A stretch of 64,000 nt of DNA, from contig CAYFFG010000004.1 of assembly GCA_964342355.1 (NCBI GenBank), positions 154,975-218,974 of the forward strand, given 5' to 3'. Source of the stretch: an uncultured Hyphomonadaceae bacterium. GTDB lineage: Bacteria; Pseudomonadota; Alphaproteobacteria; Caulobacterales; Hyphomonadaceae. Of this stretch, positions 1 to 64,000 are shown piece after piece. A program made the translations under genes and the position numbers. How positions within the stretch are numbered: position 1 is the stretch's first letter; every line of letters begins with the position of its first letter. The notes under the pieces are model-generated. The model was not told the origin of the DNA and did not search any database. It saw only the letters and a list, made by a program, of their open reading frames with translations.

Positions 1-751
1 AAAAGCTGCCTTTGGTGACATTCAGCGACGCCACAATCCGCTCAACAGATGCGCCATGATATCCCAACTGGTTCATCAGGCGGGTCGCGGCGCCAAGGAA
101 TAACTCCGCACCGCCTTTCTTTTCCGGATCTTTCTCCGAGATATTGAGTAATTCGGGAGTCCAATTGCCCCCATCAATCGCCAATCCCTTTTCCAGCACT
201 TCAAACATGCGCTCTTCTACACGCTCAAAATCCTGTTGGGAGTAATCGTGGATCCATGCGGCAAGCCATAAACTGGTTTCCATCAACACGTGGCCTCGCG
301 CATGATTCAGCGCCGCCTCGCGTGCATTTTTCGGCGCATCAAAGAAACCCGCTAAGCGCGCCACAACATCCTTGTATTGCGTGATGACTTCCGTGCGCAA
401 CGGCTCTTCCAGCGCTCGCATATCCGCCAGACTGACAAAAGGTCGGTCCTCGCCTTTGCGAACACGTTGCCAATAATCAAAACGCGTCCTCAACAGCATC
501 CGCACACGCTCTCGCGCTGTTGTGCCAGTTTCAGCGTTTCTCGCCGTTGAATCCAATCTCTCGATCGCCCGCTTGAATGCGGCCGCCGCTAAGAATTCTT
601 TGCGCTTGAAATAATAAGTGACGCTGGTCGAACTTAGCTCAACCTGTTCGGCAACATCGACAAAAGTCAGCCCTTTAAGGCCATTTCTGTTTATGAGGAT
701 TGAAGCAGCGTCGATAATACGCTCACGTTTTTTGGAAAAGCGATCAGACAT
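1..751 (-). CDS. TetR/AcrR-family regulator with two HTH domains (3'-truncated by window edge)
   Basis: Hand translation from ATG at 751: MSDRFSKKRERIIDAASILINRNGLKGLTFVDVAEQVELSSTSVTYYFKRKE... A second TetR HTH appears near residue 215: FLGAATRLMNQLGYHGASVERIVASLNVTKGSF. The frame is open to the window edge and absent from the ORF track. Confidence 0.9.
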   Translation of the reverse strand, partial: MSDRFSKKRERIIDAASILINRNGLKGLTFVDVAEQVELSSTSVTYYFKRKEFLAAAAFKRAIERLDSTARNAETGTTARERVRMLLRTRFDYWQRVRKGEDRPFVSLADMRALEEPLRTEVITQYKDVVARLAGFFDAPKNAREAALNHARGHVLMETSLWLAAWIHDYSQQDFERVEERMFEVLEKGLAIDGGNWTPELLNISEKDPEKKGGAELFLGAATRLMNQLGYHGASVERIVASLNVTKGSF

Positions 752-762
752 CTTATGCTTCT

Positions 763-777
763 GTTCTTCCCTTGTTC
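763..777. promoter_or_regulatory. Candidate alphaproteobacterial LexA box (GTTC-N7-GTTC)
   Basis: GTTC TTCCCTT GTTC, 12-26 bp upstream of the TetR start; overlaps its purine-rich RBS region. Confidence 0.35.
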
Positions 778-1152
778 AAACACCCGTCCTGCATGACATT
801 TTCAGCCTGCGTCACACACACTCGCAAACTTTCTGCAGGTCACATCGTGCGACAACAAAACCGAAATCATATTCAAATCAATTATAAATCTAAATCAAAC
901 CGCAAATTTACTGGCTCCCATTTGCAACCAACATGATATTCTAGCCTTAACAACCAATCTCACACAACCTAATTTAGAATATATGGTATGTGAATTGCCA
1001 AGGCTTGAATCTCTCACAAAATACTTATTTGACATCAGCCTGATTGAGTTTTTATTTCGCAGCTAAATTTGAAATATAGTTTGGAGGGTATCTTCGGATT
1101 TCTTCCTATAAGAGCCGCAAATCTTTGTCGGCTAAACAGAAAGGACATTTAC

Positions 1153-1995
1153 GTGCTCAACCTAAGTGAGGACTTCACAGGCAAGACCGCCATCATAACA
1201 GGCGCAGCATCAGGTATCGGCCGCGCCAGCGCTGAATTATTCGCAAAAGCAGGCGCAAACGTTGTGGCTTGCGACCTGTCCGATTCACTTAACGAGGTCA
1301 TTGATTCGATCACTTCAGATGGCGGCAAAGCGGTTGCGCTGAAAATGGACGCAGGCGCTGAAGCTGACGTCATCAAAGCCATAGACCTTGCATGTGATAC
1401 TTACGGCAAACTCGATTTCTTTTTTGCAAACGCTGGTATCACAGGCGGTCACGTTGATTATTTCGACGCCACACCTGAACTGTGGGCGGAAGTGCTGCGC
1501 GTCAATCTAATCGGCCCTTTCCTGGCCATCAAACACGCTGCACCTAAAATGGTCGAACAGGGGTCAGGCGCTATCGTCTGCACCGCATCTGTGGCCGGCA
1601 TTCGCGCGGGCGCGGGCCCTGGCTGCTATTCCGCTTCAAAAGCAGGCGTCATGAACCTGACTGAAACTGCCGCCTTAGCTCTTGCCGGAACAGGCGTACG
1701 GATCAACGCGATCTGCCCCGGACTTATTGAAACCGGCATGACCAAACCGATTTACGACTTTGTTCGCGCATCAGGTCTGGATGACAAACTCGGCATCCAC
1801 AACCCAATGCGTCGCGGCGGCCAGCCTGAAGAGATAGCATCAACCGCCCTGTTCCTCTGTTCTTCAATGGCAAGCTATATCAACGGGCAGTCAATCGCTG
1901 TTGATGGCGGCCTCTCCTCATCTCACCCAGGCGCATCAGGACAATCTGAAGCGCGCGAGAAATTCATGAAGGCGGTTGAGAAAAACAGCCAATAG
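1153..1995 (+). CDS. Short-chain dehydrogenase/reductase (FabG-like SDR)
   Basis: TGAASGIG, NAG, catalytic YSASK, NAICPG. GTG at 1153 follows an AAGGA RBS (ORF track starts at 1069). Confidence 0.93.
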   Translation: MLNLSEDFTGKTAIITGAASGIGRASAELFAKAGANVVACDLSDSLNEVIDSITSDGGKAVALKMDAGAEADVIKAIDLACDTYGKLDFFFANAGITGGHVDYFDATPELWAEVLRVNLIGPFLAIKHAAPKMVEQGSGAIVCTASVAGIRAGAGPGCYSASKAGVMNLTETAALALAGTGVRINAICPGLIETGMTKPIYDFVRASGLDDKLGIHNPMRRGGQPEEIASTALFLCSSMASYINGQSIAVDGGLSSSHPGASGQSEAREKFMKAVEKNSQ

Positions 1996-2003
1996 CAGCC
2001 AAG

Positions 2004-2039
2004 AAAAAAGACCGGAGCCCTCAAGGTTCCGGTCTTTTT
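2004..2039. terminator. Bidirectional intrinsic terminator
   Basis: AAAAAGACCGGAGCC-CTCAA-GGTTCCGGTCTTTTT between convergent genes. Confidence 0.85.
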
Positions 2040-2061
2040 AATATGTTGATAAATTAATGGA

Positions 2062-3792
2062 CTAACCGGCCGCATCCTCATTGATGAAAAGCTTTTTAAG
2101 CTCGGTTTTGAGAATTTTTCCGTTCGCGTTTCTTGGTAGCGTTTCTTCCGAGAAGAGAATCTTTACGGGGGTCTTGAAGATCGCCAGACGCGATTTCACC
2201 CACTGCTTCAGCTCCTCTTCCGTGGCTGACGTGCCTGGAGCGAGATGCACCACAGCTCCTGGCTCTTCACCAAGCGTGCGGTGCGGGATTGGCACGAGCG
2301 CCGCATCTGTCACGGCCGGATGGTCATAAAGAACGTTTTCCACTTCGCTGGAGTAGATGTTCTCACCGCCGCGAATAATGATGTCCTTGGCCCGGTCCAC
2401 GATGAAGCAGAAGCCTTCATCATCCAGACGCGCCAGATCTCCAGTTTTCACCCACCCATCGATAAAGGTTTCTTTCGTGGCGACAGGTTTGTTCCAGTAT
2501 TCCTGAACAACCATAGGGCCACGCGCCCACAACTCGCCAACTTCGCCAAGCGGCATTTCCTTTTGGCCGTCGTGATCCATGATTTTAAGGTCCGCAACAG
2601 GCACTGGCGGACCACAACTGTCGGGACGGTTTAAATAATCTTCTGCGCTATGACCTGTGACGGTTGCGGATGTTTCTGTCATCCCCCAACCGCTTCCCGG
2701 TTCTGCGCCAAAGACTTCCTTGATCTTGCGCACCAGTTCCGGCGCAGCTGGCGCACCGCCATATCCGATCGCCTCGAGCGAAGAGAGGTCATACTTGTCG
2801 CGGTCCGGGTGTTCGATCAATTGCCATGCAATCGTCGGCACGCCACCGGTCGCATAGACTTTTTCATCCTGAATGATCTCAAACGCTTTGATCACATCCC
2901 ACTTACGCATGAAGACGAGTTTGTGTCCGCCAAAGATTGTCCCCATCAGTCGCGCGCAACATGCGGTTACGTGGAAAAGTGGGATAACCAGAAGTGTCGT
3001 GCGTGGTTGCGGCTCTGGCAGCGCTTCGCCGCGACGCAGAGCCGCCCGCGCAACACCAAACGCAGATGAGAATATGTTGGTCGTCGAATTGCGGTGGGTG
3101 CCAAGCGCGCCTTTGGGATCACCCGTCGTCCCGGACGTGTAAAAGATCGTCGCATAATCATCCGCGACCACTCGATCTTGTGGAATTTGTTTTTCAGGCA
3201 AAGACGGATAGTCGTTCGGCGCGCCGATAATGTCTTCCAGCTTAAGCACATCGCTTGGCAGCTCATTCATCGAGCGGGACACAATCGTTGTTTCCAAAGC
3301 ATCCAGATGACGCACGCGCGGCGCGATTCTGTCCCAGCGCTGTTCGTCACACACCAGAACTTTAGACCCGGAATTCTCCAGGCCGTAATTAAGTTCGTCT
3401 GTCTTCCACCATGCGTTTAAGGGGACGACGATGGCGCCAATGCATGTCGCAGCAAAGAAGATAACAGGCCATTCCGGCAGATTAGCCATTGCAAGCGCAA
3501 CACGATCACCTTTCTTGACGCCTTTGCTTTCAAGGAATGCTGCAAAATTGGCAGTCGCACGATAAAAACCCTCAAACGTCATTCTGTCGTCTTCATAGAC
3601 GATGAACTCACACTCGCCGTGCGCACGGGAGTGCTCTGCCAGGGCTGGCAAAGTTGCGACACAGTTCTTCCATACCCGCGTCTGCACACCGCGAATATCG
3701 ATTGTATCCATTTCAAAATTTTCACCAGGCGCGCAGAGTGTGTCCTCTATCTGCTGATTGGACATAGCGGGCCACTGGCCGGATTCCGACAT
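2062..3792 (-). CDS. Long-chain acyl-CoA synthetase (class I adenylate-forming enzyme)
   Basis: YTSGTTGDPKG, GWGMTET, TGDLARLDDEG, RGGENIYSSEVE, NANGKILK. ATG at 3792 follows a GGAGG RBS. Confidence 0.93.
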   Translation of the reverse strand: MSESGQWPAMSNQQIEDTLCAPGENFEMDTIDIRGVQTRVWKNCVATLPALAEHSRAHGECEFIVYEDDRMTFEGFYRATANFAAFLESKGVKKGDRVALAMANLPEWPVIFFAATCIGAIVVPLNAWWKTDELNYGLENSGSKVLVCDEQRWDRIAPRVRHLDALETTIVSRSMNELPSDVLKLEDIIGAPNDYPSLPEKQIPQDRVVADDYATIFYTSGTTGDPKGALGTHRNSTTNIFSSAFGVARAALRRGEALPEPQPRTTLLVIPLFHVTACCARLMGTIFGGHKLVFMRKWDVIKAFEIIQDEKVYATGGVPTIAWQLIEHPDRDKYDLSSLEAIGYGGAPAAPELVRKIKEVFGAEPGSGWGMTETSATVTGHSAEDYLNRPDSCGPPVPVADLKIMDHDGQKEMPLGEVGELWARGPMVVQEYWNKPVATKETFIDGWVKTGDLARLDDEGFCFIVDRAKDIIIRGGENIYSSEVENVLYDHPAVTDAALVPIPHRTLGEEPGAVVHLAPGTSATEEELKQWVKSRLAIFKTPVKILFSEETLPRNANGKILKTELKKLFINEDAAG

Positions 3793-3884
3793 ATGAGTTC
3801 CTCCCTTGAGTAATTTTTCGCTCTCGACCATCTGACGGGCCTTTGTGAGAACAGAGGCTATATCGGAAGATACGCTCCGACAAC

Positions 3885-3900
3885 TAGAAAGATCGTTCTA
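3885..3900. promoter_or_regulatory. TetR-type operator candidate in divergent promoter
   Basis: TAGAAAGATCGTTCTA, a 16-bp palindrome with one mismatched pair, between the acyl-CoA ligase and ALDH. Confidence 0.45.
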
Positions 3901-4171
3901 AAATGGCTCAATGCCCACATTTCGGGTATTGAGTATGTTTTATCCGCCCAACGCAATCAAAAGTGAACGCCAAAGGCTGAAATTTTGGAATTCCTCGTCG
4001 CCTGTCTCTTTTCTCACAAGCAAAATTGCGCATAAATACCCATGAATGCGCAGCAAAAATATCTACAACAATATAGCTTGCGTAATTGAGGAAGGCACAT
4101 CAAACACTTTTTTCTGCGATTTTAGGAGCCTTTTTACGCTCACTTTGCGGAATTTCATTGGGAGAAATAAA

Positions 4172-5572
4172 ATGTTCCGTATGCTTGTTAACGGTGAACT
4201 TATCTCGTCATCTCAAGCGCTTGACGTGGTTAATCCGGCCACTGGAAAGCCCTTTGCACAGGCGGCGCGCGCTGATCTGGACTTGCTTAATCATGCCGTC
4301 GCCGCCGCACGTGACGCTTTCCCGGCATGGTCAGCGCTCAGCTTTGAAGAGCGTGGCGAATACCTGCGTAAACTGGCTGCTGCAATCGAAGAAAAGAAAG
4401 AGGATTTCGCACGCACGCTCACCCAGGAACAAGGCAAACCTTACAAACAGGCATTCGGCGAAACGCTTGGCGCAATCGGCACGCTGAAAGGCTGGTTTGT
4501 TATGTCCACGCCTTCCAAAACGCTGCGTGAAAACGAAAAAGAACGCGTCATCGAGCACTATACGCCACTCGGCGTTGTCGCCGCGATCACGCCATGGAAC
4601 TTCCCATTGGTCATTGCGACGAGCAAGATCGGCCCTGCTCTGATCGCTGGCAACACTGTCGTCCTCAAGCCTGCGCCAACGACACCGCTGACAACTTTGA
4701 TGATCGGCGAACTTGCCGCAGACATTCTACCCAAAGGTGTTCTCAACATTATTGCCGACGAAAACGAATTGGGCGGAGCGCTCAGCTCTCACCCGGATGT
4801 GGCAAAAGTCAGCTTCACCGGCTCCACCGCCACAGGCAAAAAGGTCATGCACAGCGCCGCTGACAGCCTGAAACGCCTGACACTTGAGCTTGGCGGCAAT
4901 GACGCAGCGATCCTCCTGGATGATGTTGATGTTGACGCAATTGCACCAAAACTCTTTGGCGCGGCGACATTGAACGCAGGTCAGGTCTGTCTTGCTGTTA
5001 AACGCGTTTATGCGCCACGCGAAAAATATGACCAGGTCTGTGACGCACTCGCCAAACTGGCAAATGAAGCCGTCGTCGACTCCGGTGACAATCAGGGCGC
5101 ACAGATCGGCCCAGTCCAAAACGCAATGCAGTTTGAGAAGCTCAAAGGCTTTCTGGAAGATGCCCGCCAAAACGGTAAAATCATCGCAGGCGGCGAAGCT
5201 ATGGATCGTGACGGCTACTTTATCCGTCCAACAATCGTACGCGACGTACCAGACGACGCACGCATCGTAAGAGAAGAACAGTTTGGCCCGATCCTTCCTG
5301 TTCTGGCCTATGACGACCTTGATGACGTGATCGCGCGCGCCAACGACTCCGAATACGGTCTTGGCGGCTCCGTCTGGTCTTCAGACATCGACAGAGCGCA
5401 GGAAATCGCCATGAAGATCGACAGCGGCACAGTCTGGGTCAACAAACACATTGACCTTCCGTTCGACGTTCCATTTGGCGGCGCCAAACAGTCAGGTATT
5501 GGCCGCGAAAAAGGTCAGGTCGGACTGGAAGAGTTCACCCAACCGAAAATTGTGAACATCTCGCTCGCTTAA
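4172..5572 (+). CDS. NAD(P)-dependent aldehyde dehydrogenase
   Basis: ITPWNFP, FTGST, LELGGND, catalytic Cys in GQVCLA, EEQFGP, PFGGAKQSGIGRE. ATG at 4172 follows a GGAG RBS. Confidence 0.95.
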   Translation: MFRMLVNGELISSSQALDVVNPATGKPFAQAARADLDLLNHAVAAARDAFPAWSALSFEERGEYLRKLAAAIEEKKEDFARTLTQEQGKPYKQAFGETLGAIGTLKGWFVMSTPSKTLRENEKERVIEHYTPLGVVAAITPWNFPLVIATSKIGPALIAGNTVVLKPAPTTPLTTLMIGELAADILPKGVLNIIADENELGGALSSHPDVAKVSFTGSTATGKKVMHSAADSLKRLTLELGGNDAAILLDDVDVDAIAPKLFGAATLNAGQVCLAVKRVYAPREKYDQVCDALAKLANEAVVDSGDNQGAQIGPVQNAMQFEKLKGFLEDARQNGKIIAGGEAMDRDGYFIRPTIVRDVPDDARIVREEQFGPILPVLAYDDLDDVIARANDSEYGLGGSVWSSDIDRAQEIAMKIDSGTVWVNKHIDLPFDVPFGGAKQSGIGREKGQVGLEEFTQPKIVNISLA

Positions 5573-5580
5573 AACAAAGT

Positions 5581-5603
5581 GAGGGTAACTTGCGTTTACC
5601 CTC
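5581..5603 (+). terminator. Hairpin after ALDH stop (probable terminator)
   Basis: GAGGGTAA-CTTGCGT-TTACCCTC; weak U-tract. Confidence 0.5.
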
Positions 5604-5771
5604 TGATGTTCCAGATGTATCGTGGCGTCACGACACTGTGCGTGTCGTTGACGTTACGTGCTCTGGTATTTTCAATTCTGCACATGCAGAATAAGCAAGA
5701 CTCAAAATACAAACGATACGCCTGCACACCGCTTGGTCTGCGCGACACAAGACATTAGGAAACGCTCCAAA

Positions 5772-6701
5772 ATGGAAAACACAGATAAGTCAGCCGCTGA
5801 AACCAAACCACGTCGTCGCTTCACACCAGAAGAACTTGTGACAGGCCTGAAATACCTGCTGACCACCGAAAAACTCGAAGACAACCGCTTCAAGGGCGCA
5901 GCCATGGGCAAACCCGGCAAGCCAACGCGTCAACGCGCATTTGGCGGCCAGGTCATCGCGCAGGGCGTCAACGCAGCAATGGCGACCATAGAAGACAACA
6001 AAACTATCCACTCGCTGCACGCCTATTTCATGCGTCCAGGCGATGACGGCCAGCCTATCGAATACGCCATCGACCGGGATTTTGACGGTCGCTCATTTTC
6101 CAACAGACGCGTCACCGCGATCCAGGAAGGCAAGCCAATCCTGACAATGGCGACATCTTTCCAAATTCAGGAAGACGGCTTCACGCACCAGACTGACATG
6201 CCGGATGTGCCGCCACCTGAAGATCTAAAAACCGACGCAGAGCACCTTCAGGAAAACATCGACAAAATACCCGAGCACATTCGCCGTTTCATCACACGCC
6301 AGCGCCCGGTGGAATTGCGTCCGACAAAATTCTCAATGCCAGACGCACCTGAAAAACGCGCACCTCTGCAACATACATGGTTTCGTTTGCCAGCGCCCGT
6401 TGAAGCCGATCAGAACATGCACCGCGCCATGTTGGCCTTTACCTCGGACATGGGCATTCTTGCAGCGTCCATGCTGCCTCATGGTGTCAACTGGTGGACA
6501 AAGAGCATGCAGGTCGCCAGCCTGGATCACGCCGTGTGGTTTCACGAGGACATCAACATGAACGAATGGATGCTGTACGTCATGGAAAGCCCCTGGGCGG
6601 GACATGCGCGCGGCATGACACGCGGTACGATCTTTACGCGTGACGGCCGACTTGTGGCGTCAGTCAGTCAGGAAGGTCTGACCCGCCAGCACAAAACCTG
6701 A
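5772..6701 (+). CDS. tesB: Acyl-CoA thioesterase II
   Basis: FGGQVIAQ, HSLHAYF, RDFDGRSFSNRRV, SLDHAVWFH, LVASVSQEG. Confidence 0.93.
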   Translation: MENTDKSAAETKPRRRFTPEELVTGLKYLLTTEKLEDNRFKGAAMGKPGKPTRQRAFGGQVIAQGVNAAMATIEDNKTIHSLHAYFMRPGDDGQPIEYAIDRDFDGRSFSNRRVTAIQEGKPILTMATSFQIQEDGFTHQTDMPDVPPPEDLKTDAEHLQENIDKIPEHIRRFITRQRPVELRPTKFSMPDAPEKRAPLQHTWFRLPAPVEADQNMHRAMLAFTSDMGILAASMLPHGVNWWTKSMQVASLDHAVWFHEDINMNEWMLYVMESPWAGHARGMTRGTIFTRDGRLVASVSQEGLTRQHKT

Positions 6702-6829
6702 CGCGGCGTTATTTTTTGAACCTATATACATTACAGTCAGCGATCACAGTTTCGTGAACACTGACTGCATAGTGCTGCCCAAATTCGTGACTAGCTTAAC
6801 TGAACCAATCACTCTGGGAGCAAACAATC

Positions 6830-7495
6830 ATGTTGAAATCCACCGTCGCGGCACTTGCCAGCGCCTCTTTTCTTGCGCTTGGCGCGACAGCTCACGCTGG
6901 CGACCATAAAGAAGCAAAAGTCGATGCAGAAAAAGTTGCAGCCCAACTCGCAGAAACAGCTAAAGGCACTTATTCCGTTGATAAAACCCACGCTTTTCTT
7001 TTTTGGAAAGTGAGCCATTTCGGTCTTTCAACTTACACAGCCAAATTCACGGACTGGGATGCGACAATCGACTTTGATCCGGCCAACCCAGCCGCCTCCT
7101 CCGTCACTGCTTCCATCAACCCGACAGCTGTTCAGACTGACCACCCGTCACAAGCTGAAAAATGGCACGGTGAACTTGCTAACGACTTTTTCAAAGCTGA
7201 AGAGTTTCCCGCCATCACGTTCAAATCCACCAGCGTGGAAACAACGGGTCCAAACACAGGTAAAGTCACCGGCGACCTGACTTTCCTCGGTGTCACCAAG
7301 CCAATCACACTAAAAGTGAAATACAATGGTGTTGGCAACGTTCCTTGGTATGGCGAGCGCGACATCATCGGATTTGACGCGAAAGCGAAAATCAAACGTT
7401 CAGACTTCGGCCTCACCCGCATGATCGACAATGGCATCGGCGATGAAGTCACCATCGTGATTTCCGGTGAGTTCCTTCAGGACGAAGCTGAATAA
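6830..7495 (+). CDS. yceI: YceI-family periplasmic lipid/isoprenoid-binding protein
   Basis: Signal peptide; YSVDKTHAFL, FFKAEEFPAITFKS, GDLTFLGVTKP, KRSDFG. Confidence 0.92.
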   Translation: MLKSTVAALASASFLALGATAHAGDHKEAKVDAEKVAAQLAETAKGTYSVDKTHAFLFWKVSHFGLSTYTAKFTDWDATIDFDPANPAASSVTASINPTAVQTDHPSQAEKWHGELANDFFKAEEFPAITFKSTSVETTGPNTGKVTGDLTFLGVTKPITLKVKYNGVGNVPWYGERDIIGFDAKAKIKRSDFGLTRMIDNGIGDEVTIVISGEFLQDEAE

Positions 7496-7509
7496 AGCTG
7501 AAATAATAT

Positions 7510-7541
7510 AAAGAGCCCGGTCAAAGGCTGGGCTCTTTTTT
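7510..7541 (+). terminator. Intrinsic terminator
   Basis: AAAGAGCCCGG-TCAAAGG-CTGGGCTCTTTTTT. Confidence 0.8.
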
Positions 7542-7573
7542 CAGCAAATCAATTGCTTGTGGAAATAATCAAT

Positions 7574-8206
7574 ATGCGCGCACCGCTTAGACAGAGCCTG
7601 TTCGGGCTAGCACTTTCACTTGGGCTTTCTGCTTGCGCGACAGCGCCGGCGAAACAATCATTTGCTGCAGTAGAAGCTGGAGATTATTCGCTCGATAAAT
7701 CCCATGCTTCATTGATTTTTCAAGTCAAACACATGGGCCTTTCATGGTACACGATGCGGTTTGACGATTTCGACGCCAGCTTGAATTTCGACAAGGAAAA
7801 TCCAGAAAACTCCACAGTCTCTGCTGTCATCAACCCACGTTCCATCAACGCCAACCATCCTACAAAAGATGATTGGGACGAGGAGCTGGCAATGGACGAA
7901 CGCTTTTTGCTAGCTGGGCAGTTTCCGGACATTGTTTTCAAATCCACAACGATTGAGCGCACAGGTGAATTTACTGGGATCATGACTGGCGACCTCACTT
8001 TGCTAGGCGTCACAAAACCCGTTTCAATGGATGTCACCTTTAATGGCGCAAACACACCGCCTTGGGCGCCGGGAAAAACCTATGTCGGGTTTTCAGCAGA
8101 AGGTAACTTCGATCGTACTGATTTTGGCATGACATCCATGGCGCCAAATCCTGTCAGCGCTGAAGTGCGTTTTCAGATTGAAGTTGAATTTGCCGAAGGC
8201 GGCTAA
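7574..8206 (+). CDS. YceI-family lipoprotein
   Basis: Lipobox LSAC; YSLDKSHASL, QFPDIVFKST, GDLTLLGVTKPV, DRTDFG. Confidence 0.9.
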   Translation: MRAPLRQSLFGLALSLGLSACATAPAKQSFAAVEAGDYSLDKSHASLIFQVKHMGLSWYTMRFDDFDASLNFDKENPENSTVSAVINPRSINANHPTKDDWDEELAMDERFLLAGQFPDIVFKSTTIERTGEFTGIMTGDLTLLGVTKPVSMDVTFNGANTPPWAPGKTYVGFSAEGNFDRTDFGMTSMAPNPVSAEVRFQIEVEFAEGG

Positions 8207-8334
8207 AGCAAAAGCCAATTGCGCTGTGTGCAATTGGCGACAATGTGTTTGTCGCGTAATGAGTTTCAAACCACTGCAACAAACATTGCCCATAAGAACC
8301 ACCAGAACACCGACCGGTATGGAGTTGTCCTCTC

Positions 8335-9570
8335 ATGACCTTGCTGAAACACCGCTACACTGCCGTCGCTATCGCACTGCATTGGGTTATCGCTCTGGCA
8401 ATCATCGGCATGATCGGGCTTGGCTGGTATATGGGCGACCTGCCAAATGACGCCCCCAACAAAGGCGCGCTTTTCCAGCTTCACAAATCTATTGGGATAT
8501 CCATCTTCGTTTTGACGCTAATGCGCATCTTCTGGCGCCTGATGAACCGCCCGCCAGAAGAGCCGCCAATGCCACACCTGCAGAAGATAATTTCCAACTG
8601 GGTGCATGTGCTTTTCTACGCGCTGATGGTGCTGATGCCGCTCACCGGTTGGATACTGGTGTCCGCCTCACAGCGCGGCTTACCCACAATCTTGTTCAAC
8701 GTCTTAGAATGGCCCCACATCGCTCCTCTGGCGCAATTGTCGTCCGACACAAAAGAGATGCTTTTTCCATTCCTGGAGAACGCTCACTCCAAGCTGGCCT
8801 GGGTCGCAATCGTATTACTCGCGCTCCACGTTGTTGGCGCGCTCAAGCACCAATTTATAGACAAGGATGGACTCATGGCGCGCATGTTACCTGGCCTGTT
8901 TGGCCGCACAGATGGCCCTCAACAATCAGGACGCGGCGGGCTCGTCGCCTTTGGCGGCGCACTGGCGGTGTTTGCAGTCATCGTGGGTATTGGCATGATC
9001 CCGAGCAACGCTGAAACACCTGTTGAAGAGGTCGCGGACGTCTCTGAGCCGGTTGAAGAAAAACTTGTCGTCACTCCCAACTGGGCGATCGACATGGAAA
9101 ACAGCAAGATCGGCTTTTCTGGCATCTACAACAAAAAGCCATTCGAAGGCGTGTTCAACGAATGGGATGCTAGAATCCAGTATAATCCTGATGCGCCCGC
9201 CAAGGCGGCGATCATCGTCACCGTCAAGACGGCGACAGCTGAAACGGGTGATACTTATTCAGACAAATCCCTTCATGGCGCTGACTTTTTCAATACGAAC
9301 GAGTTTCCTGAAGCTGTCTTTGAGGCAAAAGGCGTTTTCGTTGTGGACGACCACCTGGAATTGACTGGCGTGCTTGCCCTTAAAGGCGAAGACTATCCTG
9401 TGCGTATGCCCTTTAATCTGGACATCACAGATGGTAAGGCAGTCATGACGTCATCATTTGCGATGAACCGATTGGCGCTGGGGTTGGGCGAAGACAACGA
9501 CCCAAACGCCGAATGGATCTCTGAGGACATTCAGATGGACATTCAGGTTCAGGCGACACGCACCAACTAA
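8335..9570 (+). CDS. Cytochrome b561 (YceJ-like)-YceI fusion
   Basis: ALHW, LHKSIG, RIFWRL, LHVVGALKH heme-b motifs followed by a YceI domain (FFNTNEFPEAVF, NRLALGLG). Confidence 0.9.
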   Translation: MTLLKHRYTAVAIALHWVIALAIIGMIGLGWYMGDLPNDAPNKGALFQLHKSIGISIFVLTLMRIFWRLMNRPPEEPPMPHLQKIISNWVHVLFYALMVLMPLTGWILVSASQRGLPTILFNVLEWPHIAPLAQLSSDTKEMLFPFLENAHSKLAWVAIVLLALHVVGALKHQFIDKDGLMARMLPGLFGRTDGPQQSGRGGLVAFGGALAVFAVIVGIGMIPSNAETPVEEVADVSEPVEEKLVVTPNWAIDMENSKIGFSGIYNKKPFEGVFNEWDARIQYNPDAPAKAAIIVTVKTATAETGDTYSDKSLHGADFFNTNEFPEAVFEAKGVFVVDDHLELTGVLALKGEDYPVRMPFNLDITDGKAVMTSSFAMNRLALGLGEDNDPNAEWISEDIQMDIQVQATRTN

Positions 9571-9581
9571 GAAAGCCTCTT

Positions 9582-10526
9582 ATGGCAACGAAAGAAGCAG
9601 GACGCATCGCGCCGCCTGATCATCAGGTTATGACACAGGCGGCGGATATCATCCGCCGTGGCGGGCTGGTGTCTATTCCAACGGAAACAGTCTACGGGTT
9701 GGCGGCGGACGCTACCAATGGCGAAGCCGTCGCGCGTATTTACGCCGCCAAAGACCGCCCTAACTTTAACCCGTTGATCAGCCACATCTCTGACCTGAAC
9801 ATGGCCAGAAGGTTAGCGGTATTTTCCCCCATGGCGGAACAGCTCGCTGAGGCGTTCTGGCCTGGTCCGCTCACATTGGTTCTGCCAAAAGCTGAGCGTT
9901 GTCCTGTGAGCGACCTTGTCACCGCAGGGCTGGGCTCGATTGCTGTGCGCATGCCAGACCACCCTGTCGCGCTCGGCCTAATCCGGGCATGTGAATGCCC
10001 GTTAGCAGCGCCATCTGCGAACCCCTCAGAAACGCTCTCCCCCACGACGGCGCAACATGTTGCAGATGGTTTGGGGAATAAGGTCGAGCTCATACTTGAT
10101 GGCGGGCCATGCCGCTCTGGCCTTGAATCAACGGTTGTGTCTTTAGCTGGCGATACGCCAGCTCTCTTGCGCCCCGGGGCGCTGGAACGTGAAAAACTGG
10201 AAGAAATCTGCGGCCCATTGGCAGCGCCCGGCGATGAGATAGCAAGTCCGGGCATGCTCAAAAAACATTATTCGCCTGCCGCCAGTTTACGCTTAAATGC
10301 GGAACGCGCAGATCCGGACGAAGCTTACCTTGCATTTGGAGAAGTCGGTTTCAAACATGAAGCCAATCTCTCACCTTCAGGCGATTTGATCGAAGCAGCG
10401 GCCAACCTCTTTTCCATGCTGCGCATTCTGGATATGCGGTTTGATCGCATCGCTATTGCGCCCATCCCGCATGAAGGCCTTGGCGAAGCCATTAATGACC
10501 GTTTGACCCGCGCTGCAGTTGAATAA
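9582..10526 (+). CDS. tsaC: L-threonylcarbamoyladenylate synthase (Sua5/TsaC)
   Basis: PTETVYGLAAD, KDRPNFNPLI, FWPGPLT, APSANPS, SPGMLKKHYSP. Confidence 0.95.
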   Translation: MATKEAGRIAPPDHQVMTQAADIIRRGGLVSIPTETVYGLAADATNGEAVARIYAAKDRPNFNPLISHISDLNMARRLAVFSPMAEQLAEAFWPGPLTLVLPKAERCPVSDLVTAGLGSIAVRMPDHPVALGLIRACECPLAAPSANPSETLSPTTAQHVADGLGNKVELILDGGPCRSGLESTVVSLAGDTPALLRPGALEREKLEEICGPLAAPGDEIASPGMLKKHYSPAASLRLNAERADPDEAYLAFGEVGFKHEANLSPSGDLIEAAANLFSMLRILDMRFDRIAIAPIPHEGLGEAINDRLTRAAVE

Positions 10527-10635
10527 GCGCTTGTCGCTTTTACGCCCTGTCTTTGCCTGATTTGGAAAACAACGTGGTTGACGCAGACCAAGGTCTGAGC
10601 GCACCTCTTATGAGACAAATGGCTGGAGCGGGCTT

Positions 10636-11493
10636 ATGCGTTTATTATCGACACTCTTTGCACTCATCGCAGTCGCACTGATCGGGATATATATCTGGCT
10701 GCGATACGATGCGTTGATGGCCAATATTTTCATTGCGCCTCCCGAGGGCGCTCAAACAGAGGAGGCTCTTAACACAGAAGCGCCTCCGCCCCCCGCCGAA
10801 GCGATCGTGGAAGACGCGCAGCATGAAACAGAAGAGCCATTCGCAAAGCGCGCCAGCTCACCTGATGGGGGCCCATCACGAGCTTTGCGCGAAGCGCTCA
10901 GCGGCGGCGGCGGCGGCGCGTTTAGCACAGAAAGTGTCGCTCAACCACAATCCCTTCAACCCACTGAGGACGACCTTGCATCACAGTTTGAGTCCCGTCC
11001 GATCGCTTATAATCGCCCCCCATCTGTCTTAGCGCTCAATCGCCCTGTGGACGTCTCTCTGGTGATCGACGCCACCGACAAGGCTGCGCCTGAAGACGCA
11101 TTAGAAGGGTTTGCTGGCGAAATCGTCACGCGCGACGTTGAGCTGTCTGACCAGGTATCAGCTCAACTCACGGGCGCTGCATTTGACATTGAACTATTGT
11201 CTGTTGAGCGCCAACAGCTTTCCAAACGTGTTCAAAACCGATGGCAATGGCGTGTGACGCCAATTGAGACTGGCGAACATGTTCTGGTGCTGGAAATCTT
11301 TGGTTACGCCAGTAACACCGCCGCGGCTGAGCCGCTGGACGCCTATACAGATCGCATATCAGTTGAGGTCAAACAGCTCGACAAACTCATCGGACTTGCA
11401 CGCGCCTATGAGCCGGTGATCGGTATCGCAGCAGGTATCGCGGGACTTTTTTCAGCTTTCTTTGCAATCATGCGTCGACGCAAAAAGACTTAG
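10636..11493 (+). CDS. Hypothetical protein with N- and C-terminal transmembrane anchors
   Basis: Hydrophobic termini, Pro/Ala/Gly-rich linker, beta-rich domain (WQWRVTPIETGEHVLVLE), basic tail RRRKKT; GGAG RBS. Confidence 0.8.
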   Translation: MRLLSTLFALIAVALIGIYIWLRYDALMANIFIAPPEGAQTEEALNTEAPPPPAEAIVEDAQHETEEPFAKRASSPDGGPSRALREALSGGGGGAFSTESVAQPQSLQPTEDDLASQFESRPIAYNRPPSVLALNRPVDVSLVIDATDKAAPEDALEGFAGEIVTRDVELSDQVSAQLTGAAFDIELLSVERQQLSKRVQNRWQWRVTPIETGEHVLVLEIFGYASNTAAAEPLDAYTDRISVEVKQLDKLIGLARAYEPVIGIAAGIAGLFSAFFAIMRRRKKT

Positions 11494-12269
11494 CTTTTCG
11501 CGGGCGGCTGCGGACGCGTGAATACAAATTTTGTCGCGCTGGAAAGTTCAGCATCGAATGTATAGTCATCGAGGTGAAATGCCTTCAGCGCTTCGACGTC
11601 TTTGATGCGGTTTTCAACGATGTAACGCGCCATGAGTCCCCGAGCGCGCTTGGCAAAAAAGCCTATCACTCGCACTTTCCCGTCTTTTATGTCTTTGAAC
11701 TCACACGTGATAATTGTGCCCTTGAGCGCTTTTTTATCGACAGATTTGAAATACTCATTCGACGCCAGATTGATAACAACGCCATCATCAAGGTCTTCGT
11801 TCAATTTGCGAGAGATCTTGTCACCCCAGAAGGTGTAAAGATCCTCGCCCCGTCTTGTTTTGAGCTTGATGCCCATTTCCAAACGGTAAGGCTGCATGGC
11901 GTCAAGCGGGCGCAACAGACCGTAAAATCCAGACAAAATCCGGATGTGATCTTGCGCCCATTCAAGGTCATCATTTTTGAGTGTCTTGGCATCAAGCCCA
12001 AGGTAAACATCGCCATTGAACGCCAGCACAGCCTGTTTTTCCTTTTCAGGATTGCCGTCCGGTTCAAATGCTTTGAATCGCTCAACATTGAGCTTTGCAA
12101 GATCGTCAGAGATACCCATCAACGTCTTGGTCTTGCTGGCTGTCAGATTTCGTGTGGTTTTTGCAAGAATGGCCGTTTGGTCCTGCATGATCCGCTCAGT
12201 TGGCGCAGGCGGCGCACCGGGCGCAGGATCAAAGTTCAAAGATTTGGCAGGCGACAGCAACACCAACAT
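11490..12269 (-). CDS. yaaA: Peroxide stress protein YaaA (UPF0246)
   Basis: LLSPAKSL, AFNGDVYLGL, SGFYGLLRPLD..QPYRLEMG, NLASNEY, KRARGLMARY. Confidence 0.95.
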   Translation of the reverse strand: MLVLLSPAKSLNFDPAPGAPPAPTERIMQDQTAILAKTTRNLTASKTKTLMGISDDLAKLNVERFKAFEPDGNPEKEKQAVLAFNGDVYLGLDAKTLKNDDLEWAQDHIRILSGFYGLLRPLDAMQPYRLEMGIKLKTRRGEDLYTFWGDKISRKLNEDLDDGVVINLASNEYFKSVDKKALKGTIITCEFKDIKDGKVRVIGFFAKRARGLMARYIVENRIKDVEALKAFHLDDYTFDAELSSATKFVFTRPQPPAKS

Positions 12270-12425
12270 GAGCAAAACTTCCTCAATGCGAATCAGGTTC
12301 TTAAATTTTGCCTCAGTTAAACATGAGACATGCCCCCGTCACCCGTTTAACGGATGATATTGCGTATCATCGCATCGCAAATAACGCTAAAGACACCGAC
12401 TGCGTAAGTGACTTGCAGGACCAAT

Positions 12426-13271
12426 ATGGCGTGGACAAAGACATATACGGGCGAAGAACCTCAACGGGTCAATAAATGGCTCGCCCAATCCGGAGTTTGT
12501 TCTCGTCGCGAAGCCGAGGCGCTAATCGCTCAGGGCGCTGTCTCTATTAATGGCGAAAAAGTTGCAGATCCAGGACGAAAAATTGCTCCAGGAGAGACAC
12601 TAACCTTGGCGCAAAAGGGCGTTGAGAAACTGGAAGCATCCGTCACTGCCGTCTTGAACAAACCTGTAGGCTATGTGTCCGCACAGCCTGAAAAGGATCA
12701 GATTCCCGCCGCACGCCTGATCTCAAGCGATAATCTGATCGGTCAGGGCGATAGTCCAGACAGATCTGCGCGCTTAGCACCAGCCGGGCGCCTGGATATG
12801 GATTCGCGTGGCTTACTTATTCTCACGCAGGACGGGGTTCTTACAAAATCAGTTATCGGACCGACGTCTGGTGTCGATAAGGAATACTTGGTCACGGTGA
12901 ATGGAAAAATCACGCCCGATAAAGTCGCCAAGCTTTGCCATGGATTAAAACTTGACGGTGTGGAGCTACGCCCAGCCATTGTTACTCATGAAGAGGATCA
13001 ACTACTCCGCTTTATCCTCAGGGAAGGTCGCAACCGCCAGATCAGACGCATGTGCGAACTTGTTGGCCTTCATGTGATCGACCTTTTCCGTATTCGCATT
13101 GGCGGTGTAAAAGTCAAAGACCTGCCAGAAGGAAAGTGGCGACACATCACACCGGCCGAGCGAACGTCTCTGTTGAACGCCTCCAAGGACGGCCCAACCA
13201 AATCACCAACAAAAAGACGCCGTCCATCCGCACATCGCTATGCGCGCACCCGACGGAAGAAATCCACTTAA
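12426..13271 (+). CDS. rRNA pseudouridine synthase, RsuA/RluB/E/F family with S4 domain
   Basis: RVNKWLAQSGVCSRREAE, LNKPVGY, GRLDMDSRGLL, EGRNRQIRRM. Confidence 0.93.
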   Translation: MAWTKTYTGEEPQRVNKWLAQSGVCSRREAEALIAQGAVSINGEKVADPGRKIAPGETLTLAQKGVEKLEASVTAVLNKPVGYVSAQPEKDQIPAARLISSDNLIGQGDSPDRSARLAPAGRLDMDSRGLLILTQDGVLTKSVIGPTSGVDKEYLVTVNGKITPDKVAKLCHGLKLDGVELRPAIVTHEEDQLLRFILREGRNRQIRRMCELVGLHVIDLFRIRIGGVKVKDLPEGKWRHITPAERTSLLNASKDGPTKSPTKRRRPSAHRYARTRRKKST

Positions 13272-13870
13272 AACCCGCGTGAAACCAATCTTTGCGGCGC
13301 TAACACCGCATCCAGTTCAAATTCGACCTCCGGGTAATTTTCACCCTCAACTGTCTTGAACGTGGCATGCGTGCGGAACGCTTCTGTCATCGGTTCATGG
13401 CGGCCGCCATTAGGATCAATAGCAACCCATTGCAGACACCAAAGTTCATTGACCGGCTGCAAAGTGAACTCCTCTTCGACTGAGATGTTCTGTTCAACAT
13501 CTTCCAGACCGAGCATTGGCTTTAACTGCTCGACTGTGCCCGGCTCCATCACAATCGGGTCGATGCGCTGGCCAACCACAAAGTCCGTGGGTTCACATGT
13601 GTCCATATTCGTGGATTTCACCAGCTTCATATCTGTGAGCACAACAGGGCGCGTTCCACGGTTTGAAATGATCATCAGGGGTTCGACATAAAATCGATAG
13701 TCGATGTTCTTGGTTTCGCCATTGGAGCCATAACCGCGGCTTGTCTGGGTCTGCACATTCGCGATTGTCGCCGTGAGCGTATATCTGGCGTCAAAAAAAG
13801 TGAGATAAGTCGTCAAACTCGACAGCACCATCGCCGCCAGTGACAACACCGTGCTCGACACATTCCGCAT
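13268..13870 (-). CDS. Hypothetical N-terminally anchored protein
   Basis: One N-terminal hydrophobic helix, beta-rich body (ISNRGTRPVVLTDMKL); AAGGGG RBS. Confidence 0.75.
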   Translation of the reverse strand: MRNVSSTVLSLAAMVLSSLTTYLTFFDARYTLTATIANVQTQTSRGYGSNGETKNIDYRFYVEPLMIISNRGTRPVVLTDMKLVKSTNMDTCEPTDFVVGQRIDPIVMEPGTVEQLKPMLGLEDVEQNISVEEEFTLQPVNELWCLQWVAIDPNGGRHEPMTEAFRTHATFKTVEGENYPEVEFELDAVLAPQRLVSRGF

Positions 13871-13898
13871 TCAAATCCCCTTTATCCGAATGGAAGGC

Positions 13899-14816
13899 TT
13901 AAGTCCCCGCCTGCCGTGTCTTGATCTTCTTCAACACATTCTTGGCGAACTTGCGAACAGAATTCTGTCCTTCAAATGAAATTTTTGAGGTCATGTCCGG
14001 CTGTGTACCCTCACTAAAATAAACCAGCCGTCCTTCCGGATCGTCCTCAGGCAATACAAATCCATGATCAAGAAAGACCTGGCGCACGCCAGCCCATTCA
14101 GCAGCAGGATTATAGGTTTTGTTGGCTGCGCCCATATGGTTTGGCGGGTCTACGATGATTGTCCGCCTTACAGCGCCTGATGACAGGACATACTCAACTT
14201 CCCAACTGGTTCCCGGGCGTGGTGACGGCAAAAGCATTATCAATTGGGCGTTATCAATGAGCTTTTTGATTGCGTCCTGCCACACATCGTCAGCCACTTT
14301 GATCCGGCCTGCACCCCAATGTTCTAAGGGCTTGCCAAGCGCTACGACAGAACCGATTGATCTCAGAGCCTTTTCGACAACACTTTCAAATTCGACCCGC
14401 TCTTCCACGTGGGCAAAATGCGATATTTGGGATGGGTCGGTCGACATGCGAACAATGTTGTTGGTGTGACCAGCTATCTGATCGGTCGAATGAAATGGCC
14501 GCAGATACAGCGTGAATGGAACAGGCCTTCCCTTCCCATCCAGGCTCTCAAAAATCTTCTGCGCTTCCAGGTCACGTCCGCGCTGCTCAAACCATCCCTC
14601 AAGATCAAAGAACAACTGCGCAAGGAGAATAGACACCACTATCGCGGTGGAAAAATACGCCAGCGCAATCCATGTGTCGTACTGAGGGCGACTAGCGCCA
14701 AATACGGCAGTTACCGCCCCTGTCACCAGGACAAAGATCAAAGACACCGCGCTCAGGCGCTTGCCCCAGCTCACGCCATTTCTGGTAACCGCAAGTTTAG
14801 AGATGCTTTTGAGCAT
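13899..14816 (-). CDS. Hypothetical 2-TM protein with TIR-like/Rossmannoid C-terminal domain
   Basis: Two TM helices, then LYLRPF...VVALGKP...GAGR...WQ...GTSWEV. Confidence 0.75.
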   Translation of the reverse strand: MLKSISKLAVTRNGVSWGKRLSAVSLIFVLVTGAVTAVFGASRPQYDTWIALAYFSTAIVVSILLAQLFFDLEGWFEQRGRDLEAQKIFESLDGKGRPVPFTLYLRPFHSTDQIAGHTNNIVRMSTDPSQISHFAHVEERVEFESVVEKALRSIGSVVALGKPLEHWGAGRIKVADDVWQDAIKKLIDNAQLIMLLPSPRPGTSWEVEYVLSSGAVRRTIIVDPPNHMGAANKTYNPAAEWAGVRQVFLDHGFVLPEDDPEGRLVYFSEGTQPDMTSKISFEGQNSVRKFAKNVLKKIKTRQAGT

Positions 14817-14864
14817 GTGTCCCCGCGCTCAAATACTGTTGTCTCCTGCGGACACTAACAGAGG

Positions 14865-15263
14865 TTAATTGAGAGGGCCACGTTGTTTAGCTGTCAGCGG
14901 AAGCGAACCCGCTTCAACATGCTTTTCGCCCATGCGCGCATGGCAATAAGGGCATTCGGGTTTGAGAAACGGTCGCAACACTAAATTTGACGCATCCAAC
15001 CGGTCTCCGAATGGGGGGGCTGAGAAAATTGCCAAACCAGCCCTTTCTCCACAACGTCGACAGGGCGCGCTTGCCATCCACATGTAAAATTCAAAACTTG
15101 ACGCTAGTAATATCGCGAACGCCATAGTGCGCAACATGTCTGGAAGAAAGCAAAGGCTGACAACAGACAAAGACACGATCACTCCCAACACCAATAAGGT
15201 GTTAAGGTAGTAATTCTGCCAGTAATCCTGGACGTCTATTGCAAGTTTCCAGCGATGTTTCAT
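14865..15263 (-). CDS. Hypothetical 2-TM protein with CxxC...CxxC zinc ribbon
   Basis: Two hydrophobic segments, CRRC and CPYC. Confidence 0.65.
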   Translation of the reverse strand: MKHRWKLAIDVQDYWQNYYLNTLLVLGVIVSLSVVSLCFLPDMLRTMAFAILLASSFEFYMWMASAPCRRCGERAGLAIFSAPPFGDRLDASNLVLRPFLKPECPYCHARMGEKHVEAGSLPLTAKQRGPLN

Positions 15264-15405
15264 TTCCCAGCCTCAAGAAGTCATCCCACGTTCCACGCCG
15301 TTAAGGATAACGCTCTGAAGCGTAGTAAATTGGCTGGCTTTTTCTAAAGTGCAATTCCCAAAGGGTGATCTTTACTCATTATTAATAAAGCAACAAAATG
15401 TTCAT

Positions 15406-16812
15406 CTAGTCCGCAGAGCTTTTTTCTTTCAGCGAGTTTGCCTTTTTGGACGTTTTTTCTGTGGCTTTTATCTGCTTTTGTTGCGCCTTGCGCAGGCGGT
15501 TCGCTCGATCCGCTTTTCCTGAAGCCATCCACTTGATTAGACGCCAGAACTCCCCGGCGGTGAAAGGACGCTCCACGCGCGCCAGACCTACTTTTTCCTT
15601 TGGCGGCGACTTGGCTTTTTTACGTCGCTTTGGTTTGACTCTCTCTTTGCCAGCTTTGCCATCCGTTTCAGCTGGCCGCGGCGGCACATAAAGCGCGTAA
15701 TCTTTTTCCAACTGTGCTGGCTGACTTTCCTGTCGGGCGTCTTCGCTTAGAAAGCGGCCAAGATATTCGTCAGAAAAGTCGATCGCCAGCTCCACCCATA
15801 ACGGCAGGTGGTCGGACATCTGCCAGGTCCGCCAGCGTTTAAGATAATAATCCTTGTCACGCGCTTCAGAGATCGGTTTCTGCGTCGGTCCTAGCTGGCG
15901 ATGACGCTCAGGCATCGCCGTGTGATAATGTTTGTAATCTTCCTCGCGATAGACTGACTTGGTGAAATCGAAAACACCAGCCGACAGGAAAGTAATCATG
16001 TCCTTGCGCGTGGAGAACGCAATCTGATCATAGTATTTGTCGCCTATGAGATTTGATGGAAACAATTCGGGAGGAAGCTGAAACCCTGCCTTGGTGAGCG
16101 CATTCATTGTCTCATCCATTGGGTTTTTGATGTTGAAGTCACCTAGAATAACGTAATTCTCATTGTCGCGTTCTGCGCGGTTCGCCAGATCCGTCGCAAT
16201 GTAGTCAATTTCCTCCACACGGCGCTTATATCCGTCAGATCCAGGTGAATCCTCACCGAAATATATGTGAACCGTACACAGTGAAAAGCGAAACCAGCCA
16301 GCCTGAAACGACACCAGAAACGGTGTGCGCGCAAATTGTTGTTCATCGGCTAAAAGCTTGTGCTTAGGGATCACCACTTCTCCGGCGATATTGCGGAATT
16401 TGACCTTTCGTGTGTCGAACACAAACGCCATCCGCTCCCTATTGCCGCCCGCGCCCTGTGTTACGTCAGTGGTGATAAAATCCCATGAGGGCCCCAAAAG
16501 CCGCACAATCTCTTTTAAAGGACCAAGGTCTTCATTGATTTCCTGCAGCGCGCATACATCAAACGAGGACAATATCTCAGCGATATAGTGCAATGACTCA
16601 CGCCGACGCGGTCCATGGCGAAATTTATTGTTGTCGAAGTCGCGTATATTCCAGGTACCGACAATCAAAGAGGAAGATAATGTCCTGGCGGGCACGCCAA
16701 GCGGCGCAGGCGACTTTAACTGATTTCTAAGGTCGAGAAGCTTTCGAGCAATCCAGTCAGCTTCATCACGCGAATAAAGCCGATGCGTTCTGAGGTCATG
16801 ATAAAACGGCAT
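15406..16812 (-). CDS. Endonuclease/exonuclease/phosphatase (DNase I-like) protein with basic C-terminal tail
   Basis: GTWNIRDF, ALQEI, GDFN, YDQI, SDHLPL catalytic motifs; no signal peptide. Confidence 0.9.
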   Translation of the reverse strand: MPFYHDLRTHRLYSRDEADWIARKLLDLRNQLKSPAPLGVPARTLSSSLIVGTWNIRDFDNNKFRHGPRRRESLHYIAEILSSFDVCALQEINEDLGPLKEIVRLLGPSWDFITTDVTQGAGGNRERMAFVFDTRKVKFRNIAGEVVIPKHKLLADEQQFARTPFLVSFQAGWFRFSLCTVHIYFGEDSPGSDGYKRRVEEIDYIATDLANRAERDNENYVILGDFNIKNPMDETMNALTKAGFQLPPELFPSNLIGDKYYDQIAFSTRKDMITFLSAGVFDFTKSVYREEDYKHYHTAMPERHRQLGPTQKPISEARDKDYYLKRWRTWQMSDHLPLWVELAIDFSDEYLGRFLSEDARQESQPAQLEKDYALYVPPRPAETDGKAGKERVKPKRRKKAKSPPKEKVGLARVERPFTAGEFWRLIKWMASGKADRANRLRKAQQKQIKATEKTSKKANSLKEKSSAD

Positions 16813-16897
16813 TCTGCCCGCTCCCGCCCTGATGGTGAATCACTTTCTGTGCACCCTCTCATATTCCAGCATTCTGGCTGTATGTATTACCCAAACC

Positions 16898-16912
16898 TTA
16901 ACGCGCCCTTTA
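16898..16912. promoter_or_regulatory. CtrA box (TTAA-N7-TTAA)
   Basis: TTAA CGCGCCC TTAA, 86-100 bp upstream of the EEP nuclease start. Confidence 0.55.
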
Positions 16913-16963
16913 AAATTTGAATGATCTGACAACAGTGTTTTATGCAAATGCGCGTCCGCAAAC

Positions 16964-16992
16964 TTGACCATTCATCCGTGCACGCATATCTC
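16964..16992 (+). promoter_or_regulatory. Sigma70-type promoter of metA
   Basis: TTGACC-N17-TATCTC; predicted TSS (~16998) coincides with the riboswitch 5' end. Confidence 0.6.
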
Positions 16993-16997
16993 AACTG

Positions 16998-17052
16998 CCG
17001 TGGTGATTTGGTCGGCCGGATTGCAGCCACGTTAAATAAGTCGCTAAAAAGC
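16998..17052 (+). ncRNA. SAM-II (SAM-alpha) riboswitch
   Basis: CGTGG-TGATTTG...TTGCAG-CCACG-TTAAATAAGTC-GCTAAA matches the metA-leader SAM-II consensus; directly upstream of metA. Confidence 0.9.
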
Positions 17053-17137
17053 CCTTGGATGAAGTTGCTCTTGTCCACCTCGGCGAAGACTTGTTTTTTT
17101 AATCCACGCCGATTTGTTTCTGACTTGGAGCTTTGTC

Positions 17138-18064
17138 ATGCCCATTCGTATTCCTGATCAATTGCCCGCGCGTGAAATCCTTCAACGCGAAGGCGTTATG
17201 ATCATGGATGCAGAGACAGCTGAACGGCAGGATATTCGCCCCCTTCAGATTGGCCTGCTCAATCTGATGCCAAATAAAATCCGCACCGAAACCCAGCTTG
17301 CTCGCCTGATCGGCGCTTCGCCGCTACAGGTTGACCTAACCTTGGTGCGGATCGGCGCGCACACGCCTAAAAACACACCAGAAGAGCACCTGATCTCTTT
17401 TTATCAGACGTGGGATGAAATAAAGCATCGCAAGTTTGACGGTTTCATCATTACCGGGGCGCCCGTGGAAACGCTGGATTATGAAGACGTCACCTACTGG
17501 GATGAAATGAAAGCGATTTTTGAATGGACACGTACGAATGTTCATTCCACATTTTCAATCTGTTGGGGTGCTATGGCCGCGCTTCAGCATTTCCATAACG
17601 TTCCCAAACACACGCTCAGCAAAAAGGCGTTCGGTGTTTTCCGTCACCGCAATTTAAAGCCTGAATCACCCTATCTCTCTGGGTTTTCTGATGATTTTCA
17701 GGTGTGTGTTTCCCGATGGACGGACATCAAACAGGACGACATCCCCGCAACAAGCGGTTTGGACATCCTGTTAGATTCAACTGAAACCGGACTGTGTCTC
17801 TTGTCTGAAACGGATGGGAACCGCCTCTACATCCTCAACCATGTCGAATACGATTCCACGTCGCTGGGAGAAGAATATTTCCGCGATGAAGCGGCAGGAG
17901 TCGATATAGACATCCCATATAACTATTTCCCCCAGAACGACCCTAGCCAAGCGCCATTAAACAGGTGGCGCGCGCACGCTTTTTTGCTTTTCGGCAACTG
18001 GATCAATCAGGTCTATCAGTCTACGCCTTATAATCTTGAAGCAATTGGCAATAAAAACTCATAG
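17138..18064 (+). CDS. metA: MetA-family homoserine O-acyltransferase (predicted acetyl-type)
   Basis: [41 protein letters not shown]. Confidence 0.96.
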
Positions 18065-18076
18065 GAGGCATAGCTC

Positions 18077-18529
18077 ATGCTGCAATCATTTATAAATCGC
18101 CTCACTTCCAAAGAAGAAGACACCACATTGCTCAATGAAAGCGATGCGCGCACCGCAGTTGCCGCCTTACTGGTTCACGTCGCCAAGATTGATGAGAATT
18201 ACACGCAAACAGAGCAACACCTTATCGAAGCAATTCTAGCTCATCGCTACGAACTGGCCGATGCTGACGCCTCCGCTCTGCGCATTGAAGGAGAAGAGGC
18301 AGAAACACAAAGCGTGGATAATTTCCGTTTCACCCAAGTCATCAAAAGCGGCCTTGAAGAGAACGAGCGCATGACCGTTTTAGAGGCGATGTGGAGCGTT
18401 GTTTTGTCAGATGAAGAACGAGACGACAAAGAAGACAATCTCGTCCGCCGTCTGGTGGAGATGCTAGGACTTTCGCCTCATGACAGTGCGCATGCGCGTC
18501 AACGCGTTGAAGCGGCGATGAACAGTTAA
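18077..18529 (+). CDS. TerB-like family protein
   Basis: AALLVHVAKID...E, LEAMWSVVLSD..E, LVRRLVEMLG; AGGAGG RBS. Confidence 0.82.
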   Translation: MLQSFINRLTSKEEDTTLLNESDARTAVAALLVHVAKIDENYTQTEQHLIEAILAHRYELADADASALRIEGEEAETQSVDNFRFTQVIKSGLEENERMTVLEAMWSVVLSDEERDDKEDNLVRRLVEMLGLSPHDSAHARQRVEAAMNS

Positions 18530-18623
18530 CCGCAACGTGTTGCCAACTTACAATCTTGTCTGATCGCCTGTCATGGCGGTAACATATCTGCATTACGCGT
18601 AAGGGACGACGCGGAGGGGTGAA

Positions 18624-19499
18624 ATGCAGTCGATAAGTATTGGTGACCTTGAAGGCAAAAAGCGCTTCAAGGCGAAAACACGCATGGACGTGCAGCCGCA
18701 TGACAGCACCTATTGGCGGCGTAGCGCTCCCTCTGCTGAAGTTGAAGACATCTCACCACTGGCATGGTTTGCAGCTGTCATCCCGATTATCCTGATTGTC
18801 CTCGTCAAAATATTCGAAAACAGCACCAACACATTCGATTTTTTCGGCGCGAATAATTGGGATCTAAGCGTAGAAGCGCAAAACTTGGCGCATGACAAAA
18901 ACACGATCCTGGCCAACATTGCGCCTGCAATTTTGACCATATTGATGTGTCTTGCTCTTTATTTTCCTGCAGCAAGCGCCCTTAAGAGGGCCGGACGGCG
19001 TCATTGGGACGGCTTTTTGATCGCACCATTTGGTGTCCTGATTATCGGCGTCAGCTTTATTCTCTTTTACGACACCGCGATTTCCGCTTTATCCGCGTGG
19101 CTTGGAGGCAGCAAATCGCTTGGTATAGACTCTCCGTCCGACACAGGTGAAATTGATGCTTTGTGGCAGATCGCCTATTCCACTCAGGAAATCACCTTAT
19201 CATTTGCTTGCGCGATAGTTGTCGCATTCATGTTGGCTGGAACGGAAGGTCCCTTTCCTGCTCTCATCGTGGGCGCGCTTAGCCGCCTTCCATTCTACGC
19301 CACGATGATGTGGGAAGATTTCCGATATGGGGGCCTGCGCTTCCCAATGTCGGTTTTCAATTCTCTGTTTGAGCTTATTCTGTTAGCGTTGATTGGGCTT
19401 GTGGTTGCTGTTGTCGCATGGCGATCAAGGTCAATTCTTTTGGCCGTGCTGGTTGGCTTTTTGGGCGATTACTCGCTTTATTATTTCGGATTGATCTAA
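18624..19499 (+). CDS. Polytopic membrane protein, possible degenerate CPBP/Abi (type II CAAX protease) homolog
   Basis: Multiple TM helices. C-terminal LIGLVVAVVAWRSRSILLAVLV resembles the CPBP motif-4 region, but the catalytic EExxxR/H/HxxxN residues are absent. Confidence 0.6.
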   Translation: MQSISIGDLEGKKRFKAKTRMDVQPHDSTYWRRSAPSAEVEDISPLAWFAAVIPIILIVLVKIFENSTNTFDFFGANNWDLSVEAQNLAHDKNTILANIAPAILTILMCLALYFPAASALKRAGRRHWDGFLIAPFGVLIIGVSFILFYDTAISALSAWLGGSKSLGIDSPSDTGEIDALWQIAYSTQEITLSFACAIVVAFMLAGTEGPFPALIVGALSRLPFYATMMWEDFRYGGLRFPMSVFNSLFELILLALIGLVVAVVAWRSRSILLAVLVGFLGDYSLYYFGLI

Positions 19500-19505
19500 A
19501 AAATC

Positions 19506-19529
19506 GGCGACCGAACAAAACCGGTCGCC
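19506..19529. terminator. Hairpin between convergent genes
   Basis: GGCGACCG-AACAAAAC-CGGTCGCC. Confidence 0.65.
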
Positions 19530-19557
19530 ATTCAATTCGACATGGCGGTTTTCACGT

Positions 19558-20784
19558 TCAATCCAAATCACGCGCCAACCGGATACCAATCATTGGCGCA
19601 CGCTGAGAAACTGAGCCTCTAAACCGCGCAGCAAAACGTGCGCTTAACGTATTGTCCTGCCAGCTAGCGCCACGCACCACACGCATCGACCCATCGCCAC
19701 TTGTCCAGGCCGCGCCATCAGGATGCGCATAGACATAGTTATTGTGCCAAAGGTCTTCAGTCCATTCGCGCACATTGCCGATCATATCGACCAGACCAAA
19801 CGCGTTGGGCTGTGCAAATCCGACAGGCTGCGTGCGCTGATCCTGGCGCCGAATACAATATGCCGATCGGTCAAAATCTCCTTCCGGCAGAGCGGCTTTA
19901 GATCCCGCGCGAGCGCAATATTCCCACTCGGCTTCGCTCGGCAGACGGTAATGCTCGCCCGTCACACCACATAGCGCATCCACAAAGGCCCGCGCATCTT
20001 CCCAGGATACGTTTATGACAGGACGGTTGCCCCGCCCCCAACCTTCATCAAAAGGAGAATGATCCACGCGTCCCGGCGCAATCAGATCCCATTCTTCAAA
20101 GGTCAACGGATAAACACCGATCGCGAATGGCTCTAAAATATTGACCCAGTGATGTGGACCTTCATTTTCACGTCGTCCGATTTCAGAATCCGGTGACCCC
20201 ATTTTAAACCGACCTTCCGGGATAACCCGCATCACAGGACCGTTTTCAATATCGCGAAAGGCAGTTCCGGGAGCAGAGTTCACACCGATACGGATACCGG
20301 ACATGACTTTTTCCCCGCCCGGTAGCTCACCCATGGTTTCATCCCAGGCAGCGGCTTCTGTTGCGGATGCTTCTCCACTTTCCAGGCGCTTCTTGGCCGT
20401 GACAAGGTCTTTGACCCAGGTCAGACACTTGACCCACTGGCGATCGTTGGGATCGCCCTTCCATTGCTGAAGCTGTGCCGCTTGGGTGAGCGTGAATGCA
20501 AGCGGGATGGTACAGTTTTTAACCTGCGCCGGAACAAGTTTTTTGTTGTTACTAGCAAAATGCGCTTCAGTGCGCACCCATTCAGACGAAACTGAGAGCG
20601 GGCTCCACAAAACCACAACAGCCGCCGCTTCGGTGATTTCCCGTTCAATGGTTTCGTCCCAAGAGCTGGCCGGATTGATGCGATCGTCCCACCACACCGT
20701 AAATCCAGCCTGTTGAAAGAGCTCGACAAACTTGTTTGCGATCTCTTTTTCTTCACGCTTGTAGCTAATGAATATATCCGCCAT
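19558..20784 (-). CDS. TIR domain - FGE-sulfatase (SUMF1/EgtB-like) fusion
   Basis: N-terminal DIFISYKRE...VWWD...VVVLWSPLSVSSEWVRTEA (TIR_2). C-terminal FKMGSP, NEGPHH, PVINVSWEDA, RLPSEAEWEY, NAFGLVDMIGNVREW, RGASW. Confidence 0.92.
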   Translation of the reverse strand: MADIFISYKREEKEIANKFVELFQQAGFTVWWDDRINPASSWDETIEREITEAAAVVVLWSPLSVSSEWVRTEAHFASNNKKLVPAQVKNCTIPLAFTLTQAAQLQQWKGDPNDRQWVKCLTWVKDLVTAKKRLESGEASATEAAAWDETMGELPGGEKVMSGIRIGVNSAPGTAFRDIENGPVMRVIPEGRFKMGSPDSEIGRRENEGPHHWVNILEPFAIGVYPLTFEEWDLIAPGRVDHSPFDEGWGRGNRPVINVSWEDARAFVDALCGVTGEHYRLPSEAEWEYCARAGSKAALPEGDFDRSAYCIRRQDQRTQPVGFAQPNAFGLVDMIGNVREWTEDLWHNNYVYAHPDGAAWTSGDGSMRVVRGASWQDNTLSARFAARFRGSVSQRAPMIGIRLARDLD

Positions 20785-20861
20785 TCCGCGTCCCCTACGC
20801 TTGTCTGGTTAAGCAAAGTATAGACGTCACAACTTCAATTGTCTTCTAGATTTCTTTGGTT

Positions 20862-20876
20862 TTAACGGTATATTAA
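20862..20876. promoter_or_regulatory. CtrA box (TTAA-N7-TTAA)
   Basis: TTAA CGGTATA TTAA in the divergent promoter between TIR-FGE and the M48-like gene. Confidence 0.6.
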
Positions 20877-20908
20877 ACACAATGCTCAGCGACAGAGGGG
20901 ACGCCGTC

Positions 20909-21799
20909 GTGGATCGCAAGACATTCAAAGCCTGCATTCATCCAAAAGAGTTTCCGCGATTTATACTCGCGTGCTTTTTTGCCGTGCCTTTGGCGATCGC
21001 TGTGGTTCTGGCGTGCGTTTTCACCTTCGGGATTGTCGCGCTTTATATCGGCTTGATCGTCCTTTTTGTTTGGATCGGCTTTCGCACCCTTTATGCGGTG
21101 TTCGTCGGCAACGCAGTGTTGGTCAGCGAGCTCAATTATCCGCGGGTGAAGCGATTGCTCGACGAGGCGCGCGATACAATTGGCGTTAAAAAGAAAGTGC
21201 ACGTTTTCGTCTTTGATGAATCTTCTTTCAACGCCGCGTTCAGCTATATGTTCGGCCGTTATGCGATCTTTCTGAATTCCGCCCTGCTGGAGCAAGAAGC
21301 AAACGATAAAGAACTCCGCTGGATTATGGGACGGTTTATCGGCCGTATCCGCGCCAAAAAACGCCTTGGCATCTTTAACTGGGCCATTGAGATGACCGAG
21401 CGGATCTTGATCTTCAACTTTTTCTTGCTGCCCTATGAACGCGCCACTGTATATTCAGGCGACAGGATCGCACTGGCTGACATTAATGGCGATATCTCTA
21501 CTGCCGTTGAAGCCATGAACAAACTCTACACAGGCGCTAAGCTGGGCTACGCCATCAACCCGGCTGGAATCGTCGAACAACGCCGCCTGATTAAGGGATC
21601 GTTCTTTTCATTTCTGGCGCGCATCATGTCGCCTATGCCGCATATGACAGATCGGTATGTGGATCTTATCGCCTTTGCCCGTCGCGCCTACCCAGCTGAA
21701 TATGCGCGCTTTGTACAGTCCAACCCGTCATTCCCACCGCCAGATAACATGATGGGCATTGCTGACGAAGCGGCAAACGACGACATCAAGGCTGCTTAA
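20909..21799 (+). CDS. M48 (HtpX/Ste24p)-like membrane protein lacking zinc ligands
   Basis: M48 scaffold (YPRV, FNA, ELRWIMG, SGDR, KL) with HExxH replaced by RFIGR. GTG at 20909 follows GAGGGG (ORF track starts at 20882). Confidence 0.75.
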   Translation: MDRKTFKACIHPKEFPRFILACFFAVPLAIAVVLACVFTFGIVALYIGLIVLFVWIGFRTLYAVFVGNAVLVSELNYPRVKRLLDEARDTIGVKKKVHVFVFDESSFNAAFSYMFGRYAIFLNSALLEQEANDKELRWIMGRFIGRIRAKKRLGIFNWAIEMTERILIFNFFLLPYERATVYSGDRIALADINGDISTAVEAMNKLYTGAKLGYAINPAGIVEQRRLIKGSFFSFLARIMSPMPHMTDRYVDLIAFARRAYPAEYARFVQSNPSFPPPDNMMGIADEAANDDIKAA

Positions 21800-21809
21800 G
21801 GCCTTTTAT

Positions 21810-23237
21810 TCAAGCGTCCGGATGCCTGACAACTTTGCCGGGGTTCATGCGATTTTCAGGATCGAGCGCTTTTTTAACAGCGCGCAACATATCCAGCTCA
21901 ACGGCGCTGACCCGTTCTGCAAGTTCGTCACGTTTTTGCACGCCGATCCCATGCTCAGCAGAGATAGATCCATTCATGCCGCTCACAACATCATGCACGG
22001 CTTTGGTCAGCACAGGGCCAAATTCCTTGGCAAACGCAACTTCCTCTGCGCCCTCTGGCGGAGCGACATTGTAATGCATATTCCCATCGCCAACATGGCC
22101 AAATGAAATGATATTCGCCTCAGGTGCGATCGATTTGACCGCAGCATCCGCTGTCCTGATAAACTCTGGCAAAGCTGAAACCGGGACCGAAACATCATGT
22201 TTGACGGCGCGCCCAAAGGCTTTTTCAGCAAGCGGCACACTTTCACGGATTTTCCAAATGCCGGCAGCCTGAGCATCTGTTTCAGCTAATACTCCGTTCG
22301 TTATGAGATCCGCACTAAGCGCTTTTTCAAACATAGCTTCGATAACGTCACGCGCACCTTCTTTGCGACCAAACGAAATCTCCATCAGAATGCGCCAGGG
22401 CGCTGGCTCGTCAGGCAGCGGATCGTGGATGTCTGGTATGTATTCTTTGACGAGTTCGACCGCATAGCTCGGCACCAATTCAAACGAGGTCACCGCACCG
22501 CCCGTTTCCGCCTTGGCTAGCGCAAGCAACTCCACCGCCTGAGATGGTGATTGCACGGACAGCCAGGAGACCGCCTTTAGCGCAGGCTTGGCAAACAGTT
22601 TGAGCGTGGCCCCAGTGATGACGCCAAGCGTGCCCTCAGCGCCGATGAATAACTGTTTGAGATCATAAGCCGTATTGTCTTTGCGTAGCCCCGTCAGTCC
22701 GTCCCAGATGCGCCCGTCAGCTGTGACAATTTCAAGCCCCAGCACCAGGTCACGCATCATCCCATACCGCAGCACCGCCACGCCGCCTGCATTTGTTGAG
22801 ATCAGGCCGCCAATCTGAGCCACACCTTCAGCGGCAAGAGATAGCGGAAATAACCGTTCCACCTCATCAGCGGCGTCCTGCACCTCTGTGAGGATGACCC
22901 CTGCATCAACAGTGATTGAATCATTGAGCACATCAATCGCGCGGATGTTTTTCATACGGGATAAAGACAGCAAAACGTCGCCATTAGGCAGTCCGCCAAG
23001 CACAAGTCCTGAATTACCGCCCTGAGGCGTCACAGACACTTTGTGTTCAGCACACAATGCCATGAAATCAGCCACTTCCTGTGTCGACGCAGGACGCGCC
23101 ACAAAAGGCGCATGCCCTTTCTCGCGGCCGCGCCAGTCCTCCAGAAAAGGCGCCATGTCTTCCGGTGTGTCGAGAAAGCCTTTTTCTCCCAGAAGAGATT
23201 TTGCTGATGACAAGAAAGCTTTGCTGGGTTGAGCCAT
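21810..23237 (-). CDS. FAD-binding oxidoreductase (D-2-hydroxyacid dehydrogenase, GlcD/D2HGDH family)
   Basis: PQGGNSGL, IGGLISTNAGG, LRKDNTAYDL, HDVSVP, FGHVGDGNMH, SAEHGIG. Confidence 0.93.
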   Translation of the reverse strand: MAQPSKAFLSSAKSLLGEKGFLDTPEDMAPFLEDWRGREKGHAPFVARPASTQEVADFMALCAEHKVSVTPQGGNSGLVLGGLPNGDVLLSLSRMKNIRAIDVLNDSITVDAGVILTEVQDAADEVERLFPLSLAAEGVAQIGGLISTNAGGVAVLRYGMMRDLVLGLEIVTADGRIWDGLTGLRKDNTAYDLKQLFIGAEGTLGVITGATLKLFAKPALKAVSWLSVQSPSQAVELLALAKAETGGAVTSFELVPSYAVELVKEYIPDIHDPLPDEPAPWRILMEISFGRKEGARDVIEAMFEKALSADLITNGVLAETDAQAAGIWKIRESVPLAEKAFGRAVKHDVSVPVSALPEFIRTADAAVKSIAPEANIISFGHVGDGNMHYNVAPPEGAEEVAFAKEFGPVLTKAVHDVVSGMNGSISAEHGIGVQKRDELAERVSAVELDMLRAVKKALDPENRMNPGKVVRHPDA

Positions 23238-23432
23238 ATCAAGTGTCCAAAAATTCAACCTTTGTCCCATCAATATTGAGTAGTGCCTGAAATAAGAAGC
23301 TTCTGCAAAACATTCGCGCTCCCCGAATAGGAAGCGGTATCAAATACACATAATCGCGATGGTATCACTTGCTTTCAGTGGTAAGCAGATAGATGTTGAG
23401 CGCGCTCATCGCCTGTCAGGAGTTGTCGAAAA

Positions 23433-23804
23433 TTGCGTATTTTGATCAGCCTCGTTTTGACTGTCGCCACCTCCGCATTGGCGCTGAGCGCGCAGGCGCA
23501 ATCTGACCGTCTGGTGTCTCAAAAGCGCGACCTTGCAGGCATACTTGGCGAAGTTCATTACATCCGAACAATTTGCAATGGGAAATCTGACCAATACTGG
23601 CGTGAATACATGCGCGATTTCTTAGAGCTAGAAGGCGATATTGCTGAGAACCGCTCTCTTTACATCAAGGCGTTCAACCGCGGTTACACATACCAATCAA
23701 ACCAAATCCGGTACTGTGATCGCTCAGCCGCTCAACTTGAAGTTAATCTTGCTAATAAAGGTCGCAAACTCGCCGAAGCGATCGCTCAAAATTATCTTCA
23801 TTAG
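23433..23804 (+). CDS. TIGR02301-family exported protein
   Basis: Signal peptide; LAGILGEVHYIRTIC, WREYM..LLELE pattern (here WREYMRDFLELE), AFNRGY. Confidence 0.85.
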   Translation: MRILISLVLTVATSALALSAQAQSDRLVSQKRDLAGILGEVHYIRTICNGKSDQYWREYMRDFLELEGDIAENRSLYIKAFNRGYTYQSNQIRYCDRSAAQLEVNLANKGRKLAEAIAQNYLH

Positions 23805-23990
23805 AAAAACCCTCCATATGAGGGGATGTTCCATCACTATTAGATGTTATTGTCTGACGAAATGGTTATTTCGACAAGATCTCCTGTATGTATCGGCCTG
23901 TTGAGAATCAATTTGCTATGTTAATTTTCAACTCAAGATAAAGAGACTCACGTCTCGACACAGAAAATAATAGGGTACTGGAATTTCAGT

Positions 23991-25883
23991 TTGTTGAACC
24001 AATCTGAACATCGCAGTGAAGCAATCACTCCCCCAACACAAGGGCGAGTGTCCAGTATTAAAGCCGCTTTTGAGATTGTACGCGCCACTATTTTCGGCGG
24101 CCTGCCACAGCTGATCTTGAAAGAACTTTCACCTTCCCAAGAAAACGAAATTGAAGATCAGAAAATCCGTGCATTGTCTGCTCGGTATTTTGTTGTTTAT
24201 GTATTTTTTATTCTGACAATTGGGGTCACTCTGGCCACTATGCTGCCAGACACAGATAAACGCATGATTCCACTGGCGCTTATCTGGATAGCAAGCTGTA
24301 TCCCTGCGTTTCACATCATGCACAAGCGCACGCGTGATACCTTCCCCGCATTTGTCGTTATTTTGATTAGTCTAGTGTTTTTCGGGACTGTGATTATCGC
24401 GAACACGGGGCGATTTCCGCCCGGATTGATCATATTGCCGCCCATTTCCCTTTACTCATTCGTCATGTTCACCGGGAAACGCCAAGCTGTTGTCATTGTT
24501 GGCACTTTCATTCTTGCCGCGATGGCGTTGATATTTTCCACCCAGCCACAAGTGCCATTCGCGTCAAATTTGGCGCCCGCATCTGGAAAAACCATCGCGG
24601 TTTTCATCGGCATTTCAATGATGCTGTTCGCAATGCTGATCCGGCTTATTCGCGTGCAGCAGAAGGTGGTGACGTCCTTCTTAAAAAGCCAGAATGCGCA
24701 ATTGGTCAGCCTGTCTAATGCGCGCAATGATTTCATCGCCAATGTCAGTCACGAACTACGTACGCCCATGAACGCCATTTTAGGCGCAGTAGATGTTTTA
24801 GAGCGCAGCGAAGACGCGACCTTAAAATCTGAAATGTTGAATATCACGCGCGACGCTGCTCGCGGCCTGCTCGCGCAGTTAGAAGACGTTCTGGATCTGG
24901 CTAAACTGGAAGCGAACACACTTGTTCTGTCACCATCGCCCACAAATGTTCAGCTGTTCATACGTCGCACAATAGCCCTGTGGGAAAACCAACTGATCGA
25001 CAAACGATTAAAGTGTGATCTGGATTTGCCAAGCGAGACAAATGAAAATCTCGAGCTTGATCAGGTGCGAGTTCAACAGATTTTGTCCACGCTAATCGCA
25101 AATGCGATCAAACACACGCACATCGGCGGCATAACGATTGCCGTCAGGCGAACAGAAGATGTCATTAACAGCAACTATGTTAAGCTTGAAATCACCGTCT
25201 CAGACACAGGCGATGGCGTTGCATGGCGTGATCGTGACCAGTTGTTTCAGCCTATGGCGTCAGTGTCCGGTTCAAAGCAAGTTCAGCATTCCGGGTTAGG
25301 CTTGTCGCTTGGCAGACGGCTCGCACGCGCCATGAAGGGGGATTTGAGGCTCTTGGACAGGACGCCGGGCGCCCATTTCCAGCTCACTTTGCTTGCTAAA
25401 AAATCGACTCAAACACTTGGCGTCTCACAAGCTATCACACCACAAAATCAAGAAAATCTGGGCGCGTTGCAGACATCTGACGGTGCGCCTAAAAAGGCGC
25501 ACAAGCGGATCCTTTGTGTCGACGATCATCCGGCAAACCTGAGGATTGTATCGTTACTTTTGGGAGAATTGGATTTTGACCTGGATGTCGCCATGTCCGG
25601 TAAAGAAGCGATTGAATTATGCAATTCGCGCCCACCATATGACGCCATTCTGATGGATATTATGATGCCTGAAATGAACGGTATCGAGACCACGCGCCAT
25701 ATTCAAAATCTGCAATCTCCAAACGCGCATGTGCCAATCATCGCGCTGACAGCAAATGTGAATCCGGAACAGGTGTCATCCTATCTGACAGCTGGCATGC
25801 AAGGCGTTGTCGCCAAGCCGATTGAATCACGTTTGTTGATTGTCGAAATTGAGCGCGCACTGCGCCTGCAACGTGCCAGCTAA
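23991..25883 (+). CDS. Membrane-bound hybrid sensor histidine kinase/receiver
   Basis: Multi-TM N-terminus; SHELRTPMNAI, NAIKHT, DTGDG, SGLGLS; receiver VDD...MDIMMP...KP. Confidence 0.93.
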   Translation: MLNQSEHRSEAITPPTQGRVSSIKAAFEIVRATIFGGLPQLILKELSPSQENEIEDQKIRALSARYFVVYVFFILTIGVTLATMLPDTDKRMIPLALIWIASCIPAFHIMHKRTRDTFPAFVVILISLVFFGTVIIANTGRFPPGLIILPPISLYSFVMFTGKRQAVVIVGTFILAAMALIFSTQPQVPFASNLAPASGKTIAVFIGISMMLFAMLIRLIRVQQKVVTSFLKSQNAQLVSLSNARNDFIANVSHELRTPMNAILGAVDVLERSEDATLKSEMLNITRDAARGLLAQLEDVLDLAKLEANTLVLSPSPTNVQLFIRRTIALWENQLIDKRLKCDLDLPSETNENLELDQVRVQQILSTLIANAIKHTHIGGITIAVRRTEDVINSNYVKLEITVSDTGDGVAWRDRDQLFQPMASVSGSKQVQHSGLGLSLGRRLARAMKGDLRLLDRTPGAHFQLTLLAKKSTQTLGVSQAITPQNQENLGALQTSDGAPKKAHKRILCVDDHPANLRIVSLLLGELDFDLDVAMSGKEAIELCNSRPPYDAILMDIMMPEMNGIETTRHIQNLQSPNAHVPIIALTANVNPEQVSSYLTAGMQGVVAKPIESRLLIVEIERALRLQRAS

Positions 25884-25900
25884 TCAATCGTTGTGATCTA

Positions 25901-26117
25901 TTCCCGCCCCACAAAACTCACAAGTTTTGTAGCGACCGGACAGTCACAGGTTCAAAAACCATCCGGCCGCCACACGGAAAGCGAAATCGCTCCGAGCGGG
26001 GGTAATCAAGGGGCTGGTTGTTATCAGACTTCACCGAGTGGGAGGAGAATTATGTCCACGAGGACAGCCTGATAACATTCGCTTTCCTTATGTGTTCAAA
26101 CGCACAGAGTTTGCGTT
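25901..26117. ncRNA. Unclassified structured RNA-like element (strand undetermined)
   Basis: Perfect 10-bp (25976-85/26078-87) and 9-bp (26019-27/26069-77) long-range helices plus several local hairpins in a convergent intergenic gap. Confidence 0.5.
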
Positions 26118-26131
26118 TCCGTCGCAGAAAA

Positions 26132-26995
26132 TCAGATTTCTTCAGAATTTTTTTCCGACACCTTTTCCGCGGTGTTTTCCACGGTGTCTGTTTCTGGTTT
26201 GGAACGCTTCAAAGTTGCTCCGCACCGACGACAAAAAATCGCGTCTGGGTCATGCCGTGTCAGGGAACAAGACTGGCACTCCATTTTTATCTTTTCATCG
26301 CCCGAGACGATCGACTGCAACATGCGGACAAACAGCGTCAGCCCCAAGAGCATGATGATGATCGCAAGCACACGCCCGCCCTGCCCCTGCATTAAGATAT
26401 CGCCATAGCCTGTCGTGGTGAGACTGGTCACAGTGAAATATAGCGCATCCAGTTGTGTCTTGATTTGAGTGTCAGGCTCATTGACCTGATTGACGTAAAC
26501 CAACGCCGACATAATGAACAAAAACACGACGAAATTCGTCACCCGGTCGATCACCATACGGTGTCGGGCTAAAAAACCAGAAATTTCCTCTGCGCGCGCC
26601 AGAAATGTGAAGGCCCGCACAATTCGAATGATACGCAACACCCTTAAGAAAATGAGATTCTCAAAGAAGAACGGCGCCACAAGCGTCAATACGACAAGCA
26701 CGTCCGCGATATTGTGGAGCTTGCGAAAAAACAGCAGTTTCTTGGGCGCAATATAAAGGCGCGCCGCAAAATCAATTGCGATATAACACGCGATAAAGAT
26801 GTCGATAGGCACCGCCCAAGAATGGCGCAGCGTGTGTTGCCAGGAGTGAAACGGCTCCCAAAGAAAAAAGGCGATCGACACAAAGTCGAGCACCAATAGC
26901 GACCAACGGAACAGAAACGGCGCTTTTCCTTCGCCTTCATAAAGCCAGCGCAAAATATGCTTTACGCCGATTTTCCTGATTTTTCCGTCACCCAT
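26132..26995 (-). CDS. Potassium channel / ion transport protein with C-terminal zinc ribbon
   Basis: Selectivity filter TTTGYGD, S4-like LRVLRIIRIVR, CQSC...CRRC. Confidence 0.92.
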   Translation of the reverse strand: MGDGKIRKIGVKHILRWLYEGEGKAPFLFRWSLLVLDFVSIAFFLWEPFHSWQHTLRHSWAVPIDIFIACYIAIDFAARLYIAPKKLLFFRKLHNIADVLVVLTLVAPFFFENLIFLRVLRIIRIVRAFTFLARAEEISGFLARHRMVIDRVTNFVVFLFIMSALVYVNQVNEPDTQIKTQLDALYFTVTSLTTTGYGDILMQGQGGRVLAIIIMLLGLTLFVRMLQSIVSGDEKIKMECQSCSLTRHDPDAIFCRRCGATLKRSKPETDTVENTAEKVSEKNSEEI

Positions 26996-27129
26996 TATTA
27001 CCTCAACTTACACCAATCATCTCACAAATAAGCAGATTTTGCGATTTTGTGGACTCATCCAATGGCCGCACGCCCGCGCACAGAAGATTGAGATGGCGAA
27101 ATGCGGCAGGACATATTATCTAGCTCTTT

Positions 27130-27951
27130 ATGAATGATCCGATTTTACTAAGAGACCGCGTTGTCTTGCGCGTGACCGGTGAGGACGCCTCCAGCTTTCT
27201 GGAAGGCCTCATCACATCATCCATTGTGAATTTGCAAGCAGGCGAAGCAGGATACGGCGCCCTGTTGATGCCTCAGGGCAAGATCATCTGCGACATGATC
27301 GTGCTTAAACGCGACGACGGATTCTTGCTGGACGTGCCCGCCCAGGCAGATGAGTCACTGTTTAAGCGCCTGAAAATGTTTCGTCTGAAATCTAAGGTCG
27401 ATATCGAACTTGCAGACAATCTGCATGTCTATGTGAATGTCGAGGATGGTTTTGCCGACCCCAGATCGCCAGACATGCCCAAGCGCATAATCACAACACA
27501 AATGGATTGGGAGTTGGCGTCTGAGCGCCATTATCACTTAAAGCGCATTCAAGCGTGTGTTCCTGAACAGGGGTATGATTTTGGCGAAAACGAGGTTTTC
27601 CCATCTGACATCAATATGGACCTCCTTAACGGCGTAAACTTCAAAAAAGGATGCTTTGTCGGCCAGGAAGTTGTCTCACGCATGAAACGCCGCGGCACCA
27701 CCCGACGCCGCACGCTGGCTTTCCGATTTGAGCAAGGCGCGCCCGCACCTGCCAGCGCATTGATGGCGAATGACGTTCAGGTCGGCGAAATCTCATCTGT
27801 CCAGGACGAATATGCTCTTGCCCGCGTGCGTTTGGATCGTCTGATCAAAGCGCAGGAAGAAACGGATTTGAAGCTGACAGCCGAAAATCGCGACGCTGAC
27901 CTGATTGAACATGATTGGCTTGCAGAACAAATTGCGATCCTGCAAAGCTAA
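27130..27951 (+). CDS. ygfZ: Folate-binding Fe-S cluster repair protein YgfZ
   Basis: KKGCFVGQEVVSR signature; LLMPQGKI. Confidence 0.94.
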   Translation: MNDPILLRDRVVLRVTGEDASSFLEGLITSSIVNLQAGEAGYGALLMPQGKIICDMIVLKRDDGFLLDVPAQADESLFKRLKMFRLKSKVDIELADNLHVYVNVEDGFADPRSPDMPKRIITTQMDWELASERHYHLKRIQACVPEQGYDFGENEVFPSDINMDLLNGVNFKKGCFVGQEVVSRMKRRGTTRRRTLAFRFEQGAPAPASALMANDVQVGEISSVQDEYALARVRLDRLIKAQEETDLKLTAENRDADLIEHDWLAEQIAILQS

Positions 27952-27977
27952 TCAAAACGAATCAGGAACATCATACC

Positions 27978-28574
27978 ATGAGCAATGAAATTGATCCCAC
28001 AGAGCCGCCCTGTGGCTGGGCGCCATTGGGCGATGAGCTGTATCGCAGTTATCATGACCATGAATGGGGCGTTCCTGAACGCGATAGCCGCGCGCTGTGG
28101 GAAAAGTTCCAGCTAGACGGACATCAAGCAGGCCTCTCCTGGATTACAATTCTGCGCAAGCGAGAGACGATGCGGGATGAATTTGACGGTTTTAATCCTG
28201 AAAAAGTCGCACGCTGGGATGATAAACGCATTGAAAGAGCGATGCAGAACCCAGGCATTATCAGAAGTCCCAAGAAAATAGCAGCCACAATCAGTAACGC
28301 GCAGATCTATCTGGACATGCGCGACAAAGGCGAAGATTTTGCGCAATATCTCTGGAATTTTGTTGATGGCGTCCCGATACAAAATTCACTGGATCATTGG
28401 AAAAATGCGCCAGCCAAAACAGCGCTTTCAGAAACCATTGCAAAAGACATGAAAAAACGCGGTTTCAAGTTCTGCGGACCTGTTATTGTCTATGCGGCTA
28501 TGCAAGCAGTAGGCATGGTCAATGACCATGAAGTGCGCTGTCCCCGCCACGCACAGATAAAAGCGATGGGATAA
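27978..28574 (+). CDS. tag: DNA-3-methyladenine glycosylase I
   Basis: YHDHEWGVP, QAGLSWITILRKR, GFKFCGP, MQAVGMVNDH..C. Confidence 0.95.
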   Translation: MSNEIDPTEPPCGWAPLGDELYRSYHDHEWGVPERDSRALWEKFQLDGHQAGLSWITILRKRETMRDEFDGFNPEKVARWDDKRIERAMQNPGIIRSPKKIAATISNAQIYLDMRDKGEDFAQYLWNFVDGVPIQNSLDHWKNAPAKTALSETIAKDMKKRGFKFCGPVIVYAAMQAVGMVNDHEVRCPRHAQIKAMG

Positions 28575-28610
28575 CCTATTCGCCCAACCCAACAACAGGA
28601 GCCAACCTGA

Positions 28611-28802
28611 ATGTTGAAAGTCATATTATTCGCTATATCAGTTACCACCCTTTCGGCATGTGCGATTGGCAAAGAAGCTCACACCAATGCCGCACTTAAA
28701 GAATGCCGTCATGAAGTCGGCGTAGACGAACGTCGCGCATGCGAACAACAAGTGCGTGAAGAACGTCAGGCGCGAGACGAGAAAGAACGCTATTCCAAAT
28801 GA
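28611..28802 (+). CDS. Small lipoprotein (63 aa)
   Basis: AGGAG RBS, signal peptide II with lipobox LSAC, two additional Cys. Confidence 0.8.
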   Translation: MLKVILFAISVTTLSACAIGKEAHTNAALKECRHEVGVDERRACEQQVREERQARDEKERYSK

Positions 28803-29002
28803 AATTGAAAATCCTCATCTCATGCGCCGCTCTTGCCGTTACAGTCAGCGGATGCGCCACCAGCGCTTTGACTGAAGAACAAAAGAATGCCGCGATCGCA
28901 AAATGCTTCAAGGATTTTCAGAATTATCCGGCTGCGCGTGAAGCCTGCATCAATCGCGCGCGCACCGCAGACAAGAAACCAACCGAGGCGAACGCTTCCT
29001 GA
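28799..29002 (+). CDS. Small lipoprotein (67 aa)
   Basis: ATGA overlap with the previous gene, lipobox VSGC, two additional Cys. Confidence 0.8.
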   Translation: MKLKILISCAALAVTVSGCATSALTEEQKNAAIAKCFKDFQNYPAAREACINRARTADKKPTEANAS

Positions 29003-29012
29003 TCAACGAAAA

Positions 29013-29040
29013 ACGGGGTGGAGCAATTGCTCCACCCCGT
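29013..29040. terminator. Bidirectional terminator (perfect palindrome)
   Basis: ACGGGGTGGAGC-AATT-GCTCCACCCCGT. Confidence 0.8.
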
Positions 29041-29074
29041 AAATCACCCAAGTCGCCTTGAACGGGACTTTTTA

Positions 29075-29224
29075 CTATTCAAAAGACTCATCACCAAAGA
29101 TATCGCCCCAAAGAGCGTGATGACTTGCCTTGTATGCCGCCACACAACCTGCAAAAATTGCAGCACCGAGAACAATCCACAGCACGACTGGTTGCTGAGC
29201 AGCTTCCACCATCTTTTCGATCAT
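29075..29224 (-). CDS. Small single-pass membrane protein (49 aa)
   Basis: Hand translation MIEKMVEAAQQPVVLWIVLGAAIFAGCVAAYKASHHALWGDIFGDESFE; GAGAG upstream; terminator downstream; not in ORF track. Confidence 0.65.
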   Translation of the reverse strand: MIEKMVEAAQQPVVLWIVLGAAIFAGCVAAYKASHHALWGDIFGDESFE

Positions 29225-29403
29225 TATTAGTCTCTCTCTTTCGGAGTGGAGACAGTATGCTCTGATCCCTTTAAAAAACTCTGAGTCAAAGAGAGAAAGA
29301 GGTAAAAATATCGAACATTTTCATTAACCAAAAAGGCGCTAATCGCCCTTCAATCAGCATCCCTTAACAAACCCTCTCACAACACGGTTTATTTTTTGCC
29401 TGA

Positions 29404-30027
29404 ATGTCCAAAACACCGTTAAAATCATCAAACGCACCGCGCGTCTGGCAGCGAATGTTATCAGGACGCAGACTTGACCTGGTCAATCCATCACCTCTTG
29501 ATATCGAGATTGAAGACATAGCGCATGGCCTTGCTCGGGTTGCGCGCTGGAATGGACAGACGTCAGGCGATTATGTTTTTTCAGTCGCTCAACACTGCGT
29601 CATCGTTGAATTTATTTGTCAGCATACCGCGCCTCGACTTAGCCCCGCTGAAAAGCTGATGGCGCTTTTGCATGATGCGCCAGAATATGTTGTCGGCGAT
29701 ATGATATCTCCCTTTAAAGCTGTCTTGGGAGACGGGTATCGCGATATAGAAAACCGTTTAGAAACAGCTATTCACATGCGGTTTGGCTTGCCGTCCAAGA
29801 CACCGGCAAAATTAAAAAAAATCATCAAACGGGCTGACTTGATTTGCGCATATTATGAAGCAGTCATGCTTGCAGGGTTTTCCTCTGAGGAAGCGGAAAA
29901 ACTATTTGGCGCGCCGCCAACGGGCGTTGAAGTGCATGTGACGCCACTGGATACGCCACATGCACAACAAGTCTTCCTTGATCGTTTCTTCCAACTGCTA
30001 CATGAGTTGGATCAGGCCAACACCTAA
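29404..30027 (+). CDS. HD-domain hydrolase (YfbR-like 5'-deoxynucleotidase)
   Basis: DIAHGLARVARWNGQT, SVAQH, LLHDAPEY..GD, KRAD. Confidence 0.92.
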   Translation: MSKTPLKSSNAPRVWQRMLSGRRLDLVNPSPLDIEIEDIAHGLARVARWNGQTSGDYVFSVAQHCVIVEFICQHTAPRLSPAEKLMALLHDAPEYVVGDMISPFKAVLGDGYRDIENRLETAIHMRFGLPSKTPAKLKKIIKRADLICAYYEAVMLAGFSSEEAEKLFGAPPTGVEVHVTPLDTPHAQQVFLDRFFQLLHELDQANT

Positions 30028-30039
30028 CGGAGTCGTCTG

Positions 30040-30576
30040 ATGCCTATCTGGGTCTCCTCGCTGTCCAGTGTTCACCACGTCGCACAATTGCGTCGTCCGG
30101 ACAAAATTCTCTCTCTGCTCGCGCCAGAGGATGAATTTCCGGTGTTTGAAGGCGTGGCGAACGATGCGCATACCCGCATTGGGGTGGATGATATCTTTCA
30201 TAAAGACGATCCAGAATTAACTTCTCCAAACGAAGCCCATGTGCATGAAATCATTCGGTTTGCTGACGGTTGGAACCGCGCAAACTGCCTGGTTATTCAT
30301 TGTTGGGCCGGTATCAGCCGCTCATCCGCTTCAGCTTTCATTTCGGCATGCGTGCTCAATCCGCGCACAGACGAACATGATATCGCCGAGGCTATCCGCG
30401 CCGCCTCACCAGTCGCCAAACCCAACCGGCTATTTGTCGAGATTGCAGACGATATCCTTGGTCGTCGTGGGCGTATGGTCGAAGCTTTGAATGAAATTGG
30501 CGAAGGCGCATTTGCTGAGATCAACACACCGTTTGTCATCCCCAGCCAATTTGACGCGAAGGGCGGTCATATTTGA
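30040..30576 (+). CDS. Protein-tyrosine-phosphatase-like protein
   Basis: HCWAGISRS (CX5R) P-loop; PNRLFV. Confidence 0.9.
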   Translation: MPIWVSSLSSVHHVAQLRRPDKILSLLAPEDEFPVFEGVANDAHTRIGVDDIFHKDDPELTSPNEAHVHEIIRFADGWNRANCLVIHCWAGISRSSASAFISACVLNPRTDEHDIAEAIRAASPVAKPNRLFVEIADDILGRRGRMVEALNEIGEGAFAEINTPFVIPSQFDAKGGHI

Positions 30577-31532
30577 GCAATAAAACCGCCATCACTGTGG
30601 GCCTGTCCGCCGTGATCGTCGCGGTGGATGAAGATGCGCCCTACGCCCTTGTGACGCGCCATAATGAGGAAGCGTCCAGCCTGCCTTTTGGTCCTTTTGA
30701 TCCGGTCGGTCACAGAACAATGGAACTCGGCCTGAGAGACTGGGTGCGCGCGCAAACCGGCTTTGAGCCCGGCTATGTCGAACAACTTTACACCTTCGCC
30801 GACAAGGGCCGCGAACTGCCTCGCGCAGACATGGCGGATGCGCCTGACAACGCCCGCATCATATCCGTTGGATATCTTGGCTTAACGTCCGAACGCACCC
30901 CCATTGGCGGCGCATTTAACGCGGTCTGGCGCGACTGGTATCGTTATTTCCCATGGGAAGACCACCGCAAAGGCCCGCCTGCCATCATCGAAAAAGACAT
31001 TGCGCCCGCACTCAGAGACTGGGCGGATGGACATGCCGAACGTCTGGATCGCGCACGTTTAGGTTTCGGACTGGACGGACGCCCCTGGATCGAAGAACGC
31101 GTCCTTGAGCGCTATGAACTGCTTTATGAAGCTGGCTTGGTCTTCGAAGCCATTCGCGATCGGCAGAGCAGCGCGCCTTGTGCTTATGCGCCAGTACGCA
31201 GCGAAGCAATGGCCTCAGATCACCGCCGTATTCTAGCCACCGCCATGTCGCGCCTGCGTGGCAAAATTAAATACCGCCCGGTGGTCTTTGAGCTTACGCC
31301 TGAGAAATTCACTCTGTTTGACCTGCAACAGATCGTGGAATCCATTCTCGGCCTTAAACTCCACAAGCAGAATTTCCGCCGCGCGATTGAAAAATCAAAG
31401 CTGGTTGAAGGTTTAGGCGCATTCGCCACCGGCACAGGCGGGCGCCCTGCTGAGCTCTTCCGTTTCCGCCACGAAACGCTGCGCACGCGCGTTGCGCTCG
31501 GTGTGTCCGCTCCAGTCAAGCGACAGGACTAA
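30573..31532 (+). CDS. nrtR: Nudix-related NAD transcriptional regulator
   Basis: YVEQLYTF, DHRRIL, LRGKIKY, FTLFDLQ, LHKQNFRR, GGRPAELFRF; upstream of nadABC. Confidence 0.9.
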   Translation: MSNKTAITVGLSAVIVAVDEDAPYALVTRHNEEASSLPFGPFDPVGHRTMELGLRDWVRAQTGFEPGYVEQLYTFADKGRELPRADMADAPDNARIISVGYLGLTSERTPIGGAFNAVWRDWYRYFPWEDHRKGPPAIIEKDIAPALRDWADGHAERLDRARLGFGLDGRPWIEERVLERYELLYEAGLVFEAIRDRQSSAPCAYAPVRSEAMASDHRRILATAMSRLRGKIKYRPVVFELTPEKFTLFDLQQIVESILGLKLHKQNFRRAIEKSKLVEGLGAFATGTGGRPAELFRFRHETLRTRVALGVSAPVKRQD

Positions 31533-31598
31533 AACCTAACATGGAATGATTTTTGCCTCGTTTCGCTCAATGACCTTTGAGCAGATGGCAAATTCACC

Positions 31599-32687
31599 AT
31601 GAACCAGCTTTCCAGCCTCCAGCTAGTCCGCGCAATCGCCGCTATCATGGTGGTGGTGTTTCACATCAACATCTTCATTCTGCCGGCCAGACTATATGAT
31701 GGCGACAACGCGTTCCGGTTCTTGAATATCGGCTATTCTGGGGTGGAGTTCTTCTTCGCCTTATCAGGCTTCATCATGGTCTATATCCACCAAAAGGATT
31801 TCAACCACGCTGAGCGTCTGCACAATTTCATGAAAAAGCGGGTGATCCGCCTCGTGCCGCTCTATTGGCTGATATTGGGCGCACTCGTCATCGCTTCAGC
31901 GTTAGTGCCTACCATCGGACCAGAACAAAAGCCCGACTTTCTGGAGCTGACCCAAAACTTCCTGCTTGCGCCAAGCGAAAAGACTATGCTGCTAGAGGTC
32001 GCCTGGACCTTGCGCCATGAAGTCTTGTTTTATGCCGTCTTTGGTCTTTTGATTTACAGCGCTCAGATCGGGCGTACGGTCATGACTTTTTGGTTTGTGG
32101 GCTGTGCGACCGCGCTGCTTTTCGCCGACATGCCATTTCCGGCGTCTTTCCTGTTTTCCGCCTACAATCTGATTTTCCTTGCCGGCATGCTCGCTGCAAA
32201 ATTCTGGAATCAATTAAGTCCTAAAGCTGCTGTAACCTGCGTCGCAGGGGGGCTTGTGTTCTTCATCGCCATTGTCGCCGGAGAACTTTACCGCGTTCTG
32301 CCAATCGCTGAGAACTGGCGCACTGTGGGCCTGGGTGTTGGCGCAGCCACAACAATTGCTGGTCTTGTCGCGATGGAAAGCCACGGCATGTTTAAGTCTC
32401 CACGCGTTTTATCTTTGGTTGGGGACAGCTCCTATGCGCTCTACCTCATCCACTTGCCTGTGCTCACAGCAACAGCTCCGATCATTGCCAAACTCGGCTT
32501 AAACCAGTTACTGCCACCTCAAATCATGGTCGTGCTTCTCGCAATCGGCTGTGTCGTAGCCGGACTGATTACGCACTTCATCATCGAGAAACCGCTGATG
32601 CGCGCCTCTGGTCGCCTAGCAGAGAAATACGCGCCGCGTACGTCGTCAGCATCCGCCAAATCCAGCGAAAACAAGTTCTCGTCTTAA
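31599..32687 (+). CDS. Acyltransferase family 3 (OafA-like)
   Basis: LQLVRAIAAIMVVVFH, GVEFFFALSGFIM, RVIRLVPLYW, AWTL.HE, GDSSYALYLIH, IEKP. Confidence 0.92.
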   Translation: MNQLSSLQLVRAIAAIMVVVFHINIFILPARLYDGDNAFRFLNIGYSGVEFFFALSGFIMVYIHQKDFNHAERLHNFMKKRVIRLVPLYWLILGALVIASALVPTIGPEQKPDFLELTQNFLLAPSEKTMLLEVAWTLRHEVLFYAVFGLLIYSAQIGRTVMTFWFVGCATALLFADMPFPASFLFSAYNLIFLAGMLAAKFWNQLSPKAAVTCVAGGLVFFIAIVAGELYRVLPIAENWRTVGLGVGAATTIAGLVAMESHGMFKSPRVLSLVGDSSYALYLIHLPVLTATAPIIAKLGLNQLLPPQIMVVLLAIGCVVAGLITHFIIEKPLMRASGRLAEKYAPRTSSASAKSSENKFSS

Positions 32688-32781
32688 AACGAAACAAATC
32701 CAGCTTTCCGCGATAAATTCGTCCGGAATTGTCACAAATTCGAAAAATTCCTTGCGTTTTCGAGTCGTTCACTGTATTTCC

Positions 32782-32806
32782 ACTTATGCTCAGGGTGGGC
32801 ATAAGT
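32782..32806. promoter_or_regulatory. NrtR operator 1
   Basis: ACTTATGCTCA-GGG-TGGGCATAAGT near-palindrome upstream of nadA. Confidence 0.75.
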
Positions 32807-32874
32807 AATTATTCGGCGTGTTTTTTCCCGAAATTTAGGGCGAATGGTTGAATAAGCTTGATTGCATACCCATA

Positions 32875-32895
32875 TAATACTCAGATTGAGCAAAA
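32875..32895. promoter_or_regulatory. NrtR operator 2
   Basis: TAATACTCA-GAT-TGAGCAAAA, same CTCA-N3-TGAG core, overlapping TATAAT at 32873. Confidence 0.7.
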
Positions 32896-32935
32896 GGTGT
32901 GAGTAACACTCACGGCTCGGAAGGAGGGCTTTAAA

Positions 32936-34087
32936 ATGGCTCGTATTATTGATGCAGGACCTGTGTGTGAGGTTCCTAACGGTTTAGACGCTCGTATGCC
33001 TGACCCATCACAAGCGCGTGGGCTGGAATACAATGACGAGGTTAAAGCCGCCGTCGACCACCTTTATGAGGACGTGAAAGAGTTTGTGACTCCAATGGAG
33101 TGGCCAACGATTGCGCCGCTGATCCACGCGATCAACAAACTCAAGCAAGAAAAAGACGCTGTTGTGCTCGCGCACAACTACATGACGCCAGACATTTTCC
33201 GTCTTGTTGGCGACTTCCGCGGCGACAGCCTTCAGCTGGCGCGCGAAGCAGCAGCCGTAGATCAGAAAGTCATCGTCCAGGCGGGCGTGCACTTTATGGC
33301 GGAAACATCTAAAATCCTTGCGCCAGAAAAGACAGTCCTGATCCCGGACCTGCGCGCAGGATGTTCCCTCGCCTCTTCCATCACAGGGGAAGATATCCGC
33401 CTTGTGAAAGAGAAATACCCAGGCATTCCTGTGGTCACTTACGTCAACACAACAGCTGACGTGAAAGCTGAGACAGACATTTGCTGCACCTCCTCTAACG
33501 CCGTTCAGGTTGTTGAACAGGCTGCAAAGGATTGGGGCACAGACACAGTCATCCTGATGCCGGACCAGTATCTGGCGCGCAACGTTGCCGCCAATACTGA
33601 CATCAAGATCATCACCTGGGCCGGCGCATGTGAAGTGCACGAGCTCTTCACCGGTGACGACGTGAAAGACCTGCGCGAGGCGCACCCTGGCGTTATGATC
33701 CTGGCGCACCCTGAGTGTCCGCCGGATGTGCTGGAAGAATCTGACTTTGCTGGCTCAACGTCTGCGCTCGCCAACTATGTTAAGCAAAACAACCCGAACA
33801 AGGTTGTTCTGCTGACAGAATGCTCCATGAGCGACAATGTGGCGGCGGAAAACCCTGACGTGGAATTTGTCAAACCATGTAACCTCTGCCCGCACATGAA
33901 GCGTATCACTGCTGAAAACATCTATGACTGCCTTGTCAGCATGAAGCATGAGGTCAAAATCGACGAGGATGTCCGCATCCGCGCGAAAAAAGCGATCGAC
34001 GCGATGCTGGCGCTGCCAAAGATGGAAACACCGCCAGACTTCAAGACTGGTCTTGCGCCGGTCAATATCGAAGTTCTGTCTCGGTAA
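32936..34087 (+). CDS. nadA: Quinolinate synthase
   Basis: LAHNYM, GDSLQL, GVHFMAET, AGCSL, YVNT, CCTSSNA, AHPEC, CPHMKRIT. Confidence 0.96.
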   Translation: MARIIDAGPVCEVPNGLDARMPDPSQARGLEYNDEVKAAVDHLYEDVKEFVTPMEWPTIAPLIHAINKLKQEKDAVVLAHNYMTPDIFRLVGDFRGDSLQLAREAAAVDQKVIVQAGVHFMAETSKILAPEKTVLIPDLRAGCSLASSITGEDIRLVKEKYPGIPVVTYVNTTADVKAETDICCTSSNAVQVVEQAAKDWGTDTVILMPDQYLARNVAANTDIKIITWAGACEVHELFTGDDVKDLREAHPGVMILAHPECPPDVLEESDFAGSTSALANYVKQNNPNKVVLLTECSMSDNVAAENPDVEFVKPCNLCPHMKRITAENIYDCLVSMKHEVKIDEDVRIRAKKAIDAMLALPKMETPPDFKTGLAPVNIEVLSR

Positions 34088-34197
34088 GATCCACGACTTT
34101 GAACATGGCGAGGGTTTGGCGCGTCAGCGCCATATTAAGGCCCCCATCGCTTTGCAGCTTATGTGGGCGCGCCATGTTCAGGTCCTGGAGATTCGTT

Positions 34198-34641
34198 ATG
34201 CAAACTTTCGTCCGCACGTTCCTTTCCGCTGCATTCGCCGCATCGGCGCTGACATTCGCCGCCAATGCGCAGTCGAACATCACAGGTAATTGGACGTTTG
34301 AAACGGGTCAGTACAATCGCGGTCAGTGCACCATCACTGGCTTCATGACGATCTGGCCAGACGAAGAAGCAAACCGCTACACTTGCAGTTTCACCACTTT
34401 TGAAGATTGCGGCGTCGTCTCCGCTGAAGTTGAACAATCCTGCGTGGCGCGCGTTGAAGGTGACCAGGCGGCGTTTGTCTCCAAAATCGTCAAGTTTCAC
34501 CGCCAGGAGCCTGGACCATACGGATATGCTCCCGACGACTGGCTTTTAACAATCCATTCCTCTGACGAAATGGTCGGCACGCTGGAAAGCGCAACCAACG
34601 CCAACGTCATCTTCCGACGTCAAAGCGCGCCGGTCTCTTAA
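34198..34641 (+). CDS. Hypothetical exported protein within the nad operon
   Basis: GGAG RBS; signal peptide MQTFVRTFLSAAFAASALTFAANAQ; 4 Cys; beta-rich. Confidence 0.8.
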   Translation: MQTFVRTFLSAAFAASALTFAANAQSNITGNWTFETGQYNRGQCTITGFMTIWPDEEANRYTCSFTTFEDCGVVSAEVEQSCVARVEGDQAAFVSKIVKFHRQEPGPYGYAPDDWLLTIHSSDEMVGTLESATNANVIFRRQSAPVS

Positions 34642-34653
34642 AGAACAAGCTAA

Positions 34654-36213
34654 ATGGCTGAAAACACGATAAATGACCGTGACATTCTGATTGTCGGCGC
34701 AGGCCTGGCGGGACTGTTTCTCGCGCTCAAACTGGCGCCGCGTAAATGCACTGTCATTTCGCCAGCCCCACTGGGCGAAGCGGCGTCCTCAGCCTGGGCG
34801 CAGGGCGGACTTGCCGCAGCGCTTCATCCGGCCGACAGCCCGGAACTGCACGCCAAAGACACGCTTGCTGCTGGCGCAGGCATTGTGGAGCCTGTCGTCG
34901 CCAGCCTGATCGCTCAGAACGGCCCAGATCGCGTGCGCGACCTTCTTGCTTTAGGTGTCCCGTTTGACCGCACAGAGAATGGCGCGCTGGCTTTATCGCT
35001 GGAAGCTGCGCACTCCCACCCTCGTGTTGCGCGTGTCGCCGGTGATCTTGCCGGAAAAGCCATAATGCAGGCGCTAGTTTCTGCTGTGCGCGCCTCAGAC
35101 CACATCACCGTCCTTGAGGGCGTCAAGGCGCTTGCTTTGCTACAGGACGACAATGGCGTCGTAGGCGGCATTCTGGCTGAATATGTCGACACACGCGCAC
35201 AATTTGAAATGCGCGCCCGCGAGACCGTCATGTGCGCCGGCGGCAGCGGCGGGCTATATGATGTCACCACTAATCCGCGCTCATCACGCGGCGACGCCAT
35301 CGCCATGGCATATGAATGCGGTGCGCTGATCGCTGACCCTGAATTTGTGCAATTTCACCCCACTGCGATCGACATCAATAAAGACCCGGCTCCGCTAGCT
35401 ACCGAAGCGCTGCGCGGCGAAGGCGCCGTCCTGCGTAATCGTGACGGGCGATTGTTCATGGCGGATTATCATGAGAAAGGCGAACTTGCCCCGCGTGACG
35501 AGGTCGCCCGCGCCATTCACGCAGAGCGCCTCTCTGGTCGCGGCGCCATGCTGGACGCCACAAAAGCGGTCGGCGAAGAATTTCCCAATCATTTTCCGAC
35601 AGTTTTCAACGCTTGTATGAGTGCAGGCATTGATCCGCGCACCGAACTTATCCCTATCGCACCCGCCGCGCACTATCATATGGGCGGTGTCGTCTCTGAT
35701 ATTTGGGGACGCACAACGCTGAAAGGCTTGTCTGTGTGTGGAGAAAGTTCTTCGACAGGCGCACACGGCGCAAACCGTTTAGCATCCAACTCATTATTAG
35801 AAGCCGTTGTTTTTGCAGATAAAATTGCAAACCGCCTACGTGAAAGCGAGCTAAACACCACCGGAACACCAACCGGAACAGCCCCCCTAACACTACCAGA
35901 ACACCACCTGGAACACTTACGGCGCCTTATGGGGCGCCATGCTGGGGTGTCGCGCAACCATGAGGGGCTGAGCGAATTGCTGACCTGGATTGACGAAGCC
36001 ATCAGCCAATTTGGCCATGCGCGCGGTCTGATTGCCGCACGTATGATCGCAGCTGGCGCACTGGCGCGTCATGAAAGCCGCGGCGGTCATTTCCGCAGTG
36101 ATTACCCCGAGGCGCTACCGCCTGCCCGCACTTTCGTTCACATCGGGCCTTCCGGTCAGATGGTCGTGAATCTTCAGCCTCTGCGTATTGATGCAGACCT
36201 TCCCGCCGCCTAA
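34654..36213 (+). CDS. nadB: L-aspartate oxidase
   Basis: GAGLAGL, SSAWAQGG, LEAAHS, EFVQFHPT, EALRGEG, AHYHMGGV, GANRLASNSLLE, ESRGGH. Confidence 0.96.
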   Translation: MAENTINDRDILIVGAGLAGLFLALKLAPRKCTVISPAPLGEAASSAWAQGGLAAALHPADSPELHAKDTLAAGAGIVEPVVASLIAQNGPDRVRDLLALGVPFDRTENGALALSLEAAHSHPRVARVAGDLAGKAIMQALVSAVRASDHITVLEGVKALALLQDDNGVVGGILAEYVDTRAQFEMRARETVMCAGGSGGLYDVTTNPRSSRGDAIAMAYECGALIADPEFVQFHPTAIDINKDPAPLATEALRGEGAVLRNRDGRLFMADYHEKGELAPRDEVARAIHAERLSGRGAMLDATKAVGEEFPNHFPTVFNACMSAGIDPRTELIPIAPAAHYHMGGVVSDIWGRTTLKGLSVCGESSSTGAHGANRLASNSLLEAVVFADKIANRLRESELNTTGTPTGTAPLTLPEHHLEHLRRLMGRHAGVSRNHEGLSELLTWIDEAISQFGHARGLIAARMIAAGALARHESRGGHFRSDYPEALPPARTFVHIGPSGQMVVNLQPLRIDADLPAA

Positions 36214-36257
36214 TACAATCTGGCCGCCGCAAACTCTTTTTTGAAAGCCCTGCGCCC

Positions 36258-37115
36258 ATGAGCAAGCTGTCCATTTCGCCCCTGCCGGATGTCATTATCG
36301 AGCCGCTTGTTCGCTTAGCGCTACAAGAAGATTTAGGCCGCGCTGGCGACATCACGACTGACGCGACAATCGCGCCAGACACCAAGATGACAGCGCTCGT
36401 CAATGCGCGCGAACCTGGCGTGGCGGCTGGCTATGACGCCGCAAAACTCGCTTGCAAGCTTGTCGACCCGAATATCGTCTGGACCGAACTTCATCCTGAA
36501 GGCGCGCCATTCAAAAAAGGCGCTGAACTTATTCGGCTGGAAGGTCTTGCACGCTCTATCCTCACAGCTGAGCGCATGGTGCTCAACTTTATTGGCCCAT
36601 TGTCCGGCGTGGCCACGCTCACGCGTCGATTTGTCGACGAAGTAGAGGGAACAAACGCACGCATCGTCTGCACACGCAAAACCACACCCGGTTTTCGGGC
36701 GCTGGAAAAGCGCGCTGTGCGCCTTGGTGGCGGGGTTAATCACCGGTTTGGGCTGGATGATGCGATCCTTATCAAAGACAATCACATTGCAGCAGCTGGC
36801 GGCATCGCAGCAGTCATGGAGCGCGCAAAAGCTGCTGTTTCTCACCTGTGCGCTATCGAAATCGAAGTCGACACGCTCGACCAGCTCAAAGAAGTTATCC
36901 CCTATCTTCCTGATGCGGTTTTACTGGACAACATGTCACCAGACACACTGCGCGAAGCGGTGAGCATGATTAACGGTCGCATCAAGTCTGAAGCTTCTGG
37001 CGGTGTGAACCTGTCCACCGTCAAGGCGATCGCCGAAACTGGCGTGGACTTTATCTCCGTTGGCGCACTCACCCATTCAGCGGTCAATCTGGATGTCGGA
37101 CTGGACTACGCCTAA
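36258..37115 (+). CDS. nadC: Nicotinate-nucleotide pyrophosphorylase (carboxylating)
   Basis: EDLGRAGDIT, TRKTTPG, NHRFGL, LIKDNH, EIEVD, LLDNM, EASGG, ISVGALTHS. Confidence 0.96.
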   Translation: MSKLSISPLPDVIIEPLVRLALQEDLGRAGDITTDATIAPDTKMTALVNAREPGVAAGYDAAKLACKLVDPNIVWTELHPEGAPFKKGAELIRLEGLARSILTAERMVLNFIGPLSGVATLTRRFVDEVEGTNARIVCTRKTTPGFRALEKRAVRLGGGVNHRFGLDDAILIKDNHIAAAGGIAAVMERAKAAVSHLCAIEIEVDTLDQLKEVIPYLPDAVLLDNMSPDTLREAVSMINGRIKSEASGGVNLSTVKAIAETGVDFISVGALTHSAVNLDVGLDYA

Positions 37116-37135
37116 CACTCAGGATCACCGCGCAA

Positions 37136-37168
37136 CAAAAACGGGCTCCTGTTAAAACACGGAGCCCG
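37136..37168 (-). terminator. Intrinsic terminator between nadC and sleB
   Basis: CGGGCTCC...GGAGCCCG with an A-run on the left (U-tract on the minus strand). Confidence 0.7.
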
Positions 37169-37197
37169 CTGAAACTTTGTTGAAGTTGTGTGTCGCT

Positions 37198-38157
37198 TTA
37201 AACGTCTTTGTCTTCCACAGACGACACACTGTCTGTGTCTGTCAAAGAGACGTTTTGAAAGCCTCTGATGCTGGCCTGCATCTTTTGAGCTTTCGCCTGA
37301 CGCACAGTGGTCCACTCGCGCCCTTGAGGGAAGCGATAGAAAATGTGCGTACCAATCGTTGTGGTGTGGATCAGGCCCGAGCGCCAGTAAGGCGACACGT
37401 AATTTGTGTGATAGTGGGTAGCGCCTTCTGTCAGCGGCTTTTCGCTAAGGCCCATCATGACATAGCCCGCCACTTCAACCGCACGCGCCCAGGCGTCGCC
37501 ACGCGGCTTTCTGCTCATGGACCCGTCACACGTAAAGGAGAACTGACACCCAGTTACTCGGTGCGCGCCTTCATACACCACATCACAGATACTGTCCGGA
37601 TAATGTTCGGACTCAACGCGGTTTTGAATAACCTCAGCCACAGCCAGCTGTCCTGTCAGGTCTTCGCTACGCGCTTCGTAATAGATCGCTTCAGACAGAC
37701 AATAGTGCTGAACACGCATCGTCTCAGCGTCTTGCACGGTCTGGCGCGGCGAAAGATTCGAAAGGATATCTATAAAGGAAGACTCTTCATCGTCAGACGG
37801 CGAATACGTCAAGCTTGCCAGCATTGTGTCCGGCGCAGCTGTCGCCGACACCTGTTCGCGCCAAGGCTTGGTAATGTCCAACGCAGCAACACCGATCTGC
37901 CCGTCCTGAGACTCGCTGATCAACGTGGCAAGTTGAGTGGCCTGAGCCAGAAAAGCTTCTTCGTCTTTTTGCACACTTGCGTGGTCCGCAACCAGCGGCG
38001 CACCGTAAGCGGCGGCGGCAGCGGCGCATGCAATTCCTACCGCGCGCTGCTGCATTAAACGTTTTTCTTCTGCCGACATCTTAATCAATCCGACAACGAC
38101 GTTTACAAAAAACGCCAGACAGGTCGAAACGATACGCAATGTCGCTTTCGAAAACAT
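37198..38157 (-). CDS. sleB: Cell wall hydrolase, SleB family
   Basis: CLSEAIYYEARSE, AVAEVIQNRV, CQFSFTCDG, GATHYHTNYVSPYW, IGTHIFY; start position uncertain. Confidence 0.9.
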   Translation of the reverse strand: MFSKATLRIVSTCLAFFVNVVVGLIKMSAEEKRLMQQRAVGIACAAAAAAYGAPLVADHASVQKDEEAFLAQATQLATLISESQDGQIGVAALDITKPWREQVSATAAPDTMLASLTYSPSDDEESSFIDILSNLSPRQTVQDAETMRVQHYCLSEAIYYEARSEDLTGQLAVAEVIQNRVESEHYPDSICDVVYEGAHRVTGCQFSFTCDGSMSRKPRGDAWARAVEVAGYVMMGLSEKPLTEGATHYHTNYVSPYWRSGLIHTTTIGTHIFYRFPQGREWTTVRQAKAQKMQASIRGFQNVSLTDTDSVSSVEDKDV

Positions 38158-38253
38158 TAACAACAAAGAACCCCAGCCTCAGCCTGATAACACTTAAATC
38201 GCCGTTACAGGCTTCGATCACTCCCCTAGAAGAACGACCAGCGCGCGACGAAT

Positions 38254-38268
38254 TTAATTGTTTGTTAA
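38254..38268. promoter_or_regulatory. CtrA box upstream of sleB
   Basis: TTAA TTGTTTG TTAA. Confidence 0.65.
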
Positions 38269-38529
38269 TCGCGCTTCTGGGCTGAAATAGGGTCAAAACA
38301 TGAGCGAAGGCAAGGTTTTGACCACATTAATTAAAGGAAAGCGTTAAATAAGACACACCGAATACCGTCCCCAAATACGCGAATCCCACTCGTCCGAACA
38401 AAGAGTTTTTCAACCGCTTCAATAGGACAAACATTTAATTTTTCAGCAATAAAGTATTAACGATGATTGATGGCAAACGCGAAATAATGCGCTTAATTTG
38501 GCATCTCAATCGGTGCGAAATTGCGGCAT

Positions 38530-38562
38530 AAAAAAAGAGCTGGAAATATTAATTTCCAGCTC
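38530..38562 (-). terminator. ppdK terminator
   Basis: GAGCTGGAAAT-ATTA-ATTTCCAGCTC with a 7-U tract on the minus strand. Confidence 0.85.
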
Positions 38563-38588
38563 CTAATTCGCTAATTTCGCACGACGCT

Positions 38589-41276
38589 CTATTTTGATTT
38601 GAGCGCGGCATGTGCAGCCGCCAAGCGTGCGACCGGCACACGGTAAGGCGAACAGGATACATAATTCAGGCCCAATGAGTGGCAGAATGCGATGGATGCC
38701 GGGTCACCGCCATGCTCGCCACAGATCCCCAGCTTAAGGCCAGGTTTCGCGCTACGGCCACGCTCAGCGCCGATCTTCACCAGCTCACCGACACCGTCGA
38801 TGTCGAGTGTCACGAATGGGTCTTTCTCGTAAATGCCCTGCAATTCGTATTCGCCAAGGAAGCGCGCAGCATCGTCACGGCTGATGCCCAGCGCTGTCTG
38901 CGTCAGGTCGTTTGTGCCAAAGGAGAAGAACTCAGCTTCTTCTGCGATATCCGCCGCACGGATGGCCGCACGTGGCAGCTCGATCATTGTTCCAACCAAA
39001 TAGTCGATCTTCGTGCCCTGCTCTGAGAAAACAGCTTCTGCAATGTTCACAATGCGCTGACGCATCAAAGACAGCTCTTTGCGGGTCGCAACCAGCGGCA
39101 CCATGACTTCAGGCACAGGGTTCACGCCAGTTTCTTTCGCCACAGCTACTGCCGCCTCAAAGATTGCGCGCGCCTGCATTTCGTAGATTTCCGGGTAAGT
39201 CACACCCAAACGACAGCCACGGTGGCCCAACATTGGGTTACTTTCGTGAAGTTCGCCAGCGCGGGCTTTGAGCGTTTCCACGTCAACTCCAGCCCCTTCC
39301 GCCACTTCCTGCATCTCTTCTTCAGAGTGTGGCAGGAATTCATGAAGCGGCGGGTCAAGCAAACGAATGTTGCATGGACGGTCGCCCATCAGACGGAAGA
39401 TTTCTTCAAAGTCTGAACGCTGCATTGGCAACAGCTTGTCCAGCGCCTGTTGGCGGCCCTTTTTATCAGAAGACAGGATCATCGCACGCACAACCGGGAT
39501 ACGGTCAGCATCAAAGAACATGTGCTCTGTCCGGCAAAGGCCAATACCTTCGGCGCCAAAGTTACGCGCTGTTTCAACGTCTTTTGGTGTTTCGGCATTT
39601 GTACGCACAGACAGTGTGCGGGCATTATCCGCCCAGTCCATGATATCAGCAAAATCACCGGAAAGGTCCGGCTCGATCATTTTGACTTCGCCTTTAAAGA
39701 CTTCGCCTGTCGCGCCATCCACGGTGACAATGTCGCCGCGCTTCAGTGTGTTGCCAGCAACAGAGACTTCGCCCAGTTCGCCGTTGATACGCAAAGAGCC
39801 CGCACCACACACACAAGGACGACCCATGCCGCGCGCCACAACAGCAGCATGGCTTGTCATGCCGCCGCGCGCCGTCACAATCGCTTTAGCTGCGTGCATG
39901 CCGTGAATGTCTTCTGGGCTTGTTTCTACCCGCACCAGAATAACAGCTTCGCCTTTAGCGGCTTCATCAGCTGCTTCGTCAGAATCAAAGACAATCTTAC
40001 CGATCGCAGCGCCAGGGCTGGCTGGCAGGCCTTTGACAAAGACGCGGCCTTCGCTGGTTGCAACCTTCTTGGCGGCCTGGTCGATCGTCGGGTGCAGCAA
40101 CTGGTCCAGTTGGGCCGGCTCAAGGCGCAGCACAGCTTCTTCTTCTGAGATCAGACCTTCTTTTTGCATGTCCACCGCAAGCTTCAGCGCTGCTGGCGCT
40201 GTACGCTTACCGTTACGGGTTTGCAGCATGTAAAGCGTGCCTTGCTCGACCGTAAACTCGATGTCCTGCATGTCGCGGTAGTGTTTTTCGAGTGTCTCAG
40301 AGACCTCGATCAGCTGCTTGTAGACCTCAGGCATCGCCGTTTCGAGCGGCGCATCATCAGACCCCATCTTTTCAGCGCGTGCTTTAGAGATCGGAGCCGG
40401 CGTGCGAATGCCCGCCACTACGTCTTCACCTTGTGCGTTGATCAGGTATTCGCCATAGAACAGATTTTCACCAGTCCCCGGGTCACGGGTAAAGGCCACA
40501 CCGGTTGCAGATGTGTCACCCATATTACCAAACACCATGGACTGAACGTTCACAGCCGTTCCCCAGGATGCTGGGATGTCATTGTGCTTGCGATAGAAAA
40601 TCGCGCGGTCATTCATCCAGGACCCGAAGACAGCGCCAATCGCGCCCCATAGCTGGGCTTTCGGGTCTTCCGGGAATTCTTCGCCGCTATTGTGCTTTTT
40701 CACAGCGTCTTTGTATTTGACGATGACTTGCTGCCAGTCGTCAGCGGACAATTCCGTGTCCAGCGTGAAATCGTTGAAGTCTTTGAACTCGTCCAGGATT
40801 TCTTCAAAATGGTGATGGTCGATGCCCAAAACCACGTTAGAATACATCTGGATGAAACGGCGATAGCTATCAAAAGCAAAACGACGGTCGCCAGACAGCT
40901 TTGCAAGACCTTCAGCTGTTTCAGCGTTCAAGCCAAGGTTCAAAACCGTGTCCATCATGCCCGGCATGGACGCACGCGCCCCTGAGCGCACAGACACCAG
41001 AAGCGGGTTTTCAGACGAACCAAATTTCTTTCCGGCTTTTTCTTCCAGAGCCGCAAGAGATGTTTCCACCTGAGCCGTCAGATCGTCAGGGTATTTGCGG
41101 CCAAGGTCATAAAAGGCCGTACAAACTTCGGTCGTGATCGTAAAACCGGGAGGAACCGGCAAACCCAGACTGGCCATTTCAGCCAGGTTAGCGCCTTTGC
41201 CGCCCAAAAGGTTCTTCATGCTGGCGTCGCCGTCTGACGAACCGCCCCCGAAGTCATAAACCCATTTTGTGCTCAT
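38589..41276 (-). CDS. ppdK: Pyruvate, phosphate dikinase
   Basis: GGKGANLAEM, LVSVRSGA, GGMTSHAAVVARG, GLCRTEHM, LLDPPLHEFL, GTMIELPRA, GTNDLTQ, GICGEHGG. Confidence 0.98.
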   Translation of the reverse strand: MSTKWVYDFGGGSSDGDASMKNLLGGKGANLAEMASLGLPVPPGFTITTEVCTAFYDLGRKYPDDLTAQVETSLAALEEKAGKKFGSSENPLLVSVRSGARASMPGMMDTVLNLGLNAETAEGLAKLSGDRRFAFDSYRRFIQMYSNVVLGIDHHHFEEILDEFKDFNDFTLDTELSADDWQQVIVKYKDAVKKHNSGEEFPEDPKAQLWGAIGAVFGSWMNDRAIFYRKHNDIPASWGTAVNVQSMVFGNMGDTSATGVAFTRDPGTGENLFYGEYLINAQGEDVVAGIRTPAPISKARAEKMGSDDAPLETAMPEVYKQLIEVSETLEKHYRDMQDIEFTVEQGTLYMLQTRNGKRTAPAALKLAVDMQKEGLISEEEAVLRLEPAQLDQLLHPTIDQAAKKVATSEGRVFVKGLPASPGAAIGKIVFDSDEAADEAAKGEAVILVRVETSPEDIHGMHAAKAIVTARGGMTSHAAVVARGMGRPCVCGAGSLRINGELGEVSVAGNTLKRGDIVTVDGATGEVFKGEVKMIEPDLSGDFADIMDWADNARTLSVRTNAETPKDVETARNFGAEGIGLCRTEHMFFDADRIPVVRAMILSSDKKGRQQALDKLLPMQRSDFEEIFRLMGDRPCNIRLLDPPLHEFLPHSEEEMQEVAEGAGVDVETLKARAGELHESNPMLGHRGCRLGVTYPEIYEMQARAIFEAAVAVAKETGVNPVPEVMVPLVATRKELSLMRQRIVNIAEAVFSEQGTKIDYLVGTMIELPRAAIRAADIAEEAEFFSFGTNDLTQTALGISRDDAARFLGEYELQGIYEKDPFVTLDIDGVGELVKIGAERGRSAKPGLKLGICGEHGGDPASIAFCHSLGLNYVSCSPYRVPVARLAAAHAALKSK

Positions 41277-41314
41277 ATGTCCCTCGACCCTGTTTAGAGG
41301 TTTGTATCTTCTAT

Positions 41315-43543
41315 CTAGCCTTCGATTTTCGAAAAGTCTGCTACGCGGCCCATCACATCGCGGATCTGCGCGAGCAGATTTAAACGATTTACGCGTGTGT
41401 TTGCGTCGTCGGCATTGACCATGACATCGTCAAAGAATGTGTCCACTGGCGCGCGGAGCTGGCTAAGCGCTGTCATGGCTTTTTCGAAATCCTCTTGATC
41501 TAACGCGGCAACCGCATCTTTTGTTACCTGTTGCAGACCAGCGTGCAAATTGCGTTCCGCATCGTCAACCAGCAGGTCAGATTTCACGTCGCCTGCATAG
41601 CTGGTTTTGTCTTTCTTCTCTTCGATGGAAAGAATGTTCACCGCGCGCTTGTACCCCGCGAGCAGGTTCGCGCCGTCTTCCGTCGCCAGGAACTGCGTCA
41701 ACGCCTCCACGCGTTTTACAATCAGCACAAGGTCATCCTCACCTAACTCGAACACAGCGTCGATAAGGTCATGCCGCTTGCCCTGGTCGCGAAGGTAGAC
41801 TTTCAGGCGGTCGGCGAAGAATGAGAGGAGGTCGGTGGTATGAAAAAACTTGTGCGCCGAACCAGAGCCAAACTGGAATCCTGCCTTGTTCCAAATCCGC
41901 TGAGCCTTTGCTCGGCGATCTTTGAGATAAGCAGTTGAGGCAATCAAATCCCCATTTGCATTGATGAAATTTGCGACCCTTTCATCACTCATCGCAGAAG
42001 AACTGGGGGGCCATGACATTGGCAAAACCTCGAGCGCCCAATGCTCTTCAGCGATATGATTCATTCCCAACCGCACCCCATTTTCCAACACAAGCCGGAT
42101 CACGCCGAGCGCGGCGCGGCGCAGCGCATAAGGGTCTTTCGAGCCCGTGGGCTTTTCATCAATCGCCCAAAAGCCCACCAGTGTGTCTAACTTGTCCGCC
42201 AGCGCCACAGCCACAGCGGTCGGTTCAGTTGGCACCTCATCCGACGGCCCTTTGGGCTTGTAGTGGTCGCGGATCGCGTCTGCGATGTTGGCCGGGCGCT
42301 TTTCTTCCAGCGCATAATAGCGCCCCATCACGCCTTCCAGCTCTGTGAATTCAAACACCATCTCAGAGACAAGATCACATTTGGAAAGTTTCGCCGCCAG
42401 CTTTGCGTCATCAACTTGCGCGCCCACGGTTTCCGCCAGTCCGCCTGCCAGCGCAATCACGCGCTGAGCTTTATCTTTCACAGTGCCCAGCTTTTCGTGG
42501 AAAGTGATCGCGCCCAACTTGTCAAAATTGTCTTCCAGCGGGCGCGCTTTGTCATTTTCCCAGAAGAAAACTGCATCCGACAAACGCGCGGACAAAACCT
42601 TGGAGTTACCCGCCGCAATCGCTTGTCCGCCATCTTGAGCCTTCAAGTTCGCTACGACGACGAATTTTGGCGCCAGTTTCCCGGTCTTGGGATCGCGCAC
42701 AGCGAAGTACTTTTGGTGCACACGCATTGAAAGGCGGATCACCTCTGGCGGCAGCGATAGGAATTTAGGGTCCATATCGCCCATGATGACGACTGGATAT
42801 TCTGCAAGGCCGGTGACTTCCTCTAAAAGGCCAATATCCTCTACCAGCTCCAACCCTTGAGCTTCACATAAGGTCTTTGCGTCCTGTGCGATGATTTCCT
42901 TGCGCTCTTCTCGGTCAAGAACAACAAAACCCTTGTTTTTCAAGACATCGGAATAATCATCCCAGCGACGCACTTTAAACGGGCCAGACCCCATGACACG
43001 GTGCCCCTGTGTCACGTCATCGGCTTTAATGCCATCAATTTCAAGATCAACAACTTCGCCGTCAAACGTGCACAAAATCCGCTGCAATGGGCGCACCCAG
43101 CGCAGATCGCCTTCTCCCCAACGCATGGATTTTGGCCAGTGGAAATTGCGGATAATGTCCGGCAGGATTTCAGCCACGACATCGGTTGTTTTACGGCCTT
43201 CTTTTTCGATGATGGCGACGTAAAACTGACCTTTTTTATCTTCCCGAACTTCAGCTTCTTCGATTGAGGAAAGGCCCGCGCCGCGCATAAAGCCTTCAAT
43301 GGCTTTGTCCGGCGCGCCAACTTTGGGGCCTTTTCGCTCTTCGCGCACGTCAGCTGATTTTTCAGGCAAACCTTCAACGACGACTGTCAGACGCCGCGGA
43401 CCAGAAAACGCCTTCAGTCCCTCAGGCAACAATCCGGCTTCGGTTAGCTTGTCCATCAGCGCTTTTTCCAGATCAGCTTGCGCCTTGACCTGCATGCGAG
43501 CGGGAATTTCCTCGGTCAGAAGTTCAATGAGGAGTTGGGGCAT
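41315..43543 (-). CDS. glyS: Glycine--tRNA ligase beta subunit
   Basis: LLIELLTEEIPAR, FHWPKSMRWG, RWVRPL, EFTELEGVMG, TGSKDPYALRRAALG, VDTFFD, NRLNLL. Confidence 0.97.
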   Translation of the reverse strand: MPQLLIELLTEEIPARMQVKAQADLEKALMDKLTEAGLLPEGLKAFSGPRRLTVVVEGLPEKSADVREERKGPKVGAPDKAIEGFMRGAGLSSIEEAEVREDKKGQFYVAIIEKEGRKTTDVVAEILPDIIRNFHWPKSMRWGEGDLRWVRPLQRILCTFDGEVVDLEIDGIKADDVTQGHRVMGSGPFKVRRWDDYSDVLKNKGFVVLDREERKEIIAQDAKTLCEAQGLELVEDIGLLEEVTGLAEYPVVIMGDMDPKFLSLPPEVIRLSMRVHQKYFAVRDPKTGKLAPKFVVVANLKAQDGGQAIAAGNSKVLSARLSDAVFFWENDKARPLEDNFDKLGAITFHEKLGTVKDKAQRVIALAGGLAETVGAQVDDAKLAAKLSKCDLVSEMVFEFTELEGVMGRYYALEEKRPANIADAIRDHYKPKGPSDEVPTEPTAVAVALADKLDTLVGFWAIDEKPTGSKDPYALRRAALGVIRLVLENGVRLGMNHIAEEHWALEVLPMSWPPSSSAMSDERVANFINANGDLIASTAYLKDRRAKAQRIWNKAGFQFGSGSAHKFFHTTDLLSFFADRLKVYLRDQGKRHDLIDAVFELGEDDLVLIVKRVEALTQFLATEDGANLLAGYKRAVNILSIEEKKDKTSYAGDVKSDLLVDDAERNLHAGLQQVTKDAVAALDQEDFEKAMTALSQLRAPVDTFFDDVMVNADDANTRVNRLNLLAQIRDVMGRVADFSKIEG

Positions 43544-43591
43544 GAATAGTATTGCCTGTTGCGTTCTGTGTTCTTGGTGCGGCGATGAAAG

Positions 43592-44080
43592 TTAGCGGCT
43601 GACGCTGACTGACACCGTGCGAATGTTGAAAGTAGTTTCTGGTTGGTCCTTACGCCCAGTCTCTTCGGTGATCAGCGCGTCAAGGTCGGCTCCGATGTCA
43701 GCGCGAAACCCAAGTTCCACGCCAGGTCCAGTGCGAACTGTTTCGATAAGGCCCTGCATCGCGGATGGCGGCACGTTCACATATGCCAACAGAAAAGGTT
43801 GAACGTCCAATTCCTTTGGGAAGGTAAAAACACCCACCGGGCCGTCTGATTTTTCAATCGGTTGAAACTCAACGCGCCCGGAACAGATACGCTGGGGATT
43901 TAGCGCGCCCGGCACTTTGCGCTGAAAGATCTCACCAAATAGCGACAAGCACATACGCGCGCCTTCGCCAAATGCGAGCGCTTCTGTCACCTGGAGCGAG
44001 CGGAAGGTAAAAACGCTTGGGTTAACGCCTGCTTTCTGATCAGCAGTTTCAGGCAGCAGCATGGGCATTTTGTCAGACAT
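43592..44080 (-). CDS. Hypothetical protein between glyQ and glyS
   Basis: 162-aa ORF, co-oriented, 14-bp gap to glyQ, AGAAGGG RBS. Confidence 0.7.
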   Translation of the reverse strand: MSDKMPMLLPETADQKAGVNPSVFTFRSLQVTEALAFGEGARMCLSLFGEIFQRKVPGALNPQRICSGRVEFQPIEKSDGPVGVFTFPKELDVQPFLLAYVNVPPSAMQGLIETVRTGPGVELGFRADIGADLDALITEETGRKDQPETTFNIRTVSVSVSR

Positions 44081-44094
44081 AAAACAACCCTTCT

Positions 44095-45021
44095 CTATGC
44101 GTCTTCTTTTTGGCTTTCAGCCCAGGCTTGCGCCGCGCCTTTAGCCATGTCGCGGACGCGGCCGATAAAACTTTGACGCTCAGTCGGCGAAATCACGCCG
44201 CGCGCATCCAGAAGGTTGAACAGATGAGACGCCTTCAGCGCTTGCTCATAGGCTGGCAACGGCAGTGGCTTTTCTAGCCCCAGCAAGTGCTTGGATTGTT
44301 TTTCGCAGTCTTTAAACCAACCCAACATCGCTTCTGTGTCAGCGTGTTCAAAGTTAAACGCAGATTGCTGGCGCTCATTTTCCAGAAACACGTCACCATA
44401 GCTCAGCGGTGTTGGGCTATCAGGGTCATTGTATGGCAGATCATATACGTTATCGACGCTGAATACGTACATTGCGAGCCGCTCAAGACCATAAGTCAGT
44501 TCACCAGAGACCGGACGCACATCTAGCCCGCCAACTTGTTGGAAATAAGTGAACTGTGACACTTCCATACCGTCACACCACACTTCCCAGCCAAGGCCCC
44601 AGGCCCCCACTGTCGGGTTCTCCCAGTCATCTTCAACAAAGCGGATATCGTGCACTGTGGGATCCAGACCGATTGCGTTGAGGCTCTCCAGGTACCAGTC
44701 CTGAATTTCAGGCGGATTGGGCTTTAAGATCACCTGGAACTGGTAATAGTGCTGCAGTCGATTGGGGTTCTCGCCATAGCGTCCATCAGTTGGACGCCTG
44801 GATGGCTGAATATACGCCACATTCCACGGTTTCGGCCCCAGCGCACGCAAGGTTGTCGCCGGGTGCAAAGTCCCCGCGCCAACTTCCATATCGTAAGGCT
44901 GCAGAATTGCGCACCCTTTTGACGCCCAGAAAGTCTGGAGCCTCAGGATAAGCTCCTGAAACGAACGTGGTTTGCCAACAAAATTTGCTGACGCTTCATT
45001 ATGTGACTGCGAACCGGACAT
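44095..45021 (-). CDS. glyQ: Glycine--tRNA ligase alpha subunit
   Basis: [51 protein letters not shown]. Confidence 0.98.
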
Positions 45022-45116
45022 TAAAAATTCCCATAAATCGCGCGGACGCTACTCGTCTCACGCGCTGCAATCAAGTCGCAAGATAGTGGCAAATGCGCCT
45101 ATCGGTAATGTTTGCG

Positions 45117-45671
45117 CTAAAGCGTCTTCATAAACAGTGCAAAAGCGGTGAGACCTTCCGGCCAGGGGCCCTGTCCGCTGGCTTCGTTTATGTGAGCCGC
45201 ATCACCTGCGTCAATGACAGTTGCCCCCCATGCAGCGGCAAATTCGCTTGCGCGCTCGAATGTACAAAACGGGTCAGTACGGCTAGCGACTAACTGCGTT
45301 GGAAATGGCATTTTCTGTCTCGGGATCGGCGCAAAGTCGTGGTCATCAAATCCGGGAATCAATCCTTCACGCTCCCAGTCAGAAGGCGTTACCAGAAAAG
45401 CGCCTTTAACTTTGCCAGTATCCATGCGCCCGATTGCATGTGCGATAGCGATTACACCAAGCGAATGACCGACCAACACGACCGGTCTCGTCGCGTTTTC
45501 GATTGCCAAAGCGATATCAGCCACCCAGTCGTCTTTTTTAGGCGAAATCACATCAGCATGGTCTATCATTTGCGCTGTCGTCATCTGCCGGGCCCAACGA
45601 CGTTGCCAGTGATTATCTGTGCGCTCGCCATAGCCTGGAGAAATCAGAATGTCTGCTTCGGCAATTTTCAC
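45117..45671 (-). CDS. RBBP9/YdeN-family alpha/beta hydrolase
   Basis: PGY..HWQ, VGHSLG nucleophile elbow, ASRTDPF, GDAAHIN..SG.GPW. GTG at 45671 follows GGAG (ORF track start 45713). Confidence 0.9.
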   Translation of the reverse strand: MKIAEADILISPGYGERTDNHWQRRWARQMTTAQMIDHADVISPKKDDWVADIALAIENATRPVVLVGHSLGVIAIAHAIGRMDTGKVKGAFLVTPSDWEREGLIPGFDDHDFAPIPRQKMPFPTQLVASRTDPFCTFERASEFAAAWGATVIDAGDAAHINEASGQGPWPEGLTAFALFMKTL

Positions 45672-45727
45672 AATGCGCTCCTGAACCAATTGATCCGGGC
45701 TGCATAGCTTCATCCGAAAGAAGAATC

Positions 45728-45766
45728 AAAAAAGCGCCGGAGGTGAAAACCTCACAGCGCTTTTTT
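45728..45766. terminator. Intrinsic terminator downstream of the 35-aa ORF
   Basis: AAAAAAGCGC..GAGGT-GAAA-ACCTC..GCGCTTTTTT. Confidence 0.8.
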
Positions 45767-45791
45767 GAACTCTACAAAACTTTTAAACGGT

Positions 45792-45899
45792 CTAGTCGTT
45801 TTTCTTGAGCAACGACGCAGGGTCGAAGCGATAAGCGAAATACACACCAGCGCTAAGTGCTGCCAGAATGTATATGAGCGTTTGTGTGCTTTGTTCCAT
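45792..45899 (-). CDS. Small membrane protein (35 aa), probably leaderless
   Basis: Hand translation MEQSTQTLIYILAALSAGVYFAYRFDPASLLKKND; CtrA box upstream, terminator downstream; not in ORF track. Confidence 0.65.
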   Translation of the reverse strand: MEQSTQTLIYILAALSAGVYFAYRFDPASLLKKND

Positions 45900-45922
45900 A
45901 ACAGTTAAATTGCTCTGTTTTT

Positions 45923-45938
45923 GTTAAATTGACCTTAA
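45923..45938 (-). promoter_or_regulatory. CtrA box (TTAA-N7-TTAAC)
   Basis: Minus strand TTAA GGTCAAT TTAAC at -39..-24 from the 35-aa ORF ATG. Confidence 0.7.
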
Positions 45939-46176
45939 CGCAACTCACGGGACCAACCCGTGTTTCTGTGCATAAAAATCTACTGAAAAAACAAGAATGA
46001 GCCGATAAACAGACTTTCTTGTTCACTTGAAAGACAGAAACAGAATATGCCGAACGTACCGCAATTTGCGATGAAATCATAATGTTTCATGCACGCAGCT
46101 TTGTAAGTTCGACAGAATCGATTGATCCGCCCACCAAGGATTGGGGCGCGGTGGGTAACCAGATTGAGTGATTGTG

Positions 46177-46341
46177 TCAATCGTCTTTAGACTGACGATG
46201 ATCTTTTATGGAACGAACATTGTTCGATCCATCGCCTTTATCGTCCAGATCATCATCCGGTTTCTTTTTGAAAAAAAATGGCGCGAGAAAAGCGGCAATA
46301 AGGGCGATGACAATCGCAAAGAAAATAAGGCGGCCTACCAT
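46177..46341 (-). CDS. Small single-pass membrane protein (54 aa)
   Basis: GGAG SD, then MVGRLIFFAIVIALIAAFLAPFFFKKKPDDDLDDKGDGSNNVRSIKDHRQSKDD; 3 bp after the methyltransferase stop; not in ORF track. Confidence 0.75.
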   Translation of the reverse strand: MVGRLIFFAIVIALIAAFLAPFFFKKKPDDDLDDKGDGSNNVRSIKDHRQSKDD

Positions 46342-46344
46342 TTT

Positions 46345-47103
46345 CTATCTCCACTCTAATTCCGCACCATCCATCAGCGCTGCCGCCCGAGACGTAAGCG
46401 TACGATCAGGACCATCGTATAGCGTCAAACCATCATAAAGCACGACATCACCTTTGCGTAGACTCTTGCGCGCTGTCACTAGGATTCGTTTAGCTGGTTG
46501 GCCCGCATAAGGCTTGATGGGCATCACCTGTATTTCGCCAAACCTTGTCAGCATAAACGCCAGAATATCCCCTAAAGCCGCTGCTCTGTGCACCAACGTT
46601 ACCCGGCCTTTGGGACGAACAGCATGCAACATGAATTTCAACCACACCTCCAGAGATACGTCCGCAAGGTACGCCCCATCTTTGCCTTCTCCTAAGGTTT
46701 GAATCGCATCAGGATCAAAATATGGCGGATTGGCAAAGACGTGATCATAGGCATTAAGAAAATCATCTGGGCGAAAAGAAACGTCTCCCTCAAACACCTC
46801 GACACGCGCTTCAAGGCCATTCGCAGTAACGTTTTCCTTCGCAAGCGCAAGCATGCGCCCATCTCTTTCAAGACCAGAAAATCGGCACTCTTGCAGTCTC
46901 GTGGCGGCGCATAAAAGCGCTGCGCCTGCTCCGCAGCCAGCTTCTAAGAGTTTATCTTTTGGTTTTGCCATGATCGACCCCGCCAGCAATACGGCGTCCA
47001 GCCCTGCTCGATACCCTCGTTTTTGCTGTTTCAAAGATATCGTTTCGTTCAACAGCCAGTCTGAAGTCGTCTCAAACGCCCCCGTATCAGGTGTCATATT
47101 CAT
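46345..47103 (-). CDS. tRNA1(Val) (adenine37-N6)-methyltransferase-like (YfiC/TrmN6)
   Basis: QQKRGYRAGLDAVLLA, EAGCGAGA, ANPPYF, AKRILV. Confidence 0.9.
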   Translation of the reverse strand: MNMTPDTGAFETTSDWLLNETISLKQQKRGYRAGLDAVLLAGSIMAKPKDKLLEAGCGAGAALLCAATRLQECRFSGLERDGRMLALAKENVTANGLEARVEVFEGDVSFRPDDFLNAYDHVFANPPYFDPDAIQTLGEGKDGAYLADVSLEVWLKFMLHAVRPKGRVTLVHRAAALGDILAFMLTRFGEIQVMPIKPYAGQPAKRILVTARKSLRKGDVVLYDGLTLYDGPDRTLTSRAAALMDGAELEWR

Positions 47104-47299
47104 CTAGCTCTTTTAAAACGGACTTTGCGAGGTGCAGCTTATCTGAAGGCACCATAATCCTGCGCGGTATGGCGCCGATTGAGCCTTCAACAGAAGAAGT
47201 AAACTGGTCTGCGACAAATGGCTCACATCCGGCGTCTTCAAGAAGAGCCGCTGCATAACTAAGTCGTACAGGGTTGTTTGTGCGGAGAACTTCTTTCAT
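47087..47299 (-). CDS. DUF2007-domain small protein
   Basis: MKEVLRTNNPVRLSYAAALLEDAG...FVAD...EGSIGAIPRRIMV. Confidence 0.85.
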   Translation of the reverse strand: MKEVLRTNNPVRLSYAAALLEDAGCEPFVADQFTSSVEGSIGAIPRRIMVPSDKLHLAKSVLKELDEYDT

Positions 47300-47469
47300 C
47301 TGAACCATCTGAGCTACGATAAGAAAAACAAGTCACGTCTTCGCGACCTTTGCGTCAAATTCTTGACGCCAAAGTCGCTCGGCGAATAACTTGCGCAAAA
47401 TAAGATTCCAGCGCAAACAACACGCCAGAAACGTTATGATACACATTGCATCCATCAAGGGAGCCGTAT

Positions 47470-48492
47470 TTGGCCTTTAACGCACAGATCGCTGAAGGGT
47501 CGCAAGAGAAGATGTCTCCTATGGATCATCTCTCCTCAATGTTGTCTGACGACCTTCAGACTGTTGAAAATTTACTCCAATCACGTGCTGCAAGTCCGGT
47601 GGAAACCATTCCGAACATGTCGGGATATCTGATTGGCGCCGGCGGTAAACGGTTGCGCCCACTGATTACGATCGCGTCTGCGTACGCGGCTGGAGGGACA
47701 GGCAGTGACCCGCTGCACAAACTGTCTGCGGCGGTGGAGTTTATCCATACCGCCACTTTGCTGCATGATGATGTGGTCGATGAAAGCGATCTGCGTCGCG
47801 GAAAAAAAGCCGCCAAGAATGTATGGGGCAACTCAGCCTCTATTCTAGTCGGTGACTTTCTGTTTGCACGCGCGTTCACTTTGATGGTGGAAACACGCTC
47901 TCTTCGGATTCTCGACATTTTATCCAATGCGTCATGTGTCATTGCAGAAGGCGAAGTGAAACAGCTGGCCGCGATTGGTCGCGCTGATTTGCCGGTTTCA
48001 GAATACATGGACATTGTTGAAGCAAAAACAGCAGCTTTGTTTGAGGCTGCCGCGCGGGCAGGCGCTCTTACGGTTACTCCTGAAGGCGCACTTTCTGATT
48101 CTTTAGCAGAATATGGTCGCCGTTTGGGGCGCGCATTCCAATTGGTCGATGACGCTCTGGATTATGGCGGCGTCACCAGCATTATCGGAAAATCGGTTGG
48201 CGACGACTTCCGCGAAGGCAAACTGACATTACCCGTTTTGATCGCGCGTGAACGTGGTGGCGCTGAAGATAAATCCTTCTGGGATCGCGCTATGGTTGTC
48301 GCTACTCAGGAAGAATCAGACCTTGAACAGGCAATCGCGCGCATCAAGGAAACCAAATCCGTTGAAGCAACACTGGATGCCGCCCGCGAGGAAGCAAATC
48401 TTGCTAAAGCGGCATTACTGGACATGCCAGGAAAAAAACACGCAAGAGCATTATCTGATATTGCTGATTTCTGCGTTGATCGGGCCTATTAG
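47470..48492 (+). CDS. ispB: Polyprenyl (octa/decaprenyl) diphosphate synthase
   Basis: GGKRLRP, LLHDDVVDESDLRRG, LVGDFL, FQLVDD, VGDDFREGK; TTG at 47470 follows GGAG. Confidence 0.95.
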   Translation: MAFNAQIAEGSQEKMSPMDHLSSMLSDDLQTVENLLQSRAASPVETIPNMSGYLIGAGGKRLRPLITIASAYAAGGTGSDPLHKLSAAVEFIHTATLLHDDVVDESDLRRGKKAAKNVWGNSASILVGDFLFARAFTLMVETRSLRILDILSNASCVIAEGEVKQLAAIGRADLPVSEYMDIVEAKTAALFEAAARAGALTVTPEGALSDSLAEYGRRLGRAFQLVDDALDYGGVTSIIGKSVGDDFREGKLTLPVLIARERGGAEDKSFWDRAMVVATQEESDLEQAIARIKETKSVEATLDAAREEANLAKAALLDMPGKKHARALSDIADFCVDRAY

Positions 48493-48498
48493 GCTAAC

Positions 48499-49572
48499 CT
48501 ATTCTGCAGCGTCCTGAATTTCAGATGTTGCTTTAGGAACGTCCAACATTCCAACAGCAATTGCCGCGCGCCGTATGCGAACGTGCATCCAGCACCCAAG
48601 CAATGCCACACCAATAAAAATGACCAGCGGCGCTTCATACCCTATAATTGCGCCCGCAAATGCTAAGGCGGCACAGTTTGCAGCGATCATCCAATGACCG
48701 ACTGCAACTTGCCAATGTTTGAGTAAAAGGGGTGGCTTAAGTCCGAGTTGATAGACGTGTTGGGAATGCGCTTCCCAGAAGTTTTCTCCCTTTTTGACCC
48801 TATAGTTCAGGGTGAGCAGAACATCGACTAGGAAAGGCGAAAGCAAAATTGGCGGTATCCAAACAAAGTCTGGACGCGCCTTTATCAAAAGAATGGAAAA
48901 ACCTGCCAGCAAAACACCGACAGCAAGAGATCCAGCATCTCCAGCAAAAAGTTTTCCAGCGACATTCCAGATCAGAAATCCAAGCAGCGCGCCAGTCAGA
49001 CCGGCTGCCGCCAACGCTATTTCCCACTCCCCGATAAAAGCCGTGATCGCGCAAAAGCCCATGGACGCAAACATAGCCATGCCCATGGAAACACCGTTTG
49101 CGCCATCCATGAAGTTAACTGCATTGACCAACAACAACATCCAGCACAATGCCAAAACACCGCCTATCACCGGCCCAAAAGTTCGAATTTTTCCAAACCC
49201 AGGTTCCAAGCTTTCAATATAAACGCCGGAAAATACAATGGCGACGCATATAGCAAGCTGAAGCCCCAGTTTTATTTTGGCGTTGATATCCCAAAGATCA
49301 TCGCTCAAACCGACCAGCATCATCGCCAGCGCTCCGACACTAAGTCCTAGAAGCGCAGGATCATTAAACGGCGAAGCCGGAACACATGCGAGCCCAACTG
49401 GTATAGCTGCTAAAAAGCCAACGCCGCCAGAACTTGGCACAGCTGATTTTTGAGCTTCCCTTTTGCGCGCATTGATTGGCGAATCCATCAATCCGACTGC
49501 GATCATTGCGCGGCAAAAGATAATCGCAGCGGCGAGCGCAATCAGGCTGACTATAAATATGTTCAATGTCAT
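48499..49572 (-). CDS. Glycosyltransferase family 4 (WecA/MraY-like polyprenyl-phosphate HexNAc-1-P transferase)
   Basis: PSSGG, GLSDD, NAVNFMDGANG, FAGDAGS, HSQHVYQ. Confidence 0.9.
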   Translation of the reverse strand: MTLNIFIVSLIALAAAIIFCRAMIAVGLMDSPINARKREAQKSAVPSSGGVGFLAAIPVGLACVPASPFNDPALLGLSVGALAMMLVGLSDDLWDINAKIKLGLQLAICVAIVFSGVYIESLEPGFGKIRTFGPVIGGVLALCWMLLLVNAVNFMDGANGVSMGMAMFASMGFCAITAFIGEWEIALAAAGLTGALLGFLIWNVAGKLFAGDAGSLAVGVLLAGFSILLIKARPDFVWIPPILLSPFLVDVLLTLNYRVKKGENFWEAHSQHVYQLGLKPPLLLKHWQVAVGHWMIAANCAALAFAGAIIGYEAPLVIFIGVALLGCWMHVRIRRAAIAVGMLDVPKATSEIQDAAE

Positions 49573-49615
49573 TGGTGAAACTCTCGCCTGCTCATTTACA
49601 GGTTCATAGAGGGCA

Positions 49616-50515
49616 TTAGCGGGAACCGGTCAGCATTGTCGGCTTCACCCACCATTTCTTCTTTTTTGACGAAATTGACACAGCAGCCTGTTGAGCAGCT
49701 TCAAACGTCTCAAACAAAGCAAAACAAGTTGAACCGCTTCCAGACATTCGTGAAAGCAGTGCGCCCTCTTCCGCCTCAAGTATCTGGATCACTTCCTTGA
49801 CCACGGAATTTATAGCGAATGCGGGCGCTTCTAAATCATTTCCGTAGCGTTTCAGAGATCTCGCCAAAGTGGCGACATCAGTCTCTCCCACTGGCGGATC
49901 ACGTTCAACAAAGTTACCGCCTAACCCATGCATGTCGAATTTCTTGTAAACGTCAGCTGTGGACAGCTTAACGCCCGGATTAACCAGAATTGCTGGAATG
50001 TCATGCATGTGCGCTTTGGAGAGATGTTCACCCTCTCCGCGCATTACAACAGGTTCCCCCATAAGGCAGGCAGGCACATCAGCCCCTAATTCACCAGCAA
50101 GCCCGATCAGCGCCTGGTCTCCAAATCCGATATCCCAATAGTGGTTGAGCGCTTGTAACGTGGCGGCAGCATCCGCAGAACCGCCGCCAATGCCAGCAGC
50201 CGTTGGTAACTCTTTTAATAAGGATATCGCGGCGCCAAGATCTGTGCGACCAGCCGCCTCCCTTAAAAGCGCTGCAGCCTTGAGAACAAGGTTCTGCTTT
50301 TCCCCCTTAAGCGCTTTAGACAAAGAGCCCTCGACCGTCAGTGACAAACCTTTCTGAGGACGCACAATAATCCGGTCTGCACAGCGCGCATCGGCAAACA
50401 TCACCAGGCTATCCAAAGGATGACGACCGTTTGCGTTTGGCTTTCCCACGTGGAGATAGAGATTCACCTTTGCTGGCGCCCAGGCAGACGTCAGGCTCGT
50501 CGCTGAATCGATCAT
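49616..50515 (-). CDS. ispE: 4-(cytidine 5'-diphospho)-2-C-methyl-D-erythritol kinase
   Basis: APAKVNLYLHV, KELPTAAGIGGGSADAA, LGADVPAC, RMSGSGSTCF. Confidence 0.96.
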   Translation of the reverse strand: MIDSATSLTSAWAPAKVNLYLHVGKPNANGRHPLDSLVMFADARCADRIIVRPQKGLSLTVEGSLSKALKGEKQNLVLKAAALLREAAGRTDLGAAISLLKELPTAAGIGGGSADAAATLQALNHYWDIGFGDQALIGLAGELGADVPACLMGEPVVMRGEGEHLSKAHMHDIPAILVNPGVKLSTADVYKKFDMHGLGGNFVERDPPVGETDVATLARSLKRYGNDLEAPAFAINSVVKEVIQILEAEEGALLSRMSGSGSTCFALFETFEAAQQAAVSISSKKKKWWVKPTMLTGSR

Positions 50516-50519
50516 ATAA

Positions 50520-52268
50520 CTACTCGAAGTCTGATTGCGTGCTGTAAGCTTCCACTAACGTATCTGGCGCATTGAGGCCATCACGAAGTTTCACTTGGCT
50601 TTGTGCTTTTAGCGCGTCATCGCGAGAATACTCCACCACACGCCCCCACTGGAACTGAGCTTGGCGTGTTTGGCCAATCTTCCAATAAGCGTCGCCTAAG
50701 TGGTCATTGATCGTCGGATCTGCCGGATCAAGCGCAGCAGCTTCCTCTAGAACTTCAACTGCCTTTTCAAAATGACCAAGGCGATAATACGCCCATCCCA
50801 AACTGTCACGAATGTAACCTGCATCTGGCCGCTTACTGACAGCCTGCAGGATCATCTGAAATCCAGCCTCAACATTTATGCCGCGATCTACCCAGGAATA
50901 TCCAAGATAATTTAATAACTCAGGTGTCTCAGGCGCTAAGGACAACGATTCCATCAAATCATTCTCAGCCCCAGCCCAGTTACCCTGTTTATCGCGCACG
51001 CCAGCTCGTGCAAACAACACGCGCCAGTCTACAATCCCGCGCGTAGCGTCTTTATCTAAAACGCTAGTATATGTGATTTCAGCGTCCTCATATCGACCCA
51101 GCAGAGCGTAGATTTCGCCGACCTTCATTTGCAAAGACCGCCCTGCGCCGACATCCATAGCCTTGCGAGCAGCTTTAAGCGCAAGGTCATCTTGCTGCAT
51201 ATCATAAAAAACCGCAGCCTGACGGGCCTTTGCAGCAGCAAGATAAATTGATTTGTCACTTATCTCATTCAGGATGTCGTTGGCCTTTTCAAACTCACCG
51301 CGCGATGACAAAAGATCCGACAACAAGATAGCGACAGGCTCGTTTTCCGGGTCCGCCATGCGCGCAAGGACCAGATATATAGTCGCCATTTCCTGTTGGC
51401 GACGCGCTAGGTGTTGAGAAGCATAAGCGAAGTAGATGGTGGCGGCGCCCTGTCTGGAATTAAGGCGTGACAGCTTTATAACTTCACCAGCTTTGATCTG
51501 CCCACTCAGGTAATCGATAAGCGGGTTATCGCCAATACTGATATAATATTCTTCGACCAGTTCACGTGCCTTTTGGTGGTCTCCGTTACTGGCGACCAAG
51601 CGAATATAGGTGTCCGCTCCGTGAGCAAAGCGAGCGCCATTCTTCCAGCCTTCTTCAAAGGCTTTGAGGGCAATTTCATCCTCGCCACGCGCGACAAGTT
51701 CAAGCCCTAGAAGGAAATACCCTAGCCCATCTTTAACGGGCGCGTTGAAATCAGTTTGAGAGCTATGGTTATCTATCGTCGCCCAGATCGTCAGGTGTTT
51801 ATCCAACCCCGGATCAAAAGGGGTTTTTTGATTGTCCTTCAGGATCTGTAATGCTTGATCCGGTTTTTCTTCTGCAAATGCTTTAGCAGTCAGAAGAAGG
51901 CGAATTAGTGGGGCATTTTCAGACGTTTCCCTTGGCGCTTCCAGCGCTAGCTCCACCGCTTTTTCAGGACGAAGCGCCGCAAGCTCATAGGCGACCGCTC
52001 GTTCTAGAAGGTCAAGGCTTTCAGGTTGCCGCCCCAATGCGCTGCTGTAAAAATGAGCGGCAGCACTTTCGTCTTCAACTAATGACGCGTATCGGGCGCT
52101 AAGATGATCTGAATAATTGTCAGCATTTAAAGGGCGTGACTGATCGGAAAGTGCAGACAGACGTTTGGAGTCGGCGCCAAGGAGGTCTCCCCCAAGACAG
52201 CCATAAAGCCCCAATACCGCAATGATCGCCATAGCGACATGCGGTTTTATAACCAAACGATGCGTCAT
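50520..52268 (-). CDS. Tetratricopeptide-repeat lipoprotein
   Basis: Lipobox LYGC; LNYLGYSW, DSLGWAYY, DPTINDHLGDAYW. Confidence 0.9.
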   Translation of the reverse strand: MTHRLVIKPHVAMAIIAVLGLYGCLGGDLLGADSKRLSALSDQSRPLNADNYSDHLSARYASLVEDESAAAHFYSSALGRQPESLDLLERAVAYELAALRPEKAVELALEAPRETSENAPLIRLLLTAKAFAEEKPDQALQILKDNQKTPFDPGLDKHLTIWATIDNHSSQTDFNAPVKDGLGYFLLGLELVARGEDEIALKAFEEGWKNGARFAHGADTYIRLVASNGDHQKARELVEEYYISIGDNPLIDYLSGQIKAGEVIKLSRLNSRQGAATIYFAYASQHLARRQQEMATIYLVLARMADPENEPVAILLSDLLSSRGEFEKANDILNEISDKSIYLAAAKARQAAVFYDMQQDDLALKAARKAMDVGAGRSLQMKVGEIYALLGRYEDAEITYTSVLDKDATRGIVDWRVLFARAGVRDKQGNWAGAENDLMESLSLAPETPELLNYLGYSWVDRGINVEAGFQMILQAVSKRPDAGYIRDSLGWAYYRLGHFEKAVEVLEEAAALDPADPTINDHLGDAYWKIGQTRQAQFQWGRVVEYSRDDALKAQSQVKLRDGLNAPDTLVEAYSTQSDFE

Positions 52269-52327
52269 AAATCTACGTCCTGCTCCATCGGGCGATCAAT
52301 TTTGACAACGCCAGCGCGGAATAAGCG

Positions 52328-54277
52328 CTAGATGTCCTGTGTCGGTTCAGGAGCTTCTTCCGTAGGCACAAAAGGTGGCGCGCGTTTTTGCGGTTCCGGG
52401 AGATTTAACCCGTTCTGCAATCGGTCTTGTAACTCTGCAGTTTCTTTCCGTGGCGGACGGGCGTTCAAGCTCTTCTGCCATTGCGTCATAGCATCCTGCT
52501 GGCGTCCAAGTCGCCAGTAGATGTCACCAAGGTGCGCATGAAGCTCCCAGTTTGAGAAAGGCTTATAGAGCTCCATTGCCTGTTCGACTAGTGTTTTTGC
52601 GCGCTCATACTCACCGTACTGATAATACGCCCATCCAAGACTATCCAATAAATTAGGTTCAAATGGCGTGATCCGGTTTGCGCGACGAAGCAATCTATAA
52701 CCACGATCAAGCTCAGCTGTGTTGCGCGGTCCATCGACTAGAGAATATCCATAGTTATTCATAATGCCTGCGTCGTCGGGTGATTGCTCGAAGAGATCCG
52801 CGTAAATTTCTAATCCCTCATCCCGCGTGTCCGATGTCTCGGTCAGAAGCGAGGCTAGGAAGCCCTGTGTCGCCGTGGAATCCACAAATCCAACAGCATT
52901 ACGCGCCGCTTTTTGAGCGCCCTTCACATCTCCATGTTGCATGCGTGCGTCCGCCAATCCCATCATAGCGAATGACTGATCTTCCTCACTCAGCTCCAGG
53001 TCTTTGCGCTTAAGCGTATCCAGAAGCAGGTCCTCTGCTTCTTCTGATTGCCCTGATCGCACCCACAGGTCAGCGGCCATCAGCGGCCCATAAACATCAC
53101 CTGATAATTTAAGCGATGTCGCAATCAGCTCATTCATTCGCTCAACGTTGCCCGCTTCAAGGTGAGATTCCGCTGCGCGCAGCATCAATCCCGCTTTTTC
53201 TTCATCGCTATTGGTCACTGTCTGCAACGCCAACTCAGCAGCGGCGCTAAAATAGCCGTGGGCGTAAAGATGACGCGCTTCTGAGTCACGTACGGAGCTG
53301 TTGAGAGGATCCAACAAAAGCGCACTTTGACGAAGGGCGCTCACAAAATGGTTGAATGGCGCTTCAGCTCCTTTGGCCAGCACCACACCTGCAACCATCT
53401 GACGTTCTTCAAGTAATGCTGCCTGATCATTCAAAGCTGCCGCCAATGCTGTTTCCAGCGTGACAAAAGCAGGCTTTTCCCAGTCGTCGTCATCAATAGA
53501 TGTCAATTTGTGACGAGTATAGGCATCGTTTTCGTGCGCTTCTAATAACGCATTATAAATCGAAACTGCTTCTTCAGTGCGATCTAGTTTGATGAGTAAT
53601 TCTGCATGACGGAGCGCCAGCAAACGTTCCGTACTATACACGATATAACGGGTAAAAGTCTCTGGCGAGCTTTCTTCTTCGTCGTCAGGTCGGTCGAAAG
53701 CTTTTGGTCCGCGCGAATAAATCTCTAACGCGTCATCATAACGCCCTAAACCTTCCAGAAACAAAGCGCGATGACCGCGGTAAAGATGGTTGGGCATTTG
53801 CAACGCGAGCCCATCAAAGGCTTTTAAGGCGGCGTCTTCTTGCTCATTCGCAGCCATTACCCAAGGACGAAGATAATTGGCAGACATAACTGTCCACTGT
53901 CCCCGGCCAGGCATCGCATCAATGACATCCAGAGCTTCTGATGTCTGTGAAGCTAGCAGCATATCCACCGCAGCAAATCCCCAAGCACCGGAATTGGCCT
54001 TATCTTCATACGATTTGCGAGTCTGAAGCATGAACGCCGCCATGTCGGCGTTCTCTAAGGCAGCTTCAACATTGGCATAACTTTCTGGCGGACGCTGAGC
54101 GGTAGCGGCGGCAGCAAACGATACGCCCATGGGTGAAACCCCCATTTTATGCGCATTGGGCGAAACTGGCGATATAGAAGTCGACTGAGTGTCGGATGAT
54201 AATGTCGTTGCGCAACCAGCTGTTAGAACGATTGCCGCAATACCAGCGCTTAGAACGCTGTTCAAACCACCACGCAT
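52328..54277 (-). CDS. Tetratricopeptide-repeat lipoprotein (paralog)
   Basis: Lipobox TAGC; MNNYGYSL, DSLGWAYY, HLGDIYWRLG. Confidence 0.88.
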   Translation of the reverse strand: MRGGLNSVLSAGIAAIVLTAGCATTLSSDTQSTSISPVSPNAHKMGVSPMGVSFAAAATAQRPPESYANVEAALENADMAAFMLQTRKSYEDKANSGAWGFAAVDMLLASQTSEALDVIDAMPGRGQWTVMSANYLRPWVMAANEQEDAALKAFDGLALQMPNHLYRGHRALFLEGLGRYDDALEIYSRGPKAFDRPDDEEESSPETFTRYIVYSTERLLALRHAELLIKLDRTEEAVSIYNALLEAHENDAYTRHKLTSIDDDDWEKPAFVTLETALAAALNDQAALLEERQMVAGVVLAKGAEAPFNHFVSALRQSALLLDPLNSSVRDSEARHLYAHGYFSAAAELALQTVTNSDEEKAGLMLRAAESHLEAGNVERMNELIATSLKLSGDVYGPLMAADLWVRSGQSEEAEDLLLDTLKRKDLELSEEDQSFAMMGLADARMQHGDVKGAQKAARNAVGFVDSTATQGFLASLLTETSDTRDEGLEIYADLFEQSPDDAGIMNNYGYSLVDGPRNTAELDRGYRLLRRANRITPFEPNLLDSLGWAYYQYGEYERAKTLVEQAMELYKPFSNWELHAHLGDIYWRLGRQQDAMTQWQKSLNARPPRKETAELQDRLQNGLNLPEPQKRAPPFVPTEEAPEPTQDI

Positions 54278-54408
54278 ACAAAACTCCTATGTCTTCTGCT
54301 CGAGAAGGTATCAGACCTCAATTTATGAAGAATAAAAGTCTAACAACAAAGGGGCCGAGATATGTTTTTATGACAGTTTGCAGTCAAACTCGCTTGATAA
54401 TGTCGTTT

Positions 54409-54567
54409 TCATTTGTTTCGAGACGGCTTTTTTTCTCGTGTAATTGCTGGCGGATCACTTGCTGGAAACGACTCGTCCAAGCCTTCATCCAATTGCTCAT
54501 CACGATCTCTCTTATCCTGTCGTTCAGGTGTATCTTGATGATCTTCTTTCCGAATTTTCTCGGTCAT
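54409..54567 (-). CDS. Small acidic protein with ESFPASDPP motif (52 aa)
   Basis: GGAGG SD; MTEKIRKEDHQDTPERQDKRDRDEQLDEGLDESFPASDPPAITREKKPSRNK. Confidence 0.8.
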   Translation of the reverse strand: MTEKIRKEDHQDTPERQDKRDRDEQLDEGLDESFPASDPPAITREKKPSRNK

Positions 54568-54601
54568 TACATCCTCCAATGAACATGTATGGAGAAAATA
54601 A

Positions 54602-54626
54602 AACGTCTGCCGCGCAGCCAAGTTGC
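54602..54626 (-). promoter_or_regulatory. EcfG/sigmaT-type general stress promoter candidate
   Basis: Minus strand GCAAC-N16-CGTT (consensus GGAAC-N16/17-CGTT, one mismatch). Confidence 0.6.
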
Positions 54627-54638
54627 AGCACTGACTGC

Positions 54639-54676
54639 AAAAAGAAACGCCGACGAATCTAATCGCCGGCGTTTTT
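54639..54676 (-). terminator. ETF-QO terminator
   Basis: AAACGCCG...CGGCGTTT hairpin with U-rich tails. Confidence 0.7.
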
Positions 54677-54703
54677 GAATGAGCAGCTATTCAGAAGATC
54701 TGA

Positions 54704-56389
54704 TCACATGTTCGGGTAGTTAGGTCCGCCAGCCCCTTCAGGCGTTGTCCACGTGATGTTCTGGTTTGGGTCTTTAATATCACAAGTCTTACAGTGCACG
54801 CAGTTTTGCGAGTTGATCTGGAAGACCTTCTCGCCATCTGGCTGCTCAACCCATTCATAAACACCAGCAGGGCAATAGCGGTTAGATGGTCCAGCAAATT
54901 CACCAAGCTCTGATTGAAGCTGAAGTTCCAGGTCCTTCACCTTTAGGTGGATCGGCTGATCTTCCTCGTGGTTGGTGAAAGAGTAAGACACGTTCGTCAG
55001 CTTATCAAAGGACAGAACGCCGTCTGGCTTTGGATAATCGATTGGCTTGTATTTTTTAGCTGGCTGCAGACTGGCGGCGTCCGTTTTGCCGTGGCTCAAA
55101 GAACCGCCAAACGGCGTAAACGGCGACCAACCGCCAAATAGTGACGTACACCAGAGATCAAAACCAAACAGCGGCATGCCAACCCATGTGCCAAACTTTG
55201 ACCAGAGTGGTTTTGCGTTACGCGCTTTTTTAAGGTCTTTCGCCGCCCAGCTGTTGTCGAATGCAGTCTGGTATTCCACCAATTCGTCACCCTCGCGACC
55301 GGCCTTAATGGCATCAAACGCGGCTTCAGCTGCAAGCATGCCTGTTTTCATCGCGTTGTGGCTACCCTTGATGCGCGGCACGTTCACAACACCAGCAGAA
55401 CAACCGATCAGCACACCGCCAGGGAACGTCAGTTTCGGCAGGGATTGATACCCCCCCTCGGTGATTGCGCGGGCGCCGTAAGAGATACGCTTTCCGCCCT
55501 TGAGGTGTTTTGCAACGTCATCATGATGCTTCATGCGCTGGAATTCATCATAAGGAGATATGTATGGGTTTTTGTAATTCAGGTGAACCACAAAACCGAC
55601 AGCAACATAATTATCACCAAAGTGATAAAGGAAAGACCCACCGCCTGTTTTGGAATCCAGCGGCCAACCGAATGTATGCTGAACCAGGCCCGGCTTGAAG
55701 TTTTCATCTGGCACCTGCCAGAGTTCTTTTAGACCAATACCGAATTTCTGTGGTTCTTTGCCTTCGCTGAGATTGTAGTCCTCGATGACGCGTTTCGCGA
55801 GCGAACCACGCACACCTTCAGCAATCATTACATACTTACCGTTCAGTTCCATGCCGGGCTCAGCGCCAGGCTTTTCCGTTCCGTCACGGCCAATACCCGC
55901 CACACCTGCTACAACACCTTTAATCGTGCCATCTTCACGGTAAGTGAAATCAGAGGCGGCAAAGCCCGGATAGACTTCCACGCCCAGCGCTTCAGCTTGT
56001 TCCGCCAACCAGCGACAAACGTTACCAAGAGAGGCAATGTAGTTGCCGTGGTTCTTGATCATCGGCGGGAATGCAAATTCTGGAAGGCTGATTGAACCTT
56101 CTTCGCCAAGGATTAGGAATTTGTCGCTTTTCACAGCTGTTTCCAGCGGCGCGCCTTTTTCTTTCCAATCAGGAACCAATTCATCTAGCGCGATCGGATC
56201 GATCACAGCACCGGATAGAATGTGTGCGCCTACTTCAGAACCTTTCTCCAACACGACGACGGAAAGCTCTTCTCCAGTTTCCTGTGCGCGTTGCATCAAA
56301 CGGATAGCCGCACTCAAGCCGGCCGGTCCGCCGCCAACGATGACGACGTCAAAATCCATAGACTCGCGATCGGCTGAGTCGAATGCCAT
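54704..56389 (-). CDS. Electron transfer flavoprotein-ubiquinone oxidoreductase
   Basis: VGGGPAGLSAA, GAHILSGA, GARAITEGG, RIKGSHNAM, RYCPAGVYE, NCVHCKTCDIKDP. Confidence 0.97.
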   Translation of the reverse strand: MAFDSADRESMDFDVVIVGGGPAGLSAAIRLMQRAQETGEELSVVVLEKGSEVGAHILSGAVIDPIALDELVPDWKEKGAPLETAVKSDKFLILGEEGSISLPEFAFPPMIKNHGNYIASLGNVCRWLAEQAEALGVEVYPGFAASDFTYREDGTIKGVVAGVAGIGRDGTEKPGAEPGMELNGKYVMIAEGVRGSLAKRVIEDYNLSEGKEPQKFGIGLKELWQVPDENFKPGLVQHTFGWPLDSKTGGGSFLYHFGDNYVAVGFVVHLNYKNPYISPYDEFQRMKHHDDVAKHLKGGKRISYGARAITEGGYQSLPKLTFPGGVLIGCSAGVVNVPRIKGSHNAMKTGMLAAEAAFDAIKAGREGDELVEYQTAFDNSWAAKDLKKARNAKPLWSKFGTWVGMPLFGFDLWCTSLFGGWSPFTPFGGSLSHGKTDAASLQPAKKYKPIDYPKPDGVLSFDKLTNVSYSFTNHEEDQPIHLKVKDLELQLQSELGEFAGPSNRYCPAGVYEWVEQPDGEKVFQINSQNCVHCKTCDIKDPNQNITWTTPEGAGGPNYPNM

Positions 56390-56497
56390 TTCTTTCTCCC
56401 GAAACACCTAGCGTGTGTTTGTATTTGTCTACTAAACTGTCTTCGTGACGCTTTAGACGTTATTGCACTGCAAAAAAAGAGGCGTATAGATCTCAAA

Positions 56498-57301
56498 ATG
56501 TCGCGTTCTCCGCAAGAGTTAGCACTTATGGCGCTTACCGAATGGTGGGATGACGCCGGTGTGCCGGGAGATATGAGGGTCAAACCGCCTGTTGCTGAGG
56601 CTCAGCCAAGCGCCCCCACATTCACCAAGAAACCTGATGAACCGCAGAAAGTTGAGCCGCGCCGCCTCAGAATCGACCCCATTCGTGAAGCGACAAAACT
56701 TGCCGCCTCTGCTGATTCGCCTATCACGCTAAAAAATGCTGTGTCCGGCTTTAATGGATGTGACCTAAAGCTGACAGCGCGTAACACGGTTCTTTTTGAC
56801 GGCGCACCAAACGCCGACATCATGTTGATCGGCGAAGCGCCCGGCGTGGATGAGGACAAACAGGGTAAGCCTTTTGTCGGTCGGTCCGGTCAATTGCTCG
56901 ACCGCATGTTTGCAACAATCAGCCACAATCGTCAGACATCGCTTTATATTACCAATGTCTTGCCATGGCGTCCGCCTGGCAACCGTGATCCTTCCCCTGA
57001 TGAGATTGCTGTGTGTAAACCATTTCTTGAGAGACAAATCGAACTGGTTTCGCCAAAACTGATTGTGACTGTAGGTCGAATTTCAACACAGGCGGTGCTT
57101 GGCGGCACGCAGTCTATTCTTAAAGTGCGTGGTAAGCAGATGACATACAGGCAGCCAAGTCTTGGCGCAGATCTGCCCTGTATCCCCTTTTTGCATCCAG
57201 CTTACATACTTCGCCGTCCTGCAGAAAAATCAAAAGCATGGCGTGATCTTCTGATTATCGACAAAATCGCTAGTGAACTTGGCGCGCAGAAGGCGAAATA
57301 A
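56498..57301 (+). CDS. Uracil-DNA glycosylase family 4
   Basis: GEAPG.DEDKQGKPFVGRSGQLL, ITNVLPWRPPGNRDP, FLHPAYILR. Confidence 0.94.
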   Translation: MSRSPQELALMALTEWWDDAGVPGDMRVKPPVAEAQPSAPTFTKKPDEPQKVEPRRLRIDPIREATKLAASADSPITLKNAVSGFNGCDLKLTARNTVLFDGAPNADIMLIGEAPGVDEDKQGKPFVGRSGQLLDRMFATISHNRQTSLYITNVLPWRPPGNRDPSPDEIAVCKPFLERQIELVSPKLIVTVGRISTQAVLGGTQSILKVRGKQMTYRQPSLGADLPCIPFLHPAYILRRPAEKSKAWRDLLIIDKIASELGAQKAK

Positions 57302-57312
57302 TCTCTCCAGTC

Positions 57313-59028
57313 TTAAGCGACCTTACCTCTTTGTGTCACATACACCTGAGACAATGACTGGTGCAGCATGGTCCAATCAAATGGCTTTGCGAGCACATCA
57401 TCAAATCCAGCTTCTTGGCATTTTGTGTAAGCTGTTTGTGTGGTATCCGCACTGCATGCGATCAGACGCGTCGAGGAGGTGTATTTTCTGACCTCTCGCG
57501 CAACCTCGAACCCGCTTTTGATCGGCATGTGTAGATCTAGCACAATAACGTCAAATGAGTGCTGGCGCGCAGCCTCAAGCGCTTCTTCGCCATTTCCCGC
57601 CAAAGTGACCTCACATCCCCAGGAATGCAGCACTTTTTCAAGGATGAACCGGTTCTGAGCGTTATCATCAGCAACAAGCAGTTGAATGCCATCCAAACCG
57701 TCTGCTGAAACATCCTGAAGTTTTGTCGGCTCAATAGGCTCTGGGTCTTTTTTAGGTGTAGCAACCCAACTGTCGTCGACAGGTTGAACCGGAATCTCAA
57801 TCTCGACACGTGTTCCGTATCCAGGCGAAGAACTGACGCTGACGCTGCCGCCCATTCGTTCAGTCAGTTGCTTGACCATTGTCATGCCAATCCCGGTGCC
57901 CTGATCGGCGCGCTCTTCTTCATCATGAGATTGCTCAAACGGCTCGAACAGACGTTCAAGTTGCTCCGGCGTCATCCCCACGCCAGTATCATTGATAGCA
58001 ACCGTCAGCTGACATCCTGACTCACTCTTAGTTAGCTCAAGATCACAAGACACTTCGCCAGCCTGTGTGAATTTCATTGCGTTATGGATGACGTTAAACA
58101 GGATCTGGCGCAGCCGTTTAGGATCTGACGTAATTTGTTCGCACAGGCTTTCGTGGATATTCATGCGTGCATTGAAGGTAAGCGCTTTGCTCTCAGCGAC
58201 CACACTAAAATGCCTGCGCAAGCGATCCATCAACTCGCTTAAATCCATTTGTTGATGAGAAATATGCAAGCCGCCCGCTTCGACTTTCGCGCTATCAAGA
58301 GATTCATTGAGCAACTGGTGCAGATCGGACGCGCTAGACCAGATTGTCCGCAACAGCGTGCGTTCTTCCTGAGCTTCCGGTGTTTGTAGTTGAGAGCGGT
58401 TGAGTTTGTTGATCAGCATATCCGCCGCGCCCAGAATGCCTGTAATCGGCGTACGTAGTTCGTGACTTAAGGAAGACAAAAAACGAGACTTGGCGTTGAA
58501 AGCGCGCGAGGCTTCCATCCGCAAGTTTGTTTCTTCCTGCGCCATGATCAAAAGTTTGAGTTCGCTTTCCACTTGATCAGCAAAGCATCGCAGCATTGAA
58601 CGCTCTGACTGGGTCAGCTTTCGCGGCGCCACACCTCCAATGATCAGCGCGCCGCAGGCGAATCCACTCGGGTCGTGGATCGTGGCTGACGCCGAAAAGC
58701 GAATACTTGGCACTCCCTCAACAATGGGAAGATCAAAATAAGCTGGATCAACTTTTGCGTCATTGACCTCATACACTTCGGCATCACCTTCAGCGTGCAT
58801 CAGAGGAGCCATGCCTTGAGCAACCGTGTCGTCTCCAAGACCAACATCATTACGCGCCCAATACCTCTGGCCATTCAAGAGGGTAATCAGCGCAATGTTA
58901 GGGGTAAGTGTCTGCGACACGAGCCAGCAGATCCGATGAAACGCCTCACTCGCTGTGGTGTCCAAAACACCTGATGAGAGCACGCTTTTTAAAGCTGAGG
59001 ATTCTTCGCTTTCGATTGGCGCGAACAT
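57313..59028 (-). CDS. GAF-sensor hybrid histidine kinase/receiver (cytoplasmic)
   Basis: GAF (IRFSASATI...G.L), SHELRTPITGI, NAMKFT, DTGVGM, GTGIG, receiver DLHMP. Confidence 0.92.
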   Translation of the reverse strand: MFAPIESEESSALKSVLSSGVLDTTASEAFHRICWLVSQTLTPNIALITLLNGQRYWARNDVGLGDDTVAQGMAPLMHAEGDAEVYEVNDAKVDPAYFDLPIVEGVPSIRFSASATIHDPSGFACGALIIGGVAPRKLTQSERSMLRCFADQVESELKLLIMAQEETNLRMEASRAFNAKSRFLSSLSHELRTPITGILGAADMLINKLNRSQLQTPEAQEERTLLRTIWSSASDLHQLLNESLDSAKVEAGGLHISHQQMDLSELMDRLRRHFSVVAESKALTFNARMNIHESLCEQITSDPKRLRQILFNVIHNAMKFTQAGEVSCDLELTKSESGCQLTVAINDTGVGMTPEQLERLFEPFEQSHDEEERADQGTGIGMTMVKQLTERMGGSVSVSSSPGYGTRVEIEIPVQPVDDSWVATPKKDPEPIEPTKLQDVSADGLDGIQLLVADDNAQNRFILEKVLHSWGCEVTLAGNGEEALEAARQHSFDVIVLDLHMPIKSGFEVAREVRKYTSSTRLIACSADTTQTAYTKCQEAGFDDVLAKPFDWTMLHQSLSQVYVTQRGKVA

Positions 59029-59197
59029 CAAATAACCACCCCATCCCAACCCTGCTTTTTGGCAGATTTTCTCGTCAAAGTTGTTCTCAACGGCTGGAAT
59101 TTAGCAGAAAGAGGCAAAAACTTACTTAACAGCAACAATTGTTCACGACCGTGCGAACAGGCTAGCTAATTTAGACACATCAGATAATTTCAAGCCT

Positions 59198-59884
59198 ATG
59201 ACTCGCGCCGACCTATCCATCGTTATTCCGACGCTCAACGCGCAGGCACACCTGCCGCGCTGTCTAGATGCGCTCAGTTCCGGATTAATGGCTGGTCTGA
59301 TCAAAGAAGTCGTGATTGTCGACGGCGGCTCTACTGACGAAACTATCACACTAGCGGGATTGGCAGGATGTCGCATTATTTCATCTCCCAAAGCTGGTCG
59401 AGGAAGACAGTTGCGGGTCGGCGCATCCAACGCCAAAGCTGAGTGGTTGTTGTTTCTGCACGCAGATTCAACATTAGAACCCGACTGGGTAAAAGATGTG
59501 GCTGCGCACATGTACTTTCCGCAATTCGCAGCTTCCTTCACTTTGGCTTACGATAGCCCGACACCTGAAGCGCGTTGGCTGGAAAAGCGGGCGGCGCTAC
59601 GTGTCAAAACACTTGGCCTGCCGTACGGAGACCAGGGTCTTATCATTCATCGCGACCTTTACGAGGAAGTCGGCGGATTTGAAGACGTGCCTTTAATGGA
59701 GGACGTATCAATCATACGCCGAATTGGTCGGCATCGCTTGAAACATTTTCAAACACGCGCGATTACATCTGGCGACAAATATGCACGAGATGGCTGGCGC
59801 AAACGCGCATGGCGCAATGCAATATTGCTCGCGCGATATTATCTTGGCGCAAGCCCCGAAAAACTAGCTCAGTCATATGACTAA
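59198..59884 (+). CDS. GT2 glycosyltransferase, TIGR04283-like
   Basis: SIVIPTLN, VDGGSTD, GRGRQL..GA, LFLHAD, PYGDQG, LMEDV. Confidence 0.9.
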   Translation: MTRADLSIVIPTLNAQAHLPRCLDALSSGLMAGLIKEVVIVDGGSTDETITLAGLAGCRIISSPKAGRGRQLRVGASNAKAEWLLFLHADSTLEPDWVKDVAAHMYFPQFAASFTLAYDSPTPEARWLEKRAALRVKTLGLPYGDQGLIIHRDLYEEVGGFEDVPLMEDVSIIRRIGRHRLKHFQTRAITSGDKYARDGWRKRAWRNAILLARYYLGASPEKLAQSYD

Positions 59885-60485
59885 CGGCACGCTTTTAGTT
59901 TTCGCCAAGTCTCCGCGAATGGGAACAGCCAAGACGCGCCTTGCACGTGACATTGGTCCTGTTGAAGCCCTGCGACTGAACAGGACATGCCATGCTCGCG
60001 CCATGAAAGCCGCCGCGCCTGATACATGGCGCACCCGCTTATGTATTGCGCCTGACAATGATATCAGTGCGCATCACGGGCATTTATGGCCAACACATTT
60101 TGAACGCGTTCCACAAGGCAAGGGCGATCTAGGCGATCGGCTGAGAAGAGCTTTTCAAACTGCGCCTCCTGGCCCTGTTATTGTTGTCGGCGTAGATGCG
60201 CCTGACATCAGCGCCGCACTCATCAAGCAAGCTTTCAAGACCCTCAAAAGGGCCGATGCTGTATTTGGTCCTGCGGTTGATGGCGGTTTTTGGCTCTTCG
60301 GCGCCTCGCGGACTTTGAGACGCAGTTTTTTGTCTTTTTCACCCGTCAGATGGTCAAGCAAGCACGCACTCTCAGACTTGAAAGCGACTTTTCCAAAAAC
60401 GACCCGTATTGAGTACATTTCAACACTGGTTGACCTTGACGATATCGACGCGTTGAAGCGTTGGAAAAACAACAAGAAAGCGTAG
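59877..60485 (+). CDS. CofC-like transferase, TIGR04282/DUF2064-like
   Basis: VFAKSPRMGTAKTRLA, QGKGDLGDR, GVDAP, GPAVDGGFWL, DLD. Confidence 0.9.
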   Translation: MTNGTLLVFAKSPRMGTAKTRLARDIGPVEALRLNRTCHARAMKAAAPDTWRTRLCIAPDNDISAHHGHLWPTHFERVPQGKGDLGDRLRRAFQTAPPGPVIVVGVDAPDISAALIKQAFKTLKRADAVFGPAVDGGFWLFGASRTLRRSFLSFSPVRWSSKHALSDLKATFPKTTRIEYISTLVDLDDIDALKRWKNNKKA

Positions 60486-60540
60486 CCAGCTCACCAAAAA
60501 CACAAACAAACGGTTAATTTATACCCCTCAAGAGCTTTGT

Positions 60541-60566
60541 GTTCTTCTTTTGTTCTGTTATTGTTC
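60541..60566. promoter_or_regulatory. Tandem LexA boxes (GTTC-N7-GTTC-N7-GTTC)
   Basis: GTTC TTCTTTT GTTC TGTTATT GTTC upstream of a PA0069-type radical SAM gene. Confidence 0.85.
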
Positions 60567-60606
60567 CCGCTCCTGTGGAAAGTTTACCCTAAGAGCAGAT
60601 GAACGA

Positions 60607-61773
60607 ATGACGAACAGACAATTTAAGCACCCCCGCAAACCTAACCGTCATGATGATTCAGAGACTGAAAATCCATTCTCGCCAGATGCAGTCGGCTGGT
60701 CACCGGTTTCCAGCGTAGCCCGTGGGCGTGGCGCACAATCAAATGCCTCAGGTAAGTTTGAGCCTTATGGTCGTATCCCATTTGACGACGGCTGGAGTGG
60801 TCTGGAGATGGACATAACGCCACTGCGAACAGAAACCATCCCAGAAAAGCCAAAAAAAGCGATTACTTATAATTCTTCGCCCGACATTTCCTTTGATCGT
60901 ACAGTCAACCCTTATAAAGGGTGCGAGCATGGCTGCATCTACTGCTATGCGCGCCCCACTCATACCTATTCTGGTTTGTCCGCGGGATTAGATTTTGAAA
61001 GTCGGATTTTCATTAAACCCAACGTGCCTGATCTTTTAAGACAAGAATTATCTCGTCCACGTTATCGCCCTCGTATGCTTGTGTTGGGCGGCGACACAGA
61101 CATTTATCAGCCAATCGAACGTGAGCTGGAAATCACACGCAAAATTCTCAAAGTCCTGCAAAGCGCCAATCATCCATTTTCTTTTGTCACTAAATCAGCG
61201 CTTGTTTTGCGTGATTTGGACATTCTTGCGCCAATGGCTGAACAGGGACTTGTGCGTGCCTGCGTGTCTTTGACATCGCTTGACAATCGTCTGTCTCGCA
61301 CGATGGAACCTCGAGCCGCCGCTCCTCACCGCCGCCTGGACGTTATCAGACAACTCACGCAAGCAGGTGTTCCTGTCACCGTGATGACCGCCCCTATCAT
61401 TCCCAGTATCAACGACATGGAGATTGAAAGGCTAATAGAGGCCGCCAATGATGTTGGCGCAGATACGGCCCGTTATGTGCTTTTACGCCTCCCTCTTGAA
61501 ATTGCGAACCTGTTTGAAGAGTGGTTGGACACGTATTTCAAGGATCGCAAATCCAAAATCATGCGCTTAATGCGCGACATGCGTGGCGGATCAGCTTACC
61601 AATCTGAATTCAATTTACGCCAAACAGGATCAGGCCCATATGCCGACCTTATTGCGCATCGATTTAAGACTGCAGCAAAACGAGTGGGGTTAAATCAGCG
61701 CTCAACACCGCTTCGAACTGACCTCTTTTGCCCACCGCTTCCTGATAGCAACCAACAATTGGATCTTTTTTAG
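60607..61773 (+). CDS. PA0069-family (SplB-like) radical SAM protein
   Basis: GRGA..N..G.F, NPYKGCEHGCIYCYARPTH, TDIYQPIE, MEPRAA.P.RR, LLRLPLE. Confidence 0.93.
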   Translation: MTNRQFKHPRKPNRHDDSETENPFSPDAVGWSPVSSVARGRGAQSNASGKFEPYGRIPFDDGWSGLEMDITPLRTETIPEKPKKAITYNSSPDISFDRTVNPYKGCEHGCIYCYARPTHTYSGLSAGLDFESRIFIKPNVPDLLRQELSRPRYRPRMLVLGGDTDIYQPIERELEITRKILKVLQSANHPFSFVTKSALVLRDLDILAPMAEQGLVRACVSLTSLDNRLSRTMEPRAAAPHRRLDVIRQLTQAGVPVTVMTAPIIPSINDMEIERLIEAANDVGADTARYVLLRLPLEIANLFEEWLDTYFKDRKSKIMRLMRDMRGGSAYQSEFNLRQTGSGPYADLIAHRFKTAAKRVGLNQRSTPLRTDLFCPPLPDSNQQLDLF

Positions 61774-61774
61774 T

Positions 61775-63044
<1,270 letters not shown>

Positions 63045-63051
63045 CCCCAAT

Positions 63052-63079
63052 CTTGCCAAAACACATTTGTATCCTACCT
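63052..63079 (+). promoter_or_regulatory. RpoH (sigma32)-type promoter candidate
   Basis: CTTGCC-N15-CCTACCT upstream of htpX. Confidence 0.55.
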
Positions 63080-63117
63080 GATATTCGGGGCTTTGTTTAA
63101 GGCTTGAACAGGAACAA

Positions 63118-64000
63118 ATGAATTTGAACCATCTTCGCACTTTTGCGCTACTTGCAGGGCTGATGGCTTTGTTTGTTGGCGTTGGATATCTCATCGGCGG
63201 ACCAACTGGTATGGTGATCGCGCTTGTGATCGCTGGTGTGATGAATGTTATAAGCTACTGGAACGCCGACAAAATTGTCTTGTCCATGTATGGCGCAAAA
63301 GAAGTGGGGGCAGATCACCTTAACCCGGTGATCGCCGCCTATGTCGCCGATGTGATAGAAATGGCCGAAAACGCAGGCATGCCACGCCCGCGCATTACAA
63401 TCATCGAAAATGATCAACCAAACGCTTTTGCAACCGGGCGCGATCCAAAACATGCGGCAGTCGCAGCCACAACCGGGCTCCTCACACGCTTAAATCGTCG
63501 CGAAGTGCGCGGGGTTATGGGACATGAGCTAGCGCATGTGCGTAACCGCGACACCTTGACGATGACCATTACAGCCACGATTGCCGGCGCCATTTCAGCA
63601 CTTGCGAACTTCGCTCTGTTCTTTGGCGGCAACAGAGATCGTGCAGGTGGAATTATTGGCACACTTGCGCTCATGATTCTGGCTCCACTAGCTGCCAGCT
63701 TGGTTCAAATGGCGATCAGTCGCGCCCGCGAATACAAAGCTGACGCAGGAGGCGCGGAAATCTCAGGCGACCCTCAGGCGTTAGCGTCTGCGCTGGAAAA
63801 AATTGACCGCATGGCGCATTCAGGCCGCGTAAATGAACAGGCTGAACGGAATCCAGCCACAGCGCACATGTTCATCATCAATCCGCTTAATGGAAAAGGC
63901 GCTGACAATCTTTTTTCAACGCACCCGAACACGCAAAACCGTGTTGCAGCACTTATGGAAATTGTCGGCCGCAAAGTTAGTCCAACCCGACCGTCGCCAA
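63118..64000 (+). CDS. htpX: Zinc metalloprotease HtpX (3'-truncated by window edge)
   Basis: Hand translation [19 protein letters not shown]...; [40 protein letters not shown]. Confidence 0.95.

Follow-up and report, generated by a model that had tools for sequence, protein, structure and literature searches.

We have analyzed here a 64-kb stretch of DNA (64,000 nucleotides, hereafter the window) around a point where two genes converge. The first, a hybrid kinase gene whose product has HisKA, HATPase_c and Response_reg domains, lies on the plus strand at 23991-25883, and the second, a channel gene with Ion_trans/Ion_trans_2 domains, lies on the minus strand at 26132-26995, leaving a convergent gap of 248 bp (25884-26131) between them. 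At 63-70% identity, the nearest channel proteins are those of Hirschia and relatives, and a DUF2385 gene is located at 23433-23804. A first-pass annotation of the gap had described an unclassified multi-helix RNA-like element, and this description stands; no family in Rfam 15 matches the gap, either at gathering thresholds over the whole window or at E<=10 over 25700-26400.

The gap is structured above chance on both strands, and more strongly on the minus strand. Relative to dinucleotide shuffles, the whole gap folds at -78.7 kcal/mol on the plus strand (z -2.4, with 5 of 200 shuffles as good) and at -90.6 kcal/mol on the minus strand (z -4.3, with none of 200 shuffles as good), bearing out the earlier view that there is more structure here than a terminator needs. 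For the core at 25930-26094 the z-score is -5.8 on the minus strand versus -3.1 on the plus strand. The 19-nt strand at 26069-26087 (CTGATAACATTCGCTTTCC), which had been proposed to pair with two separate segments, is the exact reverse complement of GGAAAGCGAA (25976-25985) and TGTTATCAG (26019-26027) joined together, and the element is thus a single inverted repeat with a 33-nt break in its left arm. In a repeat search the two helices reach 15 nt (87% complementary) and 12 nt (92%). The ACAC (25972-25975) and GTGT (26092-26095) tetranucleotides that were suggested to lengthen the outer helix are both present, with a 4-nt bulge between them and the main helix.

On the minus strand, the outer part of the repeat forms a closing helix, P1, with the 5' arm GGAAAGCGAA at 26078-26087, extendable by ACAC at 26092-26095, and the 3' arm UUCGCUUUCC at 25976-25985, extendable by GUGU at 25972-25975. 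The P1 3' arm faces a rival pairing, between CCCCCGC and GGGGCGGG (~25902-25909), if the RNA extends so far. The inner part forms P2, a 12 bp helix with one U-G pair that is found by both folding and the repeat search, with the 5' arm UGUUAUCAGGCU at 26066-26077 and the 3' arm AGUCUGAUAACA at 26019-26030; its pairing probability is ~1 in all of the constructs folded. The apical region of P2 carries C-rich loop 1 (UUCUCCUCCCACU, 26037-26049), which contains the anti-Shine-Dalgarno-like CUCCUCCC and has a mean unpaired probability of 0.68, and CTCCTCCC occurs once in the 64-kb window, both strands counted, at this loop. A second C-rich segment (CCAGCCCCUUGAUUACCCCCGCU, 25995-26017) lies within the 33 nt that separate the two parts of the left arm, followed by a mini-hairpin at 25988-25998. 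This second segment is unpaired with a probability of 0.69-0.74 when P1 is formed and of 0.39-0.47 in longer constructs, in which it can be sequestered and GGGGCGGG competes for it.

The hairpins described previously are for the most part real. Folding and the repeat search both recover the flanking hairpins at 25911-25930, 25932-25970 and 26098-26117, and the small inner hairpin at 26053-26066 (GUCC-UCGU-GGAC on the minus strand) is evident from both sequence and fold, but the inner hairpin placed at 26029-26044 is weak and forms on the plus strand only; on the minus strand this segment is mostly an unpaired C-rich loop. Hairpin A (25932-25970, minus strand) has a 14-bp stem and may be the 3' part of a small RNA, a terminator shared with the kinase gene, or both, although it is not a canonical terminator in that no T-run follows it. 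Hairpin B (25911-25930; ACAAAACU-N4-AGUUUUGU) is symmetric and A/U-rich, and is a possible weak bidirectional terminator. A consensus promoter and terminator scan finds neither a sigma-70-type promoter nor a canonical terminator site inside the gap, and since no canonical terminator stands behind the hairpins, a minus-strand RNA may end either after hairpin A (~25930) or after hairpin B (~25905). The C-rich loops, which we regard as the defining feature of the element, do not appear in the first-pass annotation, nor do the strand, the promoter-like motif and the family context described below.

Metagenomes provide some natural variation at this locus. Runs X1-X5 contain only fragments identical to the gap, and X6 contains a ~96%-identical strain contig with seven differences, two of which were located, at 26061 (A>T) and 26093. 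The change at 26061 is in the loop of the small inner hairpin, that at 26093 is in the ACAC extension or at the 5' end, and neither tests P1 or P2.

The locus was obtained from nine further lineages of the Hirschia clade, giving ten together with the window; a scan of JGI metagenome contigs returned three loci. In the window, L020, L021, L022 and L024 the gene order is channel, gap, hybrid kinase, DUF2385, and in L001 (with L018 and L019), L014 (with L015), L016, L017 and L023 the kinase is absent and the channel gene converges directly on DUF2385. The L017 ortholog is that of Hirschia litorea, a cultured species. Whichever of the two convergent neighbors is present, it is thus the channel gene that the element accompanies. 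The window gap cannot be aligned to the gaps of its relatives by blastn, nhmmer or MAFFT, and homology among the gaps rests on position, motif and architecture. In the more distant Hyphomonas, Henriciella and Hyphococcus, other genes lie downstream of the channel gene and there are no C-loop hairpins. No sigma, NepR or PhyR genes are present within the 4-9-kb loci of the relatives, and an Rfam scan of the loci of eight relatives at E<=5 returned no match in a gap, with a weak sX6 match elsewhere only.

The architecture is shared by all ten lineages. Each of the nine others has, in the gap after the channel gene and on the channel strand, two to four long hairpins with C-rich apical loops (for example AGUCCCCCCUUGUG, GUGUCCCCCCUAUG, GAUCUCCCUCCCA, AUUCCCCCCUCA, UACCUCCCCCUU and UUUUCUCCCCUCCC), in which the C-rich sequence is mostly a run of C5-7 or CUCCC, with CUCCUCCC as its counterpart in the window. 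None of the gaps has G-rich loops on the channel strand, and in each 4-9-kb locus hairpins of at least 13 pairs with a C-rich loop are found only in this gap and on this strand. The C-richness and orientation of the loops are kept across the lineages and the stems are not conserved. In L001, L022 and L024 a long-range closing helix surrounds the inner hairpins, its 5' arm being rich in purines and lying where the RNA begins, and the split inverted repeat of the window, in which P1 closes the structure, P2 stacks and the C-rich regions are displayed, is of the same design.

A second shared feature is a two-block, promoter-like motif. In the window, an upstream block GCGACGG (-35-like; 26119-26125, minus strand) lies 7 nt after the channel stop codon and is followed by a downstream block CGTT (-10-like and of ECF type; 26099-26102, minus strand), the exact pattern CGACGG-N16-CGTT being at 26099-26124. 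GCGACGG-N16-CGTT is present in seven lineages (the window, L001, L014, L016, L022, L023 and L024), directly 3' of the channel stop codon in six of them and straddling the stop codon in L022. The length of the spacer is invariant at 16 nt in gaps that are otherwise unalignable, and its sequence is unconserved. The motif is probably served by an alternative, ECF-type sigma factor; in sigma-EcfG/sigma-T promoters the -10 is likewise a CGTT, behind a spacer of 15-17 nt (PMC5869019). We considered a sigma-EcfG promoter as such, and the CGTT and the 16-nt spacer fit, but the -35 block is GCGACGG and not GGAAC in all seven lineages, and we reject this assignment; a strict GGAAC-N16-CGTT is found nowhere in the 64-kb window. 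The other three lineages (L017, L020 and L021) have CTTGGAA-N15-CTTAGAT instead, situated directly before the first hairpin. Promoters of the sigma-32 type have the form CTTGAAA ... CCCCATNT in E. coli and CTTG-N17-18-CYTATNT in alphaproteobacteria, and we take the L017, L020 and L021 sequence to resemble these. One type of stress-sigma promoter may have replaced the other within this clade.

The gap of the L001 ortholog is transcribed abundantly and as a discrete unit, with an apparent 5' end and terminator of its own. Seven metatranscriptome runs, which come from three studies, contain the L001-type gap in contigs that are confined to it: 4896-5193 in both X9 (depth 63.5) and X10 (depth 23.3), 4909-5121 in X11 (depth 6.85), 4916-5080 in X12 (depth 7.1), 4914-5077 in X13 (depth 3.9), 4944-5117 in X14 (depth 6.5) and 4897-5082 in X15 (depth 3.41). 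The X9/X10 contig extends 44 nt into the convergent DUF2385 gene; the remainder of DUF2385 and the channel coding sequence (3992-4852) have a depth of zero, the exception being two ~18-nt fragments in a chimeric X13 contig. The 5' edges at 4896/4897 are 5-6 nt past the CGTT block (4888-4891), which places the start of the RNA 44 nt beyond the channel stop codon. In two contigs the 3' edge (5117 and 5121) comes after the T-run that trails the final C-loop hairpin (5061-5104). Such a profile cannot be obtained from DNA contamination. A search for RNA runs containing the gap of the window, or that of L020, found none, and in the metatranscriptome from the same sample the genome of the window is barely covered, with nothing on 22272-29213. 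For the organism of the window, we infer transcription, its strand, the sigma factor and base pairing with targets.

The assembled Logan contigs carry no direction, so the direction of the L001 transcript, as well as the strand of the element in general, has to be deduced by other means. Four lines agree and point to the channel strand, which is the minus strand of the window. First, the promoter-like motifs are oriented for it. Second, T-runs follow the last hairpin on this strand in L001, L017, L020 and L021. Third, the channel strand has the better fold z-score in every one of the ten lineages (-2.8 to -6.4 versus -0.3 to -3.8), and the minimum free energy of the whole gap is likewise lower in 10/10. 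Fourth, in a comparison of L020 and L021, which are 85% identical, seven of the 44 stem pairs are changed one-sidedly, and all seven stay paired on the channel strand, through G-U, with none broken, whereas the same substitutions on the opposite strand give A-C mismatches; this test concerns two sequences and one-sided G-U changes, with no compensatory double changes among them.

A functional plus strand has some attractions nonetheless, and we regard it as unlikely rather than implausible. The element would be a 3'-UTR element or derived sRNA of the hybrid kinase gene (or of DUF2385 where the kinase is absent) with the G- and GGA-rich loops GGGAGGAG, which is how the C-rich loops read on that strand, and it could be a decoy for a CsrA-type GGA-binding protein, or act through CAGCCUGAUAACAUUCGCU as an antisense to the starts at 29450-29465 and 38180-38192. 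The plus strand also folds better than its shuffles (z -2.4 to -3.1), nearly all of the C-rich loops are GGA-containing when read on it, the 19-mer has exact 16-nt and 13-nt complements next to two start codons in the window, and the X9/X10 contig does enter the convergent gene. Against it are all four of the lines above, including the A-C mismatches at 7/7 of the L020/L021 stem substitutions, together with the association of the element with the channel gene whether its neighbor is the kinase or DUF2385, and the fact that the start-region matches are missing in the relatives.

We consider it similarly improbable that the structures are passive 3' ends of the convergent genes, i.e. terminators or stabilizers against exonucleases, with the stable RNA being a functionless by-product of decay. 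The element does lie between convergent genes, hairpins A, B and that at 26098-26117 resemble weak terminators, and the kinase stop codon of L022 and L024 is immediately next to the last hairpin. But the L001 RNA reaches a depth of 63.5 with the channel mRNA undetectable, and it begins well past the stop codon, right behind the conserved two-block motif. Moreover, it is the C-rich content and the orientation of the loops that are conserved and not the stems, and the consensus scan gives no terminator-like site in the window gap.

Our preferred explanation, which we believe to be probable although by no means secure, is that the gap encodes an independently transcribed, trans-acting sRNA of ~165-190 nt with C-rich loops on the minus strand (25905-26094). 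That the window carries an sRNA gene of the family described here, on this strand, we hold with moderate confidence. By analogy with the 5' edges in L001, transcription would start near 26094, ~5 nt past the GCGACGG-N16-CGTT motif (26125-26099) and at the foot of the ACAC-extended P1, and expression would be driven by a stress sigma factor. P1 (GGAAAGCGAA/UUCGCUUUCC) would stack on the 12-bp P2, and the two together would display UUCUCCUCCCACU and CCAGCCCCUUGAUUACCCCCGCU. Conserved C-rich loops with unconserved stems are a signature of base-pairing sRNAs, and we propose on this ground that the loops act as seeds for pairing to mRNA leaders, at sites that are G-rich or resemble a Shine-Dalgarno sequence, and so alter the translation or stability of the target mRNAs. 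Our confidence in this mechanism is lower than that in the sRNA gene itself, and we note that the window has one Shine-Dalgarno-complementary motif only.

A different mode of action, to which we assign a slender chance, is suggested by the 5' arm of the closing helix (AGCGAAUGUUAUCAGGCUG). Here the RNA would be specific to the clade, and its closing helix would be an auto-inhibited seed in which the 5' arm copies two start regions and the buried 3' arm pairs with them once the helix opens; alternatively, the poly-C loops could titrate a protein instead of pairing with mRNAs. The 5' arm does recur in the mRNA sense, with a 16/16 match at 29450-29465 that spans the ATG (29455) of a gene for a YfbR-like hydrolase, and a 13/13 match at 38180-38192 that falls within the leader of a Hydrolase_2 (cell-wall hydrolase) gene starting at ~38157. 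With up to three mismatches allowed, there are three matches as against 0.43 expected, and one of 100 shuffles reaches three. The 16-mer at the start of the HD gene has no conserved counterpart in L017 or L021, and none of the loci contains the core 10-mer. The matches may reflect chance, or a target or mimic relation particular to this lineage.

Other types of element fare worse. A mobile element of the MITE or REP type could account for an inverted repeat with a split arm, and a small protein could be encoded by the 15-codon minus-strand ORF MLSGCPRGHNSPPTR, which is preceded by AAGGAAAG with a Shine-Dalgarno-like AAGGA 6 nt before the ATG (26078-26076) and starts within the 5' arm, but both are very improbable. 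The first-pass annotation had raised MITE or REP behavior itself, and no further copies were found; blastn and pattern searches show the gap to be single-copy in the 64-kb window, with 16-nt and 13-nt partial matches only, and in metagenome runs X1 and X2, where this genome is present at 8-27x depth, only the contig of the locus itself aligns to the gap, in a search that in X1 reached down to 80% likeness. The element is also in the same position in ten lineages. Small ORFs in the relatives vary in presence, length and sequence, five lineages have none at the 5' end, and with no ORF conserved across the family we reject a conserved small ORF. Least credible is a switch acting in cis, whether a riboswitch or a structural one. 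A possible switch was proposed on the basis of the GGCTG/CAGCC alternative pairing, and the multi-helix junction and the pairing of CCCCCGC with GGGGCGGG might also lend themselves to it. However, the gap is convergent and both neighbors end there, leaving nothing downstream on either strand for a switch or leader to control, there is no Rfam riboswitch match at E<=10, and neither the alternative pairing nor a junction or core sequence has a conserved counterpart in the relatives.

Taking the trans-acting sRNA as the working interpretation, we have compared the element with known systems, the closest of which differ from it in instructive ways. GsrN of Caulobacter crescentus is a general-stress sRNA with a loop of six tandem C residues that pairs with G-tracts of mRNA leaders, its targets including those of katG and osrP (PMC5869019; bioRxiv 10.1101/344820), and BLASTn matches to GsrN are reported within Caulobacteraceae only (PMC5869019). 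The likeness lies in the related alphaproteobacterial lineage, the C-tract loop (six residues in GsrN and 5-7 in most of the relatives here) and the CGTT -10 block and 16-nt spacer, which fit the form of sigma-T/EcfG promoters. However, the -35 of the element is GCGACGG where GsrN promoters have GGAAC, and the element is longer than GsrN, has two or three C-rich regions and often a closing helix, and is situated beside a channel gene. GsrN exposes its tandem C loop on a 5' hairpin; CUCCUCCC and CCCCC of the window lie in regions that are exposed in part, at another position in the RNA.

The cuckoo family (alpha-r14/CcsR1-4/RSs0680) is found in Rhizobiales and Rhodobacterales and has CCUCCUCCC in every loop; its members consist of 2-4 adjacent simple hairpins of 24-50 nt with variable stems and no multiloop, and CcsR is driven by an RpoHI/HII promoter (PMC4615179). 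The element is similarly alphaproteobacterial, with hairpins of variable stem and a conserved C-rich anti-Shine-Dalgarno loop, and CUCCUCCC in the window matches eight of the nine bases of CCUCCUCCC. With regard to the promoter, the CTTGGAA-N15-CTTAGAT motif of three relatives is the feature that looks sigma-32-like. In contrast to the cuckoo RNAs, the window has one near-match and two plain C4-5 stretches, and the loops of the relatives are mostly C5-7 or CUCCC. L017 and L021 do fold as rows of simple hairpins, and L020 nearly so, whereas a long-range closing helix or a multiloop is present in the window, L001, L022 and L024. By the definition of the cuckoo family we reject membership; CCUCCUCCC is not in every loop, multiloops occur, and there is no match to the Rfam model.

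More remote parallels illustrate the same principle. The literature, PMC5869019 and PMC4615179 included, describes sX13 of Xanthomonas, 6C of Mycobacterium and Streptomyces, and RsaE/RoxS and RNAIII of Firmicutes as binding G-rich sites at or near the ribosome binding site through CCCC or UCCC loops. The element would share with these the pairing of a C-rich loop with a G-rich target, but they belong to unrelated phyla, have no homology to it in sequence or structure, and gave no match when Rfam was scanned. In type I 3'-UTR sRNAs, of which DapZ and MicL are examples, a dedicated promoter sits at the 3' end of a coding gene. The element resembles them in that its motif comes right after the channel coding sequence (overlapping its end in L022) and its RNA spans the 3' region, although the upstream channel mRNA appears not to be co-expressed here, as judged from L001. 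The element is best filed as a separate new family that belongs to none of the families tested, and the sRNA family is, in this sense, previously undescribed, although base-pairing sRNAs with C-rich loops are already well known as a kind. Within the literature library searched, no paper names both Hirschia and sRNA.

If this interpretation is correct, the element represents an undescribed sRNA family in marine Hyphomonadaceae (the Hirschia clade), a group not known to have characterized riboregulators, and at least one member of the family, that of L001, can be detected in ocean metatranscriptomes, where few other transcripts of its organism can. General concepts of RNA regulation would be unchanged. 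The family would offer an independent further case of the C-rich-loop and G-rich-target principle, a natural example of fast sequence turnover under a conserved architecture, and an instance of promoter replacement at a single syntenic sRNA locus, where some lineages have an ECF-like motif and others a sigma-32-like one. In addition, GCGACGG-N16-CGTT could help to trace the regulon of an uncharacterized sigma factor.

Lastly, the window contains an element of a recognized RNA family at some distance from this locus. The sole Rfam match in the whole 64 kb at gathering thresholds is a SAM_alpha riboswitch, an element indicative of an alphaproteobacterium, located at 16990-17068.

The predicted sRNA on the minus strand of the gap between the kinase and channel genes is preceded, in the window and in six of the related loci, by the two-block promoter-like motif GCGACGG-N16-CGTT, and upstream of the syntenic RNA in three further lineages this motif is replaced by a sigma-32-like one, CTTGGAA-N15-CTTAGAT (L017, about 4889-4917; L020 and L021, about 3870-3898). 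Because these three carry the second motif where the others have the first, the sequences suggest a promoter replacement at a single sRNA locus. The pattern CGACGG-N16-CGTT is also matched exactly at two sites within coding sequence, on the minus strands of L016 (6192-6217) and L022 (314-339); these could mark additional members of the same regulon, and are probably due to chance.

The gap helix has a 5' arm that recurs exactly at two places in the window, as a 16-nt copy, AGCGAATGTTATCAGG (29450-29465, plus strand), and a 13-nt copy, TGTTATCAGGCTG (38180-38192, minus strand). Both are in the mRNA sense and adjoin probable start codons, the first beside ATG 29455 of a YfbR-like HD hydrolase and the second beside an ATG at about 38157 of a Hydrolase_2 cell-wall hydrolase. 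The window contains TGTTATCAG four times versus 0.4 expected. Conservation of the match between arm and start regions was sought in relatives and not found.

The genes around the gap vary among Hirschia-clade lineages. The hybrid histidine kinase gene (23991-25883, plus strand) is carried by the window, L020, L021, L022 and L024, where it is flanked by DUF2385 and the sRNA gap, and is absent from L001, L014, L016, L017 and L023. Relatives have a small hypothetical gene between DUF2385 and the FAD-oxidase gene that the window lacks. Across nine Hirschia-clade channel proteins, residues C240, C243, H248, D251, C255 and C258 in the C-terminal part of the channel protein (26132-26995, minus strand) are invariant, in a CxxC ... 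CxxC pattern; an Ion_trans channel with a C-terminal zinc-ribbon-like module is suggested.

The sole Rfam match across the window is a SAM_alpha riboswitch (RF00521, 80 bits, E 2e-16) at 16990-17068 on the plus strand, which marks the source organism as an alphaproteobacterium. Short stretches of 35-44 nt, at 29662-29705 and 25646-25688, match many high-depth contigs from several metagenomes and one metatranscriptome (run X7) at 85-93% identity, although the flanks of these contigs are unrelated; the likely explanation is strongly conserved coding motifs (of the receiver domain and the HD hydrolase) common to abundant other organisms.

Follow-up and report, generated by a model that had tools for sequence, protein, structure and literature searches.

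The locus described here raises the question whether a short, unannotated reading frame of 35 codons, lying between a methyltransferase gene and the glyQ region of a marine, Hirschia-like Hyphomonadaceae bacterium, is a gene in its own right, and how its expression would be started, timed and ended. The window, by which we mean the whole stretch of 64,000 nucleotides that has been analysed, matches marine metagenome runs, and the genes of the locus all lie on its minus strand in the order DUF2007, small-domain methyltransferase, 54-aa membrane ORF, a 277-nt spacer, the 35-aa ORF, Ser_hydrolase, glyQ, a 162-aa ORF and glyS. The reading that we favour, and that we hold to be moderately probable, is that of a free-standing, CtrA-activated, leaderless gene for a membrane microprotein, which has its own terminator and is timed by the cell cycle.

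The 35-aa reading frame and its product

The frame has been found on the minus strand where the first-pass annotation had placed it, and its parts are as follows:

45792..45899, minus strand: 35-aa ORF from ATG to TAG, including the stop codon (TAG at 45794-45792)
45897..45899, minus strand: ATG start codon and predicted (leaderless) transcription start; ATG invariant in 7/7 lineages
45831..45881, minus strand: putative transmembrane helix, codons 7-23, hydrophobic, with an invariant AAL-x-AGV (small-xxx-small) core

The segment 45899..45792 encodes the peptide MEQSTQTLIYILAALSAGVYFAYRFDPASLLKKND in 35 codons. An in-frame TAA stands 24 nt 5' of the ATG with no ATG, GTG or TTG in between, so that only one start is possible for this frame. 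An internal start at Met5, which some relatives possess and gene callers have chosen for the proteins P0003 and P0004, has been rejected as the general start, as Thr occupies this position in the window, L013, L014 and L017; the MEQS/MDQS N-terminus, which is conserved in all lineages, likewise argues for the outer ATG.

Orthologues have been recovered by a profile search seeded by a two-sequence alignment, by an exhaustive HMM search and by a metagenome scan. Besides the window, the gene is present in six further Hirschia-like marine lineages (L013; L014; L001 (=L015, L016); L002-L009; L010-L012; L017-L021) and occupies the same locus position in every one, with the order methyltransferase, 54-aa ORF, gap, 35-aa ORF, Ser_hydrolase and glyQ shared by all seven. 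Among the matches listed, the only close relative of the hydrolase in species-representative genomes has been found in a MAG labelled Hirschia sp. SP140 (L001). The microprotein shows 68-86% identity to that of the window and is more conserved than the flanking hydrolase (58-67%) and methyltransferase (54-69%), the corresponding range for GlyQ being 74-92%. The first-pass annotation had made its proposal depend on the conservation of the ORF and of the box in front of it, and both have been kept in the seven syntenic lineages.

The differences between the orthologues carry the mark of coding sequence. Of 31 positions of each kind, the seven lineages vary at 11 first, 8 second and 28 third codon positions (p = 2e-4), and the window differs from L010 at 7 first, 5 second and 21 third positions. 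Pairwise dN/dS values of the ORF range from 0.08 to 0.40 and are mostly ~0.1, at a dS of >1 that brings synonymous sites near saturation. A chance ORF is ruled out by the conservation together with the codon-position tests, and judged by this comparative evidence the 35-aa ORF is a genuine protein-coding gene. Two other frames have been considered and set aside: an antisense ORF on the plus strand (45765..45908) is far less conserved, and its first codon positions coincide with the variable sites, while a second micro-ORF in the spacer of the window (36 aa, MKHYDF...) shows no conservation in L013 or L014.

Regarding the product, the first-pass annotation had described one hydrophobic helix with a KK tail. 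The helix has held up, with a Kyte-Doolittle mean of 1.7-2.2 over the best 17 residues in every lineage (5-21 in some, 7-23 in others) and an AlphaFold model that places residues 2-24 in a helix at pLDDT >90 and, after an interruption at Asp-Pro, shows a further short helix; by both measures the hydrophobic stretch is long enough for a membrane span. The KK tail has turned out to be lineage-specific and is no conserved feature. What has been kept across the orthologues is the juxtamembrane motif Y-R-[FI]-D-[PL] with a short polar tail behind it, and the invariant residues gather in I-L-A-A-L-x-A-G-V and in Y-R-x-D. As far as hydropathy, structure prediction and dN/dS tell, the 35-aa product is a single-pass membrane microprotein whose coding sequence is under purifying selection, and its topology is probably N-out, C-in.

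Searches of Pfam and NCBIfam with the microprotein gave no match at E <= 10, and neither an Flp prepilin domain nor a G/XXXXEY motif, the marks of an Flp/Tad pilin (a pilA-like CtrA target), has been found in it. A collection of 15 billion proteins does not contain the exact window peptide; among 1.84 billion representative proteins, an exhaustive HMM search has found two true clusters only; and none of the clusters that hold the microproteins of five relatives is named.

Two neighbouring frames deserve a separate remark. The 54-aa ORF (46177-46341, minus strand) starts 3 nt after the methyltransferase stop and encodes one hydrophobic helix with an acidic/basic tail; it shows 46-51% identity, has been called as a gene of 51-59 aa in every related contig and belongs to no Pfam family. 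At the start of the Ser_hydrolase gene (45669-45713, minus strand), homology with all relatives begins only at residue 15, a GTG at 45671 that is preceded by AGGAG and where the relatives start with MKIS...; by this alignment, the hydrolase ORF as listed is probably too long.

The CtrA-type box and the start of transcription

Two elements in front of the ATG are needed for what follows:

45923..45939, minus strand: CtrA-type box GTTAA-N7-TTAAC, a perfect palindrome, first T of TTAA at -39 from the ATG
45907..45912, minus strand: putative weak -10-like hexamer CAATTT, -13 to -8 from the ATG, as read from the sequence

A perfect TTAA-N7-TTAAC at -39 to -24 from the ATG had been reported before, and our motif scan has recovered it: the box TTAAGGTCAATTTAAC occupies 45938..45923, i.e., -39 to -24 counted from the A of the ATG, with GGTCAAT as N7, and the minus strand runs into the start codon as CGTTAAGGTCAATTTAACAAAAACAGAGCAATTTAACTGTT-ATG. 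Because a flanking G makes the full palindrome GTTAA-N7-TTAAC, the box is scored on both strands. A second promoter on the plus strand, built on the same palindrome, has been rejected, as nothing is conserved there and no ATG lies at the right distance.

The perfect TTAA-N7-TTAAC is the sole one in 64 kb, where 0.30 would be expected and at least two matches have occurred in 5 of 100 shuffles; its uniqueness, taken alone, is only mildly unusual. The shorter TTAA-N7-TTAA occurs at three sites of the window, each of them intergenic, where 0.47 would be expected; 1 of 100 shuffles reaches this number. The weight of the box evidence comes from its position and conservation, since in 7/7 lineages the best match to TTAA-N7-TTAAC departs from it at no more than one base and starts 39 or 40 nt before the orthologous ATG:

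Window: TTAAGGTCAATTTAAC
L013: TTAATACGACATTAAT
L014: TTAATATGAAATTAAT
L001: TTAATACCTTTTTTAC
L002: TTAACCACTGCTTCAC
L010: TTAAGACTTGGTTTAC
L017: TTAACCGACAATTGAC

The 5' TTAA is invariant, and the 3' half reads TTAAC, TTAAT, TTTAC, TTCAC or TTGAC. The intergenic length ranges from 248 to 425 nt, and the remaining spacer defies alignment between sub-clades, while box and ATG keep a fixed distance; in the last 45 nt before the ATG, TTAA and TT-x-A(C/T) are the only conserved columns. Against the favoured reading, the box is perfect in the window only, its 3' half being degenerate in 6/7 lineages, three relatives have a GANTC site behind it instead, and the -10 of the window is poor. The -10-like hexamers of the relatives include GATTAT (L014) and TAGCCT (L017) at -12 to -7 and TATAAT (L010) at -14 to -9.

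CtrA is to be expected in Caulobacterales and Hyphomonadaceae, and Hyphomonas neptunium presumably belongs to the same family as the source bacterium. In this species, CtrA ChIP-seq has yielded the consensus TTAA-N7-TTAAC (PMC7200025). In the supplements of that Hyphomonas study, no CtrA peak adjoining glyQ-type genes has been found, and the species may lack the microprotein gene. For Caulobacter, in the part of dataset S5 considered here, the CtrA full motif has its 5' base at -38 to -40 from the mapped start site in 31 of 44 rows, among them ctrA P2, ccrM, fliQ, fliF, divK and ftsQ, and its functional 3' halves include TTTA, TTCA and TTAG (Zhou et al., 2015, PMC4287350). The earlier suggestion that the box lies about where CtrA sites lie at activated promoters agrees with these rows, as the distance is -39/-40 from the ATG here and, from the mapped start site, modally -38 to -40 in that part of the Caulobacter data (PMC4287350).

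The conserved bases may also be read without CtrA, TTAA...TTNAC then forming an AT-rich or UP-like element of a housekeeping promoter whose start site lies further upstream and leaves a short leader without SD. The degenerate 3' half-site would suit such a promoter, as would the many genes here without an SD core, an RNA contig (X11, see below) that spans the promoter region of L001, and the TATA -10-like elements at -15 to -9 in L001, L002 and L010, which would put the transcription start 1-3 nt before the ATG. However, the spacers between the half-sites and the -10-like hexamers amount to 19-21 nt or 8-10 nt, both unworkable for a -35 where sigma-70 spacing is normally 16-18 nt; the spacer comparison has revealed no conserved sequence 5' of the box; and it is just the bases of the CtrA half-sites, set at the very distance seen in Caulobacter, that are invariant. 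We consider such a CtrA-independent promoter quite unlikely. By their spacing, the half-sites appear unfit as a -35, which is typical of an activator-dependent promoter.

Returning to the CtrA-activated gene, transcription is expected to start at the first base of the ATG or one position to either side, because the box stands at -39/-40 here and at -38 to -40 from the start site in Caulobacter; on this geometry, which is carried over from Caulobacter, the transcript would begin at or beside the start codon. The -10-like hexamers of the relatives are in accord with such a start. No SD core (GGAG, GAGG, AGGA or AAGG) has been found within 20 nt 5' of the ATG in any of the seven lineages, in line with the missing SD of the first-pass annotation. 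A missing SD is weak evidence by itself, since only 14-25 of the 50 long ORFs of the window have a core (14 at their first start codon) and about half or more of the genes in this genome lack one. Leaderless translation in Caulobacter requires an AUG, no leader and an accessible 5' end (Bharmal et al., 2021, PMC8459731), and each extra leader base roughly halves the output (PMC8459731). The ATG in 7/7 lineages agrees with the AUG preference of leaderless mRNAs. The unfolding energy of the first 50 nt (dG-unfold) is 0.4-9.2 kcal/mol, a value in the range of Caulobacter leaderless mRNAs (mean 5.6 kcal/mol, PMC8459731) but no different from that of shuffled sequences. By analogy with these mRNAs, the microprotein gene is probably translated without a ribosome-binding leader.

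Further sites have been noted near the box and elsewhere in the window. A GACTC, i.e., a GANTC site of the CcrM methylation/GcrA type, follows straight after the box at -24/-23 in L001 (3762-3766), L002 and L010 (~2965-2969 in both), and only in these three, where its place hints at a combined control by CtrA and methylation. In the window, a GC hairpin, CACGGGACCAACCCGTG, lies 6 nt 5' of the box (45946-45962); it is not conserved in L013 or L014 and may be the end of the upstream transcript that carries the methyltransferase and the 54-aa ORF. A perfect TTAA-N7-TTAA, TTAATTGTTTGTTAA, is situated at 38254-38268, upstream of a gene for a cell-wall hydrolase on the minus strand (Pfam Hydrolase_2, ORF 37198-38166), and from this position it is plausible as a second CtrA target, one with a leader. 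Another perfect site, TTAACGGTATATTAA, is found at 20862-20876 between a gene for a TIR and FGE-sulfatase fusion (19558-20784, minus strand) and a gene for an M48-like membrane peptidase (20882-21799, plus strand), the ATG of which it precedes by 20 nt.

The 3' end and the RNA of the locus

Three elements bear on the end of the transcript and on a possible function of the RNA itself:

45728..45766, minus strand: intrinsic terminator with an A-run, a hairpin (45760..45734) and a T-run of six T (45733..45728), from RNAalifold
45769..45775, minus strand: 3'UTR heptamer GTAGAGT, invariant, directly 5' of the terminator
45837..45876, minus strand: possible RNA hairpin within the coding sequence (mRNA nt 24-63), its pairs joining third codon positions to one another

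A simple hairpin scan has missed the terminator owing to a one-base bulge, and RNAalifold has recovered it with covariation: the consensus structure has -20.8 kcal/mol, compensatory double changes have occurred in 5 of 12 pairs, and the hairpin has been kept in all lineages. By this covariation, the own terminator that had been assigned to the gene at 45728-66 is real, with hairpin and T-run, and it is taken to act in the sense direction because relatives with GC-rich stems have no A-run 5' of the hairpin.

RNA from this region has been found in the sister lineage L001, where four independent (meta)transcriptomes have contigs only near the microprotein gene in 8.6 kb that include glyQ and part of glyS. 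With the ATG at 3786 and the end of the T-run at 3987/3988, the contigs over the gene body, of 150-194 nt and unstranded, lie as follows:

L001 3800-3988: gene-body contig of X8
L001 3804-3997: gene-body contig of X9
L001 3805-3954: gene-body contig of X10

All this evidence consists of assembled contigs without strand. In the three runs, the gene-body contigs start inside the ORF, 14-19 nt past the ATG, which is compatible with a transcript that starts at the ATG; their 5' ends presumably reflect the loss of 5'-terminal bases in cDNA libraries. At the 3' side, X8 ends at the T-run and X9 9 nt beyond it, while the gene-body contig of X10 stops at 3954 and a second one from this run (3970-4138) continues into the hydrolase. 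Judged by these contigs, the L001 RNA is short, discrete and relatively abundant, and the claim of a stand-alone unit fits such an RNA. The fourth run, X11, has a contig (3652-3807) that takes in the spacer, the promoter and 22 nt at the start of the ORF; it stops at the point where the contigs of the other three set in. It may represent antisense RNA or read-through that comes from the upstream unit; some upstream-initiated or antisense RNA does exist in L001. For the lineage of the window, RNA coverage is confined to the end of the methyltransferase and the 54-aa ORF, with none over the microprotein gene, and the runs that match L014 have given nothing informative on RNA.

A small hydrophobic peptide with a polar tail, encoded by an abundant short RNA, also recalls type I toxins, whose synthesis is silenced by antisense or fold-back RNA. 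The X11 contig, which overlaps the start of the ORF, could be such an antisense RNA, and minimum-free-energy folds do pair the 5' coding region with the 3'UTR. Yet the energies of these 5'-3' duplexes are no better than those with dinucleotide-shuffled 3'UTRs (fraction 0.09-0.66), which speaks against a hok-like fold-back; there is neither a structured 5'UTR nor a recognisable antisense promoter or terminator, nor a Pfam/NCBIfam match; and a single copy in strict synteny with saturated synonymous divergence contrasts with the patchy, multi-copy distribution of type I loci. A toxin of this type is very improbable here.

The heptamer directs attention to the RNA itself. GTAGAGT is found 5-8 nt before the terminator in seven lineages and almost nowhere else in the loci; it is present twice, with a period of 12-13 nt, in five lineages and once in the window and L017. 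In the relatives, it lies at the following positions:

L001: 3929-3947
L002: 3131-3150
L010: 3135-3154
L013: 3141-3160
L014: 1640-1659
L017: 1008-1014

The motif may be a small-RNA seed, or its TAGAGT may serve the hydrolase-glyQS genes as a -10-like element. Only 27-28 nt separate the terminator from the start codon of the hydrolase in L013 and L014, and the X10 contig that begins at L001 3970 would fit a transcription start near the base of the hairpin. Within the ORF, the possible hairpin has 84% of its cells paired in the seven lineages and four pairs with compensatory double changes, which 6-26 of 500 shuffles have equalled; a conserved RNA hairpin at this place is suggestive only.

These observations admit a dual-function or even mainly regulatory RNA, a transcript of ~170-200 nt that would base-pair through the GUAGAGU of its 3'UTR and for which the ORF would be a second or lesser function. 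Besides the invariance and duplication of the heptamer and the possible hairpin, metatranscriptomes show the transcript much more prominently than its housekeeping neighbours, and the extracts of PMC4287350 considered here include CtrA-driven small RNAs of Caulobacter, e.g., CCNA_R0094 with its motif at -38. The codon-position signature and a dN/dS of ~0.1, however, show selection on the peptide, with which a dual role would be compatible; Rfam gives no match at the locus; no target has been found, the sole ACTCTAC of the window lying deep within an ORF; and TAGAGT can equally be a -10-like DNA element of the hydrolase-glyQS genes. Taken together, we regard a dual-function or mainly regulatory RNA as unlikely. 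The sole Rfam match in the window is a SAM_alpha riboswitch (RF00521, 80 bits) at 16990-17068 on the plus strand, which confirms that the DNA is alphaproteobacterial.

In four sister lineages, a second unit has been found in tandem, ~190-280 nt 5' of the microprotein ORF. It comprises a hydrophobic ORF of 26-29 aa (MQIAFQILS...; MQIAFQILSLASSMLLLVAVASSPSR and variants), with a CtrA-like box that starts 38-41 nt before its ATG and is perfect in L010 (TTAAGGCCGATTTAAC):

L001 3555-3673: second unit
L002 2756-2877: second unit
L010 2756-2876: second unit
L017 544-671: second unit

The window, L013 and L014 have no such unit. One may combine these elements into a cell-cycle-timed bifunctional RNA module, in which a leaderless mRNA fired by CtrA would encode the microprotein, while its 3'UTR with tandem GUAGAGU and terminator would also act as a regulatory RNA or as a signal for hydrolase-glyQS, the whole being doubled in four sister lineages. 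We hold this combination to be improbable; if it were true, the second boxed and apparently leaderless ORF of 26-29 aa would suggest a small family of micro-ORF cassettes that are timed by CtrA and confined to budding Hirschia-like bacteria.

Proposed mechanism and comparison with known systems

For the CtrA-activated, leaderless gene that we favour, the following course of expression can be proposed. Phosphorylated CtrA would bind the TTAA-N7-TTAAC box, whose upstream half-site overlaps the -35 position, and would recruit RNA polymerase to a promoter with a weak -10 and without a proper -35. Transcription would begin with the A of the ATG or a base beside it and give a leaderless mRNA of ~170 nt, on the 5' AUG of which ribosomes would load directly; as the covariation shows, the transcript ends at its own intrinsic terminator. 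The predicted product is a 35-aa protein with a transmembrane helix at about residues 7-23, an AAL-x-AGV packing face, a Y-R-F-D-P juxtamembrane motif and a polar tail, which may dock on a larger membrane protein. By analogy with the full-motif promoters of Caulobacter, the microprotein would be made while CtrA~P is abundant, in the predivisional or budding stage, and its expression is probably specific to this stage of the cell cycle. A role of the microprotein as a polarity or division factor is speculation.

The first-pass observation holds, and the tests open to sequence data support its interpretation. The case made from sequence is unusually complete, as it joins purifying selection, a regulator site at a meaningful distance, a covarying terminator and RNA from a sister lineage. 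The locus illustrates how systematically microproteins are missed, and it challenges no current concept. In Hyphomonas, 37% of the direct CtrA regulon is without known function (PMC7200025). If the control by CtrA holds, a lineage-specific membrane effector would be added to the CtrA regulon of budding, stalked marine bacteria.

The microprotein represents a new family without a name, of kinds that are already known. Small single-pass membrane regulators include Caulobacter SidA, a protein of 29 aa that binds the divisome, and MgrB, AcrZ and MgtS of E. coli. The microprotein resembles them in its size, its one transmembrane helix, a small-xxx-small face that suggests helix-helix docking, and the tight control by a global regulator that is predicted for it; in contrast, it shares no sequence similarity with them, and its regulator would be CtrA instead of LexA or PhoP. 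SgrS/SgrT and other 3'UTR-derived or dual-function RNAs offer a further parallel in the short and abundant transcript, the small ORF and the conserved single-stranded motif next to the terminator on its 5' side, whereas the coding signal dominates here. With the leaderless mRNAs of Caulobacter (Schrader et al., 2014, PMC4117421; Bharmal et al., 2021, PMC8459731), the gene has in common the AUG start and the lack of an SD, and would also share the lack of a leader and a low predicted 5' unfolding energy, its class being assigned here from promoter geometry and the ends of RNA contigs. In promoter structure, the locus resembles the CtrA full-motif promoters of Caulobacter crescentus, which in the parts of the dataset considered here (ctrA P2, ccrM, fliQ, divK and ftsQ; PMC4287350) have the same TTAA-N7-TTAA(C) spacing, no canonical -35 and a tolerated degeneracy of the 3' half. 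Unlike these, the locus belongs to another organism, its distance is counted from the ATG, and its predicted transcription start coincides with the start codon; if CtrA control is true, it would represent a clean natural case in which a CtrA promoter leads straight into a leaderless start codon.
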